A stretch of 64,000 bases of DNA from Candidatus Omnitrophota bacterium (GTDB lineage: Bacteria; Omnitrophota; Gorgyraeia; JABMRG01; JAFGKX01): contig JAZDPX010000012.1 in the NCBI GenBank assembly GCA_043797125.1, forward strand, positions 24,376 to 88,375, read 5' to 3'. Of this stretch, positions 1 to 64,000 are shown one piece after another. Positions within the stretch are counted from its first letter, which is position 1. Every line of letters starts with the position of its first letter. The translations under genes were made by a program, and so were the position numbers. Under the pieces are notes generated by a model. It was not told the origin of the DNA. It saw only the letters and a program-made list of their open reading frames with translations, and did not search any database.

Positions 1-1548
1 GAAATCGTGGGAAAACATTTTAAGGAAATAATACATCCTGATGATATTAATGCCATTGACCGCGAGAGAGTCCTGCCTAAATACGCAGGCAAGGTAACCG
101 GCGATACAAACGCGCCCAAGCTTTTTAACGAAAGAAGGACGAACGGTCGAATGACAAAAGACCTGCAGGTTAAACTTTTGCTAAAAGGCGCTAAAGACTT
201 ATTGCAGGATTACCGGTATGTTGAGATATGTTCCTCGGGAAAATGGCTTAAACTTGCCAAGGAAGGCAATAGAGAGTTTGTAGGTAGTATCGGGATTATC
301 ACGGATATCACAGAGCGCAAAAAGGCCCAGGAGGCGCTTGAGAAAGCAAAAAAAGAGCTGGAGATACAGGCTTGGGGGTTAAAAAAGACAAACGAAGGCG
401 TAAAGCTGCTCTATAAAGAATTGGAAGAAAGGAATAAGCGGCTTCAGAAGCTTGATCAGCTAAAATCTGATTTTATTTCCACGGTTTCGCATGAGTTGCG
501 CACACCTCTTTCCATTACAAAAGAGGGCTTAAACCTTATTTTAGATAAAATCGCAGGCGACATTACACAAAAGCAGCATGAGATACTTACTGTTTCAAGA
601 GACAATATAGACCGCCTGGCGCGGATGATAAACAACCTGCTTGATGTATCAAAAATAGAGGCAGGCAAAGTAGAATTAAAAAAGTCACTTTTTAATATAA
701 ATAACCTGATATCCGAGCTCGCATTCACTTTTGAGCCTAAATTAAAGAGCAAAGGGTTAGAACTTAAATTAAGCCTCACTAAAGACGAAATTAATATTTT
801 TGCCGACGCGGATAAAATTACCCAAACTTTTACCAACCTGATATATAATGCCATAAAGTTTACTGAAAAAGGTTTTATAGAAATTTCAGCAAAAGAAAAA
901 GAGAATGAGGTTGAGTTTTCTGTGTCAGATACCGGTAAAGGCATAGCAAAAGAAGACCTGCCTAAACTATTCAGCAAGTTTGAGCAGTTTGGACGCATGC
1001 ATGGTTCGGGGGATAAAGGCACGGGCCTGGGCCTTTCCATAGCTAAGAGCATAGTAGAGCTGCACAAGGGTATGATTTGGGCTGAAAGCACGCTTGGCGA
1101 AGGAACAAAGTTTATTTTTACTTTACCGAAGTATACGAGCGAAGGCGTATTGAAAGAGCATATTGATAAAGCTATAGCAGATGCGCAAGAAAAGAATTCT
1201 AAGCTGTCTGTTATCGCGGTATCCCTTGCCAGCTCTGATAGATTAAATGAGGCGTTGCCCGATGAGAAAATACAGTCTGTGTTAAAAGATATTGAAAATA
1301 TACTTGATAGCAGTCTGCTTCGTTCCGAGGATATATCAGTTAAGGCTACGGGCGAGATAATAGTTGTTTTAGCTGATTGCGATAAAGAGAGCGCGTTGAA
1401 AGTAAGGTTAAGAATTGAGCAGGCTATACGTAACTACTTGACCAGCAGGGAATTGACTGATAAAATTAAGCTGCTATTTAGCTGTATTACCTATCCCGAT
1501 GAGGCAAAGACTTCTGAGGAGATAGTAAAAAAGACAAAGGGTATATAA
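1..1548 (+). CDS. PAS sensor histidine kinase (5' partial) with a C-terminal degenerate GGDEF-like domain
   Basis: Frame is open to the window edge. HisKA H-box SHELRTPL. HATPase_c G-boxes DTGKGI and GTGLGLSIAKSIVELH. The last ~150 aa align to the GGDEF fold, but the GG(D/E)EF position reads ATGEI. Confidence 0.8.
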   Translation, partial: EIVGKHFKEIIHPDDINAIDRERVLPKYAGKVTGDTNAPKLFNERRTNGRMTKDLQVKLLLKGAKDLLQDYRYVEICSSGKWLKLAKEGNREFVGSIGIITDITERKKAQEALEKAKKELEIQAWGLKKTNEGVKLLYKELEERNKRLQKLDQLKSDFISTVSHELRTPLSITKEGLNLILDKIAGDITQKQHEILTVSRDNIDRLARMINNLLDVSKIEAGKVELKKSLFNINNLISELAFTFEPKLKSKGLELKLSLTKDEINIFADADKITQTFTNLIYNAIKFTEKGFIEISAKEKENEVEFSVSDTGKGIAKEDLPKLFSKFEQFGRMHGSGDKGTGLGLSIAKSIVELHKGMIWAESTLGEGTKFIFTLPKYTSEGVLKEHIDKAIADAQEKNSKLSVIAVSLASSDRLNEALPDEKIQSVLKDIENILDSSLLRSEDISVKATGEIIVVLADCDKESALKVRLRIEQAIRNYLTSRELTDKIKLLFSCITYPDEAKTSEEIVKKTKGI

Positions 1549-1550
1549 AC

Positions 1551-1937
1551 ATGGGAGCAAAAATGGGTGAAAAAAAGATTTTGGTGATAGACGATGAGGC
1601 AGATATCCTCGATGTCGTCAGCGCCTTGTTAAAATTTAACGGCTATGAAGTAGATACCGCAGGCGATGGCCTTGAAGGATTGGAAAAGGCAAGTTTAGGA
1701 AAGCCGGATTTAATTCTTTTGGATATTAAAATGGCCCAGGTTGACGGCTATACTGTTTTACGTAAATTAAAACAAAACCAGCTTACAAAACACATTCCCG
1801 TTATTGTTATGACTGTTTACGATAAAATGAGAGACCTGTTTGAAGCCGAGGGCATAGCTGATTATATTGTTAAGCCCTATGACGACCAGGATCTTTTGCT
1901 AAGGGTGGCGAGGATAATAAAAGAAGGAAAGAGGTGA
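1551..1937 (+). CDS. single-domain response regulator receiver (CheY-like)
   Basis: REC motifs ILVIDDE...LILLDIKM...DGYTVLRKLK...KP; no output domain. Confidence 0.8.
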   Translation: MGAKMGEKKILVIDDEADILDVVSALLKFNGYEVDTAGDGLEGLEKASLGKPDLILLDIKMAQVDGYTVLRKLKQNQLTKHIPVIVMTVYDKMRDLFEAEGIADYIVKPYDDQDLLLRVARIIKEGKR

Positions 1938-1943
1938 TAGGCC

Positions 1944-2312
1944 TTGGACAAAAAAAAGATATTGATAGTTGATGACGAGGTTCAGTTAGTTGAGATGGTT
2001 AAGATGCGGCTTGAGGCCAATAACTACGATGTTATTACCGCGCATGACGGCGATGAAGCCATAGAAAAGGCAAGATTGAGCCCGGATTTGATTCTTTTGG
2101 ATGTTATGATGCCTAAGTCAGATGGTTTTGAGGTGGCTAAAAAGCTAAAGGCCAATTCCAAGACACAACCTATACCCATAATTATGTTTACCGCAAGAAG
2201 CGAATCAGAGGCAACTAAAAAGGCGCTTGACGCTGGGGCTTATGACTATATTGTAAAACCATTTAACCCTGTGGTGTTGTTAAATAAAGTTAAGGACGCG
2301 TTAAAAAAATAG
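1944..2312 (+). CDS. single-domain response regulator receiver (CheY/PilH-like)
   Basis: REC motifs ILIVDDE...DLILLDVMMPKSDG...YIVKPF; no output domain. Confidence 0.8.
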   Translation: MDKKKILIVDDEVQLVEMVKMRLEANNYDVITAHDGDEAIEKARLSPDLILLDVMMPKSDGFEVAKKLKANSKTQPIPIIMFTARSESEATKKALDAGAYDYIVKPFNPVVLLNKVKDALKK

Positions 2313-2330
2313 GAGCTTGAAGCTAACTAT

Positions 2331-4025
2331 ATGGAAAAAGATATATTAAATATTTTGGTTGAGGAAGGGCTGATTACCTCTAAACAGCTCGATGAGATAA
2401 AAGGCGAACAAAAATTAACCAATCTTACGGCGCAGAAAATTTTGCTTAGCAAAGGCTATATAAGCGACGAGCAGCTTGCAAAAGCGCAAGGCAAGGTTAT
2501 GGATGTCGGGTATATAAAGCTCTCAGATATAAAAATTGACGCGCAGGTTATACAAATGGTGCCTATGGATGTGGCGCGCAGATACAACGCAGTTCCGGCA
2601 AAGATGCAGGGCAATGACCTTTACGTAGCTTTTATTAACCCCGCGGATTTACCAGCCAGAAACGAAATAAGACTGCTTACGGGCTGCGTAATAAAGCCGA
2701 TGATAACAACCGAAAAAGAGATAGTGCAGGCCATAAGCAAATATTATAAGGTTGAAGACTCCGGCAAACAGGCGCTTATCGATATGCGCGTTAAGGAGCT
2801 TAAGGACAAAAAGAAGGAAAAGGCCTCTGCCCAAACGCAGGAACAAGTAGACAAACTGGAAGACATGCCTGTTGTGCGCTTAGTAAACGATATTATTGCC
2901 GGAGCTATAAACGCAAAAGCCAGCGACATACATTTAGAGCCGCAGGATCCCGAGATGAGGGTCCGTTACAGGATAGACGGAATTTTACACGATGTAATGA
3001 AGGTGCCAAAACATATCGAGTCAGCCGTAATTTCCCGTATTAAGATTATGTCTAATCTGGATATTACCGAGAGACGACGCCCGCAGGACGGCCACATTAC
3101 AATAAAAAAAGAAGCCAAGGATTATGATTTCAGAATTTCAACGCTTTTGACTATAAACGGAGAAAAGGTAGTTATAAGGATTTTAGACAGGGCCAGCATG
3201 CTGATAAGCTTGGAAAGATTAGGTCTTACGTCATATGATCAGAAAATTTTCAGGTCATTGGTTGATAAGCCTTACGGCATGGTATTGGTTACAGGCCCGA
3301 CAGGAAGCGGCAAGACCACGACGCTATACGCTGTTTTAAGCCAGCTTAACAAAAACGAACGCAATATCATTACCATAGAAAATCCTGTTGAATACAAGCT
3401 AAACGGCATAAACCAGATTCAGGTGGATAGCGGAGTTAATATGACATTCGCAACAGGCTTAAGAACCATCTTAAGGCAGGATCCTGATATTATAATGGTC
3501 GGTGAAATCAGAGACAAGGAGACAGCGGAGATAGCAATTCATGCGGCATTGACAGGCCATTTGGTTTTTAGCACCCTGCATACCAACGATGCGCCCAGCG
3601 CTGTAACGCGTTTGGTAGATATGGGGGTGGAGCCGTTTTTAATCTCATCTACCGTAATAGGCGCGATAGCGCAGAGGCTGTGCAGGGTCATCTGCCCCGA
3701 ATGCAAACAGGAATATTCCCCGTCACAAGACGAACTAAATATTTTAGAACACAAAGCGCAGGATACAAAATTAGTCCATGGCAAAGGATGTGATTTCTGC
3801 TATCACACCGGTTTTAAGGGCCGCAGCGCCATTTTTGAAGTTATGAAGATAAGCGAGGCAATTGCGCAGCTTATATTGGATATGCGCCCGGTGCCGGAAA
3901 TAAAAGCGCAGGCAATGAAAGAGGGCATGAAGACGCTGAGGCAGAACGGCATACAGAAGGTGCTGGATAAAATTTCCACAATAGCAGAAGTAAAAAGGGT
4001 AGTTTATACAGAGGAAAATAAATAG
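2331..4025 (+). CDS. pilB: type IV pilus assembly ATPase PilB/GspE family
   Basis: N-terminal T2SSE_N-like domain. Walker A GPTGSGKTTT, Asp box, His box, tetracysteine motif CPECK...CDFC. Confidence 0.9.
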   Translation: MEKDILNILVEEGLITSKQLDEIKGEQKLTNLTAQKILLSKGYISDEQLAKAQGKVMDVGYIKLSDIKIDAQVIQMVPMDVARRYNAVPAKMQGNDLYVAFINPADLPARNEIRLLTGCVIKPMITTEKEIVQAISKYYKVEDSGKQALIDMRVKELKDKKKEKASAQTQEQVDKLEDMPVVRLVNDIIAGAINAKASDIHLEPQDPEMRVRYRIDGILHDVMKVPKHIESAVISRIKIMSNLDITERRRPQDGHITIKKEAKDYDFRISTLLTINGEKVVIRILDRASMLISLERLGLTSYDQKIFRSLVDKPYGMVLVTGPTGSGKTTTLYAVLSQLNKNERNIITIENPVEYKLNGINQIQVDSGVNMTFATGLRTILRQDPDIIMVGEIRDKETAEIAIHAALTGHLVFSTLHTNDAPSAVTRLVDMGVEPFLISSTVIGAIAQRLCRVICPECKQEYSPSQDELNILEHKAQDTKLVHGKGCDFCYHTGFKGRSAIFEVMKISEAIAQLILDMRPVPEIKAQAMKEGMKTLRQNGIQKVLDKISTIAEVKRVVYTEENK

Positions 4026-5114
4026 ATGCAGGAATTAAAACGCACATCAATATTATTCAGGACATACAGTAGATTATCTTCTGACGATCTGGTGACTTTT
4101 AGCCAGCAGTTTGCTTCTATGCTGGGAGCGGGGCTCTCACTTATAAGATGCCTGGACGCTTTGGAAAAGCAGACAGAAAACATGATTTTAAAAAAAGTGA
4201 TTAAGGATGTGCGCTTAAACATAGAAGGGGGCAGCTCATTTTCAGAGGCTCTGGCTAAACACCCTAAAGTCTTTTCGGATTTTTTCATAAGCCTTGTAAG
4301 CGCAGGCGAGAAAGCAGGTGTTATGCCCGAAGTTTTAGACAGGCTGGCAAGCTATTTGGAAAGCCAGCAGGCTTTAAGGCAAAAAGTAAAAAGCGCGTTT
4401 GCATACCCGACTATTGTAGGAGCGCTCGCGCTTTTGGTCATGGCGTTTTTGGTTGTGGTAATCGTGCCCATATTTAAGGATATATATGCGCGCATACATG
4501 TGCCGCTTCCCGCCCCGACTGTGGCGTTAATCACGGTGAGCAATATTGCCGTTAAATTCTGGTGGGCGTTGCTTTTTTTTGTTGCCGGAGTTATTATCGG
4601 GTATTATCGGATAAAAGATATACCTGTGGTAAGAAGGCAAATAGATAATTTTAAAATTAATATGCCGGCTTTTGGAAATGTTGTGCGAAAGGCGGCGGTT
4701 TCCCGTTTTATCAGGACATTCGGCGATATGTTAAGAAGCGGCGTTTCAGTGCTGCAGGCTATAGATGTTTCTGAAAAGGTCGCGAAAAATATTGTTATAT
4801 CGGAACTTGCGCGAAGAATGAAAGAAAATGTGCGCCGCGGAGGCTTAATTACCGAGCCGCTTCTGGGGGACCAGAGGATATTTCCTCCTTCGGTAGTGCA
4901 GATGATGGCTGCCGGCGAGGAAAGCGGCACTTTGCCGCATATGCTCCAGAAAAGCGCGGATACATTAGATAGGGATGTGGATACAGCGGTAAAAAGGCTT
5001 GTTGTTAAGGTAGAGCCTATTTTGACTATGCTGTTGGCGGCATTTGTCGCTTTTATCGCATTGGCGATATATCTGCCTATCTTTGATCTAATTAAACAAA
5101 TAAGCGCAAAATGA
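4026..5114 (+). CDS. pilC: type IV pilus inner-membrane platform protein PilC/GspF
   Basis: Two T2SS_F repeats, each followed by a TM segment. Immediately downstream of pilB. Confidence 0.8.
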   Translation: MQELKRTSILFRTYSRLSSDDLVTFSQQFASMLGAGLSLIRCLDALEKQTENMILKKVIKDVRLNIEGGSSFSEALAKHPKVFSDFFISLVSAGEKAGVMPEVLDRLASYLESQQALRQKVKSAFAYPTIVGALALLVMAFLVVVIVPIFKDIYARIHVPLPAPTVALITVSNIAVKFWWALLFFVAGVIIGYYRIKDIPVVRRQIDNFKINMPAFGNVVRKAAVSRFIRTFGDMLRSGVSVLQAIDVSEKVAKNIVISELARRMKENVRRGGLITEPLLGDQRIFPPSVVQMMAAGEESGTLPHMLQKSADTLDRDVDTAVKRLVVKVEPILTMLLAAFVAFIALAIYLPIFDLIKQISAK

Positions 5115-5138
5115 GTCGTTATAAAGTTTGTTTTTTTA

Positions 5139-5240
5139 CACAGATGATCGCAGATTAGAAGAAACAGACGATCACAGATTATTTTCCCACGTATCTGTGA
5201 TCATCTTGTATCTTTTCATCTGTGCTAATCTGCGCAAAGA
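5139..5240 (+). promoter_or_regulatory. array of four CACAGAT(G) motif copies (two forward, two reverse) upstream of the major pilin gene
   Basis: GATCACAGAT (5171-5180) and ATCTGTGATC (5194-5203) form a perfect 10-bp inverted repeat. Flanking copies sit at 5140-5158 and 5216-5236. The array lies between the pilC stop and the pilin RBS. Confidence 0.35.
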
Positions 5241-5272
5241 CAATCAGTACAAAATGAGAGGGGGTGAAGAGT

Positions 5273-5596
5273 ATGTTTAGCGAAAAAAGAGCTTTTACAT
5301 TGATAGAAATTCTGTTTGTAATAATTGTTATCGCGGTGTTGGCGGCAATTGCCATACCCAGAATTGTAACCAGCACGGCAACAGCAAAGACAAACGCCTG
5401 CTTGGCTAACCAGTCTATTATGGATACGCAGATTGAGCAATACCATATGGATACAGGAAACTGGCCTGGCACTTTAGCTACCGTTACGGGGAATACGTCA
5501 TATTTTCCAGATGGCGCGCCTACCTGTCCGGAAAGCGGCACTTATTCTATGAACGGAACTACGTATAGAACAAGTTGCAGCAATAGCGACCATTAA
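5273..5596 (+). CDS. type IV (major) pilin with prepilin N-terminal methylation motif
   Basis: Strong SD AGGGGGTG 8 nt upstream of ATG 5273. Leader MFSEKRA followed by FTLIEILFVIIVIAVLAAIAIP. C-terminal cysteines. ORF-track start 5264 (GTG) is less likely. Confidence 0.8.
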   Translation: MFSEKRAFTLIEILFVIIVIAVLAAIAIPRIVTSTATAKTNACLANQSIMDTQIEQYHMDTGNWPGTLATVTGNTSYFPDGAPTCPESGTYSMNGTTYRTSCSNSDH

Positions 5597-5600
5597 TAAT

Positions 5601-6038
5601 ATGAAGCGTAAGATTAGGGCGGGTTATACCTTTATCGAACTTGTGTTTGTCATATTGGTAGTGGCTATATTGGCGGCAGTAGCGCTATTTCGCCCTGGTT
5701 TTGATTTTACTGTCAAGGCCAAGGTAAGAACAGCTGCCCAACGCCTGGTTTCTGATTTGCGCCTTACCAGAACGCTGGCCGTTACAAATAATGAAAATTA
5801 TAAACTTGTAATTGACCAGAACAACAATGAATACAGTATTTTTGATTCGGGCAATACGCAGTCAGGCGCTACCAGGACCGTTGATTCTAATATTACGCTG
5901 ACCGGCGATACGGAATTTATTTTTCAAGCCCTTGGTAATGCCTCAAGCGGAAGCAGCGCTTCGCTTGAGGCAGAGTCGAATCAGTATAACATCGACGTAG
6001 TTTCAGTCACAGGCATGGTAAACATGCAAGAGCAATAG
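5601..6038 (+). CDS. prepilin-type minor pilin/pseudopilin
   Basis: MKRKIRAG followed by YTFIELVFVILVVAILAAVA, a class III signal and N_methyl motif. Resembles GspH/FimT. Confidence 0.75.
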   Translation: MKRKIRAGYTFIELVFVILVVAILAAVALFRPGFDFTVKAKVRTAAQRLVSDLRLTRTLAVTNNENYKLVIDQNNNEYSIFDSGNTQSGATRTVDSNITLTGDTEFIFQALGNASSGSSASLEAESNQYNIDVVSVTGMVNMQEQ

Positions 6039-6437
6039 ATGAATAAAAGAGGGTTTACGCTCATAGAGGCCATAGCATCCGTGCTTCTTATAGGGGTGGC
6101 TATTGTGCCCATAGCGAAGATTTTGACTCAAAGTTTTGTTATAAGTACCAAGGAAGAAAGATTTACCAAGGTCGTATTTTTGGCAGAAAGAAAAATTGAA
6201 GAGGTTAAGAACAAGGCCTTATATGATTTTAATACGGACAGGGATCAAAGCGCGACAGCATTTACCGATACAGGTTTTACAAATTATAAATATACAGTTG
6301 CTGATAATATTATTGAAGATGACGATTCGGCATTAAAGCAGATTCAGGTAATAGTCTGGCATGATGAGGATAACGATAATGCTGTTGATGCTAACGAAGA
6401 GTCAATTACGCTTGATACTAAAATTGCAGAAAGATAA
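6039..6437 (+). CDS. prepilin-type minor pilin/pseudopilin
   Basis: MNKRG followed by FTLIEAIASVLLIGVAIVP. Confidence 0.75.
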   Translation: MNKRGFTLIEAIASVLLIGVAIVPIAKILTQSFVISTKEERFTKVVFLAERKIEEVKNKALYDFNTDRDQSATAFTDTGFTNYKYTVADNIIEDDDSALKQIQVIVWHDEDNDNAVDANEESITLDTKIAER

Positions 6438-7551
6438 GGAAAAATTTGTAACGGGGTTTACACTTACAGAAGTGCTCTTTGTGGTGTTGTTGATTGCTTT
6501 ATTGATAGCGGTTGTGTATCCTTATCTTAGGGCTACGCACACCGGGTGGAAGACGCTTGACAGAAGGCAGGAAGTGATTCAGAATGCTCGCGTCGGAATG
6601 GATAAGATGAACAGATTGTTAAGAGAGGCAACCGGGTTTACCAGCGTAACAGGCGCTTCTGATAATAACGGCAGGATTGTTTTTTTGGATAAAGATTCAA
6701 ATACAGTTGAATTTAAAAAATATAACGACGGGACAAACGACATGTTGGGATATGTTACGGGCGCTAACACATATTCCCTGGCAGGGCCGATAGAGGCACT
6801 TACATTTACCTGCTATAAAGAAGACGGCGTGACTACGACTACCACAGCTTCTGATATTAAGTCTGTTGAAGTTAAAATGGTGGTTGCGGATAGCGAGTCA
6901 GAAGTGCCTTCGCAGACATTTATATCAAGAATCTTTTACCGGAAGGATACGGCAACCGCTATTGTAATAAACGAGATTTTATATTATCCGTGTAATGATA
7001 CAGGTTCTGATAAAGAGAGAGAATTTGAATTTATCGAAGTATATAATAACGGCGCCGAAAATATTGATCTTAACGGCTGGCAGATCCAGGATAGCGGCGG
7101 CACAGACACAGATATTATCGAGGCATATGGCGCAAGCTCAACAATATTGACCGCAGGCGAATACGCTGTTATCGGCGCAAAAGACACTAAGATATTTACC
7201 AAGCTGAATATAACATGCGACATTAAATTAAAAACCAATGATAACGAGTTTGGCGATAATAAGTTGGGAAATTCCAACGATACTGTTGTTTTAAAAAATT
7301 CAGGCGGCGTTCAGATAGACAGCGTTTCCTATTCATCAAGCTGGGGTGGCGGCTATAGCCAAACTGGCAACACAGGTACATCGTATTCATTGGAGAGAAT
7401 AGACCCATCCGGAACTTCCAATGATTCCGGCAACTGGGACCAGAATGAAAGCGCAAGCCCGAATGCTGTCGTTGTTTTGGGATCAGGCAGTAATAAAGTT
7501 ACAGTATCGTTTTATTGCACGCCGGGAGAACTAAACAGTGTATCTGACTGA
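6424..7551 (+). CDS. prepilin-type pseudopilin fused to a C-terminal lamin-tail domain (LTD)
   Basis: In-frame TTG at 6424 gives leader MQKDKEKFVTG followed by FTLTEVLFVVLLIALLIAV. The ATG at 6361 is out of frame with the upstream gene and gives a nonsense N-terminus. The C-terminal ~140 aa match LTD hallmarks INE...EFIEVYN...DLNGW...GEYAVI...VVLKNSGGVQIDSVSY. Confidence 0.7.
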   Translation: MQKDKEKFVTGFTLTEVLFVVLLIALLIAVVYPYLRATHTGWKTLDRRQEVIQNARVGMDKMNRLLREATGFTSVTGASDNNGRIVFLDKDSNTVEFKKYNDGTNDMLGYVTGANTYSLAGPIEALTFTCYKEDGVTTTTTASDIKSVEVKMVVADSESEVPSQTFISRIFYRKDTATAIVINEILYYPCNDTGSDKEREFEFIEVYNNGAENIDLNGWQIQDSGGTDTDIIEAYGASSTILTAGEYAVIGAKDTKIFTKLNITCDIKLKTNDNEFGDNKLGNSNDTVVLKNSGGVQIDSVSYSSSWGGGYSQTGNTGTSYSLERIDPSGTSNDSGNWDQNESASPNAVVVLGSGSNKVTVSFYCTPGELNSVSD

Positions 7552-7963
7552 TAAAAGAGGAGTAATGTTGCTGCTTGTAGTTTTTATTATTCTTGTTATG
7601 ACAGTTCTTGTAATCGGCTATCTGCAGGCTGCAACCACAGAGACAGAGATTATGCGAAACCACAAGATGTCTACCCAGGCGCTATATATCGCGGAAGCAG
7701 GAATAGAAGATGCAATATATACTATCAGGCAAACAGGAAACAGCCAGTGGGATGCTGGTTTCCAGAATAAAGAATTTCCAGCAGGTTCAGGCAACACCTA
7801 TACGGTTGTAGTTGATAATTCTAATTATCCGAGCGTTATTATAACGTCTGTTGCAACAGTTTCAAGCACATATCAAAGGGGAGTTGAGGCGGAGATAGCT
7901 GTTTCAGGCCCGCCTACATCCGCCCCCTATCCTGTTAGCATGAATTATTGGAAGGAAGCATAA
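7538..7963 (+). CDS. PilX/GspK-like minor pilin (PilX_N-type N-terminus)
   Basis: KRGVMLLLVVFIILVMTVLVIGYLQAATTETEIMRN resembles the PilX N-terminal domain. Lies in the pilin cluster. Confidence 0.6.
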   Translation: MYLTDKRGVMLLLVVFIILVMTVLVIGYLQAATTETEIMRNHKMSTQALYIAEAGIEDAIYTIRQTGNSQWDAGFQNKEFPAGSGNTYTVVVDNSNYPSVIITSVATVSSTYQRGVEAEIAVSGPPTSAPYPVSMNYWKEA

Positions 7964-7969
7964 ACATAA

Positions 7970-9457
7970 ATGAGTATTTTTAAAAAAGGCACCCAGGCAG
8001 TTGGTTTGGATATCAACCAGGAAACAATCACTGTAATTGAGATTGCTAAGTCCAAACAGGGGTTTGTTCTTAAAAATATTGCAGCATGCCCTACGCCTTC
8101 CGGTTCAATAGAAAAAGGCATAATTGTTAACCCTAAAGCGCTTGGTAAAACGATTAAAGAGCTGTTTATCAAAAATAATATAAAATCAAGACAGGCAACT
8201 GTTGCGGTTTGGGGCCCCGGAGCGCTTGTTCATCTAAGCAAAATTCCAGCTATACCTGATAAAGAAATAAAAGAGGCATTAAAATCAGAGGTTTCCCATT
8301 ATATAGTTTTTGCCGGAGGCGAGACTGTTACGGATACATATAAACTTGAAGAGATAATAGATAATGGAGTTAAAAAAACTCAGGTATTGCTTGGTGTGGC
8401 AAAAAAGGATGTTGTTAATTCGTATGTTGAGGCCGCAAAATATGCCGGCCTTGAGTTAATCGCCATAGACATAGGCTGTTTAGCTGTTATGAGGGCATTA
8501 TATTCCAACGCATTGAGGGCTCAAAGCAATGAAGCAGTTGTTTTGGCGACTGTTGAAACGGAAAACACGGTCCTTTCCGTGCTAAGAGGAGGGATTTTAT
8601 CATATTCTTATAATATTGACGCGGGAAGCAGAGATAGGGAATTTGCATCTAAGCTAACTTTTGAGCTTAAGTCTGTTATTAACTATTATCAATCTGAACA
8701 TACAGAGGTTGTCAAAAAAATAGTCATAGCAGGCGAGATACAGAAACTCGGGGCAATAGAAAAGGATTTAAGCGCGGAGTTTGCGGGAATAGGCGTGGAA
8801 AAAGGCCTTGTTGGCGCTGATATTCAATACGACAAAAGCGCTTCTCCATTTTCTGTCAGGGCTGTCGGCCTTGCCATGCTGGCAAAAGGAGTAGGCGAGT
8901 ATCCGGTCAAGATAAACCTTCTTCCGGCAGAAGAGATAAAAATTCAAGAAGCAAAAATCCAGGTGCTTAAATTCTTGATTGCTCTGTGCTTTTTAATATT
9001 TTTAATATTAATATCCTTTGCAGCTATAAAATTATCTATTAAAGCAACAGCGTCAAAGATACTTGTTATTCAACAACAGTTGGAGAAGCCAAGCCCGCAG
9101 CTACAAAGGCTTTTGGGGATTGAGCAGGGCGCAAGAGCATATACAGGCGAAATAGAAAAGCAAAACGGCATTATTGACACGGCGGGTAAAGCTAAGGCAT
9201 CCGATTTGTTAGACGAGATAAGGCGCCTGACGCCAAAAGATGCGCGGCTGATTAAATTAACAAAAAAGGAGAACACGGTAATCTTTAGCGGCGAGGCAGT
9301 TTCGCAGGAAGCGGTATTTAATTTTGTTCGCAGCCTGAAAGGGTCAGGTTATTTTGAAGAAGCAAAGCTTCAAACAGCGGAATCTAAAAGCGATCAGGAA
9401 AAGACTTATATTGATTTTGCCATAATCTGTCAATTAAGTTCCGGAGAGAACCAATGA
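7970..9457 (+). CDS. PilM-PilN fusion protein (actin-like ATPase domain plus PilN TM/periplasmic domain)
   Basis: N-terminal ~350 aa are PilM-like (VGLDINQETITVIEI..., actin-like fold). Then INLLPAEE, the PilN signature INLLP, followed by a TM helix and a coiled-coil segment. Confidence 0.7.
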   Translation: MSIFKKGTQAVGLDINQETITVIEIAKSKQGFVLKNIAACPTPSGSIEKGIIVNPKALGKTIKELFIKNNIKSRQATVAVWGPGALVHLSKIPAIPDKEIKEALKSEVSHYIVFAGGETVTDTYKLEEIIDNGVKKTQVLLGVAKKDVVNSYVEAAKYAGLELIAIDIGCLAVMRALYSNALRAQSNEAVVLATVETENTVLSVLRGGILSYSYNIDAGSRDREFASKLTFELKSVINYYQSEHTEVVKKIVIAGEIQKLGAIEKDLSAEFAGIGVEKGLVGADIQYDKSASPFSVRAVGLAMLAKGVGEYPVKINLLPAEEIKIQEAKIQVLKFLIALCFLIFLILISFAAIKLSIKATASKILVIQQQLEKPSPQLQRLLGIEQGARAYTGEIEKQNGIIDTAGKAKASDLLDEIRRLTPKDARLIKLTKKENTVIFSGEAVSQEAVFNFVRSLKGSGYFEEAKLQTAESKSDQEKTYIDFAIICQLSSGENQ

Positions 9458-10089
9458 CGTTTAATCCGCTTGAAGGCGTTTTAAAGTTCGTGTATAAATT
9501 AAAAATATACCAAAGGCTAATTCTTGCTTTGCTGACAATGTTTTTATGTTGCTATGCCGTGTATAATTCTCTTATTTCAGCGCAGCTTATTAATTTAAAT
9601 TCCATAAAAAAGCAGCTTATGGTGCAGGCAAACCTTATAGAGTCTAAGAGAGAGAAAACAAAACAGCTGCTGCAGCTCGAGGACGGTTATAATAAACTCC
9701 GCGAAGACATAAACAAAAAGAATATGAGATTTTTTAGCGACGAAGAAGCTATTGATTTTTTCAAAAATCTAAACAAATTAGTCGGTCAAGACTCCGGCAA
9801 CGAGCTCATTTTTATAAAGCCGCTGTCGGAAGATACTATCGGTGAATCATTGATAGACGGGGCCAGGTATATTTACAAAAGGTCAGATGTTCAGTTAATT
9901 ATAAGTGGAGGGTTTAGCTCCATATATGAACTTTTCAAGAAATTATCGGATTTTAATAAAGTTATTAGCATAAAGGATTTTGACATAGAACTCAAGCAGA
10001 GTGAAAACATGATGCTTAAATCTGATTTTGTCTTAAGTATATATATTTTAAGCCACAAGGAAGAAAAGACAATTGAAAACAACGCATAA
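9454..10089 (+). CDS. pilO: PilO-like inner-membrane pilus assembly protein
   Basis: N-terminal TM helix, coiled-coil region, position after pilMN. Call rests on architecture and position. Confidence 0.5.
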   Translation: MTFNPLEGVLKFVYKLKIYQRLILALLTMFLCCYAVYNSLISAQLINLNSIKKQLMVQANLIESKREKTKQLLQLEDGYNKLREDINKKNMRFFSDEEAIDFFKNLNKLVGQDSGNELIFIKPLSEDTIGESLIDGARYIYKRSDVQLIISGGFSSIYELFKKLSDFNKVISIKDFDIELKQSENMMLKSDFVLSIYILSHKEEKTIENNA

Positions 10090-10474
10090 AATAAATATTA
10101 GGTATTTAATCATTTTAATCGCCGTAGCAATGTTGGCTTGCGTTGTAAGCTTAGAAGGCGTATATTCGCAGGATACTGCAGAGAAACCCAAAAAGGAAGA
10201 TCTTGCACCCGATATATACGGCAGATACGACCCGTTTGCGCCAATAGGAATGGATTATAACGGTTCATCCGCTAATAAAATGCTGGGCCTTACTTTGGAA
10301 GGCGTGATAACCGGGTCTACAAAACCTCTTGCAATAATAAACAACACAATTGTAAAAGAAACCGACATAATAGAGGGTAAAAAAATTAAAAAGATTCAGA
10401 CAGATAGAATTACTATTGAAGATGAAAACGGCAAGGAACACGAACTTAAACTGTTTAAAGAAGAGGATAAATAG
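10073..10474 (+). CDS. pilP: PilP-like pilus assembly lipoprotein
   Basis: Signal or TM segment. YDPF motif (PilP-type RDPF hallmark) followed by a beta-rich C-terminus LTLEGVITG...AIINNTIV... Confidence 0.5.
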   Translation: MKTTHKINIRYLIILIAVAMLACVVSLEGVYSQDTAEKPKKEDLAPDIYGRYDPFAPIGMDYNGSSANKMLGLTLEGVITGSTKPLAIINNTIVKETDIIEGKKIKKIQTDRITIEDENGKEHELKLFKEEDK

Positions 10475-10485
10475 GGGGAGGGAGC

Positions 10486-10695
10486 ATGTTTATTTTTGGT
10501 TTAATAGGCATAGTAGCATTGGCTTTAGGAATACTGCATTTTACCAGCACGGATACAATATGTAAAATAGATGAAATCGGGAAAAAGGTTATCATTACCA
10601 TGGATAAGATGGTAAAAAAATACCCTAAAAGATTAGGCGTGCTTTACATTATTGCCGCTACTTTCCTGATTTATGTTGGCTTCTTTTTGAAATAA
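10486..10695 (+). CDS. small two-TM membrane protein, hypothetical
   Basis: 69-aa ORF with two hydrophobic helices. 3' end overlaps the convergent gene. No recognisable motif. Confidence 0.3.
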   Translation: MFIFGLIGIVALALGILHFTSTDTICKIDEIGKKVIITMDKMVKKYPKRLGVLYIIAATFLIYVGFFLK

Positions 10696-12785
10696 TTTAA
10701 AGCCTTGTATAGATTCAGCCTTGCCTGTACGTGATTCGGGTTAAGGCGCAGCGCCTTTCTCCAAAATTTAATCGCCTTATCTTGATTTCCGATAGCGTTG
10801 TATATTACCCCGATATTGTTATAAGCAAATGCCGACCCCGAATCAGAGCGTAAGATTGCCCTAAACGCTTTCAGAGAATCATTTATTTTTCCTTTTTCGT
10901 AAAATAAAAGCCCAAGCCTGCTAAAGGCCTCGGTATGATTGGGGTTTGCCTTGACAACTTTTAAGAACTCCTCAATTGCCTTATCGCTTTCGCGCTTTTT
11001 TTCGTATGCAAGCCCGAGGTTATAATGGATAAACGGGCTTTTTTGGTCCGCATTTTTTGCCTCTTCTAATACAGATATGGCCTCATCATACAGGCCGATT
11101 ATTCTTAGGAATTCCCCTTTCTTAAAAAGCGTAAACGGAAACAGCCCCTTTACTGCCTTTTGAGCAGGATATTGTTTAATTACTTCGTAGATATTAGGAT
11201 ATTTATTGATAATATCCCTGTTCGCAAAAGAATTTTTTACAAAGACGCAGGATATCTCGTCAAAAAAGACAAGCCTCCAGTCGCTATTGTTATAAATATA
11301 TTCCAGAAGCGCGTCAGAATCAATGTATATGCGGCTTAAAATTATATAATTTATGTCAAAACCTTTCGTCACCTTGTCAAATTCTTTAGGATGCGATGTT
11401 AAGTCCACGTAGCCTTTGTAGAATTTCGGGCCGTATACTTCGGTTCTGCCGTCGATAAACACCTTTCTTTCAGGGGTAAGCCGAAAGATAAGATAACCGC
11501 CTATTTCGTAGGCATTGAACATATTGCCTTTGATGTTATTTGCCAGGATAAAGCGAACAGCGTCCTTTGGATATTTTGCATCCAAATCCCCAAGCCCGAA
11601 ACTTCGCACTGTTTTTTCCCTGAAGCAATATCTTGGAGATGTGGCAATAAAAGTTAAAGAAAGCATGCCGGCGATAAGACATAGAAGCAGTAGTAATTCT
11701 AAAACCATAGGGGACAGTTTCCCGAACAATTTGGAAAGCGTCTCCCGAACAAATCGGAAAGCGTCTCCGGATTGAGCAGATTCAAAGTTAAGCATGGTAA
11801 TAGGAGCGGTGAGTATGGCAAAATCAATGATATTTCTATTGGCCTTAAACGAAAAGGCCAAAAAAATAGCGTAAATGATAAGGTGCGTAGGATTCAAGCG
11901 CTTGTAATTTAAAACAAAGCCGGCTAAAGATAAAAATATCAGAAGTTTATAATAAGGGTAAGGTTGTAATTTTAAGATATTGTAAATATTAAGAGGCGGC
12001 TGCAGCTCCGTGATGTATTTCATTATAACTTCCTGCCAGCCGCTGTTGTTTATGCCTGTTAATGTCAAAAACGGATACAAAGCCCCGGTTAAGCCGTTTG
12101 GATTTATCAGGCCTGCTAATATGGCTGCCGCTGCAACACGCAGCAGCGTATTAAGTTTTTCTCTTTTCATGCGCTGCAATGCCTCGCCGATTAAATAGGA
12201 GAGTATAAGTATTATCCCCATTAAAGAGCCGCCGTGCAGATTTGTCCAAACCATTTGCAAGACAGGCAGTAAAAAAATTAGTTTCGTATTTTTGTATTTA
12301 AAATTATGCAATATTGAAAAATATATAACAAGGAATAAGGAATTGAACATGAAGGGGCGCTCAAGAAATCTATGTTCTGAAGCCAAAACCGCCACGACCG
12401 TTAAAATCACAGAAACCAAATATAAATTCTTGCGAAAACAAACAGCAAAAACAATAAAAAACGCAGCGCCAAAAACAAGCGCCTTCAAAACCACGATGCC
12501 GCCCAAGCCAAAGCCCCTGAAAATTAAGAAAAGCAAGACATCAGCCAACCACTGATGGTTAACCCATCGATGGCCAGGCACTGTATATGAAAATATATCG
12601 ATTTTTGGGATAAAACCATTGGCTAATATATACTCCCCTGTTTTTAAGTGCCACCAGATGTCAAAATCCCTTATATTTTGAATTAACATGGCAGCTACAA
12701 ACGTAAAAAGCCCTAAAAATACAGCGTATTTCGCGGCCTTTAGCAAGACAGGCAGCCAAGGAAAGAAAAAATTTTGCTTTTTCAT
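10671..12785 (-). CDS. polytopic membrane protein (GT-C/PMT-like N-terminal domain) with C-terminal TPR repeats
   Basis: At least 10 predicted TM helices in the N-terminal 450 aa. The C-terminal 170 aa contain about four TPR units (NLGLAYEKK..., AFSRLGLLFYEKG..., AYNNIGVIYNAIG...). Confidence 0.7.
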   Translation of the reverse strand: MKKQNFFFPWLPVLLKAAKYAVFLGLFTFVAAMLIQNIRDFDIWWHLKTGEYILANGFIPKIDIFSYTVPGHRWVNHQWLADVLLFLIFRGFGLGGIVVLKALVFGAAFFIVFAVCFRKNLYLVSVILTVVAVLASEHRFLERPFMFNSLFLVIYFSILHNFKYKNTKLIFLLPVLQMVWTNLHGGSLMGIILILSYLIGEALQRMKREKLNTLLRVAAAAILAGLINPNGLTGALYPFLTLTGINNSGWQEVIMKYITELQPPLNIYNILKLQPYPYYKLLIFLSLAGFVLNYKRLNPTHLIIYAIFLAFSFKANRNIIDFAILTAPITMLNFESAQSGDAFRFVRETLSKLFGKLSPMVLELLLLLCLIAGMLSLTFIATSPRYCFREKTVRSFGLGDLDAKYPKDAVRFILANNIKGNMFNAYEIGGYLIFRLTPERKVFIDGRTEVYGPKFYKGYVDLTSHPKEFDKVTKGFDINYIILSRIYIDSDALLEYIYNNSDWRLVFFDEISCVFVKNSFANRDIINKYPNIYEVIKQYPAQKAVKGLFPFTLFKKGEFLRIIGLYDEAISVLEEAKNADQKSPFIHYNLGLAYEKKRESDKAIEEFLKVVKANPNHTEAFSRLGLLFYEKGKINDSLKAFRAILRSDSGSAFAYNNIGVIYNAIGNQDKAIKFWRKALRLNPNHVQARLNLYKALNYFKKKPT
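11690..11775. repeat. two tandem copies of a short dispersed repeat (TTTCCCGAACAA...GGAAAGCGTCTC) embedded in-frame in the TPR membrane protein gene
   Basis: gacagtttcccgaacaatttggaaagcgtctcccgaacaaatcggaaagcgtctcc. Its reverse complement matches 34967-35002 in the bio esterase-BioC gene at 31/33 nt. Confidence 0.5.
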
Positions 12786-12847
12786 TTTAATTATTTAGTA
12801 TATCATATATAGTAAGTTATGCAATGTAATATTGCCATTAGAAATCA

Positions 12848-12876
12848 TTGACAACACTAATGCGTTATGTTAGTAT
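12848..12876 (+). promoter_or_regulatory. sigma70-type promoter for the tRNA cluster
   Basis: TTGACA (12848-12853), 17-nt spacer, TAGTAT (12871-12876). The first tRNA begins at 12893. Confidence 0.5.
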
Positions 12877-12892
12877 ATCTGCTCATATATGA

Positions 12893-12968
12893 GCCCGCAT
12901 AGCTCAATTGGTAGAGCAGCGCCCTCTTAAGGCGAAGGTTCCAGGTTCGATTCCCGGTGCGGGTACCA
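12893..12968 (+). tRNA. tRNA-Lys (anticodon CUU)
   Basis: Cloverleaf by eye: acceptor GCCCGCA/TGCGGGT, D-arm GCTC/GAGC, anticodon loop CTCTTAA, T-loop TTCGATT, 3' CCA encoded. Confidence 0.9.
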
Positions 12969-13108
12969 TGAACCATTCGACAAAACCTTTGGTTTTGTCT
13001 CAGGTTCATGGCACAGCCATGAAAGTTTTGTCGAATGATGAATGCCCTGTACCCGAGCCCCGATGCTTCGGGGCGAGTGGTTCAGGGCAACCATGCTTGC
13101 TTGTATTC

Positions 13109-13193
13109 GCGGATGTGGCGAAATTGGCAGACGCGTGCGGCTTAGGACCGCATGGAGCAATCCATGGGGGTTCAACTCCCTCCATCCGCACCA
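13109..13193 (+). tRNA. tRNA-Leu (anticodon UAG), long variable arm
   Basis: Acceptor GCGGATG/CATCCGC, anticodon loop CTTAGGA, variable arm TGGAGCAATCCATG, T-loop TTCAACT, CCA encoded. Closely resembles canonical tRNA-Leu. Confidence 0.9.
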
Positions 13194-13232
13194 GCGAATT
13201 TTGCTACGCAAAATTTGTGAAACTAAAAAACG

Positions 13233-13307
13233 CGGGTGTAGCTCAGTTGGTAGAGCATTACGTTGCCAACGTAAATGTCGTCGGTTCGAACCCGATCACC
13301 CGCTCCA
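13233..13307 (+). tRNA. tRNA-Gly (anticodon GCC)
   Basis: Acceptor GCGGGTG/CACCCGC, anticodon stem TTACG/CGTAA with loop TTGCCAA, T-loop TTCGAAC, CCA encoded. Confidence 0.9.
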
Positions 13308-13339
13308 TCTTTACCAAAGCGAAAAGGAGCTAATCAAAA

Positions 13340-13804
13340 ATGCAGATAAAAGATTTTTTAGATCCAAAGGCGATAAATATTGATTTGAAAGCTGACACCA
13401 AAGAGCATGTTATAAAGGAATTGCTTGATATGCTGGTTGAATCAGGCGCAATAAAAAACAAGGATAAACTCTTCAAGATCCTGATGAACCGGGAAGCGCT
13501 TGGCTCAACAGGCATAGGCCAAGGCGTAGGTATCCCCCACGGAAAGACAGATGCTGTTACAGACATAGTCGGCGCATTCGGCATTTCTAAAGCCGGCGTA
13601 GACTTTGATTCCCTTGATGGCGAACCCACCCATATATTTTTCCTGCTGTTGGCTCCGGAGGATACGGCAGGGCCGCACCTTAAAGCGCTGGCAAAAATAT
13701 CCCGCTTGCTTAAAGATAAATTTTTCCGGGATGAGCTTGTGAAAGCCGGCTCAAAGAAAGAAATTTTAGACATAATAAACGAAGAAGACAAGAGAAACCA
13801 GTAA
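13340..13804 (+). CDS. ptsN: PTS IIA-Ntr (nitrogen regulatory IIA protein), fructose-type EIIA
   Basis: PTS_EIIA_2 fold with phosphorylatable His in GVGIPHGKT. Clustered with yvcK, ptsH and ptsI. Confidence 0.8.
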   Translation: MQIKDFLDPKAINIDLKADTKEHVIKELLDMLVESGAIKNKDKLFKILMNREALGSTGIGQGVGIPHGKTDAVTDIVGAFGISKAGVDFDSLDGEPTHIFFLLLAPEDTAGPHLKALAKISRLLKDKFFRDELVKAGSKKEILDIINEEDKRNQ

Positions 13805-13826
13805 GAACCTTCTCTTAAAGCACATC

Positions 13827-15113
13827 ATGCGCAAAAGAAAAATAATTTCCAAAATAAGAAATATCTTAAAGCCGCTTAAATGGTTTTACCCTGGCATGAG
13901 GGTTAAGCGGTGGCTGCTTTTATCATTTATAGGCGTTATAATGATAGTTGCCGGAGGCCAGTTTTTATCGGGGCCTACGCCGGTCTTTCGCATGGTGGGA
14001 ATAATATATATGCTTGTCGGCATAATCGTTATTTTTTTTGGAATGAGAAAGATGGTGGCTTCTTTTATCACAATATTTTTGCCGGAGCACGAGCAGGATT
14101 TGGTTGATATCGTATATCAAAAGAGGCACTTAAGTAAAGGCCACAGAATAGCAGCGATTGGAGGCGGCACCGGGCTTTCAGTGCTTTTGCACGGGCTTAA
14201 ACGCCACACAAGCAATATTTCAGCCATAGTTACTGTTACTGATGAAGGAGGCTCATCAGGCAAATTACGCGAGGAATTCGGCATATTGCCTCCGGGAGAC
14301 ATAAGAAATTGCCTGGTGGCATTAGCAGATACAGAGCCTTTAATGAGCGATCTTTTTCAATACCGTTTTGACGGCGGATCATCGGCTTTGCAAGGGCATA
14401 GTTTTGGAAATATCTTTCTCCTTGCAATGAGCAAAGTTACAAAAGATTTTGAGGAGGCTGTCAAAGAATCAAGCAAGATCCTGGCGATAAGCGGACAGGT
14501 AATACCTTCGACATTAGAGAAGGTGCGCCTGCTCGCGGAATTTGAAGACGGGACAAAAGAATTGGGCGAAACGCGCGTCTCTAAAAACCAGAAGCCTATA
14601 AAGCGTATTTCGCTTATCCCTTTACATTCTAAGGCAACCAATAGCGCCACAGAAGCGATAAAGGCATCGGAGGTTGTAATACTCGGTCCGGGCAGCTTAT
14701 ATACAAGCGTGATACCAAATCTTTTGGTTGACGGAATATCAGACGCTATTTATAATTCAAGCGCTATCAAGATATATATATGCAATGTCATGACTCAAGC
14801 CGGCGAAACAGACAACTATAAAGCAAGCGACCATATTAAGGCATTGCTGGATAACACAAAACTCGGCAAAGTAGATTATGTAATAGTGAATAATGCCGGC
14901 GTGCCTAAAGAACTGCTTGCCAAATACCAAGAAAAGCAGGCTTACCCTGTTGAGCCTGACGCAGAAAATATCAGGGCCATGGGCATAACCCCGATAGAAG
15001 ATAATGTGATAGATGCAAGAGACTATGTAAGGCATAATCCAAACAGGCTGGCTAAGGCAATTGTGGATATAATTTCTATAGCCAAGACCGAGGCAGCGCA
15101 TCAGGAATATTAA
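13827..15113 (+). CDS. YvcK/UPF0052 gluconeogenesis-factor family protein with N-terminal two-TM extension
   Basis: IAAIGGGTGLSVLLHGLK...VTVTDEGGSSGKLR is the CofD/YvcK signature. The first ~95 aa contain two hydrophobic helices absent from typical YvcK. Confidence 0.8.
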   Translation: MRKRKIISKIRNILKPLKWFYPGMRVKRWLLLSFIGVIMIVAGGQFLSGPTPVFRMVGIIYMLVGIIVIFFGMRKMVASFITIFLPEHEQDLVDIVYQKRHLSKGHRIAAIGGGTGLSVLLHGLKRHTSNISAIVTVTDEGGSSGKLREEFGILPPGDIRNCLVALADTEPLMSDLFQYRFDGGSSALQGHSFGNIFLLAMSKVTKDFEEAVKESSKILAISGQVIPSTLEKVRLLAEFEDGTKELGETRVSKNQKPIKRISLIPLHSKATNSATEAIKASEVVILGPGSLYTSVIPNLLVDGISDAIYNSSAIKIYICNVMTQAGETDNYKASDHIKALLDNTKLGKVDYVIVNNAGVPKELLAKYQEKQAYPVEPDAENIRAMGITPIEDNVIDARDYVRHNPNRLAKAIVDIISIAKTEAAHQEY

Positions 15114-15118
15114 AATAT

Positions 15119-15430
15119 ATGGCAATAGAAAAAAAAGTAGTTATTAAGAACAAGCAAGGGCTTCACGCGCGCCCCGCAGCCACATTCGTGCAGATTGCAA
15201 ATAAATTTGAAAGCGAGATAATCGTAAAAAAGGACAACGAGGAGGTAAACGGTAAGTCCATTATGGGCATATTAATGCTGGCGGCTGAAGAAGGAAGCGT
15301 AGTCTATATAAGGGCGCAAGGCGTTGATTGCAAGGAGGCTGTTGAGGCGCTTGAGCAGATTTTAATAAACCAGACAGACGATATTAAGCAGCAAATAAAT
15401 AACAAGAAATACAAAGGAAAGAAACAATGA
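15119..15430 (+). CDS. ptsH: phosphocarrier protein HPr
   Basis: Active-site His in GLHARPAA and regulatory Ser in NGKSIMGIL. Confidence 0.85.
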   Translation: MAIEKKVVIKNKQGLHARPAATFVQIANKFESEIIVKKDNEEVNGKSIMGILMLAAEEGSVVYIRAQGVDCKEAVEALEQILINQTDDIKQQINNKKYKGKKQ

Positions 15431-17181
15431 TCACATTAAAGGGCATACCTGCCTCTCAACAGATATGCGTGGGCAAGGCATTTTTGTTTGACAGCCAGGA
15501 TGTTTCCGTTATAAAGAAAAAGATCAGCAAGGAAAGTATCCCTAAGGAAATCCTGCGTTTTGAAGAAGCGCTTATAAAAACCCGCTCCGAGATTATAAAG
15601 ATCCAGGAAAATATTTCCAAGGAAATGGGCGTTGAGCACGCCGAGATTTTTAATGCCCACCTTTTAGTCCTGGAAGACAGGATGATAATAGACGAAGTAA
15701 TTAATACGCTAAAAAGGGAATGTTACAACGTAGAATTTATATTTACCAAGCTGCTCAAGAAGTATATAGGCGTTTTCCAGAAGATGGACGACGAATACCT
15801 TAGGGAGCGGATAAGCGATATAGAAGACGTCGGCAAGAGAATGCTTAAAAACCTTATGGGCATAAAACGCCAGACCCTTGCCGATATAAAAGAAAAGGTT
15901 ATAGTGGTTGCGTATGATTTATCCCCGAGCGATACCGCCACCATGCACAAGAAAAATGTAATAGGTTTTATTACTGATATAGGCGGTAAGACCTCGCATA
16001 CGGCAATCATGGCTAAATCATTGGAAATAGCTGCGGTAGTAGGCCTTGAGACCGCAACAAAGGCAGTTAAAAACGACGATATATTAATAGTCGATGGTTT
16101 ATCCGGCGTTGTTTGGGTGAATCCCGATAAAAAGACCCTGCAGAAATACCAGAAGGAAAAGATAAGATATAAGAAAATAAACAAGGATTTGGAGGATTTA
16201 AAGGATCTGCCAAGCCAGACTAAAGACGGGCGGCGTATAGAAGTTTCTGCCAATATAGAATTTCCGGAAGAGGTGCCGTCTGTGATTTCACACGGAGCGG
16301 AGGGCATAGGCCTTTACAGGACGGAATATTTTTATATGTCCAGGCACGACCTGCCTTCGGAAGATGAACAATACCGCGCGTATAAAGACGTAGCAGTGAG
16401 GATGAAGCCCAATTCCGTAATTATCAGGACCCTGGACCTTGGGGGAGATAAATTTTTGTCTCAGCTTGAACTGGCAAAGGAAATGAATCCTTTCCTTGGC
16501 TGGAGGGCTATACGCTTAAGCCTTGCCAAGCCGGATTTATTTAAAATGCAGCTGCGCGCAATATTAAGGGCCTCAGCCTTCGGCAAAGTAAAGGTTATGT
16601 ATCCTATGATTTCCGGCGTTGAAGAGGTCGACGCTGCTAATAAACTGCTAAACGACGCAAAAAATGAACTTATAAATCAAAATATAGATTTCGATAAGAC
16701 AATACAGGTGGGCGCCATGATCGAAGTCCCATCAGCAGCGTTGATAGCGGATATTATTGCTAAAAGAGTGAGTTTTTTCAGCATAGGAACGAATGACCTT
16801 ATACAATACTCGCTAGCAGTGGACAGGGTGAATGAAAAAATAGCCTATCTCTACGAGCCCGTGCATCCGGCTGTGCTGCGCTTAATCAGGAATGTTGTTG
16901 ACGCCGCCCACAAAAACAATATTTGGGCCGGCATGTGCGGCGAAATGGCTGGGGAACCGGCATTTGTGCCTTTGCTGGTCGGATTAGGCCTGGATGAATT
17001 TAGCGTTCCGGCCGTATCCGTGCCGCAGATAAAGAATGTGATACGCTTAATAAATTACGAAGATTCCAAAAAATTGGCGGCAAAAGCCTTGCAGCTTTCA
17101 ACAGGAAAAGAGGTCGAGGCTTTATTGGCAGAGAGTTTCAGGGAAATTTTAAGTAAGACAGGTAAGAATGACAAAGAGTAA
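15427..17181 (+). CDS. ptsI: phosphoenolpyruvate-protein phosphotransferase (PTS enzyme I)
   Basis: PEP-utilizer motifs GGKTSHTAIMAKSLEIAAVVG, IGTNDLIQY and a PEP-binding TIM barrel. 584 aa. Confidence 0.9.
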   Translation: MITLKGIPASQQICVGKAFLFDSQDVSVIKKKISKESIPKEILRFEEALIKTRSEIIKIQENISKEMGVEHAEIFNAHLLVLEDRMIIDEVINTLKRECYNVEFIFTKLLKKYIGVFQKMDDEYLRERISDIEDVGKRMLKNLMGIKRQTLADIKEKVIVVAYDLSPSDTATMHKKNVIGFITDIGGKTSHTAIMAKSLEIAAVVGLETATKAVKNDDILIVDGLSGVVWVNPDKKTLQKYQKEKIRYKKINKDLEDLKDLPSQTKDGRRIEVSANIEFPEEVPSVISHGAEGIGLYRTEYFYMSRHDLPSEDEQYRAYKDVAVRMKPNSVIIRTLDLGGDKFLSQLELAKEMNPFLGWRAIRLSLAKPDLFKMQLRAILRASAFGKVKVMYPMISGVEEVDAANKLLNDAKNELINQNIDFDKTIQVGAMIEVPSAALIADIIAKRVSFFSIGTNDLIQYSLAVDRVNEKIAYLYEPVHPAVLRLIRNVVDAAHKNNIWAGMCGEMAGEPAFVPLLVGLGLDEFSVPAVSVPQIKNVIRLINYEDSKKLAAKALQLSTGKEVEALLAESFREILSKTGKNDKE

Positions 17182-17188
17182 TAAAACC

Positions 17189-17932
17189 ATGAAGGCATTA
17201 ATGCTGGCTGCGGGATATGCTACCAGATTATGGCCGCTTACTTTGGATAAACCAAAACCGCTCCTTCCTATCAAGGGAAAACCGATTATGGAATACAGTG
17301 TTGATAAAATTGCAAAAATTCCCGATATTGGCGCTGTATACGTAGTTACTAACAGCAAATTTGTAAAGAGTTTTCAGGGTTGGGCAAACGGTTATAAAAC
17401 AGATAAAAAGATTTTGGTAATAGACGATGAAATGAAGACCGTGGACCAACGCCGCGGCGCGATAGGCGACATACTATACAGCATCGAAAATAAAAAAATA
17501 AAAGATGATTTGTTGATAATTGCAGGCGATAATTTATTTAATTTTTCCATAAAGGATTTTATGGCATTTGCCGTTTCGCATAAGCCCTACGCAACCATAG
17601 GGGCCTTTGATGTAAAAGATTTTGAGCTTGCGAAAAATTACGGCATAATAAAAATCGATAAGAACGCGAAAATAATTAATTTTATTGAAAAGCCGAAGGA
17701 CCCGCCGTCTACACTGGCTGCGATGTGCCTGTATTTTATTCCGGCCGAGAAACTTTCGCTAATCAAAGAATATAAAAGCCAGGGTTCCCCCCTTGACCTT
17801 GCGGGAAATTTTATAAAATGGCTAAGCGAAAAAGAATCGGTATACGGTTATGTATTCACAGGAACGTGGATGGATATAGGAGACAAAGAAACGCTTAAAT
17901 ACGCCCAGGAAAACTATAAGGAGGAGCAATGA
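17189..17932 (+). CDS. sugar-phosphate nucleotidyltransferase (NTP_transferase family)
   Basis: [28 protein letters not shown] nucleotide-binding loop. Start taken at ATG 17189 (RBS AAAGAG upstream); the ORF-track start at 17168 overlaps ptsI. Confidence 0.7.
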
Positions 17933-19077
17933 AACACAGTTATCTTTTTACTTCGGAGTCTGTGACAGAAGGGCACCCGGATAAAATCTGCGATCAGATC
18001 GCAGACGCCATACTAGATGCAATATACCAGAAAGATACAAAGGGCAGAGTTGCCTGCGAGGCCATGGTAACAACAGGTTTGGCAATGGTGGCTGGCGAGG
18101 TTACGACCTCCTGCTACGTTGAAATACCGAAGATTATAAGAAATACAATTAAAGAAATCGGCTATACAGATCCTGTATATGGTTTTGATCATTTGACCTG
18201 CGGCGTTATAACTTCAATTCAGGAACAATCGCCTGACATTGCGTTAGGGGTCGATACCGGAGGAGCAGGGGATCAAGGCATGATGTTCGGCTACGCCAGC
18301 AACGAAACCCCCGAATTAATGCCTTTACCCATAACTTTGGCTCACAAGATTACCAGGAGGCTGGCAAAGGTTCGCAAGGAGGGCGTATTAAAATATCTGC
18401 GTCCCGACGGCAAAAGCCAGGTTACGGTAGAGTATCATAAAGGAAACCCAAAAAGAATAGAGGCCATAGTAGTGAGCGCGCACCATGACCGAAAGGTTAA
18501 ATTAAATCAGATACGCGAGGACATAAAGAAACAGGTCATTAATGAAGTTATCCATCCGAAGTTGATGGATAAAAACACGAAGATATTTATTAATCCGACA
18601 GGCAGATTTGAGGTTGGCGGTCCGCAAGGCGACACGGGTGTTACAGGGAGAAAGATAATAGTAGATACCTATGGCGGGGTGGGAAGCCATGGCGGTGGCT
18701 GCTTTAGCGGAAAAGACCCGACCAAGGTTGACAGGTCAGCGTCTTACATGGCCAGATATGTCGCAAAAAATATAGTAGCAGCGGGCCTGGCAGACAAATG
18801 CGAAATACAGATTGCGTATGCCATAGGAGTTGCCGAACCGGTAAGCGTGATGGTGGGCACTCACAGGACGGGCAGAATAGATGATGGTAAAATAAAAAAA
18901 ATAGCCTTAGAGACATTTGACCTTACTCCTTCAGGTATCATTAAACATCTTAATTTAAGAAGGCCTATATATAAGCAGACCGCCAGCTACGGGCATTTCG
19001 GAAGAAAAGAACAGGATTTTACCTGGGAGTGGACGGACAAGGCAGCGGAGCTTAAGAGAAAAGCTAGCAGGATATAG
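17929..19077 (+). CDS. metK: S-adenosylmethionine synthetase
   Basis: [32 protein letters not shown] and other hallmark MetK motifs. Confidence 0.95.
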
Positions 19078-19104
19078 TCGATGGTCGATGGTCGATGGTC
19101 GATA
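19078..19104. repeat. heptanucleotide tandem repeat (GTCGATG) x3.5 in the metK-ahcY spacer
   Basis: tcgatggtcgatggtcgatggtcgata directly follows the metK stop and precedes the ahcY RBS. Confidence 0.6.
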
Positions 19105-19121
19105 AGGAAGGGAATGCTTAT

Positions 19122-20378
19122 ATGAAATATGATGTTAAGGATTTAAAATTAGCAAAAAAGGGAAAGCTTCGTATCGAGTGGGCTGGCAATGATATGCCGG
19201 TCTTAAAACAGATTGCCGCGCGCTTTAAAAAAGAAAAACCGCTTAAAGGCGTGAATATCAGCTGTTGCCTGCATGTAACTACTGAAACAGCCAACCTTGT
19301 TTTAGCTTTAAAAGAGGCAGGGGCAAATGTCGCGCTTTGCGCGTCAAATCCTTTAAGCACGCAGGATGATGTTGCAGCCTCATTGGTGAAGGATTATCAT
19401 ATTTCCACATTTGCGATAAAAGGTGAAGACGCAAAAACATATTACAGGCATCTTAATAGCGTCCTGGATATAAAACCCAATGTTACAATGGATGACGGCG
19501 CTGATTTGGTTTCAGCCGTGCATAAAAAAAGGCGTAACCTATCTAAAAATATTTACGCCGGCACAGAGGAGACAACGACGGGAGTTATAAGATTGCGCAG
19601 CCTTCAGGAAAAAGGGCTTTTGCTTTTTCCTGTCATTGCTGTTAACGACGCAAAGACCAAGCATCTTTTTGATAACCGTTATGGCACAGGCCAGTCTACT
19701 ATAGACGGTATTATAAGAGCAACCAACAAGTTGCTGGCTGGCAGCACTTTTGTTGTGTGCGGTTATGGCTGGTGCGGAAGAGGAATAGCGATGAGGGCAA
19801 AGGGCTCCGGCGCTGATGTAATAGTAACCGAGGTGGATCCTTTGAAGGCGATAGAGGCGACTATGGATGGTTATCGGGTCATGCCGTTAAAACAGGCGGT
19901 AAGGCTGGCAGATATATTTGTTACTTCAACGGGCGATGTATCGGTAATATCAAAAGAACATTTCAAGCTTATGAAGAACGGGGCAATTATAGCGAACGCC
20001 GGCCATTTTAACGTTGAACTTGATATTGCAGCTTTGAAGTCGTTGAGTAAAAGCACAAGAACGGTAAGAGATTATAACGTGGAATTTACTTTAAAAAACA
20101 ACAGGAAGATTTACCTGTTAGGAGATGGCAGGCTGGTTAATCTTGCATGCGCAGAGGGGCATCCTGCCAGCGTCATGGATATGAGCTTTGCAAACCAGGC
20201 CTTAAGCGCCGAATATGTGGTAAAAAATAAATATAAATTAAAAATAGGGGTTTACGTTGTGCCAAAACATATCGATGAAAAAATCGCCTTTCTTAAGTTA
20301 AAATCCATGGGCGTAAATATTGATAAACTCACCAAGCAGCAGGAAAAATATCTTGCCAGCTGGGAGGCTGGAACATAG
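19122..20378 (+). CDS. ahcY: adenosylhomocysteinase
   Basis: SAHH N-terminus [17 protein letters not shown]-binding [30 protein letters not shown]. Start set at ATG 19122; the upstream in-frame start at 19095 lies within the repeat. Confidence 0.9.
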
Positions 20379-20387
20379 GAGATAAAA

Positions 20388-21479
20388 ATGGATCCACAAA
20401 ATTATTTAAAGATGATGCTGGATAAGGGGGCTTCAGATCTTTATTTTAAGGTAGGCAGCCCTCCATGCCTTAGGGTAAATGATGAGCTCAAGCTCTGCGA
20501 CGAAAATAGACTCAAACCCGAGGATACGGAAGCTGTCGCTAAGAAGATTATCGGTAAGGAGAAATTCGATGAGTTTATCCAGAAAAGAGAACTTGATGCA
20601 GCTTATAGCGTTTCTGGTGTGGGGAGATTCAGGGTTAATATGTATATACAAAGAGGTACCGTATCAATAACGCTGCGTTCTATCAAAAGCCAAATTTCAT
20701 CTTTTGCCGAATTAAATTTGCCTATAGATATAATGCAGAGGCTTTCCTCCTGCCAGAGGGGCCTTGTATTGATAACAGGGCATGCCGGCAGCGGCAAAAG
20801 CACCACGTTAGCGGCTATCATTGATTATATAAATGAAAATACAGCGAGGAATATAATAACCATAGAAGATCCCATTGAATTTTTACATCGCGATAAAAAA
20901 TCAATAATATCGCAAAGAGAAGTTGCTACAGATACCGATAGCTTCAACGTGGCATTGCGCCATGTTATACGCCAGTCTCCGGATGTGATACTTATCGGCG
21001 AAATGAGGGATTTAGAGAGCATACAGACAGCCATGATGGCGGCTGAGACGGGGCATTTGGTTTTAAGCACACTGCATACTGTTGATACAACCCAGACAAT
21101 CGAGAGGATTATTAATTATTTTCCGACCCACATGCATCATCAGATAAGGATGCAGTTCGCGCTTCTTTTCGCGGGTGTTATCTCAATGAGGCTTATTCCG
21201 CGTTGCGACAAACCCGGGCGCGTTCCCGCATGCGAAATAATGCTGCCGTCTCCCACGGTAAAAAAGATGATACACGAAGGCAGGATAAATGAGATAATAG
21301 ACGCCATTCAGGACGGCGCCATCTTTAGGATGCAGTCTTTCAATCAGGCGCTTATTGACTGGGTTAAGAAAGGCGTCGTAAGCAAAGAATCCGCTCTTGA
21401 AAACGCCAGTAACCCCGATGAGCTAAGGCTGGAATTTGCCGATATTTTTTCCGGCAAAAAAACACATGAAAAACAGTAA
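20388..21479 (+). CDS. pilT: PilT-family type IV pilus retraction ATPase (variant Walker A GHAGSGKST)
   Basis: T2SSE core with Asp and His boxes. Length and organisation are PilT-like. Confidence 0.8.
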   Translation: MDPQNYLKMMLDKGASDLYFKVGSPPCLRVNDELKLCDENRLKPEDTEAVAKKIIGKEKFDEFIQKRELDAAYSVSGVGRFRVNMYIQRGTVSITLRSIKSQISSFAELNLPIDIMQRLSSCQRGLVLITGHAGSGKSTTLAAIIDYINENTARNIITIEDPIEFLHRDKKSIISQREVATDTDSFNVALRHVIRQSPDVILIGEMRDLESIQTAMMAAETGHLVLSTLHTVDTTQTIERIINYFPTHMHHQIRMQFALLFAGVISMRLIPRCDKPGRVPACEIMLPSPTVKKMIHEGRINEIIDAIQDGAIFRMQSFNQALIDWVKKGVVSKESALENASNPDELRLEFADIFSGKKTHEKQ

Positions 21480-21493
21480 GAGAGGAGTTTGAA

Positions 21494-22543
21494 ATGCTGG
21501 ATATTAAGGATCTTTTAAGGCACGCTTCGGAAAAAGGCGCTTCTGATTTGCATATTACGCAGGACATGCCACCTATGTTGAGAATAGACGGAGAATTGCA
21601 CACAACAGCATTTGATATTTTGAACAGAGAGCAGACCAAAAAAATGGTTTATGGTATTTTAAATGATAAGCAGAAAGTGAGGTTCGAGGAAAATCTAGAA
21701 CTGGATCTTTCCCTTTATGTGCCGGATTTGTGCCGTTTTAGGGTAAACGTGCACATGCAAAAAGGCAGCGTCGAGGCGGCATTCAGGGTTATACCGAATA
21801 CCGTGCAGACCGTAGAAAAACTGGGCCTTCCCCGCATAGTATCTGAATTGGCAAGGCTGCCAAACGGGCTTGTGCTGGTAACAGGGCCCACAGGAGTAGG
21901 CAAGAGCACAACGCTCGCTTCTATGGTGGACCAGGTTAACAATGAAAGGCACTGCCATATTATCAGCGTAGAAGATCCGATAGAATATGTGCATCAGAAT
22001 AAAAACAGCATAGTGAAGCAAAGAGAGGTGGGTATTGATACCTTGTCTTTTTCCAACGCGCTAAAGCACGCGCTCAGGCAGGACCCTAACGTTATATTGG
22101 TAGGCGAAATGAGGGATCTGGAAACCATATCTACGGCAATAACAGCTGCTGAAACAGGGCATCTAGTGTTAAGCACTCTTCATACGCCTGATGCCCCGCA
22201 GACCATAGACAGGCTTATAGATATATTTCCTCCTCATCAGCAGGAACAGATAAAAGTGCAGCTATCAGGCTGTTTTCAGGGAGTTATATGCCAGCAGCTG
22301 CTTGTAAGAAAAGATGGCAGGGGAAGGATTCCTTCGTGCGAGATAATGACAGGTACATCAGCGGTCAGAAGCCTTATACGGGAGCACAAGACAGAACAGC
22401 TTATGACAGTTATACAGACAAGCGGCAAGCACGGCATGATAACGATGGATAAATCCATAAAAAAGCTGTATCTAGACGGCCTGATAGATCTTGAGACAGC
22501 GCATGATAAAATAAAAGACAAGGCAGAGTTTGAAAAGTTATGA
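21494..22543 (+). CDS. pilT: PilT/PilU-family twitching motility ATPase
   Basis: Walker A GPTGVGKSTT, Asp and His boxes. The AVRSLIRE motif near the C-terminus resembles the PilT AIRNLIRE signature. Confidence 0.85.
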   Translation: MLDIKDLLRHASEKGASDLHITQDMPPMLRIDGELHTTAFDILNREQTKKMVYGILNDKQKVRFEENLELDLSLYVPDLCRFRVNVHMQKGSVEAAFRVIPNTVQTVEKLGLPRIVSELARLPNGLVLVTGPTGVGKSTTLASMVDQVNNERHCHIISVEDPIEYVHQNKNSIVKQREVGIDTLSFSNALKHALRQDPNVILVGEMRDLETISTAITAAETGHLVLSTLHTPDAPQTIDRLIDIFPPHQQEQIKVQLSGCFQGVICQQLLVRKDGRGRIPSCEIMTGTSAVRSLIREHKTEQLMTVIQTSGKHGMITMDKSIKKLYLDGLIDLETAHDKIKDKAEFEKL

Positions 22544-23529
22544 GCAGGATTAAAAGAATAGCGGTTTTAACCAGCGGCGGCGATTGTTCAGGGATGAATG
22601 CGGCAATAAGAGCTGTGGTAAGGTGCGCCATATTCAACGGGCTTTCCGTATTTGGCGTTATGCGCGGCTATGAAGGTTTAATAAAAGGAGACATGAAGCA
22701 GTTAAACAGGCGCTCTGTCAGCAACATCATAAATATGGGCGGTACAATTCTCAAGACGGCGCGAAGCAAAGAATTTATGACAAAAAACGGCCAGCGCAAG
22801 GCATTAAGACAGATAGCGAAATTTAAAATAGACGGTTTAGCCATAATAGGCGGCGACGGTTCTTTTAGAGGGGCGCACATTCTATGCGCCGATTATGGAG
22901 TACGCTGCATAGGCATACCCGGAACCATAGATAATGATATTAACGGAACAGACTTTACTATTGGTTCAGATACAGCGGTCAATGTTGCGCTGGATGCCAT
23001 AGATAAAATAAGAGATACTGTTAGCAGCCTGGAAAGGATTTTTGTAGTCGAAATTATGGGCAGAGAATGCGGTTATATAGCGGCAAGGGTTGCTCTTGCA
23101 GGCGGCGCGGAAGATGTATTAATGCCGGAGATGAAATTTGACATGAGCAAAATATGCAGAGAAATAAATGCCGCGCACAAAAAGGGCAAGCTAAGCTGGA
23201 TTCTGCTGGTTGCCGAGGGAGTTGGAAGCGCGCATGAAGTTGCCAAGATTGTTCAGAAAAAAACAGGTTACGAAACAAGGGTTACGGTGCTTGGCCACAT
23301 ACAAAGAGGGGGCCGGCCCACCGCGCAGGATAGAATTTTAGCTGCAAGGTTAGGCGCAAAGGCTGTAGAACTTTTAATACAGGGTGAAAGCGATAAAATG
23401 GCGGGTATTGTATCGGACCGGGTAATGGCAGTAGACCTTGAATTTGCCTGTAACCAAAAATCTAATGTAGAAGAGAATACAAAGAAAAATATAGAGTTGT
23501 ATAAACTGACAAAGATTTTAGAGGCGTAA
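22540..23529 (+). CDS. pfkA: ATP-dependent 6-phosphofructokinase
   Basis: IAVLTSGGDCSGMNAAIRAVV, IGGDGS, GIPGTIDND. Confidence 0.9.
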   Translation: MSRIKRIAVLTSGGDCSGMNAAIRAVVRCAIFNGLSVFGVMRGYEGLIKGDMKQLNRRSVSNIINMGGTILKTARSKEFMTKNGQRKALRQIAKFKIDGLAIIGGDGSFRGAHILCADYGVRCIGIPGTIDNDINGTDFTIGSDTAVNVALDAIDKIRDTVSSLERIFVVEIMGRECGYIAARVALAGGAEDVLMPEMKFDMSKICREINAAHKKGKLSWILLVAEGVGSAHEVAKIVQKKTGYETRVTVLGHIQRGGRPTAQDRILAARLGAKAVELLIQGESDKMAGIVSDRVMAVDLEFACNQKSNVEENTKKNIELYKLTKILEA

Positions 23530-23534
23530 AGAGT

Positions 23535-24626
23535 TTAAGCCGGCGCTTTTTTGATAAGCATAACAGCAATTGTAAAGAATACAACATTCGGAAGATGAAC
23601 AGCAATAAGCGGCGGTAAAAAATTTCCCTTTCCTAAAGACAAGCAGACCCCTATAAATCCATAATATAACAATCCCGCTATTATACTTATCCCCATACTC
23701 GCGGCAACGCCTCCCCTGACCGTAGTTAAGGAAAAAGGGATGCCTAAGAGTATCATTATAAAAACGCAAAATGGCAGCGCTAATTTAAAATAAAGGTCTG
23801 TCCTTAACCGGTCAATAGTTTTTTTATCAGCGCCTTTGACTCTGTTTATATATATCTTAAGCTGAGAGTAATTCATGTAGGTGGCCGCGCCCTCACCTTT
23901 TAGAAGATCAGAGGGTTTATCAGGAAGCCTTACAACCTTTTTATTGAAAGTCAAAACTTGTCCCCTGGGGTGGCCGAACTCGTCAAAGCGGTATACTATC
24001 ACGTCGTAAAATGTCCATTTTTCATTAAACCAAACCCCGTACCTCGCAAGTATTTTTCGTTTTAATTTTTGATCCTTGTCATGTTCGAGTATTATGACTT
24101 CGTCGAGCCTGTTGGTGGCGGGGTTAAAGCCCTTTGCATATATCATCTGGGAAGCTTTTCCGTAAACGGTCAGATTTTTGACTGACTTTAATTCTTTATC
24201 TTTTTTATTGGATTCTATATATTCTGTTTTTATTTTTTCCGATACCAAGGCCCCCTTTGGCGCGATATTTTCATTTACATAGAATATGCCTAGACAGATT
24301 ATTATGCCGATAACGAATATGGGCCGCATTGTCGCAAATATGTTTATGCCGCTTGCCTTCATAGCGGTTAATTCGTTATTCTTGTTCATGGCGCTTAAAA
24401 CATAAACTGTTGCTAAAAGCCCTGCCAGAGGGGTTGTCTGCACAAATATGAGAGGGCTGAAGGAAATATAGAATCGCGCCAAAATTTCAAGAGGCACTCT
24501 ATTTTTGAGTATTTCATCCATGTGCCCCAGCATATCAGCGATAATAAAAAGCAGATAGAATACTGTAAGGCAGTAGAAAAGGGAAGACACAAAGCCTTTA
24601 ACTATATATTTATCCAGTATCTTCAT
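23535..24626 (-). CDS. LptF/LptG-family LPS export permease (YjgP/YjgQ)
   Basis: Six-TM topology with a central periplasmic beta-jellyroll region. Tandem with a paralog. Confidence 0.7.
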   Translation of the reverse strand: MKILDKYIVKGFVSSLFYCLTVFYLLFIIADMLGHMDEILKNRVPLEILARFYISFSPLIFVQTTPLAGLLATVYVLSAMNKNNELTAMKASGINIFATMRPIFVIGIIICLGIFYVNENIAPKGALVSEKIKTEYIESNKKDKELKSVKNLTVYGKASQMIYAKGFNPATNRLDEVIILEHDKDQKLKRKILARYGVWFNEKWTFYDVIVYRFDEFGHPRGQVLTFNKKVVRLPDKPSDLLKGEGAATYMNYSQLKIYINRVKGADKKTIDRLRTDLYFKLALPFCVFIMILLGIPFSLTTVRGGVAASMGISIIAGLLYYGFIGVCLSLGKGNFLPPLIAVHLPNVVFFTIAVMLIKKAPA

Positions 24627-24699
24627 CCCGCACCTTTTTTATATTTCTTCCGCACCCTTTTAATATTCATCGCTGAATACCAAAAAGGTGCGGGATTAA

Positions 24700-25794
24700 C
24701 TAACACTCCGCTATCCTTACATAAAGCGAAATACCGGCAGCCAAAAATATGACATTCGCTGCCCACAGGCCTAAATAAGGCGGCATGATTTCCTTAAGCG
24801 CCAAAGCCTCCCCTGCTATAAATATGCCGTAATAACTCAGCATAATAATCAGGCTTAAGCCGAAGGCTACGGATTTTTCTCGTCTCCTTGTATTTATCGC
24901 AATAGGCAGCCCTACCAGCGCGAATACAAAACTTGAAAATGCCAGGGCTATCTTTTTGTGTATTTCAATTATAAGCGGCGTGGGCTTTATATTAGATGCC
25001 TTCATTGTGAGGGCCTCGGCTTTAAGCTCCTTTATCGACATATCTTTCGGTTTTTTTGTAACGTTAACATCTACAAGTTCTTCAGAAAGGTCCAGGGTGA
25101 GATTATAGTTTTTAAAATTTACCTTATAATAAAGATTAGGATTTTTGGGGTTTGGTTCATCGATTGTTCCGTTTATCAATTTTAGCAACACCGTGCTTTT
25201 TTCCGGGAATGTTGTTATTTCGCCTCCCTGCGCTATAATGGTCCTTGTGGGATTATCTTCCTGCAGTCTGTATACCCTGATATTTTCAAGCTTGTTCCCG
25301 TTTATGCCGTATATAAATATGATATGGTCTTTAAAGTCTTTGATAAAAACCCCGGGCTCAAGATAAGCTATCGGGTTCTTAAGGCCGATTTCTTTTACCG
25401 TCTTGTTTATAAAATAATGAGACCTGGTAATTATGGTGTCATTTAGATAAACCTGAAAAAGGCTCAATATAAACGCAAACACTATTACAGGAAACCCTAT
25501 TCTATATATACTTATGCCGCTCGCCTTCATAGCAACCACTTCATTATCAGATGCCAGCCTGCCAAAACACATTACTATTGAAGCGAGTATGGCCATGGGC
25601 AGCGTATAACTTAGCAGGTATGGTATGAAGGCCGAAAAGACCTTTGCCATCAGGATAGGGTTTACGCCTTTATTGATGACCATGTCCGTCATCTTCATGA
25701 CATTGCCTATTACCATCACAAAAGTGAACACCGCCAGAGATATGAAAAACGGCCCCAGCAGTTCTTTTAGCACATAATTTCTCAATGTCCTCAT
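24700..25794 (-). CDS. LptF/LptG-family LPS export permease (YjgP/YjgQ)
   Basis: Paralogous to the adjacent gene. The pair implies an outer membrane with LPS. Confidence 0.7.
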   Translation of the reverse strand: MRTLRNYVLKELLGPFFISLAVFTFVMVIGNVMKMTDMVINKGVNPILMAKVFSAFIPYLLSYTLPMAILASIVMCFGRLASDNEVVAMKASGISIYRIGFPVIVFAFILSLFQVYLNDTIITRSHYFINKTVKEIGLKNPIAYLEPGVFIKDFKDHIIFIYGINGNKLENIRVYRLQEDNPTRTIIAQGGEITTFPEKSTVLLKLINGTIDEPNPKNPNLYYKVNFKNYNLTLDLSEELVDVNVTKKPKDMSIKELKAEALTMKASNIKPTPLIIEIHKKIALAFSSFVFALVGLPIAINTRRREKSVAFGLSLIIMLSYYGIFIAGEALALKEIMPPYLGLWAANVIFLAAGISLYVRIAEC

Positions 25795-25798
25795 TTAT

Positions 25799-26599
25799 TT
25801 ACAGCCCTCTCGCCAATGTTAACAGAAACACCGATTTAGTTCCGGCCTTTTTTAAAACAGATGCGCATTCGTCGGCAGTGGCAAACGTGGTTGCAACATC
25901 GTCCACTAGCAGCACAGCCTTTTTGTTAAATATATTTTTGTCTTTAACGGAAAACGCGCCTTTAATATTGTCCATGCGCTGAAACCTGCTTAAATGCGTC
26001 TGCTGGGCGGTGTATCTGTTCCTTTTTAACGCATTATAAACAAGCGGCAGATTGAATATGTTAGATACGCGGCTGGATATAAGCAGCGATTGGTCAAACC
26101 CTCTTTCGCGTATTTTTCTTTTGTGCAGCGGAACAGGCACTACCATATCTATGGCCTGTGTATCCATGTGCGTTTTTATGAATTGCGTCATTAATTCATC
26201 AAACAGGCAGACCAGGTATCTGTTTTGTTTATATTTAAAATTGTGTATAAGTTCTTTAATCAGCCCGTCGTAATTACAGCAGGAAAACGCCTTATCAAAG
26301 CTGTAATTTGTTCCCATGCATTCTCCGCATACTGCGCTTAAGTTTACCGCGCCGCACAAAGAATGGCCGCATCTTATGCAGAACGGAGGCTTGTTTATTG
26401 TTATGGTTTTAAAGCAGCTTTCGCACAGGTACAATTTATTTTTGTAATCGAGGCTCTTGCCGCAGCCTTGGCAATTTTTTGGATAGATCAAATTCAAAAA
26501 TGCCAAAAAGGCATCTTTTGCCGGGTTTACAACTGTCAACATAGAGGATAATATAACACTAATTATTAGAGATGTCAAAAGGAGATTTTTCTCTTGCAT
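25799..26599 (-). CDS. comF: ComF/ComFC-family competence protein (zinc-ribbon plus phosphoribosyltransferase domain)
   Basis: N-terminal CQGCGKSL...CESC and CIRCGH...CGEC zinc ribbons. C-terminal PRTase motif VLLVDDVATTFATADE. Confidence 0.7.
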   Translation of the reverse strand: MQEKNLLLTSLIISVILSSMLTVVNPAKDAFLAFLNLIYPKNCQGCGKSLDYKNKLYLCESCFKTITINKPPFCIRCGHSLCGAVNLSAVCGECMGTNYSFDKAFSCCNYDGLIKELIHNFKYKQNRYLVCLFDELMTQFIKTHMDTQAIDMVVPVPLHKRKIRERGFDQSLLISSRVSNIFNLPLVYNALKRNRYTAQQTHLSRFQRMDNIKGAFSVKDKNIFNKKAVLLVDDVATTFATADECASVLKKAGTKSVFLLTLARGL

Positions 26600-26644
26600 A
26601 ATGGCGTATATTGATTATAATAGGCAAAAACAGAGGAGGCGGTC

Positions 26645-27571
26645 ATGGCGCTTATATCATCAAAACAAATGTTTCAAAAGGCACTAAAGGAAAACTACGC
26701 AGTAGGGGCTTTTAATGTAAATAATATGGAGATAATACAGGGTATAACCGAGGCCGTAAAAGAAGAAAAGGCCCCGCTTATACTGCAGTTTTCAGCAGGC
26801 GCGCGCAAATATGCAAAACATGTATACCTCATGCACCTTGTAGAAGCTGCGATTGAGGACACGGGCCTGGATATCGTCCTGCACCTTGACCACGGCGAGG
26901 ATTTCCAGATATGCAAGTCGTGCATTGACGGCGGGTTTACATCAGTCATGATAGATGCGTCAAAACACCCGCTTGGTGAAAACATCAGGATTACAAAAGA
27001 GGTAGTGGATTACGCGCACTCAAAAGGCGTTGTGGTTGAAGCGGAATTAGGCAGGCTCCAGGGAGTGGAAGATAACGTATCCGTTTCCGAAAAAGAAGCT
27101 ATATTAGTGCACCCTGATGAAGCAGAAGAATTTGTCAAAAAAACGCATTGCGATTCTCTGGCAATAGCCATTGGAACCAGCCATGGGGCATACAAGTTTA
27201 AAGGCGAAGCGAAGCTGCATTTTGACAGGCTGGCAGAAGTTGAAAAACGCTTGCCCAATTTCCCGCTTGTCCTGCATGGTGCTTCAAGCGTCTTGGATGA
27301 GTATGTGAAGATATGCAATCAATACGGCGGAAAGCTTCCCGGAGCAAAGGGCGTGCCCGAGGAAATGATTTCCAAGGCAGCGAAGATGAATGTTTGTAAG
27401 GTTAATATTGATACTGACTTGCGTCTGGCCATGACTGCCATGATAAGAAAACAGTTTGTCGAGGATCCAAGCAACTTTGATCCCAGAAAATATTTAACTC
27501 CCGCAAGAGACGCGATAAAACAGGTTGTAAAACAGAAATTGCAGGTGTTAGGCTGTGTTGGTAAGGCATAA
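26645..27571 (+). CDS. fba: class II fructose-bisphosphate aldolase
   Basis: YAVGAFNVNNME, LHLDHG, IAIGTSHGAYKF, GASSV. Confidence 0.9.
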   Translation: MALISSKQMFQKALKENYAVGAFNVNNMEIIQGITEAVKEEKAPLILQFSAGARKYAKHVYLMHLVEAAIEDTGLDIVLHLDHGEDFQICKSCIDGGFTSVMIDASKHPLGENIRITKEVVDYAHSKGVVVEAELGRLQGVEDNVSVSEKEAILVHPDEAEEFVKKTHCDSLAIAIGTSHGAYKFKGEAKLHFDRLAEVEKRLPNFPLVLHGASSVLDEYVKICNQYGGKLPGAKGVPEEMISKAAKMNVCKVNIDTDLRLAMTAMIRKQFVEDPSNFDPRKYLTPARDAIKQVVKQKLQVLGCVGKA

Positions 27572-27583
27572 CGATAATATAGA

Positions 27584-28402
27584 ATGAAAAAGGCCATAGC
27601 TGTTCTTTTGCTTTTTGTCTGGGCATATGTATTATTTGAAAAAGGTTATTTATTAAATCAGAAAAATTTTACATTTCCAACGTTAACCCTAACGCCGGTA
27701 TCGATACCGGTGCCTGTGCCTATTCCGACATTTAAGATTATAGAGAAGCCGGAAGAACCTATCTCGCCTCCAGAGGAACAACAACCCCCGTTTCAAGCCC
27801 AAGAGACTTTTAATTTTTTCTATTCAATGGGCCCGATAAGAGCCGGAAGCGCCAAGCTTACCTTTGTAGGCAAGGTTGACTTTGAAGGCAAAGACAGCTT
27901 CCTTATAAACTTTGAAAGCAAAGTCGGGGTTTTCTATGATTTTGAAAAAATTTACACTGACCCTGAAACATTTTACCCGTTATATGTGCATAGAAATATC
28001 AACAACTTAGGTTTTTCCAATATTATAGAGGAAAGGTATGATCAGGTAAATTATAAGGTAGAGATTATTAAACGCGGCATCTTTGGAAAAAAAAGCGATG
28101 TTATAAAAAAACACGCGCCCATCCAAAACGCCGTCCTTCTTATATATTCCTGCAGGAGGCTTGAACTTGCAAAATTAAAGCCTGGCTATGAATTCTATGT
28201 TCAGCTGCCGGTCGATGAATTCAAGGTGATATTTAGAAAAATAAATAAAATTAAAACTCCTGCCGGCGCTTTTAATGCGTACTTGTTTGAGACCGAACCT
28301 GAAAAAATAAGGCTATGGATAAGCACAGACGCCAAACACATACCATTGAAGATGGAAAATCTTACTTCGTTGGGGCCTTCCTCCATTGTTTTTGAAGACT
28401 AA
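27584..28402 (+). CDS. secreted hypothetical protein, possibly DUF3108 family
   Basis: Signal peptide followed by a Pro-rich linker. YSMGPIRAGSAKLTF resembles the DUF3108 N-terminus. Confidence 0.4.
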   Translation: MKKAIAVLLLFVWAYVLFEKGYLLNQKNFTFPTLTLTPVSIPVPVPIPTFKIIEKPEEPISPPEEQQPPFQAQETFNFFYSMGPIRAGSAKLTFVGKVDFEGKDSFLINFESKVGVFYDFEKIYTDPETFYPLYVHRNINNLGFSNIIEERYDQVNYKVEIIKRGIFGKKSDVIKKHAPIQNAVLLIYSCRRLELAKLKPGYEFYVQLPVDEFKVIFRKINKIKTPAGAFNAYLFETEPEKIRLWISTDAKHIPLKMENLTSLGPSSIVFED

Positions 28403-28409
28403 ACCTTAG

Positions 28410-29498
28410 ATGAAAAAAAGAGCGGTTGTTGCGATGAGCGGCGGCGTTGATTCCTCCACCGCAGCCTATTTATTGTTAAAAAAAGGCTACGATGTTATCG
28501 GAATAAGCCTTAAACTTTTTAACTCGCAAGACAGTAAAGAGCCAACTCAAGGTAGAAAGGCCTGCTGCGGCATACAAGGGATAAATGACGCAAGGGCTGT
28601 AGCGCTTAAGTTAGGCATTCCTTTCTACGCGCTTAATTATGTTGAAGAATTCAAGGCAGGTGTCATAGATTATTTTTTAAATGAATATAAAAACGCAAGG
28701 ACGCCGAATCCTTGCGTTATGTGCAACGAAATAATAAAGTTTGACAGCCTCTTAAAAAAGGCAAAGTCCCTTGGCGCAGATTTCATTGCCACAGGCCATT
28801 ACGCGAAAGTCGGTTACGATAAAAAAGTAAAAAGGTACATTCTTAAAAAAGCCAAAGACATTCGCAAGGACCAGTCGTATTTTTTATTCTCTCTGCCTCA
28901 GGAGTCGCTTAAGCATACTATTTTTCCGCTGGCGGATTTTACTAAACACCAGGTGCGCAGGGTAGCTAAAAAAATCGGAATCAAGGTTTACAATAAACCT
29001 GCCAGTCATGAGATTTGTTTTATCCCGGATAATAACTACAGGGATTTTCTTATAAAGAATGATCCGGCAATAGCAAACCCGGGGCCGATAATTGACAGGC
29101 AAGGGAAGGTTTTGAGCTCTCATAAAGGCATAGGGTTTTACACGGTAGGCCAGAGAAGGGGCCTTGGCATCTGGGGTAAACACCCTCTTTATGTAATTGC
29201 ATTGGACGGCAAAAGAAACACGGTTATAGTCGGTGAAAAAAAAGATTTATATTCCAAGAGGTTAATAGCAAAAAGAGTTAATTGGATAGCGATTAGCGGC
29301 CTTGATAAGCCGCTAAAAGTCAAGGCGCAGGTCAGGTATAATCAGCCGCCTTCATGGGCAGTTGTATCAAAAATTGATAAAGATAAGGTAGCAGTTGATT
29401 TCCTCAGACACGAGGAGGCAGTTACCCCAGGTCAGGCTGTTGTGTTCTATCACAATAACGTTGTTTTAGGCGGCGGCATTATTGAAAACGGAGCTTAA
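28410..29498 (+). CDS. mnmA: tRNA-specific 2-thiouridylase
   Basis: PP-loop AMSGGVDSS. Catalytic cysteines in NPCVMCNEIIKF and CF. Confidence 0.9.
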   Translation: MKKRAVVAMSGGVDSSTAAYLLLKKGYDVIGISLKLFNSQDSKEPTQGRKACCGIQGINDARAVALKLGIPFYALNYVEEFKAGVIDYFLNEYKNARTPNPCVMCNEIIKFDSLLKKAKSLGADFIATGHYAKVGYDKKVKRYILKKAKDIRKDQSYFLFSLPQESLKHTIFPLADFTKHQVRRVAKKIGIKVYNKPASHEICFIPDNNYRDFLIKNDPAIANPGPIIDRQGKVLSSHKGIGFYTVGQRRGLGIWGKHPLYVIALDGKRNTVIVGEKKDLYSKRLIAKRVNWIAISGLDKPLKVKAQVRYNQPPSWAVVSKIDKDKVAVDFLRHEEAVTPGQAVVFYHNNVVLGGGIIENGA

Positions 29499-30506
29499 AT
29501 GAAAAAGGTAAAGGCAATATCCTTAATGTCAGGCGGGTTAGACAGCATATTGGCAACCAGGCTTATGCTTGAACAGGGCATAGAGATAGAAGCTGTAAAC
29601 TTTCTGACTGTGTTTTGCACTTGCACCAGCCGTGGGAAGACTTGCCTGGCAAGCAAATCCGCTGCAGATAACTTAGGCATTAAGCTTAAGGTGTTTGAAA
29701 TAAGCAAAGAGTATTTCCAGATAATAAAAAATCCCAAACATGGCTACGGCAGCAACATGAACCCCTGCCTTGACTGCCGCATATTAATATTCAAGAAGGC
29801 GGCGGAATATATGAGGCAGACAGGCGCGTCTTTTTTAATAACAGGTGAGGTTTTAGGCGAGAGGCCAATGTCTCAGAGGAGGGATGCCTTAAGAATTATA
29901 GAAAGAGACAGCGGCCTGGAAGGATTAATATTGCGTCCCCTTTCGGCAAAGCTGTTTGAGCCGACCATTGCCGAAAAAGAGGGCTTGGTAGACAGGGAAA
30001 AGCTGCTTTCTATTAAGGGCCGTTCCCGCAAGCCGCAGATTCAATTAGCTAAGGATTTCGGGATAAATGATTATCCGTGCCCTGCGGGCGGATGCCTGCT
30101 GACAGACCCCGGATTCGCGGCGCGGATAAGGGACCTGATAAAACATAAACCCGATTTTAATATAAATGATGTTAAGCTGCTTAAGGCAGGAAGGCATTTT
30201 CGTTTAACCAAAACAGCAAAACTCGTGGTAGGCAGAAACGAAAAAGAAAACGATATTCTGCTTGCCTTAGCCAACGATGATGATTTATGTTTTCATCCTG
30301 TAAATACAACAGGCCCGACCGCGATAGGAAGAGGCGAGTTTGACCGCGGCGTAATATCCCTGGCAGCGTCAATAGTCGCAAGATACAGTGATACAGTCAG
30401 CGGCGGGCAAATAGAAATCGCGCATAAAGATTATAGCGGTAAGGTTATTAGCAAGATTGCGCCGCCTTTGGCGCAAGAGGCGCTGCTGGATAGTCTAAGG
30501 ATATAA
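29499..30506 (+). CDS. PP-loop ATP pyrophosphatase superfamily protein (MnmA/ThiI-like tRNA sulfurtransferase paralog)
   Basis: SGGLDS PP-loop, NPCLDCR, ITGEVLGERPMSQ. Exact family not resolved by eye. Confidence 0.55.
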   Translation: MKKVKAISLMSGGLDSILATRLMLEQGIEIEAVNFLTVFCTCTSRGKTCLASKSAADNLGIKLKVFEISKEYFQIIKNPKHGYGSNMNPCLDCRILIFKKAAEYMRQTGASFLITGEVLGERPMSQRRDALRIIERDSGLEGLILRPLSAKLFEPTIAEKEGLVDREKLLSIKGRSRKPQIQLAKDFGINDYPCPAGGCLLTDPGFAARIRDLIKHKPDFNINDVKLLKAGRHFRLTKTAKLVVGRNEKENDILLALANDDDLCFHPVNTTGPTAIGRGEFDRGVISLAASIVARYSDTVSGGQIEIAHKDYSGKVISKIAPPLAQEALLDSLRI

Positions 30507-30593
30507 GGCCTGTTGCAATTTGCTCCCCCCGATGTCATTCCCGCGAAACTTGTCCCCGTGAAAACGGGGAGCGGGGATCCATAGTTCGGCTTT

Positions 30594-30820
30594 TGCAATG
30601 TTTGGTGCTAAATCCTTTTAGCTTTTGCGTGCCTGCCTTCGCTTGTCGCTCGCAAAAAGGATCGTTTCGCCTTCGGCGAAAGGCGCTTTTTGCTCGCTGT
30701 GGCAAAAATCGCTCACTTCTCGCTTAGGTTTTCGCGATTTTTGACAGTCGCTCCGGCAGGACACGCAAAAGCTTTTTTAATGTACCTCGCATTGCAGAAA
30801 CCTCACTTAGATGAATTAGG
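30594..30820. mobile_element. MITE-like highly structured repeat element, copy 1
   Basis: Terminal inverted repeats GGCTTTTGCAATG...CATTGCAGAAACC. Internal nested palindromes. A second copy sits at 36438-36621 with near-identical termini and both end in ATTAGG. No ORF. Confidence 0.5.
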
Positions 30821-30902
30821 GTCAGGGCTCAATAATCAACAAAAATTGTAAAATGTTGAAAATTGAGATCAGGCCCTATATTTCACAGAAAAGAGGCAAG
30901 AT

Positions 30903-31076
30903 ATGGCAATTGTAAGATCTATTGTGTGCTTTGACAAGAATTTTCAGCTAGTCGTAAGCGTATTGATAGCAGTGCTTGCTTTCATTTATAGCTTGACAAA
31001 TGTCTTTACTTATGATATTCTTTATATAAGTCTATATAAAATAACAAAAGGAAGACCGCTTTTATATTATTACTAA
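30903..31076 (+). CDS. possible 57-aa single-TM micro-protein in an AT-rich segment
   Basis: ATG preceded by AGAGG. Hydrophobic core LVVSVLIAVLAFIYSL. No other support. Confidence 0.2.
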   Translation: MAIVRSIVCFDKNFQLVVSVLIAVLAFIYSLTNVFTYDILYISLYKITKGRPLLYYY

Positions 31077-31135
31077 TTTATGATTTTAGTATTAACGGGG
31101 CAAAGACAAAAAAGATATTTTTAAATTACAAAGCC

Positions 31136-32092
31136 ATGAAGCAAGTTTTGATGATTATTGCAATAATCTGTTTTTGTTGGTCGCAAACGATTTGGGCAAT
31201 TGAAGTCGACGGTTATAGTTTAAGACCCATTGCAACCTCTCTTGCGCCAAACGAAACCATCCCCCAACCAGGAGCTGAATCTTCTTTGTCCCATCTTGAA
31301 CATTTAATCCCTTATTTAACCAGCGAAAAAGCGGATACGCGCACAGAAGCAACAGCCATAGTGAGAGCTGCCGTTGCTAAGATCAAAAACGTTAAAGCTA
31401 TTGCTTTTGACTTTGCTGGAGTAGTATCTCTGGATGGGATATCTGTCACTCTGCGAACATTAAAAGACCGGCTTGGTATCGATTATGATAAATTAGAGGA
31501 TGTATTTTTTGGGTCAGAATATTTTGAATGGACCGCGGGAAAATTGACGAAAGACGAATTTTGGCAAAAGATTCGCGACAGACTTAGGAATGAACAGCAC
31601 GTTGACTTATTCGGGTTCATGCCAAAAGACGAGATTGAAAAACTTTGGTTTGGGGCATATGTGATAATGCCGGGGATGGTGGAATTGATAAGAAACTTAA
31701 AAGATCGCGGATATAAAGTTATACTATTTACCAACAATGCCAAAGAAAAATTTGGTTACGCAATGGAAAAATATAGGCTTGATGACCTATTTGATTGTAT
31801 TTTAAATACCGCGGATATTAACTGTACCAAAAAGGACAAAGAAAGCTATGAAAAACTTGTAGAGAAATCGGGGGTTCAGCCTGAAGAAATATTATTTGTA
31901 GATGATAAAAAAGTTTTTTTTGAACACCCTAACAATATGGGTATATTGACACTCGAATATTCTTGTATGATCAGTTGCGTGCCCCTTAAAGATAATTCTG
32001 TGATTGCAGAACTCTTAAACGGAAAAATAAGCGGGTTAATATCTCAAGGAGATTACAGAAGAATCGCTGAATCTATAGGCGCTGCTGCCTGA
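31136..32092 (+). CDS. secreted HAD-superfamily hydrolase-like protein
   Basis: Signal peptide. HAD motif I-like IAFDFAGVV (second Asp replaced by Ala), Lys motif KVILFTNN, motif IV FVDDKK. Confidence 0.5.
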   Translation: MKQVLMIIAIICFCWSQTIWAIEVDGYSLRPIATSLAPNETIPQPGAESSLSHLEHLIPYLTSEKADTRTEATAIVRAAVAKIKNVKAIAFDFAGVVSLDGISVTLRTLKDRLGIDYDKLEDVFFGSEYFEWTAGKLTKDEFWQKIRDRLRNEQHVDLFGFMPKDEIEKLWFGAYVIMPGMVELIRNLKDRGYKVILFTNNAKEKFGYAMEKYRLDDLFDCILNTADINCTKKDKESYEKLVEKSGVQPEEILFVDDKKVFFEHPNNMGILTLEYSCMISCVPLKDNSVIAELLNGKISGLISQGDYRRIAESIGAAA

Positions 32093-32185
32093 CCCTTACG
32101 AGTACGTACCGTTTACCGACTCAATTGGTAACCTGTTCTTACCTTAAGCTTATAACTGTCCCCCGGATTCCCGCTTGCGCGGGAA

Positions 32186-32217
32186 TGACAAACCTTAAAA
32201 GGTTTGTCATTTTTTTA
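32186..32217 (+). terminator. rho-independent terminator
   Basis: TGACAAACC-ttaaaa-GGTTTGTCA hairpin followed by TTTTTTT. Preceded by a second hairpin ATTCCCGC-ttgc-GCGGGAAT. Confidence 0.6.
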
Positions 32218-32248
32218 TGGAAATCGTCAACCCAACCTGCTACAATAG

Positions 32249-33184
32249 TTGACAATTATGGAAACCGCCTCAAAAACCACAAAAAACCAGCTCCTTGAGC
32301 TGGAGCTTTCCGAGCTTTTACTTAGAGCCAATAGGATAAGGCAGCAATTTATAGCTGACAGAGTAGAGCTTTGCAGTATTACGAACGCCAAAAGCGGCTT
32401 ATGCAACGAGGACTGTAAATTCTGCGCCCAGGTATCACGCTACAAAGCCGCAAAACAGACGTATCCCCTTAAAAGCGTAAAAGAGATAGTAGCGGCCGCA
32501 AAAACTGCCAAATGCGCAGGCGCAGGAAGGTTCGGTATTGTAACAAGCGGCAACCGCCTGAACGCAAAAGAGCTGGGCGATATAGCGGCTGCAATATCAA
32601 AAATTAAAAATGAAGTTAATATTATTGTTTGCGCATCCTTAGGTGCCCTTAATGAAAATGAGCTGAAAAAATTAAAAGACGCAGGGCTTTCGCGTTATCA
32701 TCACAATATCGAGACATCCGAAAGGTTCTACCCGAACATCGTCTCTACGCATAGTTTTAAAGAGCGCATAGATACAATAAGGGCCGCCAAGCAAGCAGGC
32801 TTAGAGGTTTGCAGCGGCGGCATAATCGGCATGGGTGAGAGCTGGCAGGATAGAATTGATATGGCGCGCACTTTAAAAAAATTAAATGTGGATTCTGTGC
32901 CCTTAAACCTGCTTGTGCCTATAAAAGGGACGCCTTTGGAATTTATTGAGCCTATTTCCTGCAAAGATGCAATCAGGGCAATAGCTATTTTTAGAATCAT
33001 ATTAAAGGACAAGACCTTAAAGATAGCCGCAGGAAGAGAAAGCGTTTTAAAGGATTTTCAGACCTTAGGATTTTTAGCAGGCGCTAATGGAATGATTATA
33101 GGTGGTTATCTTACTGTTAAAGGCAATCCCCTGCAGGATGATTACAAACTTATAGAACAAGTAAAATCTTTATGGAGCAAATAA
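32249..33184 (+). CDS. bioB: biotin synthase
   Basis: Radical-SAM CNEDCKFC (CxxxCxxC). BioB length and motifs. Confidence 0.9.
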   Translation: MTIMETASKTTKNQLLELELSELLLRANRIRQQFIADRVELCSITNAKSGLCNEDCKFCAQVSRYKAAKQTYPLKSVKEIVAAAKTAKCAGAGRFGIVTSGNRLNAKELGDIAAAISKIKNEVNIIVCASLGALNENELKKLKDAGLSRYHHNIETSERFYPNIVSTHSFKERIDTIRAAKQAGLEVCSGGIIGMGESWQDRIDMARTLKKLNVDSVPLNLLVPIKGTPLEFIEPISCKDAIRAIAIFRIILKDKTLKIAAGRESVLKDFQTLGFLAGANGMIIGGYLTVKGNPLQDDYKLIEQVKSLWSK

Positions 33185-34326
33185 ACCAGTTTTTAAAAGA
33201 GGCAGAAGAAAACGGCCTTTTAAGAATCCTGCACCCGGCAGATTACAGAAGAAACGGCGTGATTTGCATTGAAGGCAGAGAATATGCTGATTTTTCATCC
33301 AATGATTATCTTGGCTTATCGCATCATGCTTATATAAAAAGCGCCTCATGCAATATTATAGAAAAACTCGGCGCCTCATCAAGCGCATCCAGATTATTAA
33401 GCGGAAGCTTAACGCTTCACAGCGAACTTGAAGACAGAACCGCCTCTTTTAAAGGCAAGGAAGCAGCTCTTATTTTTAATAGCGGCTATCAGGCAAACAT
33501 AGGGATAATAAGTTCGTTGTGCTCAAGGGGCGATGTTGTCTTCACCGACAAGCTAAGCCACGCGAGCATAATCGATGGGGTATTGTTATCCGGGGCGAAA
33601 CTTTTTAGGTTTCTGCATAATGACGCAGGGAGTCTTGAATCTTTATTAAAAACGCACAGGCAAAAATTTAAAAACGCCCTGATAATAACAGAAACAGTTT
33701 TCAGCATGGATGGGGACATAGCGCCTTTGAAAGACTTAGTAAGCATAAAAGAAGAATACAACTGCCAAATCATGATTGATGAAGCTCATGCAACAGGCGT
33801 ATTCGGCGATAGTGGCTCAGGGATTGCGGAAAAGGAGAATTTAACAGATTCCATAGATTTGATTATGGGGACATTCAGCAAGGCCCTCGGAAGCTTCGGT
33901 GCCTATTTGGCTTGCTCAAAAAATATAAAAGATTATTTAATAAATACATCAAGAAGCTTTATATATTCCACCGCATTGCCACCCTCGGTTATAGCGGCAA
34001 ATTTGGCCAGCCTTGAGTTAATTAAAAAGGAGCCGTTTAGAAGGCGGGAACTTTTGCAGAAAGCGTCATATTTTAGAAATGAATTATCAAGCCTCAGGCT
34101 TACAGTAAAAGGCTCTTCGCAAATAATACCTTTAATTGTTAAGGACAGCCGTAAGGCAGTAAAAATCAGCAGCCTCCTTAAAGAGAAAGGCTTCTGGGCG
34201 CCTGCCATAAGGCCGCCTACGGTCCCTGCCAATGAAGCGCGAATAAGGTTTTCCTTAAGTTATTGCCACACAAAAGATGTATTGGATAGGCTTATCAATG
34301 ATATCTATGAAATCAACGAATTTTAA
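33172..34326 (+). CDS. bioF: 8-amino-7-oxononanoate synthase
   Basis: Class II aminotransferase fold. PLP lysine in TFSKALGSFG. FSSNDYLGLS. Confidence 0.85.
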   Translation: MEQINQFLKEAEENGLLRILHPADYRRNGVICIEGREYADFSSNDYLGLSHHAYIKSASCNIIEKLGASSSASRLLSGSLTLHSELEDRTASFKGKEAALIFNSGYQANIGIISSLCSRGDVVFTDKLSHASIIDGVLLSGAKLFRFLHNDAGSLESLLKTHRQKFKNALIITETVFSMDGDIAPLKDLVSIKEEYNCQIMIDEAHATGVFGDSGSGIAEKENLTDSIDLIMGTFSKALGSFGAYLACSKNIKDYLINTSRSFIYSTALPPSVIAANLASLELIKKEPFRRRELLQKASYFRNELSSLRLTVKGSSQIIPLIVKDSRKAVKISSLLKEKGFWAPAIRPPTVPANEARIRFSLSYCHTKDVLDRLINDIYEINEF

Positions 34327-34354
34327 ATACATAAACAGGAATAAAGAGAGCACA

Positions 34355-35848
34355 ATGGTTTTTGTGCCCGGCTGGGCAACTGATTACAGGATTTTTGATT
34401 CGCTAAAGCAGGATTGCAACTGCCTGATCCCTGAGAGTTTTCACCCGTTCGATTTTAAAGAGCGTCTTTTGAATGCGTTAAAAAAAAATAGCATAGAAAG
34501 GCTCTCGCTTTTTGGATTTTCGCTCGGTGGTTTTGTCGCAGCGGAATTTGCTTTTGAATTTCCAAAGCTGGTAGATGAGCTTGTGTTGGTAGGCATAAGA
34601 AAAAGATACGACCCCTTGGCGATAGAGACGATAAAACAAAAGCTTCTAAAAAACAAAAACGCCTTTTTGTACACATTTTACAGTCAGTGTTTTTATAATA
34701 AAGACGCCTTTTCCTTTTTTAAGAAGAATTTGCTCAAAATTTATTGCGATTGTATGGAGCTGGATTACCTGCTTGAAACTTTGGAGTATCTAAAAAATTC
34801 TAGAATAACATCCCAGATGCTGAAAGCAATAAAGAGCGTAAAAATCATGCACGGAGAATTTGACGCAATAGCCCCGATAGAAGAGGCCAGGGATATAGCA
34901 CGCAGCTTAAACAATGCAGAGTTCGCATGCCTACAAAACGAAGGCCACATCCCCTACAGCTGGAGACGCTTACCAAATTGTTCGGGAAAGTGTCCCAAAA
35001 TTGTTCGGGAAAGTGTTCCCGTCTTGTTCGGGAAACAGTTTCCTGAACAGATCAGAAAGCGTTTCCCGAGCAAGTTGGAAAACGTCTCGATGAACAAAGA
35101 AGCTATAAGAAGGAATTTTTCGAAATACGCAGGATATTATGATCAATACTGCAATATACAGAATGCCTGCGCGCAAGAACTCATAGGAAAATTAAACGGC
35201 GCTCATTTCAATAATATTCTTGATATCGGCTGCGGAACAGGAAACTACACTAAATTTTTAAGGGAAAAATTTCCAAAGGCCGCAATAAAGGCGATAGACA
35301 TCTCGGAAAACATGATAGAAATAGCGAAGCTTAAATTATCGGGCGATAATATAGAATTTATCGTTGCCGATGCGGAGACAATAGACCTTGACGCTGGGTT
35401 TGACCTTTTAAGCTCAAACGCTTCCTTGCAATGGTTTGAAAACCTAGAAAGCGCTCTTATAAAATATAAGGAATTACTGGCAGCAGGAGGCGTCGCGCTG
35501 TTTTCTGTATTCGGGCCCAACACTTTTCATGAGCTGGATGAGTCCCTGAAGCAGGTATTCGGCAAAAGTAAAAGCATAAGTTCCTATAATTTTCTGGAAA
35601 AAAGAAAAATAGAGGCTGTCTTAAGCGGACTTTTTAATGAAATCCAGATAGAGCAAAAGATATACACCGAAAAACACGCCTCTTTGACAGACCTGCTTAA
35701 AAAAATAAAATATACAGGCACAAGAGGCAATGGCGCTCGTACGCTTTGGAGCATTGGCACATTAAGCAGGCTTGAAGACGTATATAAAAAGAAATTCAAC
35801 GATATAACAGCAACATACGAGGTGTTTTTTTGCAAAGCGGTAAAATGA
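34355..35848 (+). CDS. fusion of pimeloyl-ACP methyl ester esterase (BioG/BioH-type alpha/beta hydrolase) and malonyl-ACP O-methyltransferase BioC
   Basis: N-terminal ~215 aa carry the GFSLGG nucleophile elbow and His near the end. C-terminal half carries SAM motif ILDIGCGTGNYT and BioC-like sequence. Start set at ATG 34355 (RBS AAAGAGAG). Confidence 0.75.
   Translation: MVFVPGWATDYRIFDSLKQDCNCLIPESFHPFDFKERLLNALKKNSIERLSLFGFSLGGFVAAEFAFEFPKLVDELVLVGIRKRYDPLAIETIKQKLLKNKNAFLYTFYSQCFYNKDAFSFFKKNLLKIYCDCMELDYLLETLEYLKNSRITSQMLKAIKSVKIMHGEFDAIAPIEEARDIARSLNNAEFACLQNEGHIPYSWRRLPNCSGKCPKIVRESVPVLFGKQFPEQIRKRFPSKLENVSMNKEAIRRNFSKYAGYYDQYCNIQNACAQELIGKLNGAHFNNILDIGCGTGNYTKFLREKFPKAAIKAIDISENMIEIAKLKLSGDNIEFIVADAETIDLDAGFDLLSSNASLQWFENLESALIKYKELLAAGGVALFSVFGPNTFHELDESLKQVFGKSKSISSYNFLEKRKIEAVLSGLFNEIQIEQKIYTEKHASLTDLLKKIKYTGTRGNGARTLWSIGTLSRLEDVYKKKFNDITATYEVFFCKAVK
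34967..35090. repeat. intragenic array of a ~23-nt repeat (TTGTTCGGGAAAGTGTCCC; three direct copies plus one inverted) in the esterase-BioC linker
   Basis: ccaaattgttcgggaaagtgtccc / aaaattgttcgggaaagtgttccc / gtcttgttcgggaaacagtttcc / tttcccgagcaagttggaaaacgtctc. Each copy is read in a different codon phase. Confidence 0.6.
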
Positions 35849-36465
35849 AAGCTATTTTTGTTACAGGCACCGGAACAGGCGTAGGAAAGACCACTGTCTG
35901 CAGACTGCTGGAAAGATTCCTTAAGACAAATGGATACAGGACGATAACGCAGAAGTGGATCTGCACAGGCAGTAAAACCCTTCCCATAAATAAAGATAAG
36001 CAGCCTTACACATTTAAATTTCCTGCCTCGCCTCATCTTGCGGCGCGGCTCGAACGAAAATGTGTAAGTAAAAAAATAATAAAACAAAGTTTCAGGAATT
36101 TGCAGAGGCAGTTTGATTTTGTAATAGTAGAAGGCATAGGTGGGGCGCTTGTGCCTTTTAATAATAAGCAACTGGTGATAGATATTGCCAAAGAACTGAA
36201 GCTGCCAGTTTTGGTAGTAATAGATAATAAACTCGGCGCCATTAACCATGCCCTATTAACTATCGAGGCCTTGCGGCGAAGAAAGATGAACATAATAGGC
36301 CTCATCTTCAATAACCGCCGCAAGAGTCAGAACAAAATAATCTTGAATGATAATGTTGATATAATAAAAAGGCTGACAGGGAAGCGGGTGCTGGGAGTAC
36401 TGCCATTCATTCAACGGCGGGCCCTATCTCACCGTTGGTTCGGTTTTTGCAATGCTTGGTGCTGA
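35830..36465 (+). CDS. bioD: dethiobiotin synthetase
   Basis: P-loop FVTGTGTGVGKTTV. Length about 210 aa. The last ~10 codons and the stop lie inside the MITE-like element. Confidence 0.85.
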   Translation: MQSGKMKAIFVTGTGTGVGKTTVCRLLERFLKTNGYRTITQKWICTGSKTLPINKDKQPYTFKFPASPHLAARLERKCVSKKIIKQSFRNLQRQFDFVIVEGIGGALVPFNNKQLVIDIAKELKLPVLVVIDNKLGAINHALLTIEALRRRKMNIIGLIFNNRRKSQNKIILNDNVDIIKRLTGKRVLGVLPFIQRRALSHRWFGFCNAWC

Positions 36466-36621
36466 AATTTTTCGCCGTCCTTTTGGACTTACGGCTTGGT
36501 CGCTTACCCTATAATAAAGAATCTTAGCCGCTTCCGCGCCGTAAGTCCTAAAAGGACATTTGGCGAAAAATTTCTAATGCACCTTCGCATTGCAAAAACC
36601 TCACCAATGGTAAATATTAGG
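36438..36621. mobile_element. MITE-like structured repeat element, copy 2 (overlaps bioD 3' end)
   Basis: Termini GGTTTTTGCAATG...CATTGCAAAAACC. Internal 28-bp stem TTTTTCGCCGTCCTTTTGGACTTACGGC/GCCGTAAGTCCTAAAAGGACATTTGGCGAAAAA. Confidence 0.5.
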
Positions 36622-36945
36622 CCGAGGGGTGTTACTTTAGAATTCGCAACTGATTAAAGGCTTAAGGCGTTGCCGAAAAAACAATAGCGGAGGATTTGGT
36701 ATACTTGCTTAGGAGTAGGCAAAACTTAGGAGTGCCTGCCTACCGTCAGGCAGGCAGGCTGGGGACACCGAAACTGAACCCTTGTATAGTAGGGCCGGCT
36801 TAAGCCTGCCCTACTATCAGTAGGTGAATTTCGGAGGGGCCCCAGCCGAACGACTATAGTTTTGCCCAAATCCGAAGCGTGTTTTTGAGGCAATGCCTTA
36901 AGCCTATTAATGTAGCTCAAATTGCAAAAGCCTCAACTTAGGTGA
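36590..36945. repeat. left arm of long inverted repeat flanking bioA
   Basis: Reverse complement matches 38297-38607 at roughly 85-90% identity by eye, e.g. cctcaaaaacacgcttcggatttgggcaaaactatagtcgttcgg and ctgcctgcctgacggtaggcaggcact. Confidence 0.7.
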
Positions 36946-36949
36946 TAAT

Positions 36950-38296
36950 ATGAATACGTGGATAGAGAAGGATCTCAAGTACGTTTGGCATCCGTATACC
37001 CAAATGAAGGATTGCAAGAAACTCCCGCCTATTCTGATCGAGCGGGCAAAGGGTATTAAGCTCTACGATAACAAAGGTAATTTTTACTACGATACCATCT
37101 CAAGCTGGTGGTGCAATGTCCACGGGCATAACCATCCCAAAGTAAAAGCGGCGATTAAAAGGCAGCTGGATTTATTTGAGCACGTGATGTTTGCCGGCTT
37201 TACGCATAAGCCCGCCATTATGCTGGCAGAAGAACTTATCCGCATTTCTCCCGAATCCCTGACAAAGGTGTTTTTTTCAGATAACGGCTCAACAGCTGTT
37301 GAGACAGCGCTTAAAATGTCTTTTCAATATTGGCATAACACAGGCAAAAGCAAAAAGACAAAATTTCTTTCCTTAGATTACGGGTATCACGGCGACACAA
37401 TAGCGACGATGAGCGTAAGCAGCGTTGATTTGTTCAATATAAAATATAAAGCGCTTATGTTTAACTCGTACAAGGCGAGTTCGCCTTACTGCTATCGCTG
37501 CCCCGTAGGAAAAAATCGCAATAATTGCAGTATAGAGTGCATAGGTTCGCTGGAAACCGCGCTTAAAAATCATAACAGCGAAATAGCCGCTGTTATATTA
37601 GAGCCACTGGTTATGGCTGCAGGCGGAATGATTATATATCCTAAAGAATATCTGGAAAAGGCAGGCGCACTTGCTGAAAAATACAATGTCCACCTGATAT
37701 TAGACGAAGTTGCAACAGGCTTTGGCAGGACAGGAAAGATGTTTGCCTGCGATTATACGGATATACAACCTGACTTTATGTGCCTGTCTAAAGGCATAAC
37801 AGCGGGTTTTCTTGCGATGGGCGCAACGTTGACTACGGATAAGATTTACAATGCCTTTTATGCGGATTATCAGAAGAAAAAGACATTTTATCACGGCCAT
37901 ACCTATACCGCTAACCCTTTATGCTGCGCAGCAGCATTAGCGAGCCTTGGTGTGTTCCGCAAAGAGTGCACTTTAGACAAAATAGACAAACTTATTCCAG
38001 TTTTTCATAAAAAGCTGGAAGGTTTTAAGAATCTTCCAGCTGTCGGAGACATCCGCTACATAGGCATGATAGGCGCTCTGGAATTAGTTAAGGATAAAAA
38101 TACCAAAGAGGCATTTGGCTTTAAAGAAAGAATAGGCCAAAAGATTTATGCCGAAGGCTTAAAAAGTGGCATTTTGTTAAGGCCGCTTGGAAATATAATT
38201 TATTTCTTCTTGCCTTTATGTATTGCAGAGCGCGAGATTAAACTCATTTTAGAAAAGTCCTATAATATACTTTCCAGAATCAGCAAATCTATTTAA
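36950..38296 (+). CDS. bioA: adenosylmethionine-8-amino-7-oxononanoate aminotransferase
   Basis: Class III aminotransferase. N-terminal YVWHPYTQM. PLP-lysine region typical of BioA. Confidence 0.9.
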   Translation: MNTWIEKDLKYVWHPYTQMKDCKKLPPILIERAKGIKLYDNKGNFYYDTISSWWCNVHGHNHPKVKAAIKRQLDLFEHVMFAGFTHKPAIMLAEELIRISPESLTKVFFSDNGSTAVETALKMSFQYWHNTGKSKKTKFLSLDYGYHGDTIATMSVSSVDLFNIKYKALMFNSYKASSPYCYRCPVGKNRNNCSIECIGSLETALKNHNSEIAAVILEPLVMAAGGMIIYPKEYLEKAGALAEKYNVHLILDEVATGFGRTGKMFACDYTDIQPDFMCLSKGITAGFLAMGATLTTDKIYNAFYADYQKKKTFYHGHTYTANPLCCAAALASLGVFRKECTLDKIDKLIPVFHKKLEGFKNLPAVGDIRYIGMIGALELVKDKNTKEAFGFKERIGQKIYAEGLKSGILLRPLGNIIYFFLPLCIAEREIKLILEKSYNILSRISKSI

Positions 38297-38607
38297 GGCT
38301 TAAGGCATAGCCTCAAAAACACGCTTCAGATTTGGGCAAAACTATAGTCGTTCGGCCGGGGCCCCTCCGAATTCACCTACAGATGGTAGCGCAGGCTTAA
38401 GCCTGCGCTACCATCCAAGGGTTCATTCGGTGTCCCCGGCCTGCCTGCCTGACGGTAGGCAGGCACTGCTATGTTTTGCCTACAACCAAAACAAGCGAGC
38501 CAAATCTTCCGCTATTGTTTTTTCGGCAATGTCTTAAGCCTTCAAAGCGGAGACATTGTCAATAAGTTAGGCTTTTGCAATGTGAGGCGCATATGTTTAA
38601 GGCCTGT
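38297..38607. repeat. right arm of long inverted repeat flanking bioA
   Basis: Inverted copy of 36590-36945. Contains hairpin GGTAGCGCA-GGCTTAAGCC-TGCGCTACC. Confidence 0.7.
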
Positions 38608-38751
38608 GGTAATTCGAGCAGGGCTTGCGAGGCCGAGCGGGCATGGTTCGCCCTTGTTTCCATACAGGCGAGAGCGAAGGCCGAGGTCAGAGCACAAAAA
38701 TCCACGCTGGGGATTTTTGTGCGTCCCTGCGAGAATTGCCACAGGCCTTAA
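38607..38751. repeat. 145-bp palindromic structured element
   Basis: Ends TTAAGGCCTGTGGTAATTCGAGCAGGGC and GTCCCTGCGAGAATTGCCACAGGCCTTAA pair over about 28 bp. Internal perfect hairpin GCACAAAAATCC-acgctgg-GGATTTTTGTGC. Confidence 0.5.
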
Positions 38752-38774
38752 GCAAGTCTACTCAAATATTAAAC

Positions 38775-38802
38775 TTGACATATATTAAAGTACATATAAA
38801 AT
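38775..38802 (+). promoter_or_regulatory. candidate sigma70 promoter for rpe-rpiB
   Basis: TTGACA (38775-38780), 16-nt spacer, TAAAAT (38797-38802). Confidence 0.35.
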
Positions 38803-38850
38803 AGCAAATATAATACTAATATTTACCCCGGCAAAGGAACAGCATATAAT

Positions 38851-39525
38851 ATGAAAACAGAAATCGAGATACTTCCTTCATTATTATCAGCGGATTTTTC
38901 CATACTTACAGAAGAGATAAAAAAGGTTGAACAGGCAGGCTGCAAAAAGCTGCACCTGGATGTGATGGATGGTCACTTTGTGCCTAACATAACCATCGGC
39001 CCTGTTGTGATAAAAAAGATAAGAAAAAAGACCAAGCTTTTTCTCGACGCGCACCTTATGATAGAGAACCCGCAAAAATATATCAACGATTTTAAAGAGG
39101 CAGGCTCCGACGGTATTACCATACACCAGGAAGCGTGTGAAGATTTTTTAGGCGCGATAAGACAGATAAAAAGTTTAGGCCTGGTAGCCGGAGTGGCATT
39201 AAGGCCGAAAACTTCCGTTGATACAATTAAGAATATTATACACGAGGTGGATTTGATTTTAATTATGTCCGTTGAGCCGGGTTTTGGCGGGCAGGCGTAT
39301 ATTGACGGTTCAGAAAAGAAGATAGAAGAGCTGGCGCGCCTGATTAAGGCAAAAGGCCTCAACACACCAATACAGGTTGACGGCGGGATAAATATCCTAA
39401 CTGCGCCGCTGGTAGCTAAAGCAGGGGCAACGCAGCTCGTTGCCGGGAACGCTGTTTTTTGCGGGGATGTCATAAAGAATATTAACGCGTTATATAAAAG
39501 CATAGGTAAAAAAAATGAGAAATAA
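38851..39525 (+). CDS. rpe: ribulose-phosphate 3-epimerase
   Basis: ILPSLLSADF...HLDVMDGHFVPNITIGP...MSVEPGFGGQ. Confidence 0.9.
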   Translation: MKTEIEILPSLLSADFSILTEEIKKVEQAGCKKLHLDVMDGHFVPNITIGPVVIKKIRKKTKLFLDAHLMIENPQKYINDFKEAGSDGITIHQEACEDFLGAIRQIKSLGLVAGVALRPKTSVDTIKNIIHEVDLILIMSVEPGFGGQAYIDGSEKKIEELARLIKAKGLNTPIQVDGGINILTAPLVAKAGATQLVAGNAVFCGDVIKNINALYKSIGKKNEK

Positions 39526-39529
39526 ATTT

Positions 39530-39979
39530 ATGATAGTCATTGGTTCTGATCACGCTGGTTTTAAGCTGAAGCAATATCTTAAAGCGGAGCTGAATAAGCT
39601 TGGTTACAAAATAAAGGACATAGGTACCTTTAGCGAGGAAAGCGTAGATTACCCCGATTATGCAGAGAAAGTAGCTTGTTTGGTAAGTAAATCCAGACAG
39701 AAAAAAGGTATTTTAGTTTGCGCAACAGGAATAGGCATGTCTATAGCAGCTAATAAAATACCCGGCATAAGGGCTGCTTTGGCGTACGATGTATCTGTGG
39801 CAGCGTTGAGCAGGCAGCACAACGACTCAAATATCCTTGTCCTCTCCGGAAGGCCCTGCAACAAGGCAAGAGCAAGAAAGATTTTGCTTGTGTGGCTTAA
39901 AACGGAATTTGAAGGCCAAAGGCACGCAAGAAGAGTGCAAAAGATAGCGAGAATAGAAAAGAAACATCCGGGTGTTTAG
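39530..39979 (+). CDS. rpiB: ribose-5-phosphate isomerase B
   Basis: MIVIGSDHAGFKLK...VCATGIGMSIAANK. Start taken at ATG 39530. Confidence 0.9.
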   Translation: MIVIGSDHAGFKLKQYLKAELNKLGYKIKDIGTFSEESVDYPDYAEKVACLVSKSRQKKGILVCATGIGMSIAANKIPGIRAALAYDVSVAALSRQHNDSNILVLSGRPCNKARARKILLVWLKTEFEGQRHARRVQKIARIEKKHPGV

Positions 39980-40035
39980 TTTAGTAGGTTCCCGCCAAAG
40001 CATTTCCTAAAAATACATATACACAACAGGTGAAC

Positions 40036-41067
40036 ATGACAAAGAAAGATATCAAGGATTTTACTCAGGAAGAGCTTGAAAAGATAGTATTAAAGCTCAA
40101 AGAACAGCCATATAGAGCAGAGCAGGTATTTTTCTGGCTTTATAAAAAGGGCGTGGATAATTTTAGCCAGATGAACAATATACCTAAGTCGCTTCAGCGC
40201 TCATTAAGCGAAAACTATTTATTAAGCGCTCTTACACTCGCAGAGCATCAAAAGTCACAGGACGGCGTTGAGAAGTTTCTCTTCAGGCTTTCGGACGCAA
40301 ATTATATAGAAACGGTGCTTATACATTCAAAATACCGCCAGACAATATGCATTTCAACGCAGGTGGGCTGCAAATTTAGATGCCTGTTTTGCGCAAGCGG
40401 GTCCAAAGGTTATGTAAGAAACCTAAAACCCGCTGAAATAGTAAACCAGGTATTATTCCTGCAGAACAATTTCCTGAATACGATAACCAATTACGTATTT
40501 ATGGGCATGGGCGAGCCGCTGGATAATTACGATAATTTATCAAAGGCGCTTTTGATAATGAACGATGAAAAGGCAATGAATATAGGTTCAAGGAGAATGA
40601 CGATTTCAACCTGCGGCATAATCCCCGGCATAGATAAGCTTAAAAAATTAGGCCTGCAGGTTAATTTATCCGTATCCCTGCATGCTGCGGATAATCAAAA
40701 AAGAGATAAACTGATGCCTGTTAATAAAATTTACCCGCTTGAAAAACTTATAACAGCGTGCGAGAAGTTTATGGAAAAAACAGGCAGGATAATTACGCTT
40801 GAATATGTGTTGATGAAAGAGAAAAACGATACTGCACAGGATGCGGACGCGCTCTCTGTCATAGCCAAGAGGCTGAACGCAAAGGTGAATCTAATTGCGT
40901 ATAGCAGGGTTGGTAACTTAGGGCTAGAATCCCCGCTTGCAAAAGACATAGCCCTGTTTGCAAATAGGCTCCGTAAAAACGGCGCAAAGGTTACGGTAAG
41001 AGATTCAAGAGGCAAGGATATAGCTGCCGCCTGCGGGCAGCTCGCCGGGAAAAAGAAAGATGAGTAA
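40036..41067 (+). CDS. rlmN: 23S rRNA/tRNA adenine-C2 methyltransferase RlmN (radical SAM)
   Basis: CISTQVGCKFRCLFCASG (CxxxCxxC) and MGMGEPLDN. Typical length. Confidence 0.9.
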   Translation: MTKKDIKDFTQEELEKIVLKLKEQPYRAEQVFFWLYKKGVDNFSQMNNIPKSLQRSLSENYLLSALTLAEHQKSQDGVEKFLFRLSDANYIETVLIHSKYRQTICISTQVGCKFRCLFCASGSKGYVRNLKPAEIVNQVLFLQNNFLNTITNYVFMGMGEPLDNYDNLSKALLIMNDEKAMNIGSRRMTISTCGIIPGIDKLKKLGLQVNLSVSLHAADNQKRDKLMPVNKIYPLEKLITACEKFMEKTGRIITLEYVLMKEKNDTAQDADALSVIAKRLNAKVNLIAYSRVGNLGLESPLAKDIALFANRLRKNGAKVTVRDSRGKDIAAACGQLAGKKKDE

Positions 41068-42334
41068 AGGCGCAATTTACGACGTCGCTGTTATTGGCGC
41101 AGGCGCAGCCGGGACCATGGCTGCTATCAGGGCTGGTGAGCTTGGCAGGAAAGCGCTTTTAATTGAGAGAAATAATTCCATAGGCAAAAAGATCCTTCTT
41201 ACAGGCAAAGGCAGATGCAATATTACCAATAGCGCTTCTATTGATACGTTCATAGAAAAATTTCAGGAACAAGGCGAATTCTTCAGGACAGCTTTTCACA
41301 AGTTTTTTAATCAGGATTTGATTGATTTTTTTCAGGCCAAAGGCCTGGAGCTTAAAGAGGAAAGGCAGGGCAGGGTTTTTCCAGCAACAGATAAAGCCGA
41401 GTCTGTTCTTGAAGTTTTCAATAAATGCCTTGTTGATAATAAAATAGATACGCTTTTTAATACGCGCCTGGTCGGAATCAACATAGAAGACGCCGGCTTT
41501 AAGCTGGCCCTAGACAATAATAACAGCATCCACGCAAAAAAGGCGATTCTGGCGACAGGGGGGATTTCTTATAAAGCCACAGGCTCTACAGGCGACGGAT
41601 TTTTAATAGCCAAAAAACTCGGGCATGAAATTACGCCTTTAAAACCCGCCCTGGTTCCTTTAAAGGTAAGCCAGCCATGGATAAAACAATTGCAGGGGTT
41701 GTCATTACGAAACATACGCATCAGTTTTGAGTGCGCCAAAAAGAAAAAAGCCTCCGCGATAGGAGAATTGATGTTTACGCATTTCGGGATTTCAGGGCCA
41801 TTAGTTTTGGATCTAAGCGGCGAAATAGTAAACTTGCTTGAAAAACATAAGAAAATAGATCTTTTTATAGATTTTAAGCCGGCTCTTAAGCGCGAGCAAC
41901 TCGAAACCAGGCTGCTAAAAGAGTTTAAGGCAAGAGGAAATATGCAGTTAAAAAGCATCATGAAAGGCCTGCTGCCACAGAGGATGATACAGGTGTTTAT
42001 ATGCTTGCTTAATTTAAACCCTATGGTAAAATTAAACCAAATTACGCAAGGACAAAGGCGTTCTATAATAAATCTGCTAAAGGCGCTGCCTTTAACAGTT
42101 ACAGGCGCGTTGCCCATAGAAGAGGCAATGGTTACAAACGGTGGGGTTTCAACAAAGCAAATTAACCCAAGGACCATGGAATCCAGGCTTGTAAGCGGCC
42201 TGTATTTTGTGGGAGAAATTATAGACGGCTGCGCTCCGAGCGGCGGCTATAATCTTCAACAGGCATTTTCAACAGGTTATCTTGCCGGCGAGGAGGCAGC
42301 TCGCCAGGTAAATCAGCTAAAGGATAAAGGTTAA
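41060..42334 (+). CDS. HI0933/BaiN-family NAD(FAD)-utilising flavoprotein
   Basis: YDVAVIGAGAAGTMAAIRA dinucleotide fold and GKGRCNITN motif. Confidence 0.8.
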   Translation: MSKGAIYDVAVIGAGAAGTMAAIRAGELGRKALLIERNNSIGKKILLTGKGRCNITNSASIDTFIEKFQEQGEFFRTAFHKFFNQDLIDFFQAKGLELKEERQGRVFPATDKAESVLEVFNKCLVDNKIDTLFNTRLVGINIEDAGFKLALDNNNSIHAKKAILATGGISYKATGSTGDGFLIAKKLGHEITPLKPALVPLKVSQPWIKQLQGLSLRNIRISFECAKKKKASAIGELMFTHFGISGPLVLDLSGEIVNLLEKHKKIDLFIDFKPALKREQLETRLLKEFKARGNMQLKSIMKGLLPQRMIQVFICLLNLNPMVKLNQITQGQRRSIINLLKALPLTVTGALPIEEAMVTNGGVSTKQINPRTMESRLVSGLYFVGEIIDGCAPSGGYNLQQAFSTGYLAGEEAARQVNQLKDKG

Positions 42335-42350
42335 AGGATAGACGACTATT

Positions 42351-43727
42351 ATGAAAAGAAAACTCTCCATTATTATTTGCGTCGCTTTATTAGCGGCGCT
42401 GGGAGGCCTGAAAATAGGCTTTAGTGTGCATCAGGCCATAACAATAGGCGTGTTTTTAATGTCGCTTCTGGGGATAATATTCTTCTGGGATTTACGGCTT
42501 AGCTTTGTTTTTTTAGGCGCAGGAATTTTACTTATCACGCGGTCTGTTGACCTGGAAAACCTCATAAAATTCGCGTCCCTTGACGTAATACTTTTTCTTA
42601 TAGGAATGATGATCTTAGTCGGCATGATGAACGAGGCAGGCCTGATTATGTGGATTATAACCAAACTGTTGACTGTTAAAAAAATAACAGGCAGGAAACT
42701 TTTTGTGCTGATTATGCTGGTTTCAGCTACCTGTACAGGGCTTATGGATGAAGTGACCTCGATAATAATAATGACAAAGATTATTCTGACAATTTGCGAT
42801 TTCTTCGAGATAAACCCCGTACCTTTATTGATTTCCTCGGTTTTGGCGACAAACATAGGTTCTGCCAGCACTGTTCTCGGTAACCCCATAGGCGTGCTTA
42901 TAGCCGCGAGAGGCAACCTTACGTTTGAGGATTTCTTAACGCAGGCCTTGCCTATAACGATAGTTGTTTTATTGGTTACCATTTGTTTTTTGCTATTTTG
43001 GTTCAGGAAATATATCGCGCAGCTTAACGAAAAACTTGTCTCGCTCGGCGAGAACAAGTTTTTTCTATCGCTTATTTCTATTCCGGCTGATAGAAAGGTG
43101 AGAATAAGCATATTTATTTTTTCGCTTACCTTACTAAGCATCGCCCTTCACAGGCGTATAGAATTATTGTTTGGCCTTGAAGAAAATACCCTTTTGTTAA
43201 TGCTGCCTATTATTGCGGCCGGGATAGTCTTAGTCTATCGGCGCGATAAAGTGCGTTATTACGTTGAACATGAGATTGAATGGTTTTCTTTGCTGTTTTT
43301 CCTGTTTCTTTTCGCTTTGGCAGGGGTTATTAAATACTCAGGCATATCTGATATTTTCGCGAACAAGCTTGTCGCCACTATCGGGACAAACCAGAATCTT
43401 TTTTCAGCAATTATGCTGTATTCAAGCGGCATTCTTTCGGGAGTATTAGATAATACGGTTGTTGTGGCAACCTATGTGCCCATAGTCCAGAGCTTGGGCT
43501 CTTTAGACATACCGCTAAGGACTTTATGGTGGGCAATATTATTCGGCGCCTGCTACGGCGGAAACATTACAATGATAGGCTCTACTGCTAACGTAGTCGC
43601 GTTGGATATCCTGGAAAAAACGGAAAACAAAAAGATAAACTTTTTTGAATGGATGAAACTCGGCCTTATTGTCGGAATCATATCCATGACAATCGCGTAT
43701 GCCTTTCTTTTTCTTTTTTTCAAATGA
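42351..43727 (+). CDS. ArsB/NhaD-superfamily anion/cation permease
   Basis: About 12 TM helices with an internal repeat. Family call is tentative. Confidence 0.6.
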   Translation: MKRKLSIIICVALLAALGGLKIGFSVHQAITIGVFLMSLLGIIFFWDLRLSFVFLGAGILLITRSVDLENLIKFASLDVILFLIGMMILVGMMNEAGLIMWIITKLLTVKKITGRKLFVLIMLVSATCTGLMDEVTSIIIMTKIILTICDFFEINPVPLLISSVLATNIGSASTVLGNPIGVLIAARGNLTFEDFLTQALPITIVVLLVTICFLLFWFRKYIAQLNEKLVSLGENKFFLSLISIPADRKVRISIFIFSLTLLSIALHRRIELLFGLEENTLLLMLPIIAAGIVLVYRRDKVRYYVEHEIEWFSLLFFLFLFALAGVIKYSGISDIFANKLVATIGTNQNLFSAIMLYSSGILSGVLDNTVVVATYVPIVQSLGSLDIPLRTLWWAILFGACYGGNITMIGSTANVVALDILEKTENKKINFFEWMKLGLIVGIISMTIAYAFLFLFFK

Positions 43728-44665
43728 GTCGTAAGCCTAAAAAATTATTTTTTGTTTTTTACTGCTTAATTTGCGCCTTTTTATCGGCAGGTTGTCAAAA
43801 TAAACGCCTCTATACAGAAACCTGCATTGCCATGGGAACATTTATAGAGGTAAAATCCCCGCACAAAGAAGCCGCAGGCATTGTCTTTAAAGAGATAAAA
43901 AGAATAGAGAGCCTGTTAAGCAAATATAATCCGGAAAGTGAAGTCTCAAGGTTAAATAAATCCGGCGCATTAAATGTAAGCCCCGAGACATTTTTTGTGG
44001 TGAAAAAATCAAAGGAATTCTGGCAGGCAACCGGCGGCGCGTTTGATATCACTGTTAGCCCCCTGATAGACCTTTGGGGGTTTACCGATAAAAAATATAA
44101 TGTGCCGGCAAAAGAGGAAATTGAGAATACGCTGAAGCTTATCGGGTCAGATAAAATTATTTTAGAAGACAAAGACAATACGATAAAATTCTCAACTTTC
44201 GGGATGAAGATAGACTTAGGCGCTGTTGCTAAGGGCTATGCCCTTGATTGCGCAAAAAATAAACTAAAACAGGCAGGAATAGAAAATTGCCTATTAAATG
44301 CGGGCGGACAAGTATTTGCATTGGGAAATAATTACGGCTTACCATGGAGAGTTGCCATTAGGGGAGCGCGCGAAAATAAATTTGCCGGATATTTAGAACT
44401 GGAAAATAAATCTGTTTCCACGTCCGGAGATTACGAGCAGTTTTTCCTTGAAGGTAATAAGCGTTATGCGCATATTATAGACCCTAAAACCGGCTATCCC
44501 GTTGACTCTGACGTTGTTTCAGTTACGGTGGTTGCCGAAGACGGCTTAACCGCCGATGTTCTTTCAACCGCAATTTTTGTATTAGGCAAAGAAAAAGGCA
44601 AAAGCCTGGCCAAGAAGTTTCCGGATACAAAAGTGAAAATAATAGTAACAGTTCAGCCACAATAA
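43724..44665 (+). CDS. apbE: FAD:protein FMN transferase ApbE (lipoprotein)
   Basis: Lipobox LSAGC. ApbE motifs GGAFDITV and GAVAKGYALD. Start at 43724 overlaps the upstream stop as ATGA. Confidence 0.8.
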   Translation: MSRKPKKLFFVFYCLICAFLSAGCQNKRLYTETCIAMGTFIEVKSPHKEAAGIVFKEIKRIESLLSKYNPESEVSRLNKSGALNVSPETFFVVKKSKEFWQATGGAFDITVSPLIDLWGFTDKKYNVPAKEEIENTLKLIGSDKIILEDKDNTIKFSTFGMKIDLGAVAKGYALDCAKNKLKQAGIENCLLNAGGQVFALGNNYGLPWRVAIRGARENKFAGYLELENKSVSTSGDYEQFFLEGNKRYAHIIDPKTGYPVDSDVVSVTVVAEDGLTADVLSTAIFVLGKEKGKSLAKKFPDTKVKIIVTVQPQ

Positions 44666-44678
44666 GTATCTCGACTCG

Positions 44679-44710
44679 GACGTAGCGGAGGCTTAAGCCT
44701 CCGCTACGTC
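44679..44710. repeat. perfect hairpin GACGTAGCGGA-GGCTTAAGCC-TCCGCTACGTC (GGCTTAAGCC REP-like family)
   Basis: Same GGCTTAAGCC core and GTAGSGC arms as hairpins at about 36788-36816 and 38378-38406. Confidence 0.6.
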
Positions 44711-44772
44711 GGGAGGCCTTCCAATAGCTGAGCTATTACAAATAATAAGTTCTACTAGAACATAAAGAGTAA

Positions 44773-45003
44773 ATGGAAAAAGTATCTTTAATTAAACTTA
44801 AGCCAAATCATAAAGGAAAAATTTCTGAGATTTCAGGGGGCGTGGCTCTTCAAAGAAGGCTTATGAATTTAGGTATATATAAAGGCAGAGAAGTTACCAA
44901 GCTTAGCCATATCGGTTTAAGAGGCCCTGTTGTAATGAGGGTTGGCAGGAGCATCCTTGCTTTAGGGCATGGCATGGCATCAAAAATTATATTGGAAAAA
45001 TAA
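44773..45003 (+). CDS. feoA: ferrous iron transport protein A
   Basis: 76-aa FeoA SH3-like domain. Immediately precedes feoB. Confidence 0.8.
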   Translation: MEKVSLIKLKPNHKGKISEISGGVALQRRLMNLGIYKGREVTKLSHIGLRGPVVMRVGRSILALGHGMASKIILEK

Positions 45004-46727
45004 TGATAAAGAAGATTTATCTTATCGGCAATCCCAACGTAGGTAAGAGCGTGGTATTTTCGCGCCTCACAGGCGTTCAGGCAATATCTTCTAATTATCC
45101 CGGCACAACCGTAGAAATAACCAAAGGCTATCTGAAATTAGGCGAAGATAAAATTGAGGTTGTAGACCTGCCCGGGACCTATTCGCTTGAGCCTTCTTCT
45201 TCAGCGGAAGAAGCGGCAGTGTCTTTGCTGAAAGAATATCCAAAAGAAGAGATAGCGGTAATCAACATTATCGACGCTACTAATCTTGAGAGAAATTTAC
45301 TCCTGACTTTGCAGTTGCTGGAGCAGGGGTATCCGGTAATAGTTTGCCTTAATATGTGCGATGACGCCGGGCACAGGGGCATACACATAGATTTCCAAAA
45401 GCTGGAAAAACTCCTGGGCGTTGCAGTTATTCCTACCTGCGCAGTAACGGGCTCAGGGATAAAATCATTAATCAGCAGGATACAGGAGGCAGAGCCTGCA
45501 TTAATAGATAAACTCGTTTCTGAGGCGCGCTGGCTTGAAATAGGCAAAATTGTTGAGCAGGTCCAGCGATTAGAACACAGGCACCATACCCTAAGAGAAT
45601 TATTGGAGGATGCGTCTGTCAGGCCTTTATCAGGCCTTTTGATGGCTGCGGGCGTAATTTACGCCTCATTTAAAATTGTGCGCTTTGTTGGAGAGTTTAT
45701 CGTTAACAGGATAACCGACCCTGTCTTTATTAATTTTGTAAAACCCCTTTTGGAAAAATTGACCCTTCATTGGCAGGAGGAAGGGTTCTGGTTTCACCTT
45801 TTAATCGGCGACTTGATAAACGGCAAAATTGATTTTAAGCAATCCCTCGGCGTGCTTACAACAGCCCCTTACATTGAATTCGGCATGGTCTTGCCTTATA
45901 TGATATCATTCTATTTTATCTTAAGCCTTTTGGAAGATATCGGATATCTGCCGCGTCTGGCAATACTTCTGGATAATGTTTTGCACCAGTTGGGCTTACA
46001 TGGTTTTGCAATTATTCCCGTGCTCTTGGGCTTCGGTTGCAATGTCCCGGGCATCTTAGCAACGCGGTCTCTTGAATCCAAACGCGAAAGGCTCATCGCG
46101 TCGACCGTTATTTCCATAGGCGTGCCATGCGTTCCGCTGCAGGCAATGATTTTCGGCTTGCTGGGTAAATTCGGAGGATTTTACGTAGGCGGTGTATATC
46201 TGGTTTTATTCAGCCTGATTTTAATATTGGGGATTATTTTAAACAGCGCGCTCAAAGGCTATAGCCCGGAATTTCTGTTGGAGATTCCGCCATACAGGCT
46301 TCCTCCGTTGAATGTCCTGTTAAAAAAATTATACTTTCGCATCAAGGCCTTTTTAATCGAGGCAGTGCCCGTAGTGCTTATCGGCGTTATGGTTGTAAAT
46401 ATACTCATATACTTTAAGCTTTTTGATATAGTGACCGGCATATTCGCCCCCGTGGTCAATGGTTTATTTGGCCTGCCAAAGCAGGCTATAGCCGCTCTTA
46501 TTATCGGATTCTTAAGAAAAGATGTTGCTGTCGGAATGCTGATGCCGTTGGGCTTATCTGCTAAGCAACTGTTTATCGCGGCAACGTTATTGGCAATATC
46601 GTTTCCGTGCATTGCCACGTTTATTGTTTTATGGAAAGAGCTGGGCATGAAAGATTTAATAAAATCAACGCTTATCATGATATCTGTCAGCGTAATAGTC
46701 GGGACAATGCTTAATTTTTTTATATAG
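45003..46727 (+). CDS. feoB: ferrous iron transport protein B
   Basis: N-terminal G-domain IYLIGNPNVGKS...DLPGTYSL followed by a polytopic permease domain. Confidence 0.9.
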   Translation: MIKKIYLIGNPNVGKSVVFSRLTGVQAISSNYPGTTVEITKGYLKLGEDKIEVVDLPGTYSLEPSSSAEEAAVSLLKEYPKEEIAVINIIDATNLERNLLLTLQLLEQGYPVIVCLNMCDDAGHRGIHIDFQKLEKLLGVAVIPTCAVTGSGIKSLISRIQEAEPALIDKLVSEARWLEIGKIVEQVQRLEHRHHTLRELLEDASVRPLSGLLMAAGVIYASFKIVRFVGEFIVNRITDPVFINFVKPLLEKLTLHWQEEGFWFHLLIGDLINGKIDFKQSLGVLTTAPYIEFGMVLPYMISFYFILSLLEDIGYLPRLAILLDNVLHQLGLHGFAIIPVLLGFGCNVPGILATRSLESKRERLIASTVISIGVPCVPLQAMIFGLLGKFGGFYVGGVYLVLFSLILILGIILNSALKGYSPEFLLEIPPYRLPPLNVLLKKLYFRIKAFLIEAVPVVLIGVMVVNILIYFKLFDIVTGIFAPVVNGLFGLPKQAIAALIIGFLRKDVAVGMLMPLGLSAKQLFIAATLLAISFPCIATFIVLWKELGMKDLIKSTLIMISVSVIVGTMLNFFI

Positions 46728-46739
46728 GAGGGAGCAGGT

Positions 46740-47591
46740 ATGTTTAGGAAATTATTGTTTATTTTAATTATTATTGCCTTCGCAAGTTCTGCGTTTGCCG
46801 CCAGAGGTAAAAATTCGATACAAGTCAAAGGTTCGGATACCATGGTTAATTTAGGCCAGGCCTGGGCTGAAAAATTTATGGAGAAAAACCCGGGCTATTT
46901 TGTGGCAGTTACAGGCGGAGGCTCAGGCACAGGGCTTTCAAGCCTTATAAGCGGCACCTGCGATATTACTATGAGCTCAAGAAACATCAAAGAAAAGGAA
47001 ATCGGCCTTGCCAAACAGAAAGGCGTAAATCCCAATGAAATAAAAGTAGCGTTAGACGGCCTTGCTGTCGTGGTAAACCCGGGCAATCCCGTGACTAAGC
47101 TTACCGTGGCCAAACTGGCAGGTATTTTTACCGGGAGAATCTCTAACTGGAAAGAAGTCGGCGGTAGAGATGAAAGAATAGTGATACTTTCACGCGAGGT
47201 TAACTCAGGAACCCATGTTTATTTTAAGGAACACATATTAAGAGGCAACGACCCTAACAGCAAAGAAGAATTCGCGCCGGCAGCTTTAATGCTTTCATCT
47301 TCCCAGGCAATTGCCGATGAGGTAGCTGGAAATTCCGCCGCTATCGGATATTATGGAATGGGCTATATTTCAAAAAACCAAAAACCATTAGCCATAGCAG
47401 TAGATGAAAATTCAGAATATGTAGCGCCCGCAACGGAAAACGTCATAAACGGTAAATACCCTGTTTTAAGGCCGTTGTTTCTTTATACCAACGGCACGCC
47501 GCAAGCGCAGGTAAAAAAATTTATAGATTTTGCGCTTTCCGAAGAAGGCCAGGATATTGTCTTAGAAACTGATTTTGTGCCTGTTAAATAG
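46740..47591 (+). CDS. pstS: phosphate ABC transporter substrate-binding protein
   Basis: Signal peptide plus PBP motif KGSDTMVNL...GGGSGTG. Confidence 0.85.
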   Translation: MFRKLLFILIIIAFASSAFAARGKNSIQVKGSDTMVNLGQAWAEKFMEKNPGYFVAVTGGGSGTGLSSLISGTCDITMSSRNIKEKEIGLAKQKGVNPNEIKVALDGLAVVVNPGNPVTKLTVAKLAGIFTGRISNWKEVGGRDERIVILSREVNSGTHVYFKEHILRGNDPNSKEEFAPAALMLSSSQAIADEVAGNSAAIGYYGMGYISKNQKPLAIAVDENSEYVAPATENVINGKYPVLRPLFLYTNGTPQAQVKKFIDFALSEEGQDIVLETDFVPVK

Positions 47592-48474
47592 TTTGAAGTT
47601 GAAAGCCGTGAATAAGGTAAAAGAATTTATAATTGAAAAATTAATCTTTGTTTGTGGGTTAGTTTCCGTTTTTTTTGTGGTATTAATTTTTCTTTTTCTG
47701 CTTAAAGAAGGGCTTGCGTTATTTAGGACCGCAGGCCCTTTAAAGTTTCTTTTTGGCAGGAACTGGTATCCTATTTCCGAACCGCCTCAGTTGGGAATAC
47801 TTCCGTTAATTCTCGGTTCATTATTTGTTACTTTAGGGGCAGCTATTATTTCTATCCCTATCGGGGTCGGGTGCGCGGTTTTCATCGCAGAAATAGCCCC
47901 CTTAAAAATCAAGGAGGCGCTCAAGGCAGGCATAGAATTGCTGGCAGCTATACCAAGCGTTGTCTTGGGATTTATCGGCATGGTGACCCTTGTGCCTTTG
48001 GTAAAAGGAGTTTTTCACCTGCCGACAGGGCTGACCGCATTGTCAGGGTCTGTAATGCTGGCATTTATGGCTATGCCCACAATAGTTTCAATAGCGGAGG
48101 ATGCGCTATATTCGGTCCCAAAGATATATAAAGAAGGCGCTCTCGCGCTTGGGGCGACGCGTTGGCAAATGATATGGCGGGTAATGCTTCCGGCTGCATC
48201 AAGCGGCATACTTGCGGCGGTCATGCTTGGGATAGGCAGGGTAATAGGCGAGACCATGGCGGTAATGATGATTACAGGCAATGCTGCGGTTATGCCGAAA
48301 AGCATTTTGGCGCCTGTCAGAACATTGACCGCTACCATTGCCGCTGAAATGGGCGAGGCTGTGATGGGCAGCGAACATTATTTTGCTTTGTTTGCCATTG
48401 GTATAGTTTTATTTGTTATCAGTTTTGCCATTAATGTAACCGCGGACTTATTTTTACACAAAAGGCAGGGATGA
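47575..48474 (+). CDS. pstC: phosphate ABC transporter permease PstC
   Basis: Six-TM BPD_transp_1 permease in pst operon context. Confidence 0.85.
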   Translation: MCLLNSLKLKAVNKVKEFIIEKLIFVCGLVSVFFVVLIFLFLLKEGLALFRTAGPLKFLFGRNWYPISEPPQLGILPLILGSLFVTLGAAIISIPIGVGCAVFIAEIAPLKIKEALKAGIELLAAIPSVVLGFIGMVTLVPLVKGVFHLPTGLTALSGSVMLAFMAMPTIVSIAEDALYSVPKIYKEGALALGATRWQMIWRVMLPAASSGILAAVMLGIGRVIGETMAVMMITGNAAVMPKSILAPVRTLTATIAAEMGEAVMGSEHYFALFAIGIVLFVISFAINVTADLFLHKRQG

Positions 48475-49319
48475 AAAACCCTTATAGAACACAAAATATC
48501 GCATTTTCACTTTTGTTCTTAGCGACGCTTTTAATAGTAATCCCTGTAGGCTTAATCGTCGTCGTTATTATACAGAAAGGGTTACCCGCAATTAACTGGC
48601 AGTTTCTTTCGGATATGCCGCGGCAAGGAATGCGTGCAGGCGGTATATTCCCGGCAATTATAGGAACGATATATTTGGTGACGGGCGCTATTGTTTTTGC
48701 TCTGCCGATAGGGCTTCTTGCGGCAATATACTTAACCGAATACGCAAAAGATAACCTGCTTACGCGCCTTATAAAATTGGCAATCGTCAACCTTGCAGGA
48801 GTGCCTTCTGTGGTTTACGGGCTTTTTGGCCTGGCGCTTTTTGTGGTATTTCTTAAATTCGGAGTATCGATTATTTCCGGCTCTCTTACCCTCGGGATTA
48901 TGATTCTTCCCGTCATTATTACTACTTCGCGCGAGGCCCTGGAAAGCGTGCCGCATTCATTTCGCGAAGTAAGCCTGTCTTTAGGCGCAAGCAAATGGCA
49001 GACCGTAAGGCACATTGTCCTTCCCAGCGCCGTACCGGGCATATTAACCGGAACTATTTTAGGTTTAGGAAGGGCGGCTGGAGAAACAGCTCCTATTCTT
49101 TTTACTGTCGCGGCTTTCTACCTGCCGCAATTGCCCAATTCTATCTTTGATCAGGCGATGGCGTTGCCCTACCATCTCTATGTCATCTCAACACAGGTGC
49201 CTAATGTCGATGAGAAGATAAGGTATGGGACAGCGTTTGTCTTGCTAACATTGGTTTTATTTATGAACCTAGTGGCGATAATAATACGCTATAAGTTTAG
49301 AAAGAAAAAGAAATGGTAG
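48471..49319 (+). CDS. pstA: phosphate ABC transporter permease PstA
   Basis: Six-TM permease with EAA-like loop, in pst operon. Confidence 0.85.
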   Translation: MKNPYRTQNIAFSLLFLATLLIVIPVGLIVVVIIQKGLPAINWQFLSDMPRQGMRAGGIFPAIIGTIYLVTGAIVFALPIGLLAAIYLTEYAKDNLLTRLIKLAIVNLAGVPSVVYGLFGLALFVVFLKFGVSIISGSLTLGIMILPVIITTSREALESVPHSFREVSLSLGASKWQTVRHIVLPSAVPGILTGTILGLGRAAGETAPILFTVAAFYLPQLPNSIFDQAMALPYHLYVISTQVPNVDEKIRYGTAFVLLTLVLFMNLVAIIIRYKFRKKKKW

Positions 49320-49326
49320 CGCTGCA

Positions 49327-50070
49327 ATGAAATTTAAGATACGCGATCTGAATATTTGGTTTGGCTGTGTGCGCGCCATAAAGCAATTGAACATGGAAAT
49401 TCAGGCCAATGAAATTCTAAGCATAATAGGGCCTTCAAACAGCGGGAAAACGACTTTCTTGCGGGCGCTCAACCGCCTTAACGATCTCAACGCGGATTTT
49501 AAAATAAAAGGAACAATAGAGTTTGAAAAAAAAGATATCCGCGCGGTTGAGGTAGGAGAATTGCGGCGCAAGATAGGCATGGTATTCGCGCTGCCGTTGC
49601 CTTTGCCGTTATCCATATTTGATAATGTAGCCTACGGGCTAAGAATGTCCGGCGAAAGAAAAGCCAGCAACTTGGAAAATAAGGTAAAAGAGGCATTGAA
49701 TCAGGCGCATCTTTGGGATGAAGTAAAAGACAGATTAAACGAATCAGCTTTTAAATTATCAGGAGGCCAGCAGCAGCGCCTCTGTATCGCAAGGACGTTG
49801 GCGGTAGGGCCCGAGGTAATTCTGTTTGACGAACCCTGCTCGGGGCTTGATCCCATTTCCACGGCAAAAGTGGAAGATGCAATGATTAAGCTCAAAGAAA
49901 AATACACGATAGTTTTGGTAACCAATAACGTAAAGCAGGCCGCGAGGGTAGGAGATAAAACAGCGTTCTTTTTAAGCGGCGAGCTCGTTGAGTTGGACAG
50001 GACCGATAAGATTTTTACCGCTCCGCAAGACAAGCGCACGAACGATTACATAATAGGAAAATTCGGCTGA
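49327..50070 (+). CDS. pstB: phosphate ABC transporter ATP-binding protein PstB paralog 1 (intact LSGGQ; Q-loop Gln and H-loop His substituted)
   Basis: Walker A GPSNSGKT, signature LSGGQQQRL, Walker B ILFDEP. Q-loop position reads MVFALPLP. H-loop reads VTNN instead of VTHN. Confidence 0.9.
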
Positions 50071-50825
50071 TGGTAAAAATTACAACTAAAAATCTAAACC
50101 TTTGGTATGGCGCTTTTCATGCCTTAAAGAACATAAACTCGAGCTTTGAGGCAAATAGAATTACGGCCATAATCGGGCCTTCGGGGTGCGGCAAATCCAC
50201 CCTGCTTAGAGTCTTCAACCGGATGAACGACTTAATAGACGGGGTGCGCACCGACGGCGAAGTTTTAATAGACGATACAAATATCCTGAATTCCCACACA
50301 GATTTGGTGTTTCTACGCAAAAAGGTAGGGATGGTATTCCAGCGGCCCAATCCATTTCCTTTGTCAATTTATGAAAATATTGTTTTTGGGCAAAAGATTC
50401 ATGCCGACAGCATAACCAGAGGCGCATTGAATACAATTGTGGAGGCAAGCCTGAGGGACGTCCTTCTGTGGGATGAATTGAAGGACAGGCTTAATAAGCC
50501 TGCCTTGATGTTGTCGCTGGAGCAGAAACAAAGGCTTTGCATTGCGCGGCTTATTGCCGTTAAACCCGACGTATTATTAATGGATGAGCCCTGTTCCGCC
50601 CTGGACCCGCAGGCAACCGCAAGGGTCGAAGAATTGATGCGTGAACTGAGGAACAGGTACACCATAATAATAGTCACCCATAATATGCAGCAGGCAGCGC
50701 GCGTTTCGGATAATACGGGTTTTATGCTTTTAGGCGAGTTGATAGAATTTGGAAAAACACAAGAAATATTTACTGCTCCGTCTGATAAACGCACGGAAGA
50801 TTACATTACCGGAAGATACGGATGA
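50070..50825 (+). CDS. pstB: phosphate ABC transporter ATP-binding protein PstB paralog 2 (canonical Walker A/Q/H; degenerate signature LSLEQ)
   Basis: Walker [11 protein letters not shown]-loop [10 protein letters not shown], Walker B LLMDEP, H-loop [11 protein letters not shown]. Signature position reads LSLEQKQRL. Confidence 0.9.
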
Positions 50826-50828
50826 AAA

Positions 50829-50875
50829 GTCCCTCGGAAGCTCTTATTCATCGCTTCCTCGGGACGATTTTTGTT
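50829..50875 (+). terminator. rho-independent terminator after pstB2
   Basis: GTCCCTCGGAAGC...GCTTCCTCGGGAC stem followed by GATTTTTGTT. Confidence 0.55.
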
Positions 50876-50897
50876 CCACAAAAATCGGAGGCCAAAC

Positions 50898-51563
50898 ATG
50901 GAAAGACATGTTGACCACGAACTAAAAGAACGCAAAGCAGATATGTTAAGGAGGGGCGCTTTGGCGGAAGAGGCCATCTATAAATCAATTGAGGCGCTGA
51001 AGAACCGGGATAAGGCTGCGGCGGAATCCGTTATAGACGACGATTCCAATATCGATAAATTAGAATTGGCCGTGGATGAAAAATGCATTGATTTGATAGC
51101 GCGCTATCAACCCATGGCTCGTGACCTTCGCTTTATCGCAACCGGTATGAAAATAAACGCCGAGCTTGAAAGGATAGCGGATATTGCGGTGGATATAGCT
51201 CAGCGTACGCTTGAAATCGTGGATAAACCTTTGTTAAAACCGTTAATCGATATACCCAAGATAACTACCATTGCTCAAAACATGGTCAAGATGTCCATTG
51301 ACGCGTTCGTCAAAGGCGACAGCGCCCTAGCCAAAAAAGTCTTATTATCCGATACCGAAGCTGATCAGCTTCGTAATGCTATACAAAAGGAACTCATCGA
51401 GGATTACATGGCCAAAGACGGCAGCACTGCGTCGAGGGCGGTTCAATTACTGCTGATAGCCCGTTTTTTGGAGCGCATATGCGATCATGCTACCAATATA
51501 GCGGAAGATGTGATATATATGGTTCAGGCAGAAGTTGTAAGGCATCATCCCGAGAAGATTTGA
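50898..51563 (+). CDS. phoU: phosphate signalling complex protein PhoU
   Basis: Two PhoU repeats. RBS GGAGG before ATG 50898. The ORF-track TTG start at 50871 lies in the terminator. Confidence 0.85.
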   Translation: MERHVDHELKERKADMLRRGALAEEAIYKSIEALKNRDKAAAESVIDDDSNIDKLELAVDEKCIDLIARYQPMARDLRFIATGMKINAELERIADIAVDIAQRTLEIVDKPLLKPLIDIPKITTIAQNMVKMSIDAFVKGDSALAKKVLLSDTEADQLRNAIQKELIEDYMAKDGSTASRAVQLLLIARFLERICDHATNIAEDVIYMVQAEVVRHHPEKI

Positions 51564-51576
51564 AGGAGGAATAAAG

Positions 51577-52233
51577 ATGAATAATAAAGAGCGGGTATCC
51601 GCCATGCAGAAATTGAGAAAGGATTTTTTAGCCGGCATAGCTATTATTTTTCCGATAGCGGTTACGGCATATATTTTAATCATAGCCTTTAAATTCGCGG
51701 ATGGAATTTTAGGCAAGGCGCTAAACAGGTATATACATTATTATTTTGGCTACAAGATCCCAGGAATAGGTATTGTGCTGGGAGTGCTTTTAGTGCTATT
51801 CACAGGAATGCTTGCCAATCGTTTTATCGGCATAAAATTGTTTCCGGTTTTGGAGCGCTTTATAATAAAACTGCCGATTCTGCGGCATATCTATGCGCCG
51901 GCAAAACAGCTCTCGAATTTTTTCTTTAAAAACAATAAAGATTCTGTGTTCAACAGGGTTGTCCTGGTTCCGTATCCGAACGACGATACCTATTCAATAG
52001 GGTTCATGACAAACGATGAATTATCCGAAATTGACGCAAAATTAGGTAAAAAGATTGTGTCAGTGCTTATTTCAACGCCGCCATCGCCTTTTAGCGGGCC
52101 TATTATTTTTGTTCCAAAAGAAAAGGTAAAGCCGCTTGATTTATCCATGGAAGAGGCGATTAAATTTATCGTGTCAGGGGGATTGATTGCCCCTAACAGG
52201 TATCTTAACAAGAATAAAGAAAACATAATATGA
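51577..52233 (+). CDS. DUF502-family membrane protein
   Basis: Two N-terminal TM helices. Sequence pattern resembles DUF502. Assigned by eye. Confidence 0.5.
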   Translation: MNNKERVSAMQKLRKDFLAGIAIIFPIAVTAYILIIAFKFADGILGKALNRYIHYYFGYKIPGIGIVLGVLLVLFTGMLANRFIGIKLFPVLERFIIKLPILRHIYAPAKQLSNFFFKNNKDSVFNRVVLVPYPNDDTYSIGFMTNDELSEIDAKLGKKIVSVLISTPPSPFSGPIIFVPKEKVKPLDLSMEEAIKFIVSGGLIAPNRYLNKNKENII

Positions 52234-53930
52234 TTTATCATATAGTTCTTATTGCCGTAGTATTTTTCATACTGGCTTTTCGTTTTTACGGCTCTTTTTT
52301 AGCCAAAAAATTTCAGGTTGAGGATTCTTCACCCACGCCTGCCTGCCAGATAAATGATGGCATAGATTACGTCCCTGCAAAACCTGCCTTGCTTTTAGGC
52401 CAGCATTTTTCAGCTATTGCCGCAGCCGGGCCAATTGTAGGGCCTATTCTTGCCTGCATCTGGTTTGGCTGGGTACCTGCGCTTTTATGGATTGTGTTAG
52501 GCGCGGTTTTTATAGGCGGCGTGCATGATTTCGGCAGTTTATTCGCGTCGCTTAAGCACAAGGCAGCATCTATAGGAGAAATTGTCAAGGATAACATGCC
52601 AAGGGTCTATAAATTATTTCTTGTCTTCGTGTGGCTTGCGCTGGTTTATGTCATTATTGCCTTTACCGATATTACCGCGCACACTTTTAAGACAACTGTC
52701 GGGGGCGAGGCCTTTGGTCCGGCAGTGGCAGGCTCATCAGCTCTCTATCTTTTGGCAGCAATTGCAATGGGAATTTTATTATACCGTTTTAAAATCAGGC
52801 TTTGGCTGGCGACATTAATATTTTTACCTTTAATATTATTTATTATCTGGGCAGGGCCGCGCCTGCCGCAGCCTATATTAACTTCCTTGTCAGGAATTTC
52901 AGTCAAGCAATGGGATGCGATACTTTTGGTTTACTGCCTGGCAGCGTCTTTGTTCCCTGTGTGGCTTTTATTGCAGCCGCGAGGGTATTTAGGCGGCTGG
53001 TTTTTATATCTGGTTATTTTAATCGGGTTAATCGGGGCTGTCTTTGGCGGATTTCGCATAGAATATCCCGCTTTTAACTTAAGCGGATTAAAAAGCGCGG
53101 ATAATGCCAAATCAATTTTTCCTGTATTGTTTATTACCGTTGCCTGCGGCGCTGTTTCAGGATTTCACGGTATTGTTTCATCAGGCACTACCTCAAAACA
53201 GGTCTGCAAATATAAGGATAGTTTGCCCATTGGTTACGGCACGATGCTTTTAGAGGGGTTAGTAGCGGTTCTGGCGATAGCTACGGTGATTATGTTGCCA
53301 AAAGGTTCGCAGATTTTGAAATCCGACCCGAATTTAATTTATGCGCAAGGCCTTGCCCGCTATTTAGGTTTGCTGAAAATAAATTACGGGCTGGCTTTAG
53401 CTTTTGCGCTTTTGGCATTTTCCACTTTTGTGTACGACACGCTGGATGTCTGCACAAGGCTGGCGCGCTATATTTTCCAGGAATTAACAGGATGGAAATC
53501 AAGGCAAGGCGGATTTATAGCCGCTCTTATCAGCCTTATTATCCCTTTTGTTTTCCTTATGTTTACCGAGGAAAAGGGCTATCTTGTGGCGTGGCCTATT
53601 TTTGGCACATCAAATCAGCTTTTGGCCAGTTTGATATTATTGGCAATTTCAGTATGGCTGATTAAATCAGGGAAAAGGCCTTTTTATGTAATTTTACCGA
53701 TGTTATTTATGATGGTAATGACTATCTGGTCATTGTTTAGCTTGGTTGTTCCTTTTATCAGCAGCTTACCAGCAATATTACAGGGTGAAACAAGCGCTGA
53801 TATTTTAATTTCAGGCATTTGCGCAGTTGCGCTTTTGGCTTTAAGCCTTACGTTAATTTACGAGGCAGCCATATCGCTTATGGGCAATGGAAACAGTAAA
53901 GGCATTAAACAAGGAGCAAAAGTTTCTTAA
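52230..53930 (+). CDS. cstA: carbon starvation protein CstA-family transporter
   Basis: Polytopic, about 16 TM helices. N-terminus VVFFILAFRFYGSFLAKKF is CstA-like. Confidence 0.8.
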   Translation: MIYHIVLIAVVFFILAFRFYGSFLAKKFQVEDSSPTPACQINDGIDYVPAKPALLLGQHFSAIAAAGPIVGPILACIWFGWVPALLWIVLGAVFIGGVHDFGSLFASLKHKAASIGEIVKDNMPRVYKLFLVFVWLALVYVIIAFTDITAHTFKTTVGGEAFGPAVAGSSALYLLAAIAMGILLYRFKIRLWLATLIFLPLILFIIWAGPRLPQPILTSLSGISVKQWDAILLVYCLAASLFPVWLLLQPRGYLGGWFLYLVILIGLIGAVFGGFRIEYPAFNLSGLKSADNAKSIFPVLFITVACGAVSGFHGIVSSGTTSKQVCKYKDSLPIGYGTMLLEGLVAVLAIATVIMLPKGSQILKSDPNLIYAQGLARYLGLLKINYGLALAFALLAFSTFVYDTLDVCTRLARYIFQELTGWKSRQGGFIAALISLIIPFVFLMFTEEKGYLVAWPIFGTSNQLLASLILLAISVWLIKSGKRPFYVILPMLFMMVMTIWSLFSLVVPFISSLPAILQGETSADILISGICAVALLALSLTLIYEAAISLMGNGNSKGIKQGAKVS

Positions 53931-54911
53931 ATGGATCTAGTTCTAGTAGGTTCAATTTTATTGATGGCTATTGCAGTAGGATGGTCAATAGGCGCAAACG
54001 ACGCAGCTAATTCTTTAGGCACTGCAGTTGGCTCAAGAGTGTTGACATTGCGTCAGGCGATTATTCTGATCAGCGTCTTTGGTTTTCTCGGAGCATTTCT
54101 GCAGGGCGCTCATGTAACCAAAACCATTGGTAAAGGCATTGTAGCCATTGATAAATTAGACAAAGACGCGGCTTTGTATTTAGCTTTAGTCGCTTGTTTC
54201 GCTACTTGCGCGTGGGTAATATTGGCTACTTACTGGAAGATGCCTATCTCTACCAGTCACTCTATTGTTGGCGCAGTGGCAGGCGCAGGCATTGCTATAC
54301 ACGAGCCGCTTAAATGGAAAGTCCTTTTTGACATATTTCTTTGCTGGGTGTTTACCCCTGTCGGCGCGGCTGTTTTAGGGTATCTGTTTTACCGGATTTT
54401 TAAAATTATATTTTACAAGTTTTTTCCGCGCAAATACCTGAAGCAAACTTTAACGGTTTTGATAATTGTAAGCGGCTGTTATGTTTCTTATACATGGGGA
54501 GCAAACGATGTTGCTAATGCAACCGGAGTTATTGCTGGCGCAGGGGTGCTTACGCCGACAACGAGCGTGATCCTGGGCGGCCTGGCAATAGCCTTAGGCA
54601 TTATAACATGGGGATATAAAGTTATTGAAACAATCGGCGTGCGCATAACATCGCTTTTGCCGATTATGGCGTTTTCAGCGCAATTAGCCAGCGCTATTAA
54701 CGTCCATGTTTACACCATTTTTGGCATACCTGTTTCTACAAGCCATTCTATTGTAGGTGCGATTTTCGGCGTGGGATTAGTCAGGGGCGTCAGGGCTGTT
54801 AATATGCATATCTTAAAGGAAATAATTGTCTGCTGGTTAGCTACGCCGTTTATTTCCGGGGTAATCAGTTTTTTACTTTTAAAGGGTATTGCGATTTTTA
54901 TAAAAATATAG
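53931..54911 (+). CDS. inorganic phosphate transporter, PiT (PHO4) family
   Basis: Duplicated GANDVAN signature (GANDAANSLGTAVGS and GANDVANATG). Confidence 0.85.
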   Translation: MDLVLVGSILLMAIAVGWSIGANDAANSLGTAVGSRVLTLRQAIILISVFGFLGAFLQGAHVTKTIGKGIVAIDKLDKDAALYLALVACFATCAWVILATYWKMPISTSHSIVGAVAGAGIAIHEPLKWKVLFDIFLCWVFTPVGAAVLGYLFYRIFKIIFYKFFPRKYLKQTLTVLIIVSGCYVSYTWGANDVANATGVIAGAGVLTPTTSVILGGLAIALGIITWGYKVIETIGVRITSLLPIMAFSAQLASAINVHVYTIFGIPVSTSHSIVGAIFGVGLVRGVRAVNMHILKEIIVCWLATPFISGVISFLLLKGIAIFIKI

Positions 54912-54921
54912 GAGGAATAAA

Positions 54922-55590
54922 ATGAAGGAGAGAAGGAATTTTTTAGGCTGGCTTGAAATGGCGGAGGAACAATCAATTCTACAGGATGCCCAGAAGCATG
55001 TAGATGAAACCTACAAGACAGTTACATATTTTGCCGAGGCGATTAAGGCGTTTATTCAGGGCGACCTTAATGCCAAGGCCGCCGCAATTGAAAGCGTGAG
55101 AAAAAGCGAGCACGAAGCGGATATACTAAGGTCTAAAATGGTAAAGGAGCTATCAGAGGGCATATTCATGCCGCCTGACAGAGAAGAGATGATGCGTTTT
55201 GTCAGGACCCTGGATAAGATTGCTGACTGGACAAACGGGGCTGCCAGGATTTTGGGATTTATCGAGCATAAAATCCCGGAACCAATCTTGCAGAATATCT
55301 CAAGTGCCGCAGGATTGATTTTTAATTCAATTAGCAGTCTCAAAGAGGCTATTAAGGCCTTAACCAAAAATGACTTAAAAAACGCGTTAGCCAGCTGCGA
55401 AGATGTTGATAGAATCGAGCACGATGCCGATGACCAGAAAAAAGTCTTAATCGAGTCAATTATACACGCTAAGCTTGAGCCGACAAGCCTTTTACTATGT
55501 TATCAATTGGCAGAATATATGGAAGGCGTAACAGATAAAATAGAAGACGCGGCTGATTTTGTTAAGATTACTGCTATAAAATCGAAATAA
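54922..55590 (+). CDS. PhoU-like DUF47 protein (Pit accessory/regulatory protein)
   Basis: Helical bundle with PhoU-like repeats. Immediately downstream of the PiT gene, as is typical for DUF47. Confidence 0.65.
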   Translation: MKERRNFLGWLEMAEEQSILQDAQKHVDETYKTVTYFAEAIKAFIQGDLNAKAAAIESVRKSEHEADILRSKMVKELSEGIFMPPDREEMMRFVRTLDKIADWTNGAARILGFIEHKIPEPILQNISSAAGLIFNSISSLKEAIKALTKNDLKNALASCEDVDRIEHDADDQKKVLIESIIHAKLEPTSLLLCYQLAEYMEGVTDKIEDAADFVKITAIKSK

Positions 55591-55604
55591 TAAAAGAGGT
55601 TTTT

Positions 55605-56135
55605 ATGATGCCGGTTGGACCACTGATGAAAGAACACAGGCTTATCGAGCGCATGATACGGATAACGGGTGGTAAGCTTGATAAAATAAAGCAAACAAAA
55701 GATGCGGATACGCTATTTATTGACGCGGCAGTGGATTTCATAAGGACATACGCGGACAAATGCCATCACGGCAAAGAGGAAGACATATTATTCAGGGAGC
55801 TTGCTAAGAAGGAATTATCCGACGAGCATAAGAAAATTATGAATGAATTAATAGAAGAGCATAAGCTAGCTAGAAATAATACAAGACAGCTAATTACAGC
55901 AAAAGAGAATTACGCTAAAGGCGATAAAAACGCTTTAAAAGATATCATGTCAAATATGGAAATATTAGTTAAATTTTATCCAAAACACATCGAGAAAGAA
56001 GATAAACGTTTTTTTATTCCGTGCATGAGCTATTTTACAGAGCTTCAAAGAGATGCAATGCTTAGCGAAATGCTGGAATTTGACAGAAACATGATTCATA
56101 AAAAATACGCCGATATTGTCGAAGGATATGAATAA
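55605..56135 (+). CDS. hemerythrin HHE cation-binding domain protein
   Basis: H...HxxxE pattern (KCHHGKEEDILF, EEHK). Four-helix-bundle length. Confidence 0.65.
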   Translation: MMPVGPLMKEHRLIERMIRITGGKLDKIKQTKDADTLFIDAAVDFIRTYADKCHHGKEEDILFRELAKKELSDEHKKIMNELIEEHKLARNNTRQLITAKENYAKGDKNALKDIMSNMEILVKFYPKHIEKEDKRFFIPCMSYFTELQRDAMLSEMLEFDRNMIHKKYADIVEGYE

Positions 56136-56574
56136 TTCAAGAAGAGCCCCCATAGTGCTTTCCCAGAAAATAGCGATGTTAATTATAGTTGTGTTTTCTT
56201 TATCTGCTTCAGTCAGATTATTCAGTTACGCGGTTGATTTCAACGGTGCGGATATAAAGAATAACAACATAAGCCGATATGAAAGCCGCTTTAGCGAAAT
56301 CAGGAAAATGTTAGCTAGCGAAAAGGTTGTCGGGTATATTACGGAAAAGACTCCGGAAGAAATCACTGCTGATGCAAACGCTACGGCTGAGTATTTTTTG
56401 ACACAATACGCTATTTCGCCGACGGTTGTCGATAATAAAAAATTTGACGGTCTCGTCGTAGGAAATCTTCACTCCGGCTATTTATCTGGTAATGCCAGCA
56501 CTAAAAAACTTTCTTTAATAAAAAATTTCGGAAACGGTGTAATGCTATTAAAGAGTGTAGGAGAATCAGAATGA
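56116..56574 (+). CDS. membrane-anchored hypothetical protein
   Basis: N-terminal TM helix. No recognisable motif. Confidence 0.3.
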   Translation: MSKDMNNSRRAPIVLSQKIAMLIIVVFSLSASVRLFSYAVDFNGADIKNNNISRYESRFSEIRKMLASEKVVGYITEKTPEEITADANATAEYFLTQYAISPTVVDNKKFDGLVVGNLHSGYLSGNASTKKLSLIKNFGNGVMLLKSVGESE

Positions 56575-57992
56575 TAATAGCTTCCTTATTCGCTTTTCTT
56601 TTGCCGGCAATGATAGGCCTACTAATAATTTATTTATCTTGGCCGGATCAATACTCAATTTTTAAAAATCCCCTGATTAAATTTTCACTTGCGATAGGCT
56701 TAGGATTTGGAATATCGTCATTATGTTTTTTTATTTGGGTCATCATTCTTGGCCCTAAGAACGGATTTGTTCCTTCCATAATGTCAGAATTTTTATTATT
56801 AATCGTATTATCTATTATCGCCTTGCGGCACCTCAAGAAAAACGCCGGATCTCAAATGCAAGATTGCGGTATCCGCCCAAATCCCGTTAAGCACCAGCTC
56901 CTCTACAAGATTCTTTTAAGCGTTACTTGCGTTGTTTTCGCAATGACGGCGGTATCTTTTATATGCATGTCACTTAAAGAACCGCACGGAGGTTGGGACG
57001 CGTGGGCCATATGGAATATGCATGCGCGTTTCCTATTTAGAGGCGACCTTGATTGGCGCAATGTATTTTCTGCAGCAATAGACTGGACACATTCTGATTA
57101 CCCTTTTCTTATTCCAGGGCTAATAGCTCGCTGTTGGAGATTTATAGGCAAGGAGATGGTGTGGCCGCCTTGTGCAATAGCCATGCTTTTTACGCTAGGG
57201 ACAGCTGGCGTAATCATTTCTTCACTTTCTATAATAAAAGGTAAAATAGATGGCCTTTTGGGCGGTTTGATGTTAATGGGAACATCTTTTTTTATACAAC
57301 ACGGCGCCTCGCAGTATGTGGATGTGCCGCTGTCATTCTTTTTTTGTTCGGTTTTGGCGCTATTTAGTATCATAGATTTTTCATATCACGATAGGCAAAA
57401 ACTTTTACCTTTAGCGGGCATGATGGCGGCTTTTTCAGCATGGACCAAAAATGAAGGTATTGTATTTCTTTTTTCGCTTATCGCGGCACGATTTATAATA
57501 GTTATAAGATCCAGAGGTTTTAAGGCCTATATGAAAGAAACAGGGTTATTGATAATAGGCATAATGCCGGTCGCTCTTGTTTTGGCTTATTTTAAGTTGT
57601 ATTTAGCGCCGCGCAACGACCTTTCCAGAGGTAATTTTTTAGCAACCGTAACAGATTTTCCCAGATATCTTTTTATCATAAAGGCCTTCCTTGGCCAGTT
57701 TATACATTTTGGAGCTTTTTTCATAGGAGCAATACCTCTTTTATTTATATACCTGTTTATATCAGGAGTAAGCATAAAGAAAAAATATATTTCAGTTCCA
57801 GCGACCTCATTTATAGTTCTTTGTCTGATGACCTGTTTTTACTTCCTTGTGTATCTTATTACGCCACGCGACCTAAGCTGGCATCTGGGCACATCTCTTG
57901 ATCGTCTGTTCCTGCAATTATGGCCCAGCACAATATTGTTTATTTTTCTTATAGCCAAACCTATTGAAGGAGACCAGCTAACATTACAATGA
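56571..57992 (+). CDS. polytopic integral membrane protein, hypothetical (possible GT-C-like glycosyltransferase)
   Basis: At least 11 predicted TM helices. Start codon overlaps the upstream stop. No diagnostic motif recognised. Confidence 0.4.
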   Translation: MIIASLFAFLLPAMIGLLIIYLSWPDQYSIFKNPLIKFSLAIGLGFGISSLCFFIWVIILGPKNGFVPSIMSEFLLLIVLSIIALRHLKKNAGSQMQDCGIRPNPVKHQLLYKILLSVTCVVFAMTAVSFICMSLKEPHGGWDAWAIWNMHARFLFRGDLDWRNVFSAAIDWTHSDYPFLIPGLIARCWRFIGKEMVWPPCAIAMLFTLGTAGVIISSLSIIKGKIDGLLGGLMLMGTSFFIQHGASQYVDVPLSFFFCSVLALFSIIDFSYHDRQKLLPLAGMMAAFSAWTKNEGIVFLFSLIAARFIIVIRSRGFKAYMKETGLLIIGIMPVALVLAYFKLYLAPRNDLSRGNFLATVTDFPRYLFIIKAFLGQFIHFGAFFIGAIPLLFIYLFISGVSIKKKYISVPATSFIVLCLMTCFYFLVYLITPRDLSWHLGTSLDRLFLQLWPSTILFIFLIAKPIEGDQLTLQ

Positions 57993-58201
57993 TACAGATA
58001 TCCAGATGGCATATCTCCCAACTGCCTCTCAACGCCACCTTTTTCTTAAGAGATATTTTTAATGGATAAACATATACACATACGTACTTTCGGATGGCCG
58101 TTGTCCACCCTATAGACGCACGATGGCGAGCTTGGCGGAGGCGTTGGTAGGGGCGGATTGAGAGCAAGTATTATAGACAGGTTTATTAAAGGTTGTGATG
58201 T

Positions 58202-58780
58202 ATGAAAATTCGAGAAAGCGGGATGCCTGAGCGTGAAATGTGGGAGAAATTCTTTAGTCCTGCAAAAATTCTGTCCACGCTCGGCATAAATAGTCAAACA
58301 GGTGACGTTGCTGAGTTCGGGTGCGGCTACGGCACCTTTACGATTCCGGCCGCGAAAGTAATCAAAGGAGAAATATACGCGCTGGATCTTGAGCCTGATA
58401 TGATCCTATTTACTGATGAAGAAGCTAACAAGGGCGGTTTGACCAATGTGAAAACAGTCCTGCGTGATTTTATGGCAGAGGGATCCGGCCTTCCGGATGG
58501 AAGCGTGGATTATGCGATGCTCTTCAATATTCTTCATCTTGAAAAACCAATGATTCTTATTAATGAGGCAAAGCGGATTTTGAGGGAAGGCGGCAAGCTT
58601 GGGATCATTCATTGGAATTACGATCCGAAGACGCCGCGCGGGCCTTCGATGGATATTCGGCCAAAACCGGAAGATTGCACAAAATGGGCGGAAAGCGCCG
58701 GGTTCGGCGGAGCTGTCCAGTATGACTTAAAGCCATATCATTACGGCATCGTTTTAACGAAAGCGGAGGTTATAAGATGA
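58202..58780 (+). CDS. class I SAM-dependent methyltransferase
   Basis: Motif I VAEFGCGYGTF. Acidic residue after beta2 (ALDLEPDM). Methyltransf_11/25-like. Confidence 0.7.
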   Translation: MKIRESGMPEREMWEKFFSPAKILSTLGINSQTGDVAEFGCGYGTFTIPAAKVIKGEIYALDLEPDMILFTDEEANKGGLTNVKTVLRDFMAEGSGLPDGSVDYAMLFNILHLEKPMILINEAKRILREGGKLGIIHWNYDPKTPRGPSMDIRPKPEDCTKWAESAGFGGAVQYDLKPYHYGIVLTKAEVIR

Positions 58781-59097
58781 GGATCGGGGTTATTATTTCA
58801 AGCAATGATGCAGAAACGTCTTGGAACGCGTTTCGGTACGCCAACTTTTGTTTGGGGCAAAAAGACGAGGTGAAGGTGTTTCTAACCGGCAAGGGCGTTG
58901 AATACCAAAAGATAAGTACCGAGAAGTTCAATACGATCGAGCAGGCAGAGAAATTACTTCAGGCCGGAGGCAAGATACTGGCTTGTGGAACATGTATTAA
59001 GTCTCGGAATCAGGAAGGCACGGAAATGTGCCCGATCAACACCATGAAGGATATGTACGAGATCATTAAAGAGAGCGACAAGGTGGTCACCTTTTAG
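58777..59097 (+). CDS. DsrE/DsrF-like family protein
   Basis: About 106 aa with conserved Cys in ILACGTC. Translationally coupled (ATGA) to the methyltransferase. Confidence 0.55.
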   Translation: MRIGVIISSNDAETSWNAFRYANFCLGQKDEVKVFLTGKGVEYQKISTEKFNTIEQAEKLLQAGGKILACGTCIKSRNQEGTEMCPINTMKDMYEIIKESDKVVTF

Positions 59098-59498
59098 CAC
59101 AGCCAAGTTTAGAATCATTAGAGCCCTATGGCTGTGCCGGGTGGCATAGTCATAGGGTTTTCTGTTTACGGGTCCTTGGAAGCCGGTGTCGGGTGAGGGT
59201 CGGGCGAGGCGCGGGTTGTCAGTGATTATGGTCAAAAAAATCGATGACAATGTCAATTCAACGGGTGTCTTGGGCATCTATGGTCAGATTGGCTGGAATG
59301 AGCGTTCCCAGACGGTAAACAAGCGACTTTCGGGGTGTCCTGCAGGCGGTCGGGGTCGTCAAAAAGGGCGTTTTTGAGTGACATGGATGGACATTTGGTG
59401 CGTTGTATAAACGTTATGCGATTGTAACTGTAGGCGGTACTTTTGATGAACGAAAGTACAGCAAGATTTGGGTGAATTTTAATGCTCACTTTAGGCTA

Positions 59499-59565
59499 AT
59501 GTTCACTAAACAGTGAACATTGTTGCGCGAACATCGTGTCAGAAAAAGCATATAGTTTTTCTGAC
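59499..59565 (+). promoter_or_regulatory. candidate operator boxes: palindrome ATGTTCAC-N6-GTGAACAT, a third GAACAT half-site, and perfect IR GTCAGAAAAA-N8-TTTTTCTGAC
   Basis: Perfect 8-bp arms at 59499-59520. Extra half-site at 59530-59535. 10-bp arms at 59538-59565. All lie just upstream of the XRE gene promoter. Confidence 0.45.
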
Positions 59566-59597
59566 AAGGCCAATCCTGTTTTGCTGGCTGTTTTTGA

Positions 59598-59626
59598 TTG
59601 ACTCCCAATGCTTTTCGTGCTATAAG
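59598..59626 (+). promoter_or_regulatory. sigma70-type promoter for the XRE regulator operon
   Basis: TTGACT (59598-59603), 17-nt spacer, TATAAG (59621-59626). RBS AGGAGA and ATG at 59655. Confidence 0.45.
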
Positions 59627-59654
59627 ATGCAATATGCGCAATAGGAGAATAACT

Positions 59655-59891
59655 ATGATAAACACAGGAGCAGGGCATATGGATATCATAAAAAAATTAG
59701 AGCTGTACCGTCTTGAGAACAAGATCACACAGCAGGATTTAGCCAAGGAGCTGGGTGTTGCTTTTTCGACCGTGAGCCGATGGTTTAACGGCAAGACCGT
59801 TCCCAGTAAAATCCAGCAGTATCATGTCGAGAAGTATTTAACCAAGAAGAAAATAACATTTTCGGCTAAGAGCGTAAAAGAGGTCAAGTAA
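59655..59891 (+). CDS. XRE-family HTH transcriptional regulator (controller C-protein-like)
   Basis: HTH_3 motif ITQQDLAKELGVAFSTVSRWFNG. About 78 aa. The ORF-track start 59598 lies upstream of the predicted promoter. Confidence 0.7.
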   Translation: MINTGAGHMDIIKKLELYRLENKITQQDLAKELGVAFSTVSRWFNGKTVPSKIQQYHVEKYLTKKKITFSAKSVKEVK

Positions 59892-59892
59892 G

Positions 59893-61341
59893 ATGAAATA
59901 TAAAATCTTTGTCAGTGGTGCACAGAAGGAGTTGAAGAAAGAACGCCGGGCAGTCAAAGAGTTTATCCGTAAGGATGCGCTTTTATCAGAATATTTCGAT
60001 GTTTTTCTTTTTGAGGATTCTCCCGCCAAGAGTAAATCAGCCGAAGTAGCTTACATCGAAGAAGTCCGCAAAAGCGACATTTACATCGGCATTCTCGGAC
60101 AGCAATATGGCGGCTCCGGAAAAGAAAAGATGTCGCCGACAGAAGCAGAATTCCGCGAAGCCAAGGTGAAACACAAGGAAATATTGATCTATATTAAAGG
60201 TCAAAACACCGCAGATAAGCTCCGTGACGGTGGTATGCAGGAATTTATAACGGAAATTAAAAATCCGAAGGCAGGGTACAGTTATGGAAGATTTGATACT
60301 GCTACCGAATTAACCAATCTGGTTTACGAGAGCCTGATATCCTTTCTTAAAGAAAAAGGTGAGATTGGAAAGGCGGGATTTGATCAACGAATTTGCGAGG
60401 GGGCTAAGCTATCCGACATTGACGAGAATAAGGTTAAATGGTTTTTAAAGACAGCGCGGTCAAAACGTAATTTCCCGCTTGGGTTGGATGCTTCCGTGAC
60501 CGACATTTTTATTCATTTGAAACTACTCAAGGACGGTAAGCTGACTAATGCCGCCATTTTATTATTCGGCAAGAATCCGCGAAAGTTTTTTGATCAGGCA
60601 AAGATCAAGTGTGTGCAATTGCCCAGCACTGAGGTCGTGAAGCCGTTTTCGTCGTATCATATTTATGAGGAAGAAAACCTCTTTGAACAAGTCGATAAGG
60701 CAGTATCGTTTGTTTTGGATGCCATTAAATTTCCTGTCATTCAACAATCGCATACAGTGCAGGTAGCGCGGCCTCGTGAGATACCTGAGTTTGCTATCCA
60801 TGAAGCAATCGTTAATGCTGTAGCGCATCGTGATTACAATACAACGTCATCTGTTCAGGTGATGGTTTTTCTCGATCGCGTTGAGATATGGAATTCCGGA
60901 ACGCTTCCCGGGAATCTCAAAGTGGAGGATCTAAGAAAACCACATTCTTCACATCCGTCAAATCCGACGTTAGCGAGTGTTCTATTTTTTGGAGACTATA
61001 TACAACAGGTGGGATCCGGCACAACGGAAATGATTCGACAGTGTAAAGAACATGGACTTCCGGAGCCGGAGTTCATTTCAGTGCGAAATCTTGAGTTTAA
61101 GACGATACTGGCAAGGGATGTCTTTACGGAAACTAATCTTGCCCAAATGGGGCTTAATGACCGTCAGGTTAAGGCTATCAAGTATATCAAGGAGCATAGG
61201 CAAATTTCGCGTAAAGACTATGTTAGTTTGGTATCTATATCTCCTCGGCAAGCTCTAATTGATCTCACAGAACTGGTAGAGAAGAAAGTCTTAATATTGA
61301 TAGGCAAGGGAAGATCGTCTAAATATACATTGCGCAAATAA
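59893..61341 (+). CDS. DUF4062 - AlbA_2 (Schlafen-like divergent AAA) - HATPase_c_4 - wHTH protein, putative defense/regulatory ATPase
   Basis: N-terminus KIFVSGAQKELKKERRAVKEFI is DUF4062-like. Middle region has the AlbA_2 pattern. C-terminus GSGTTEMIRQCKEHGLPEPEF is the HATPase_c_4 signature, followed by a winged helix. Confidence 0.7.
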   Translation: MKYKIFVSGAQKELKKERRAVKEFIRKDALLSEYFDVFLFEDSPAKSKSAEVAYIEEVRKSDIYIGILGQQYGGSGKEKMSPTEAEFREAKVKHKEILIYIKGQNTADKLRDGGMQEFITEIKNPKAGYSYGRFDTATELTNLVYESLISFLKEKGEIGKAGFDQRICEGAKLSDIDENKVKWFLKTARSKRNFPLGLDASVTDIFIHLKLLKDGKLTNAAILLFGKNPRKFFDQAKIKCVQLPSTEVVKPFSSYHIYEEENLFEQVDKAVSFVLDAIKFPVIQQSHTVQVARPREIPEFAIHEAIVNAVAHRDYNTTSSVQVMVFLDRVEIWNSGTLPGNLKVEDLRKPHSSHPSNPTLASVLFFGDYIQQVGSGTTEMIRQCKEHGLPEPEFISVRNLEFKTILARDVFTETNLAQMGLNDRQVKAIKYIKEHRQISRKDYVSLVSISPRQALIDLTELVEKKVLILIGKGRSSKYTLRK

Positions 61342-61345
61342 TGTT

Positions 61346-61381
61346 CGATTAGTGCGCGATTTGCGCGATTAGTGCGCGATT
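61346..61381. repeat. direct repeats CGATTAGTGCGCGATT x2 (GCGCGATT x3) upstream of radC
   Basis: cgattagtgcgcgatt-tgcg-cgattagtgcgcgatt. Confidence 0.5.
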
Positions 61382-61412
61382 AAATAAGCGAAGAACAGAG
61401 AAGAGAAGAATA

Positions 61413-62114
61413 GTGAAGGAAAGAAAAGCGACAGGTATAAAGACTTGGCCGGAGGATGATAGGCCGCGTGAGAAGTTGCTCAAGAAGGGTGCAGGGGCTT
61501 TGAGTAATTCAGAGCTTCTGGCTATTCTTCTTCGCACCGGCACGCAAGGCACCAGCGCAATTGACCTTGCTCGCAAGGTTTTGAAGAAATTCGGCACGTT
61601 CCGGAACATGGCGCATACGGATTCGCGCGATTGGAAGGATCTCAAGGGTTTAGGCGGGGCTAAGATTGCCCACATTCAGGCCGCGCTTGAAATCGGGCGG
61701 CGCTATCGCGAGGACGATGTGTCCACCGGGAAGCAGAAGATCGCCTCTGCCAAGGATGTTGTAGATATCGTCATGCCTCAGCTCCGCGACCTTAAGACGG
61801 AGGTGTTTAAGGTCGTTTACCTTGATAGTAATAACCGTATTATCGACATCGTGGATACCGCGGTTGGAACCGTTGATCAGGCATTCCCGATTGTCCGTGA
61901 AATAATCCACGCCGCCTTGCAGAAATTCGCGAAATCAATCGTTTGTGCTCACAATCACCCATCTGGCGAGGTTAATCCAAGCCGGGGCGATATCACTTTT
62001 ACGAATGAGCTTTATAACGCTGGGAAACTTATGCAGGTCGATATTTTGGATCACCTCATAGTAGGAAATGACAAATTTTACAGTTTTGCCGATGAAAATA
62101 AACTTGTAAGTTGA
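61413..62114 (+). CDS. radC: RadC-like JAB/MPN domain protein
   Basis: Helix-hairpin-helix [18 protein letters not shown] motif [14 protein letters not shown]. Stop overlaps the hsdM start region. Confidence 0.85.
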
Positions 62115-62128
62115 GGGAAGGGAATACT

Positions 62129-63679
62129 ATGGCACAAAATCATATAGCAGAGCTTGAGAAGCGATTGTGGGCGGTGGCTGACGAGTTACGAGCCAATTCT
62201 GATTTAAAGGCATCCGAATATTCAGCGCCAGTATTAGGGCTAATCTTTTTAAGATACGCAGATTATCGTTTCACCAAGCAAGAAAAGATACTCTCCGAGA
62301 AATCTACCAGCCGCAGAAAAATTAGTAAAACAGATTACCAAGCCGCAGGCGTTATGTATTTGCCTGATGAAGCGCGCTTTGCTTTTCTGTTGAACTTGCC
62401 GGAAGGTGCGGATATCGGCAAAGCGATCAATGAAGCTATGAAAGCGGTTGAACGCGAAAACGAAGACCTCAAAGGCATTCTTCCTAAAACGTACAACAGA
62501 TTTGACAACAACCTTTTGGTTGAACTGATTAAATTAATGTCATCAATTAAGGAAGATATCGAAGGTGATGCTTTCGGGAAAATTTATGAGTACTTCTTGG
62601 GTGAGTTTGCCATGACCGAAGGACAGCAAGGCGGGGAGTTTTTTACGCCGACTTCTGTTGTCAAATTGATCGTTTCAATTATCCAGCCGTTTCACGGGAA
62701 AATATTTGATCCGGCATGCGGATCGGGCGGTATGTTTGTCCAGAGTGCTGAGTTCGTAGAGGAGCACAAAAAGAAAGCCGTTGATGAGATTAGTATTTAT
62801 GGGGAGGAAAAAACGCGGGAGACGGTCAATCTCTGCAAAATGAACTTAGCGGTTCACGGATTATCGGGTGATGTTCTGCAGGGGAATTCTTATTATGAAG
62901 ATTTGCACAATATGGCTGGTGCATTCGACTTTGTCATGGCCAATCCTCCATTCAACGTCAATCGCATTGATAAAGATCGGATCAAGAATGACCGCAAGCG
63001 ATTTCCGTTTGGAATGCCATCGGCAGATAATGGCAATTACCTTTGGATTCAACTTTTTTACAGTGCGCTGAATGAAAAGGGGCGGGCAGGGTTCGTTATG
63101 GCCACTTCAGCAAGCGATGCCCGTGGAAGCGAGCAAGAAATCCGAAAGAAGTTAATTGATGATAAGACGGTAGATGTAGTGATAGCAGTTGGGTCGAATT
63201 TCTTTTATACGGTCACTTTGCCGGTGACACTGTGGTTTCTCGATAGGGCTAAAAAGAAAAGCGATCGCAAAGACAAAGTGCTTTTTATCGATGCTCGTAA
63301 AATCTTTAATCAGATAGATAGAGCCCATCGGGAATTCTTACCCGAACAGGTAGAGCTTATCGCAAATATTGTCAGAATGTACCGCGGTGAAAATATCGAA
63401 ATAGAACATGGTAGTGAAAAATTCATGAAGGAAAGCTTCCCGAAGGGAAGGTATCAAGATATTACCGGTCTGTGCAAGGTAGCTACCTTGAAGGATATTG
63501 AAGAATTAGGTCTCAGTTTAAATCCCGGTCGATATGTTGGGATAGTTGAGGATGAACGAGACGGTTTTGATTTTAAGGAAAGATTAGAAGTGCTGAATGA
63601 GGAATTGCAGACACTAAATGTTGAGGCGAAAGAGCTTGAGGGGACAATTTCTGAGAACATAAGCAAGATATTGGGTTAA
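62129..63679 (+). CDS. hsdM: type I restriction-modification system DNA methyltransferase subunit
   Basis: HsdM N-terminal domain ([11 protein letters not shown]), SAM motif DPACGSGGM, catalytic NPPF (VMANPPFN). Start set at ATG 62129 (RBS GAGGGAAGGGAA). Confidence 0.9.
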
Positions 63680-63681
63680 AC

Positions 63682-64000
63682 ATGATGCAGTACAAAACTA
63701 TTGATGACATAGCATTTATCAATCCCGACTCGATCAAGCGGGGGTATCCTCATAATGATATCGAATATATCGATATTGCTTCTGTTGGTTCCGGGAATTT
63801 GATGAAAACCACATCAATCACTTTATCTGAGGCATCGAGCAGGGCTAAACGTTTGGTAAAAAATGGCGACACTATTTTGTCTACAGTGCGGCCGAATCGA
63901 CGGTCTTTTTTATATGTTAAAAAGCCAAAGGATAATATTGTCGTATCAACTGGCTTCGTGGTGTTGAGAGCTAAGAATGGGACGGACCCGAGGTATTTGT
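63682..64000 (+). CDS. hsdS: type I restriction-modification specificity subunit HsdS (3' partial)
   Basis: ATG follows directly after the hsdM stop. The frame is open to the window edge. Target-recognition-domain-like N-terminus; TVRPNRRSFLYV...STGFVVLRAK is typical of HsdS. Confidence 0.7.
   Translation, partial: MMQYKTIDDIAFINPDSIKRGYPHNDIEYIDIASVGSGNLMKTTSITLSEASSRAKRLVKNGDTILSTVRPNRRSFLYVKKPKDNIVVSTGFVVLRAKNGTDPRYL

Follow-up and report, generated by a model that had tools for sequence, protein, structure and literature searches.

A DUF4062 protein beside a type I restriction-modification operon in Candidatus Omnitrophota, a probable variant of two recently described defense families

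The window analyzed in this study, a stretch of 64,000 nucleotides from a Candidatus Omnitrophota bacterium, contains an open reading frame for a 482-aa protein (59893-61341, + strand), which lies between a small regulatory gene and a type I restriction-modification (RM) operon and raises the question of which function such a protein would have there. The reading frame was judged to be real. The initial annotation had read it as four modules, i.e., DUF4062, a Schlafen-type AlbA_2 core, HATPase_c_4, and a winged helix, and had proposed either a novel defense component or an accessory of restriction. Our results suggest that the protein is probably a DUF4062 variant of two just-described defense families, and not a four-domain novelty.

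Three of these modules were supported. The Pfam profile of DUF4062 (PF13271) matched residues 4-90 over profile positions 1-82 of 82 with 68.0 bits (gathering cutoff, 24.7), and HATPase_c_4 (PF13749) matched residues 319-403 with 68.5 bits, also above the Pfam threshold. The C-terminal winged helix, of the MarR/DeoR type, was present in the structure model with pLDDT values of 85-91, within a model of moderate overall confidence (mean pLDDT 72; low-confidence loops at 245-254, 280-294, and 350-375). It is the fastest-evolving part of the protein, and the tail is homologous to the HTH_DeoR/HTH_11-positive tail of a sister protein, P0123. No match was obtained in an NCBIfam profile search with the protein, and neither PADLOC (2023) nor NCBIfam holds a model for it, so that its defense status rests on analogy. 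Public annotations of such proteins read "ATP-binding protein", "DUF4062 domain-containing protein", or "predicted HTH transcriptional regulator". The features of the locus are listed in Table 1.

Table 1. Features of the cassette and of the adjoining operon (positions within the window)
Feature	Position	Strand	Basis or details
Inverted repeat with perfect 10-nt arms, AATGTTCACT-N4-AGTGAACATT; putative operator ahead of the cassette promoter	59498..59521		Repeat search; putative function
Inverted repeat with perfect 11-nt arms, TGTCAGAAAAA-N8-TTTTTCTGACA; a further putative operator, or a terminator of upstream transcription	59537..59566		Repeat search; putative function
Promoter-like element: TTGACT (59598-59603), 17-nt spacer, TATAAG (59621-59626), then conserved ATGCAATATGCGCAA (59627-59641)	59598..59641	+	Conservation only
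70-aa Xre/Cro-type HTH_3 protein, probable transcriptional controller of the cassette	59679..59891	+	Pfam HTH_3, E 2.5e-11
DUF4062 TIR-like domain, predicted NAD+ hydrolase effector	59893..60357	+	Residues 1-155; catalytic E86 (60148-60150), F6
Linker and N-terminal subdomain of the GHKL chassis	60358..60786	+	Residues 156-298; homology to the post-SLFN segment of SLFN-type proteins (hhalign)
GHKL (Bergerat-fold) ATPase core, PF13749	60787..61122	+	Residues 299-410; N-box E304 (60802-60804), N308 (60814-60816); G-box G374/G376
C-terminal winged helix-turn-helix, probable specificity or sensor element	61123..61341	+	Residues 411-482 plus stop codon
RadC (UPF0758_N and JAB domain), first gene of the hsd operon here	61413..62114	+	Pfam RadC, E 1.2e-38; NCBIfam NF000642, 235.9 bits
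HsdM, type I RM methyltransferase	62111..63679	+	Pfam N6_Mtase, E 2.6e-85, plus HsdM_N; PADLOC MTase_I, E 2e-219
Probable 5' part of hsdS, cut by the window end	63682..64000	+	Position right after hsdM; weak BLASTP

The fourth module would place a Schlafen/AlbA_2 nuclease between DUF4062 and HATPase_c_4, so that one chain would hold two effectors, a TIR-like domain and a tRNase; we regard this as scarcely credible. It is true that residues 160-410 match PADLOC models built from SLFN-pAgo and related proteins, and that the best structural match, 3LMM, contains AlbA_2. However, positions 176-437 of the SLFN-pAgo model align to residues 162-409, downstream of its N-terminal SLFN part, and a Pfam search at E <= 0.1 gave no PF04326 match, while P0123 scores 81.8 bits. 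No Ex4(D/E)xK or SAFAN motif was found in residues 100-300, the sole motif match lying inside DUF4062, and no SLFN structure was among the top 50-60 fold matches. The SLFN domain of the relatives also stays unaligned in hhalign; in P0123, SLFN occupies residues 9-113 and homology to the Omnitrophota protein begins at residue 126. Moreover, residues 1-154 form one TIR-like domain, and the approximately 140 residues between it and the GHKL N-box are all homologous to the post-SLFN linker. Among the closest 150 cluster representatives (50% identity) of the C-terminal module, 61 carried DUF4062, 40 carried SLFN, and none carried both. Therefore, the protein is not a Schlafen protein, and the four-module reading was refuted by the domain, motif, hhalign, and fold tests; DUF4062 replaces the Schlafen core and is not joined to one. 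The linker subdomain is easily mistaken for an AlbA_2/Schlafen core, an annotation error that these results correct.

The nearest relatives of the remaining chassis are the Schlatpase-HTH proteins (PF04326, PF13749, and a C-terminal HTH; COG2865; 3LMM/DIP2311), described as the "pSlfn HisKinase-HTH" class (PMC13056530) and as the Schlatpase supradomain of RzAgo (10.64898/2026.05.29.728809). Over residues ~159-482, the protein shares 48-50% identity with SLFN-type proteins (hhalign E 5e-103), and DUF4062 sits where the Schlafen nuclease sits in Schlatpase-HTH proteins. As in these proteins, a GHKL domain with the Mg-ATP Glu and Asn (E304-x3-N308) follows a linker subdomain, and an HTH, found in more than 90% of Schlatpase tails (10.64898/2026.05.29.728809), closes the chain, whereas the SLFN_AlbA_2 nuclease with its Ex4(D/E)xK and SAFAN motifs is lacking. 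E304, N308, G374, and G376 are invariant in homologs, and E304 alone remains invariant when 94 diverse relatives are compared. The GHKL domain matched PDK4 and histidine-kinase ATP-binding domains in fold searches. In RzAgo, E314 and N318 coordinate Mg-ATP, and the PF13749 GHKL domain drives ATP-dependent tetramerization (10.64898/2026.05.29.728809). Bacterial Schlafens, in turn, are tRNase defense effectors (PMC13056530), and both studies supersede the statement that no function is assigned to AlbA_2/HATPase_c_4 proteins.

On the basis of these alignments, the protein is the DUF4062 counterpart of Schlatpase-HTH proteins. Its expected output would be NAD+ depletion and not tRNA cleavage, and activation of a TIR-like domain by assembly would differ in geometry from the reconstitution of a bilobed SLFN nuclease. 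The fusion of DUF4062 to such a chassis, previously called unusual, is not rare, as the 61 of 150 representatives indicate. DUF4062 and Schlafen effectors have been swapped several times on the shared GHKL-winged-helix chassis (neighbor-joining tree built without support values). The contig of P0123, only 3.4 kb long, holds a second tandem Schlatpase and not the HTH-target cassette. A literature search for COG2865, Schlatpase, or HATPase_c_4 combined with DUF4062 found nothing relevant.

DUF4062 has been shown experimentally to be a TIR-like NADase defense effector in Swarozyc and Evangelion, which are single-gene systems (KpSwz and Eva01-04; preprints 10.64898/2026.05.01.722283 and 10.64898/2026.06.25.731849). 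The domain studied here has the TIR-like flavodoxin fold (five parallel strands flanked by helices) and the N-terminal DUF4062 core with the catalytic Glu-aromatic dyad (KpSwz E97) and N-terminal Phe of these systems. In a BLASTP alignment with Eva01 (pMW2), E86-F87 corresponded to E87-Y88 and F6 to F11, and E86 and F6 were invariant in 55 homologs. The strict conservation of E86 and the aromatic residue argues for catalysis, and by analogy the domain would be an NAD+ hydrolase. Identity to the Eva01 core was only 29%, and the Q/W/E motif (Eva01 Q50-W51-E52), described as conserved among Evangelion lineages, is not conserved here: the aligned residues are A50-E51-V52, and the family consensus at this position is KSKSAE. 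Thus, the protein is a DUF4062 protein but not a typical member of the Evangelion clade, and its activity could differ. In the fold search, NDT-family N-glycosidases (BcmB and MilB) matched the N-terminal domain as well as TIR NADases did, so the fold alone does not settle the substrate. A nucleotide N-glycosidase of the NDT, BcmB, or MilB kind, or a TIR-type synthase making a nucleotide messenger, is nevertheless rather improbable, because each of the three DUF4062 proteins assayed to date (KpSwz, human TEP1, and Eva01) depletes or hydrolyzes NAD+, and no conserved partner gene able to read a signal adjoins the homologs.

Swarozyc and Evangelion also share with the Omnitrophota protein the logic of a single polypeptide composed of an effector and an AUX region, and their location on mobile elements and in defense islands; the AUX of KpSwz likewise has a winged-helix fold. 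The AUX regions of Eva01 and KpSwz are short and non-enzymatic, whereas here the AUX is a chassis of ~325 residues, a GHKL ATPase with a winged helix, common to Schlafen proteins. ATP dependence is thus expected only in this lineage. The text and supplement of both preprints contain no mention of a HATPase, GHKL, Schlafen, or ATPase-type AUX (10.64898/2026.05.01.722283; 10.64898/2026.06.25.731849). The homologs on Legionella plasmids are probably among the "Evangelion-positive" plasmids reported (2.9% of 447, about 13; 13 were found here).

The combination of a predicted DUF4062 NADase and a predicted PF13749 tetramerization switch makes an ATP-gated, oligomerization-activated NADase acting in abortive infection the most likely function. 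We give a probability of roughly 55% to this reading, in which a single polypeptide would unite an NADase effector (residues 1-155, catalytic E86), an oligomerization switch formed by the linker subdomain and the GHKL/Bergerat ATPase (residues 156-410, with E304 and N308 for Mg-ATP), and a rapidly evolving winged helix (residues 411-482) as the specificity or sensor element. At rest, the TIR-like domains would be held apart or autoinhibited. A phage cue would be sensed by the chassis, most likely through binding of a phage protein or nucleic acid by the winged helix, and together with ATP binding to the GHKL domain it would induce assembly into a dimer or tetramer. Assembly would then bring the DUF4062 domains into an active arrangement, and hydrolysis of NAD+ would stop both the infected cell and the phage. 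In the window, a conserved promoter would drive the gene of the protein jointly with that of a 70-aa Xre-type repressor. For the DUF4062-GHKL lineage as a whole, a role in defense is likewise proposed by analogy.

The small HTH gene has an AGGAG ribosome-binding site at 59666-59670, and its stop codon ends 1 bp ahead of the ATG of the DUF4062 gene. It abuts the DUF4062 gene in 14 of the 56 loci with enough upstream sequence, as counted by direct phmmer matches, since greedy ORF calling gave antisense artefacts such as a cluster masking the HTH gene. The promoter-like element is kept in all 14 loci with the HTH gene, despite flanks that otherwise show no relationship; its designation as a candidate promoter rests on this cross-locus conservation. 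A consensus promoter scan did not flag it, because TATAAG ends in G. The upstream palindrome recurs at the equivalent place before the HTH gene in five loci (L012, L016, L047, L052, and L054); in L032, L045, L053, and L060, another palindrome (GTTCTAT..ATAGAAC) stands in its place. The second repeat is common to L014 and L016, and related TGTCACAAAAA-type palindromes occur in L045, L047, and L052.

The 70-aa protein is nearly invariant even where the DUF4062 protein is only ~35% identical (L060 and L063). Established toxin-antitoxin pairs include Xre antitoxins with NAD+-degrading RES toxins, and the HTH protein could by comparison be a proteinaceous antitoxin that directly neutralizes the NADase, as in Xre-RES or MbcA-MbcT, in a module mainly serving addiction or stabilization of mobile elements. 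The 1-bp gap, which suggests translational coupling, the extreme conservation of the HTH protein, and the occurrence of the cassette in integrative elements and plasmids agree with this model. We consider it very unlikely, however, since the HTH gene is absent from the other 42 loci and from the Legionella copies, indicating that the effector is tolerated without it. The invariance of the HTH protein against the divergence of its neighbor fits a DNA-binding regulator tied to the promoter and operator better than a co-evolving antitoxin. Obligate pairing of a toxin with an upstream antitoxin was rejected as a general explanation, the linkage being facultative. The HTH protein is probably a repressor that keeps the toxic effector low.

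The DUF4062 protein itself might also be an ATP-dependent DNA-binding regulator without a role in defense, for example of the neighboring hsd operon, with a ligand-binding or inactive DUF4062 domain. The type of its winged helix, the public annotation as a transcriptional regulator or ATP-binding protein, and the proximity of RM genes, which often need controlled expression, point in this direction. Yet a separate, dedicated HTH regulator already lies beside the gene, the neighborhoods of the homologs are heterogeneous with no constant regulated target, and the catalytic Glu and aromatic residue of DUF4062 are strictly conserved. In addition, the wHTH-fold AUX of Swarozyc binds a phage protein and not DNA, and the same chassis bears an active tRNase in relatives (PMC13056530; 10.64898/2026.05.29.728809). 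This regulatory role is highly improbable.

In the window, the cassette landed directly upstream of a RadC-hsdM-hsdS type I RM operon, in which HsdM overlaps RadC by 4 bp. For the probable hsdS, BLASTP gave only a weak alignment (E 0.006), which paired it with the second TRD in the HsdS confirmed at L014, and a Pfam search of this reading frame gave no match. No tRNA was found near 59 kb; the left boundary of the island lies at ~59.1 kb, after a DsrE-like gene, and its right boundary is beyond the window. The full order HTH-target-x-RadC-HsdM-HsdS-HsdR was identified in L014 and L016, the two loci from which the context past the window end was deduced. RadC occurred within 3 kb of the homolog, on either side, in 13 of 49 loci, and its stop codon overlaps the start of the homolog in L007, L026, L030, and L048. 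The hsd genes were found within 6 kb in 7 of 49 loci (~14%, single-sequence phmmer); linkage to hsdM/S/R is recurrent but facultative, and these neighborhood statistics are rough, as most loci are short MAG contigs. Other neighbors included STAND NTPases, HEPN, AbiEi, and CD-NTase-like genes, serine recombinases, and TOTE primases. The HTH-target cassette was also present in serine-recombinase elements without RM (L001 and L063), and on 13 Legionella plasmids the homolog is solitary, beside parB. One Legionella plasmid homolog is WP_106315017.1 (NZ_CP021280.1, 46058-47572). A literature search for RadC and type I RM as a unit found nothing relevant.

The general idea of a defense or abortive-infection component in an RM-rich neighborhood, put forward in the initial annotation along with a check of the neighborhoods, was supported, as homologs adjoin defense genes (AbiEi, HEPN, STAND NTPases, and type I RM) and DUF4062 is an NADase defense effector (10.64898/2026.05.01.722283; 10.64898/2026.06.25.731849). 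Its suggestion of an accessory that modulates restriction does not hold as a general rule, because most homologs have no adjacent RM and the Legionella copies are solitary. An obligate RM accessory was rejected as a general explanation on account of the facultative linkage.

A closer coupling to restriction can be drawn from PrrC. This anticodon nuclease is encoded inside the EcoprrI hsd locus, is latent through it, and is activated by T4 Stp. Similarly, the DUF4062 protein might be held inactive by HsdM/HsdS, perhaps with RadC, until a phage anti-restriction protein disables RM, whereupon its release would destroy NAD+. As with PrrC in the type Ic RM locus of EcoprrI, the gene of a presumed abortive-infection effector lies within or directly next to complete type I RM operons (in the window and in L014, L016, L007, and L030), and RadC links it to hsd by overlapping stop and start codons on either side. 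A physical coupling of chassis and RM has been reported from Poribacteria, in which a more than 60% identical Schlatpase module is fused to a type I HsdS subunit (10.64898/2026.05.29.728809). On the other hand, PrrC, a tRNase of ABC-ATPase-like type, has been documented to depend both physically and functionally on its RM complex, whereas most homologs here have no neighboring RM, the cassette also travels in elements free of it, the Legionella plasmid copies are solitary, and the characterized DUF4062 systems act as single genes. Guarding of the RM complex is therefore unlikely, although the recurrent presence of RadC and type I RM genes nearby may be a sign that restriction and abortive infection cooperate.

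A broader and still doubtful proposal is that the GHKL-winged-helix chassis senses infection and switches assembly in a general, effector-agnostic way, bearing at least two, possibly three, unrelated suicide effectors, and that its RM-embedded copies, with RadC, guard the type I complex in the manner of PrrC and fire when a phage disables restriction. SIR2 is a candidate third effector of the chassis, according to the Aga_SIR2 models of PADLOC. If the chassis is effector-agnostic, sensing specificity would lie wholly within it and could be transplanted between effectors; if it guards RM, COG2865-type genes in hsd loci would serve anti-anti-restriction surveillance, which would account for their long-unexplained presence.

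An N-terminal TIR-like DUF4062 joined to an ATPase proposed to oligomerize and activate the effector is also known from eukaryotic DUF4062-NACHT proteins (TEP1, NWD1, NWD2, and NPHP3) and from bacterial TIR-STAND/Avs-like proteins. Their ATPase, however, is a STAND P-loop NTPase with repeat sensors, of a fold unrelated to the Bergerat GHKL domain, and these proteins are several times larger. The single-polypeptide, ATP-gated NADase favored here predicts activation of a TIR-like NADase in a way that differs from both the portal-templated assembly of Swarozyc and STAND-driven assembly.

Two families described only in 2026, the DUF4062 NADases (Swarozyc and Evangelion) and the Schlafen-GHKL Schlatpase proteins, thus share one scaffold, in which a single GHKL-winged-helix module of ~50% identity bears either a tRNase or a predicted NADase, never both. 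Natural effector-swap pairs, such as the Omnitrophota protein and P0123, ask whether the chassis or the effector sets what is sensed. With this reading, a concrete mechanism could be assigned to at least 61 clusters at 50% identity, which are distributed over many bacterial phyla, some archaea, and Legionella plasmids.

The 482-aa open reading frame of the target protein was confirmed at exactly its annotated position, and its product was 100% identical to a deposited protein of a Candidatus Omnitrophota metagenome-assembled genome (MAG). Pfam supported two of the domains proposed in the initial annotation, DUF4062 at residues 4-90 (68.0 bits; cutoff 24.7) and HATPase_c_4 (PF13749, a GHKL domain) at residues 319-403 (68.5 bits; cutoff 26), and the quoted HATPase_c_4 signature GSGTTEMIRQCKEHGLPEPEF was found at residues 374-394. 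At the C-terminus, a DIP2311-like_C winged helix scored 14.4 bits, under the Pfam cutoff, and an NCBIfam search of the protein returned zero matches. We consider the resulting architecture (DUF4062, linker, GHKL, and winged helix) highly probable.

Residues 155-482 alone (linker, GHKL, and winged helix; hereafter, the chassis) were searched against a 1.84-billion-protein representative set, yielding 11,063 representatives at E<=1e-3. In the best 150 of these, the match was nearly always C-terminal to a domain of ~125-170 residues; the N-termini were DUF4062 in 61, Schlafen (SLFN) in 40, both in none, and truncated or effector-less in 49. The four-module protein with an AlbA_2 core of the initial annotation is refuted and almost certainly wrong. 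Among 94 full-length chassis members, Pfam identified HATPase_c_4 in 93, DUF4062 in 49, SLFN_AlbA_2 in 35, and an alternative Fic-like_C winged-helix tail in 29. The canonical Schlatpase-HTH protein P0123 (SLFN_AlbA_2 at 9-113, GHKL at 285-370, then HTH) shared 50% identity with the target over the whole module, with homology from its residue 126 onward. When the profile of the target family was compared with that of 34 SLFN-type proteins, the C-terminal ~350 columns aligned (E 5e-103, 48% identity), with no alignment of the N-terminal domains. In a neighbour-joining tree built from the shared module (no bootstrap support), the DUF4062 and SLFN types fell in largely separate clades, with at least 6 effector switches versus 27.7 expected with shuffled labels; P0123 was the closest neighbour of the target, a placement that is indicative only. 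As judged from these comparisons, the target is an effector swap, with DUF4062 and Schlafen as alternatives on one ~50%-identical chassis. Additionally, target residues 159-385 (linker and GHKL) matched the PADLOC models PDLC02402 and PDLC02418 (E 2.7e-14 and 2.6e-10) of Argonaute-associated SIR2 proteins (Aga_SIR2-PNTD1-PNTD2 and Aga_SIR2-Kinase-PNTD1-PNTD2), which suggests a third effector, a SIR2 NADase, on a related chassis.

Many close chassis relatives (P0122, P0133, P0149, P0158, and others) began at the linker subdomain without an N-terminal effector, P0122, for example, being 333 aa long with 56% identity; these are either contig-edge fragments or true effector-less or split versions. 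P0121 (2,918 aa) contained two SLFN domains and tandem GHKL-wHTH modules (at least 2 complete and two partial) with 47% identity to that of the target, and is either a giant polyvalent Schlatpase, a mis-assembly, or a gene-call fusion. A second SLFN_AlbA_2 and GHKL gene (L082:2435-3415) lay 6 bp 3' of P0123, forming tandem Schlatpase paralogs.

DUF4062 has been shown to be a TIR-like NADase in two preprints of 2026, in which Swarozyc (KpSwz) causes NAD+ depletion and abortive infection, its defence requiring E97 and AUX, which has an HTH/winged fold and binds the phage portal, and in which Evangelion (Eva01) is a plasmid-borne, single-gene system of DUF4062 and AUX (10.64898/2026.05.01.722283, 10.64898/2026.06.25.731849). 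In bacteria, Schlafen proteins serve as tRNase effectors of defence and are joined to sensors, most commonly 'HisKinase' (34%) and 'HisKinase-HTH' (19%) (Nature Microbiology, PMC13056530). SLFN and the PF13749 GHKL domain form the 'Schlatpase' supradomain, in which ATP binding leads to tetramerisation and effector activation, and a type I HsdS subunit fused to the Schlatpase module has been described (10.64898/2026.05.29.728809). Both halves of the target belong to known families, and the protein is not categorically new. The DUF4062-GHKL combination was not mentioned in the Swarozyc, Evangelion, bacterial Schlafen, or Schlatpase papers, including the supplementary material searched; this combination and the alternation of DUF4062 and Schlafen on one chassis are new relative to the searchable literature.

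Target residues 1-160 aligned with Eva01, the 324-aa DUF4062 protein of plasmid pMW2, at 29% identity (E 1e-9). The mutagenised catalytic dyad of Eva01, E87-Y88, aligned to E86-F87, and its F11 to F6; the Evangelion Q/W/E motif was not conserved (A50-E51-V52). We lean towards NADase chemistry, and a different chemistry for the TIR-like domain seems rather improbable. Residues F6, S8, E86, E304, N308, G374, and G376 were invariant in 55 homologs (65-100% identity), and across 94 diverse relatives the GHKL Glu was the sole invariant column, with the Asn four residues on nearly invariant. E304/N308 match E314/N318 of RzAgo, which coordinate Mg-ATP (10.64898/2026.05.29.728809); ATP-driven assembly of the target is proposed tentatively. 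Within the close family, pairwise identity averaged 71% in DUF4062, 76% in the linker, 80% in GHKL, and 48% in the winged helix.

The most economical model would be an ATP-gated NADase that aborts infection, because relatives of the TIR-like NADase effector require assembly for activity, the target chassis is akin to the Schlatpase ATPase, whose ATP-dependent tetramers switch on a fused effector, and the most variable part of the target is a winged helix similar in kind to the one with which Swarozyc senses a phage protein. A phage cue would be read by the chassis, probably via the winged helix, followed by ATP-dependent GHKL oligomerisation, clustering of DUF4062 domains, NAD+ depletion, and abortion of the infection; in loci carrying the HTH gene, the Xre-type protein would hold expression low. 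We assign this whole model a probability of about 0.55.

The target family is large and horizontally spread, with 2,630 matches at E<=1e-5. The best 120 of these were all full-length (65-100% identity) and belonged to Omnitrophota, Elusimicrobiota, and Poribacteria; the 68 genome loci added Planctomycetota, Nitrospirota, Patescibacteria, Clostridia, Woesearchaeota, and Methanobrevibacter. In the window, the HTH_3 gene, RadC, and hsdM were in the places claimed for them, and the hsdS candidate fragment had no Pfam match.

Features of the target locus and of the region 5' of it
Feature	Position	Remarks
Perfect palindromes	59498-59521 and 59537-59566	5' of promoter; found also in some of the loci, with different palindromes in their place in others
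-35 hexamer TTGACT	59598-59603	Common to 14 loci
Spacer		17 nt between TTGACT and TATAAG; common to 14 loci
TATAAG	59621-59626	Common to 14 loci
Conserved stretch ATGCAATATGCGCAA	59627-59641	Common to 14 loci
RBS of HTH gene		AGGAG; common to 14 loci
Small HTH_3 gene	ATG at 59679	70 aa, likewise in all homologous loci; 5' of target, ending 1 bp before target ATG
Target	59893-61341 (+)	482 aa
RadC		71 bp 3' of target
hsdM		4-bp overlap with RadC
Putative hsdS		Window ends 320 bp into ORF; weak match (E 0.006) to confirmed HsdS

Many of the 63 non-redundant loci analysed were short. The HTH_3 gene adjoined the target in 14 of 56 with enough upstream sequence, and RadC was no more than 3 kb away in 13 of 49 (in the close family, 11 of 32), either 3' as the first hsd-operon gene or directly 5' with overlapping stop and start codons. 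The full order HTH-target-x-RadC-HsdM-HsdS-HsdR was found in L014 and L016, and KAP NTPase-HsdR-HsdM-HsdS-unknown-RadC-target in L007; L001 and L063 had a large serine recombinase after HTH-target and no RM genes. Such hsd orders could mean that the protein guards the neighbouring type I RM system in the manner of PrrC, a reading that is unlikely since hsd genes occurred within 6 kb in just 7 of 49 loci and the homolog on a Legionella conjugative plasmid (DUF4062, GHKL, and Fic-like_C) is solitary, beside parB. Type I RM linkage is recurrent but facultative.

L014, a close relative of the window locus, has two tandem hsdM genes (L014:12794-14287 and L014:14284-15762) 5' of hsdS and hsdR. The 256-aa protein between HsdS and RadC (L007:6525-7295) is conserved in L008-L011 and L023, and had no Pfam match. 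In L012, a RhuM-family gene (E 4e-113) and a large serine recombinase (L012:563-3285) lie directly 5' of HTH-target-x-RadC, indicating that this cassette is inside an integrative element. Disrupted copies occurred at 4 of ~45 full-length homolog loci, by frameshift (L045:948-2386 and L045:4857-6124, both copies of that locus; L048:10001-11439; L050:5405-6839) or internal stop (L024:5797-7239); identity falls past each frameshift (e.g., 92% to 73% in L045). Possible explanations are pseudogenisation of a toxic gene, recombination into mosaics, and errors in MAG assembly.

A batch of 150 neighbours within two genes of target homologs included RadC (10), HTH_3 (10), TPR/NB-ARC (3-5), N6_Mtase, ResIII, Resolvase, HEPN, and Bro-N (3 each), TOTE primase (2), AbiEi, and type I, II, and III methyltransferases. 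In L030, a SMODS/Mab-21 (CD-NTase-like) nucleotidyltransferase (L030:8311-9297) lies directly 5' of RadC-target and 3' of HsdM and HsdR, an island in which CBASS-like, RM, and DUF4062 genes may be brought together. Homologs are associated with defence and mobile-element neighbours, as the initial annotation anticipated; a defence role is likely, and a plain regulator is improbable.

The conserved TTGACT/TATAAG promoter, found by comparing the upstream regions of 14 loci, was not flagged by a consensus promoter scan. A 97-aa HTH ORF (59598-59891) was rejected, as its TTG start belongs to the -35 hexamer. The HTH protein hardly varies (about 137 of 145 bits), also in loci where target identity is down to ~35%, a pattern more in keeping with a DNA-binding controller tied to a conserved operator than with an antitoxin that co-evolves with its toxin; a toxin-antitoxin pair is a remote prospect beside the ATP-gated NADase. 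An imperfect 15-nt inverted repeat (59124-59157, 87% complementary), just past a DsrE-like gene at the apparent left island edge, may be a terminator or junction.

The Legionella homolog (42-44% identity; L081:6989-8503, NZ_CP021280.1 46058-47572) is also carried by 12 other Legionella plasmids, likewise as a solitary gene next to parB, in L. pneumophila (including pLPP of strain Paris), L. anisa, and L. hackeliae, and is split into two CDSs in some records ('ATP-binding protein / DUF4062 domain-containing protein'). The Legionella plasmids of the Evangelion survey (2.9%, about 13 of 447) agree in number with these 13, so the DUF4062-GHKL lineage was probably already counted there, undescribed. 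The effector-swap finding yields clear experimental predictions, and the Legionella plasmid homolog provides a culturable model for the target family.
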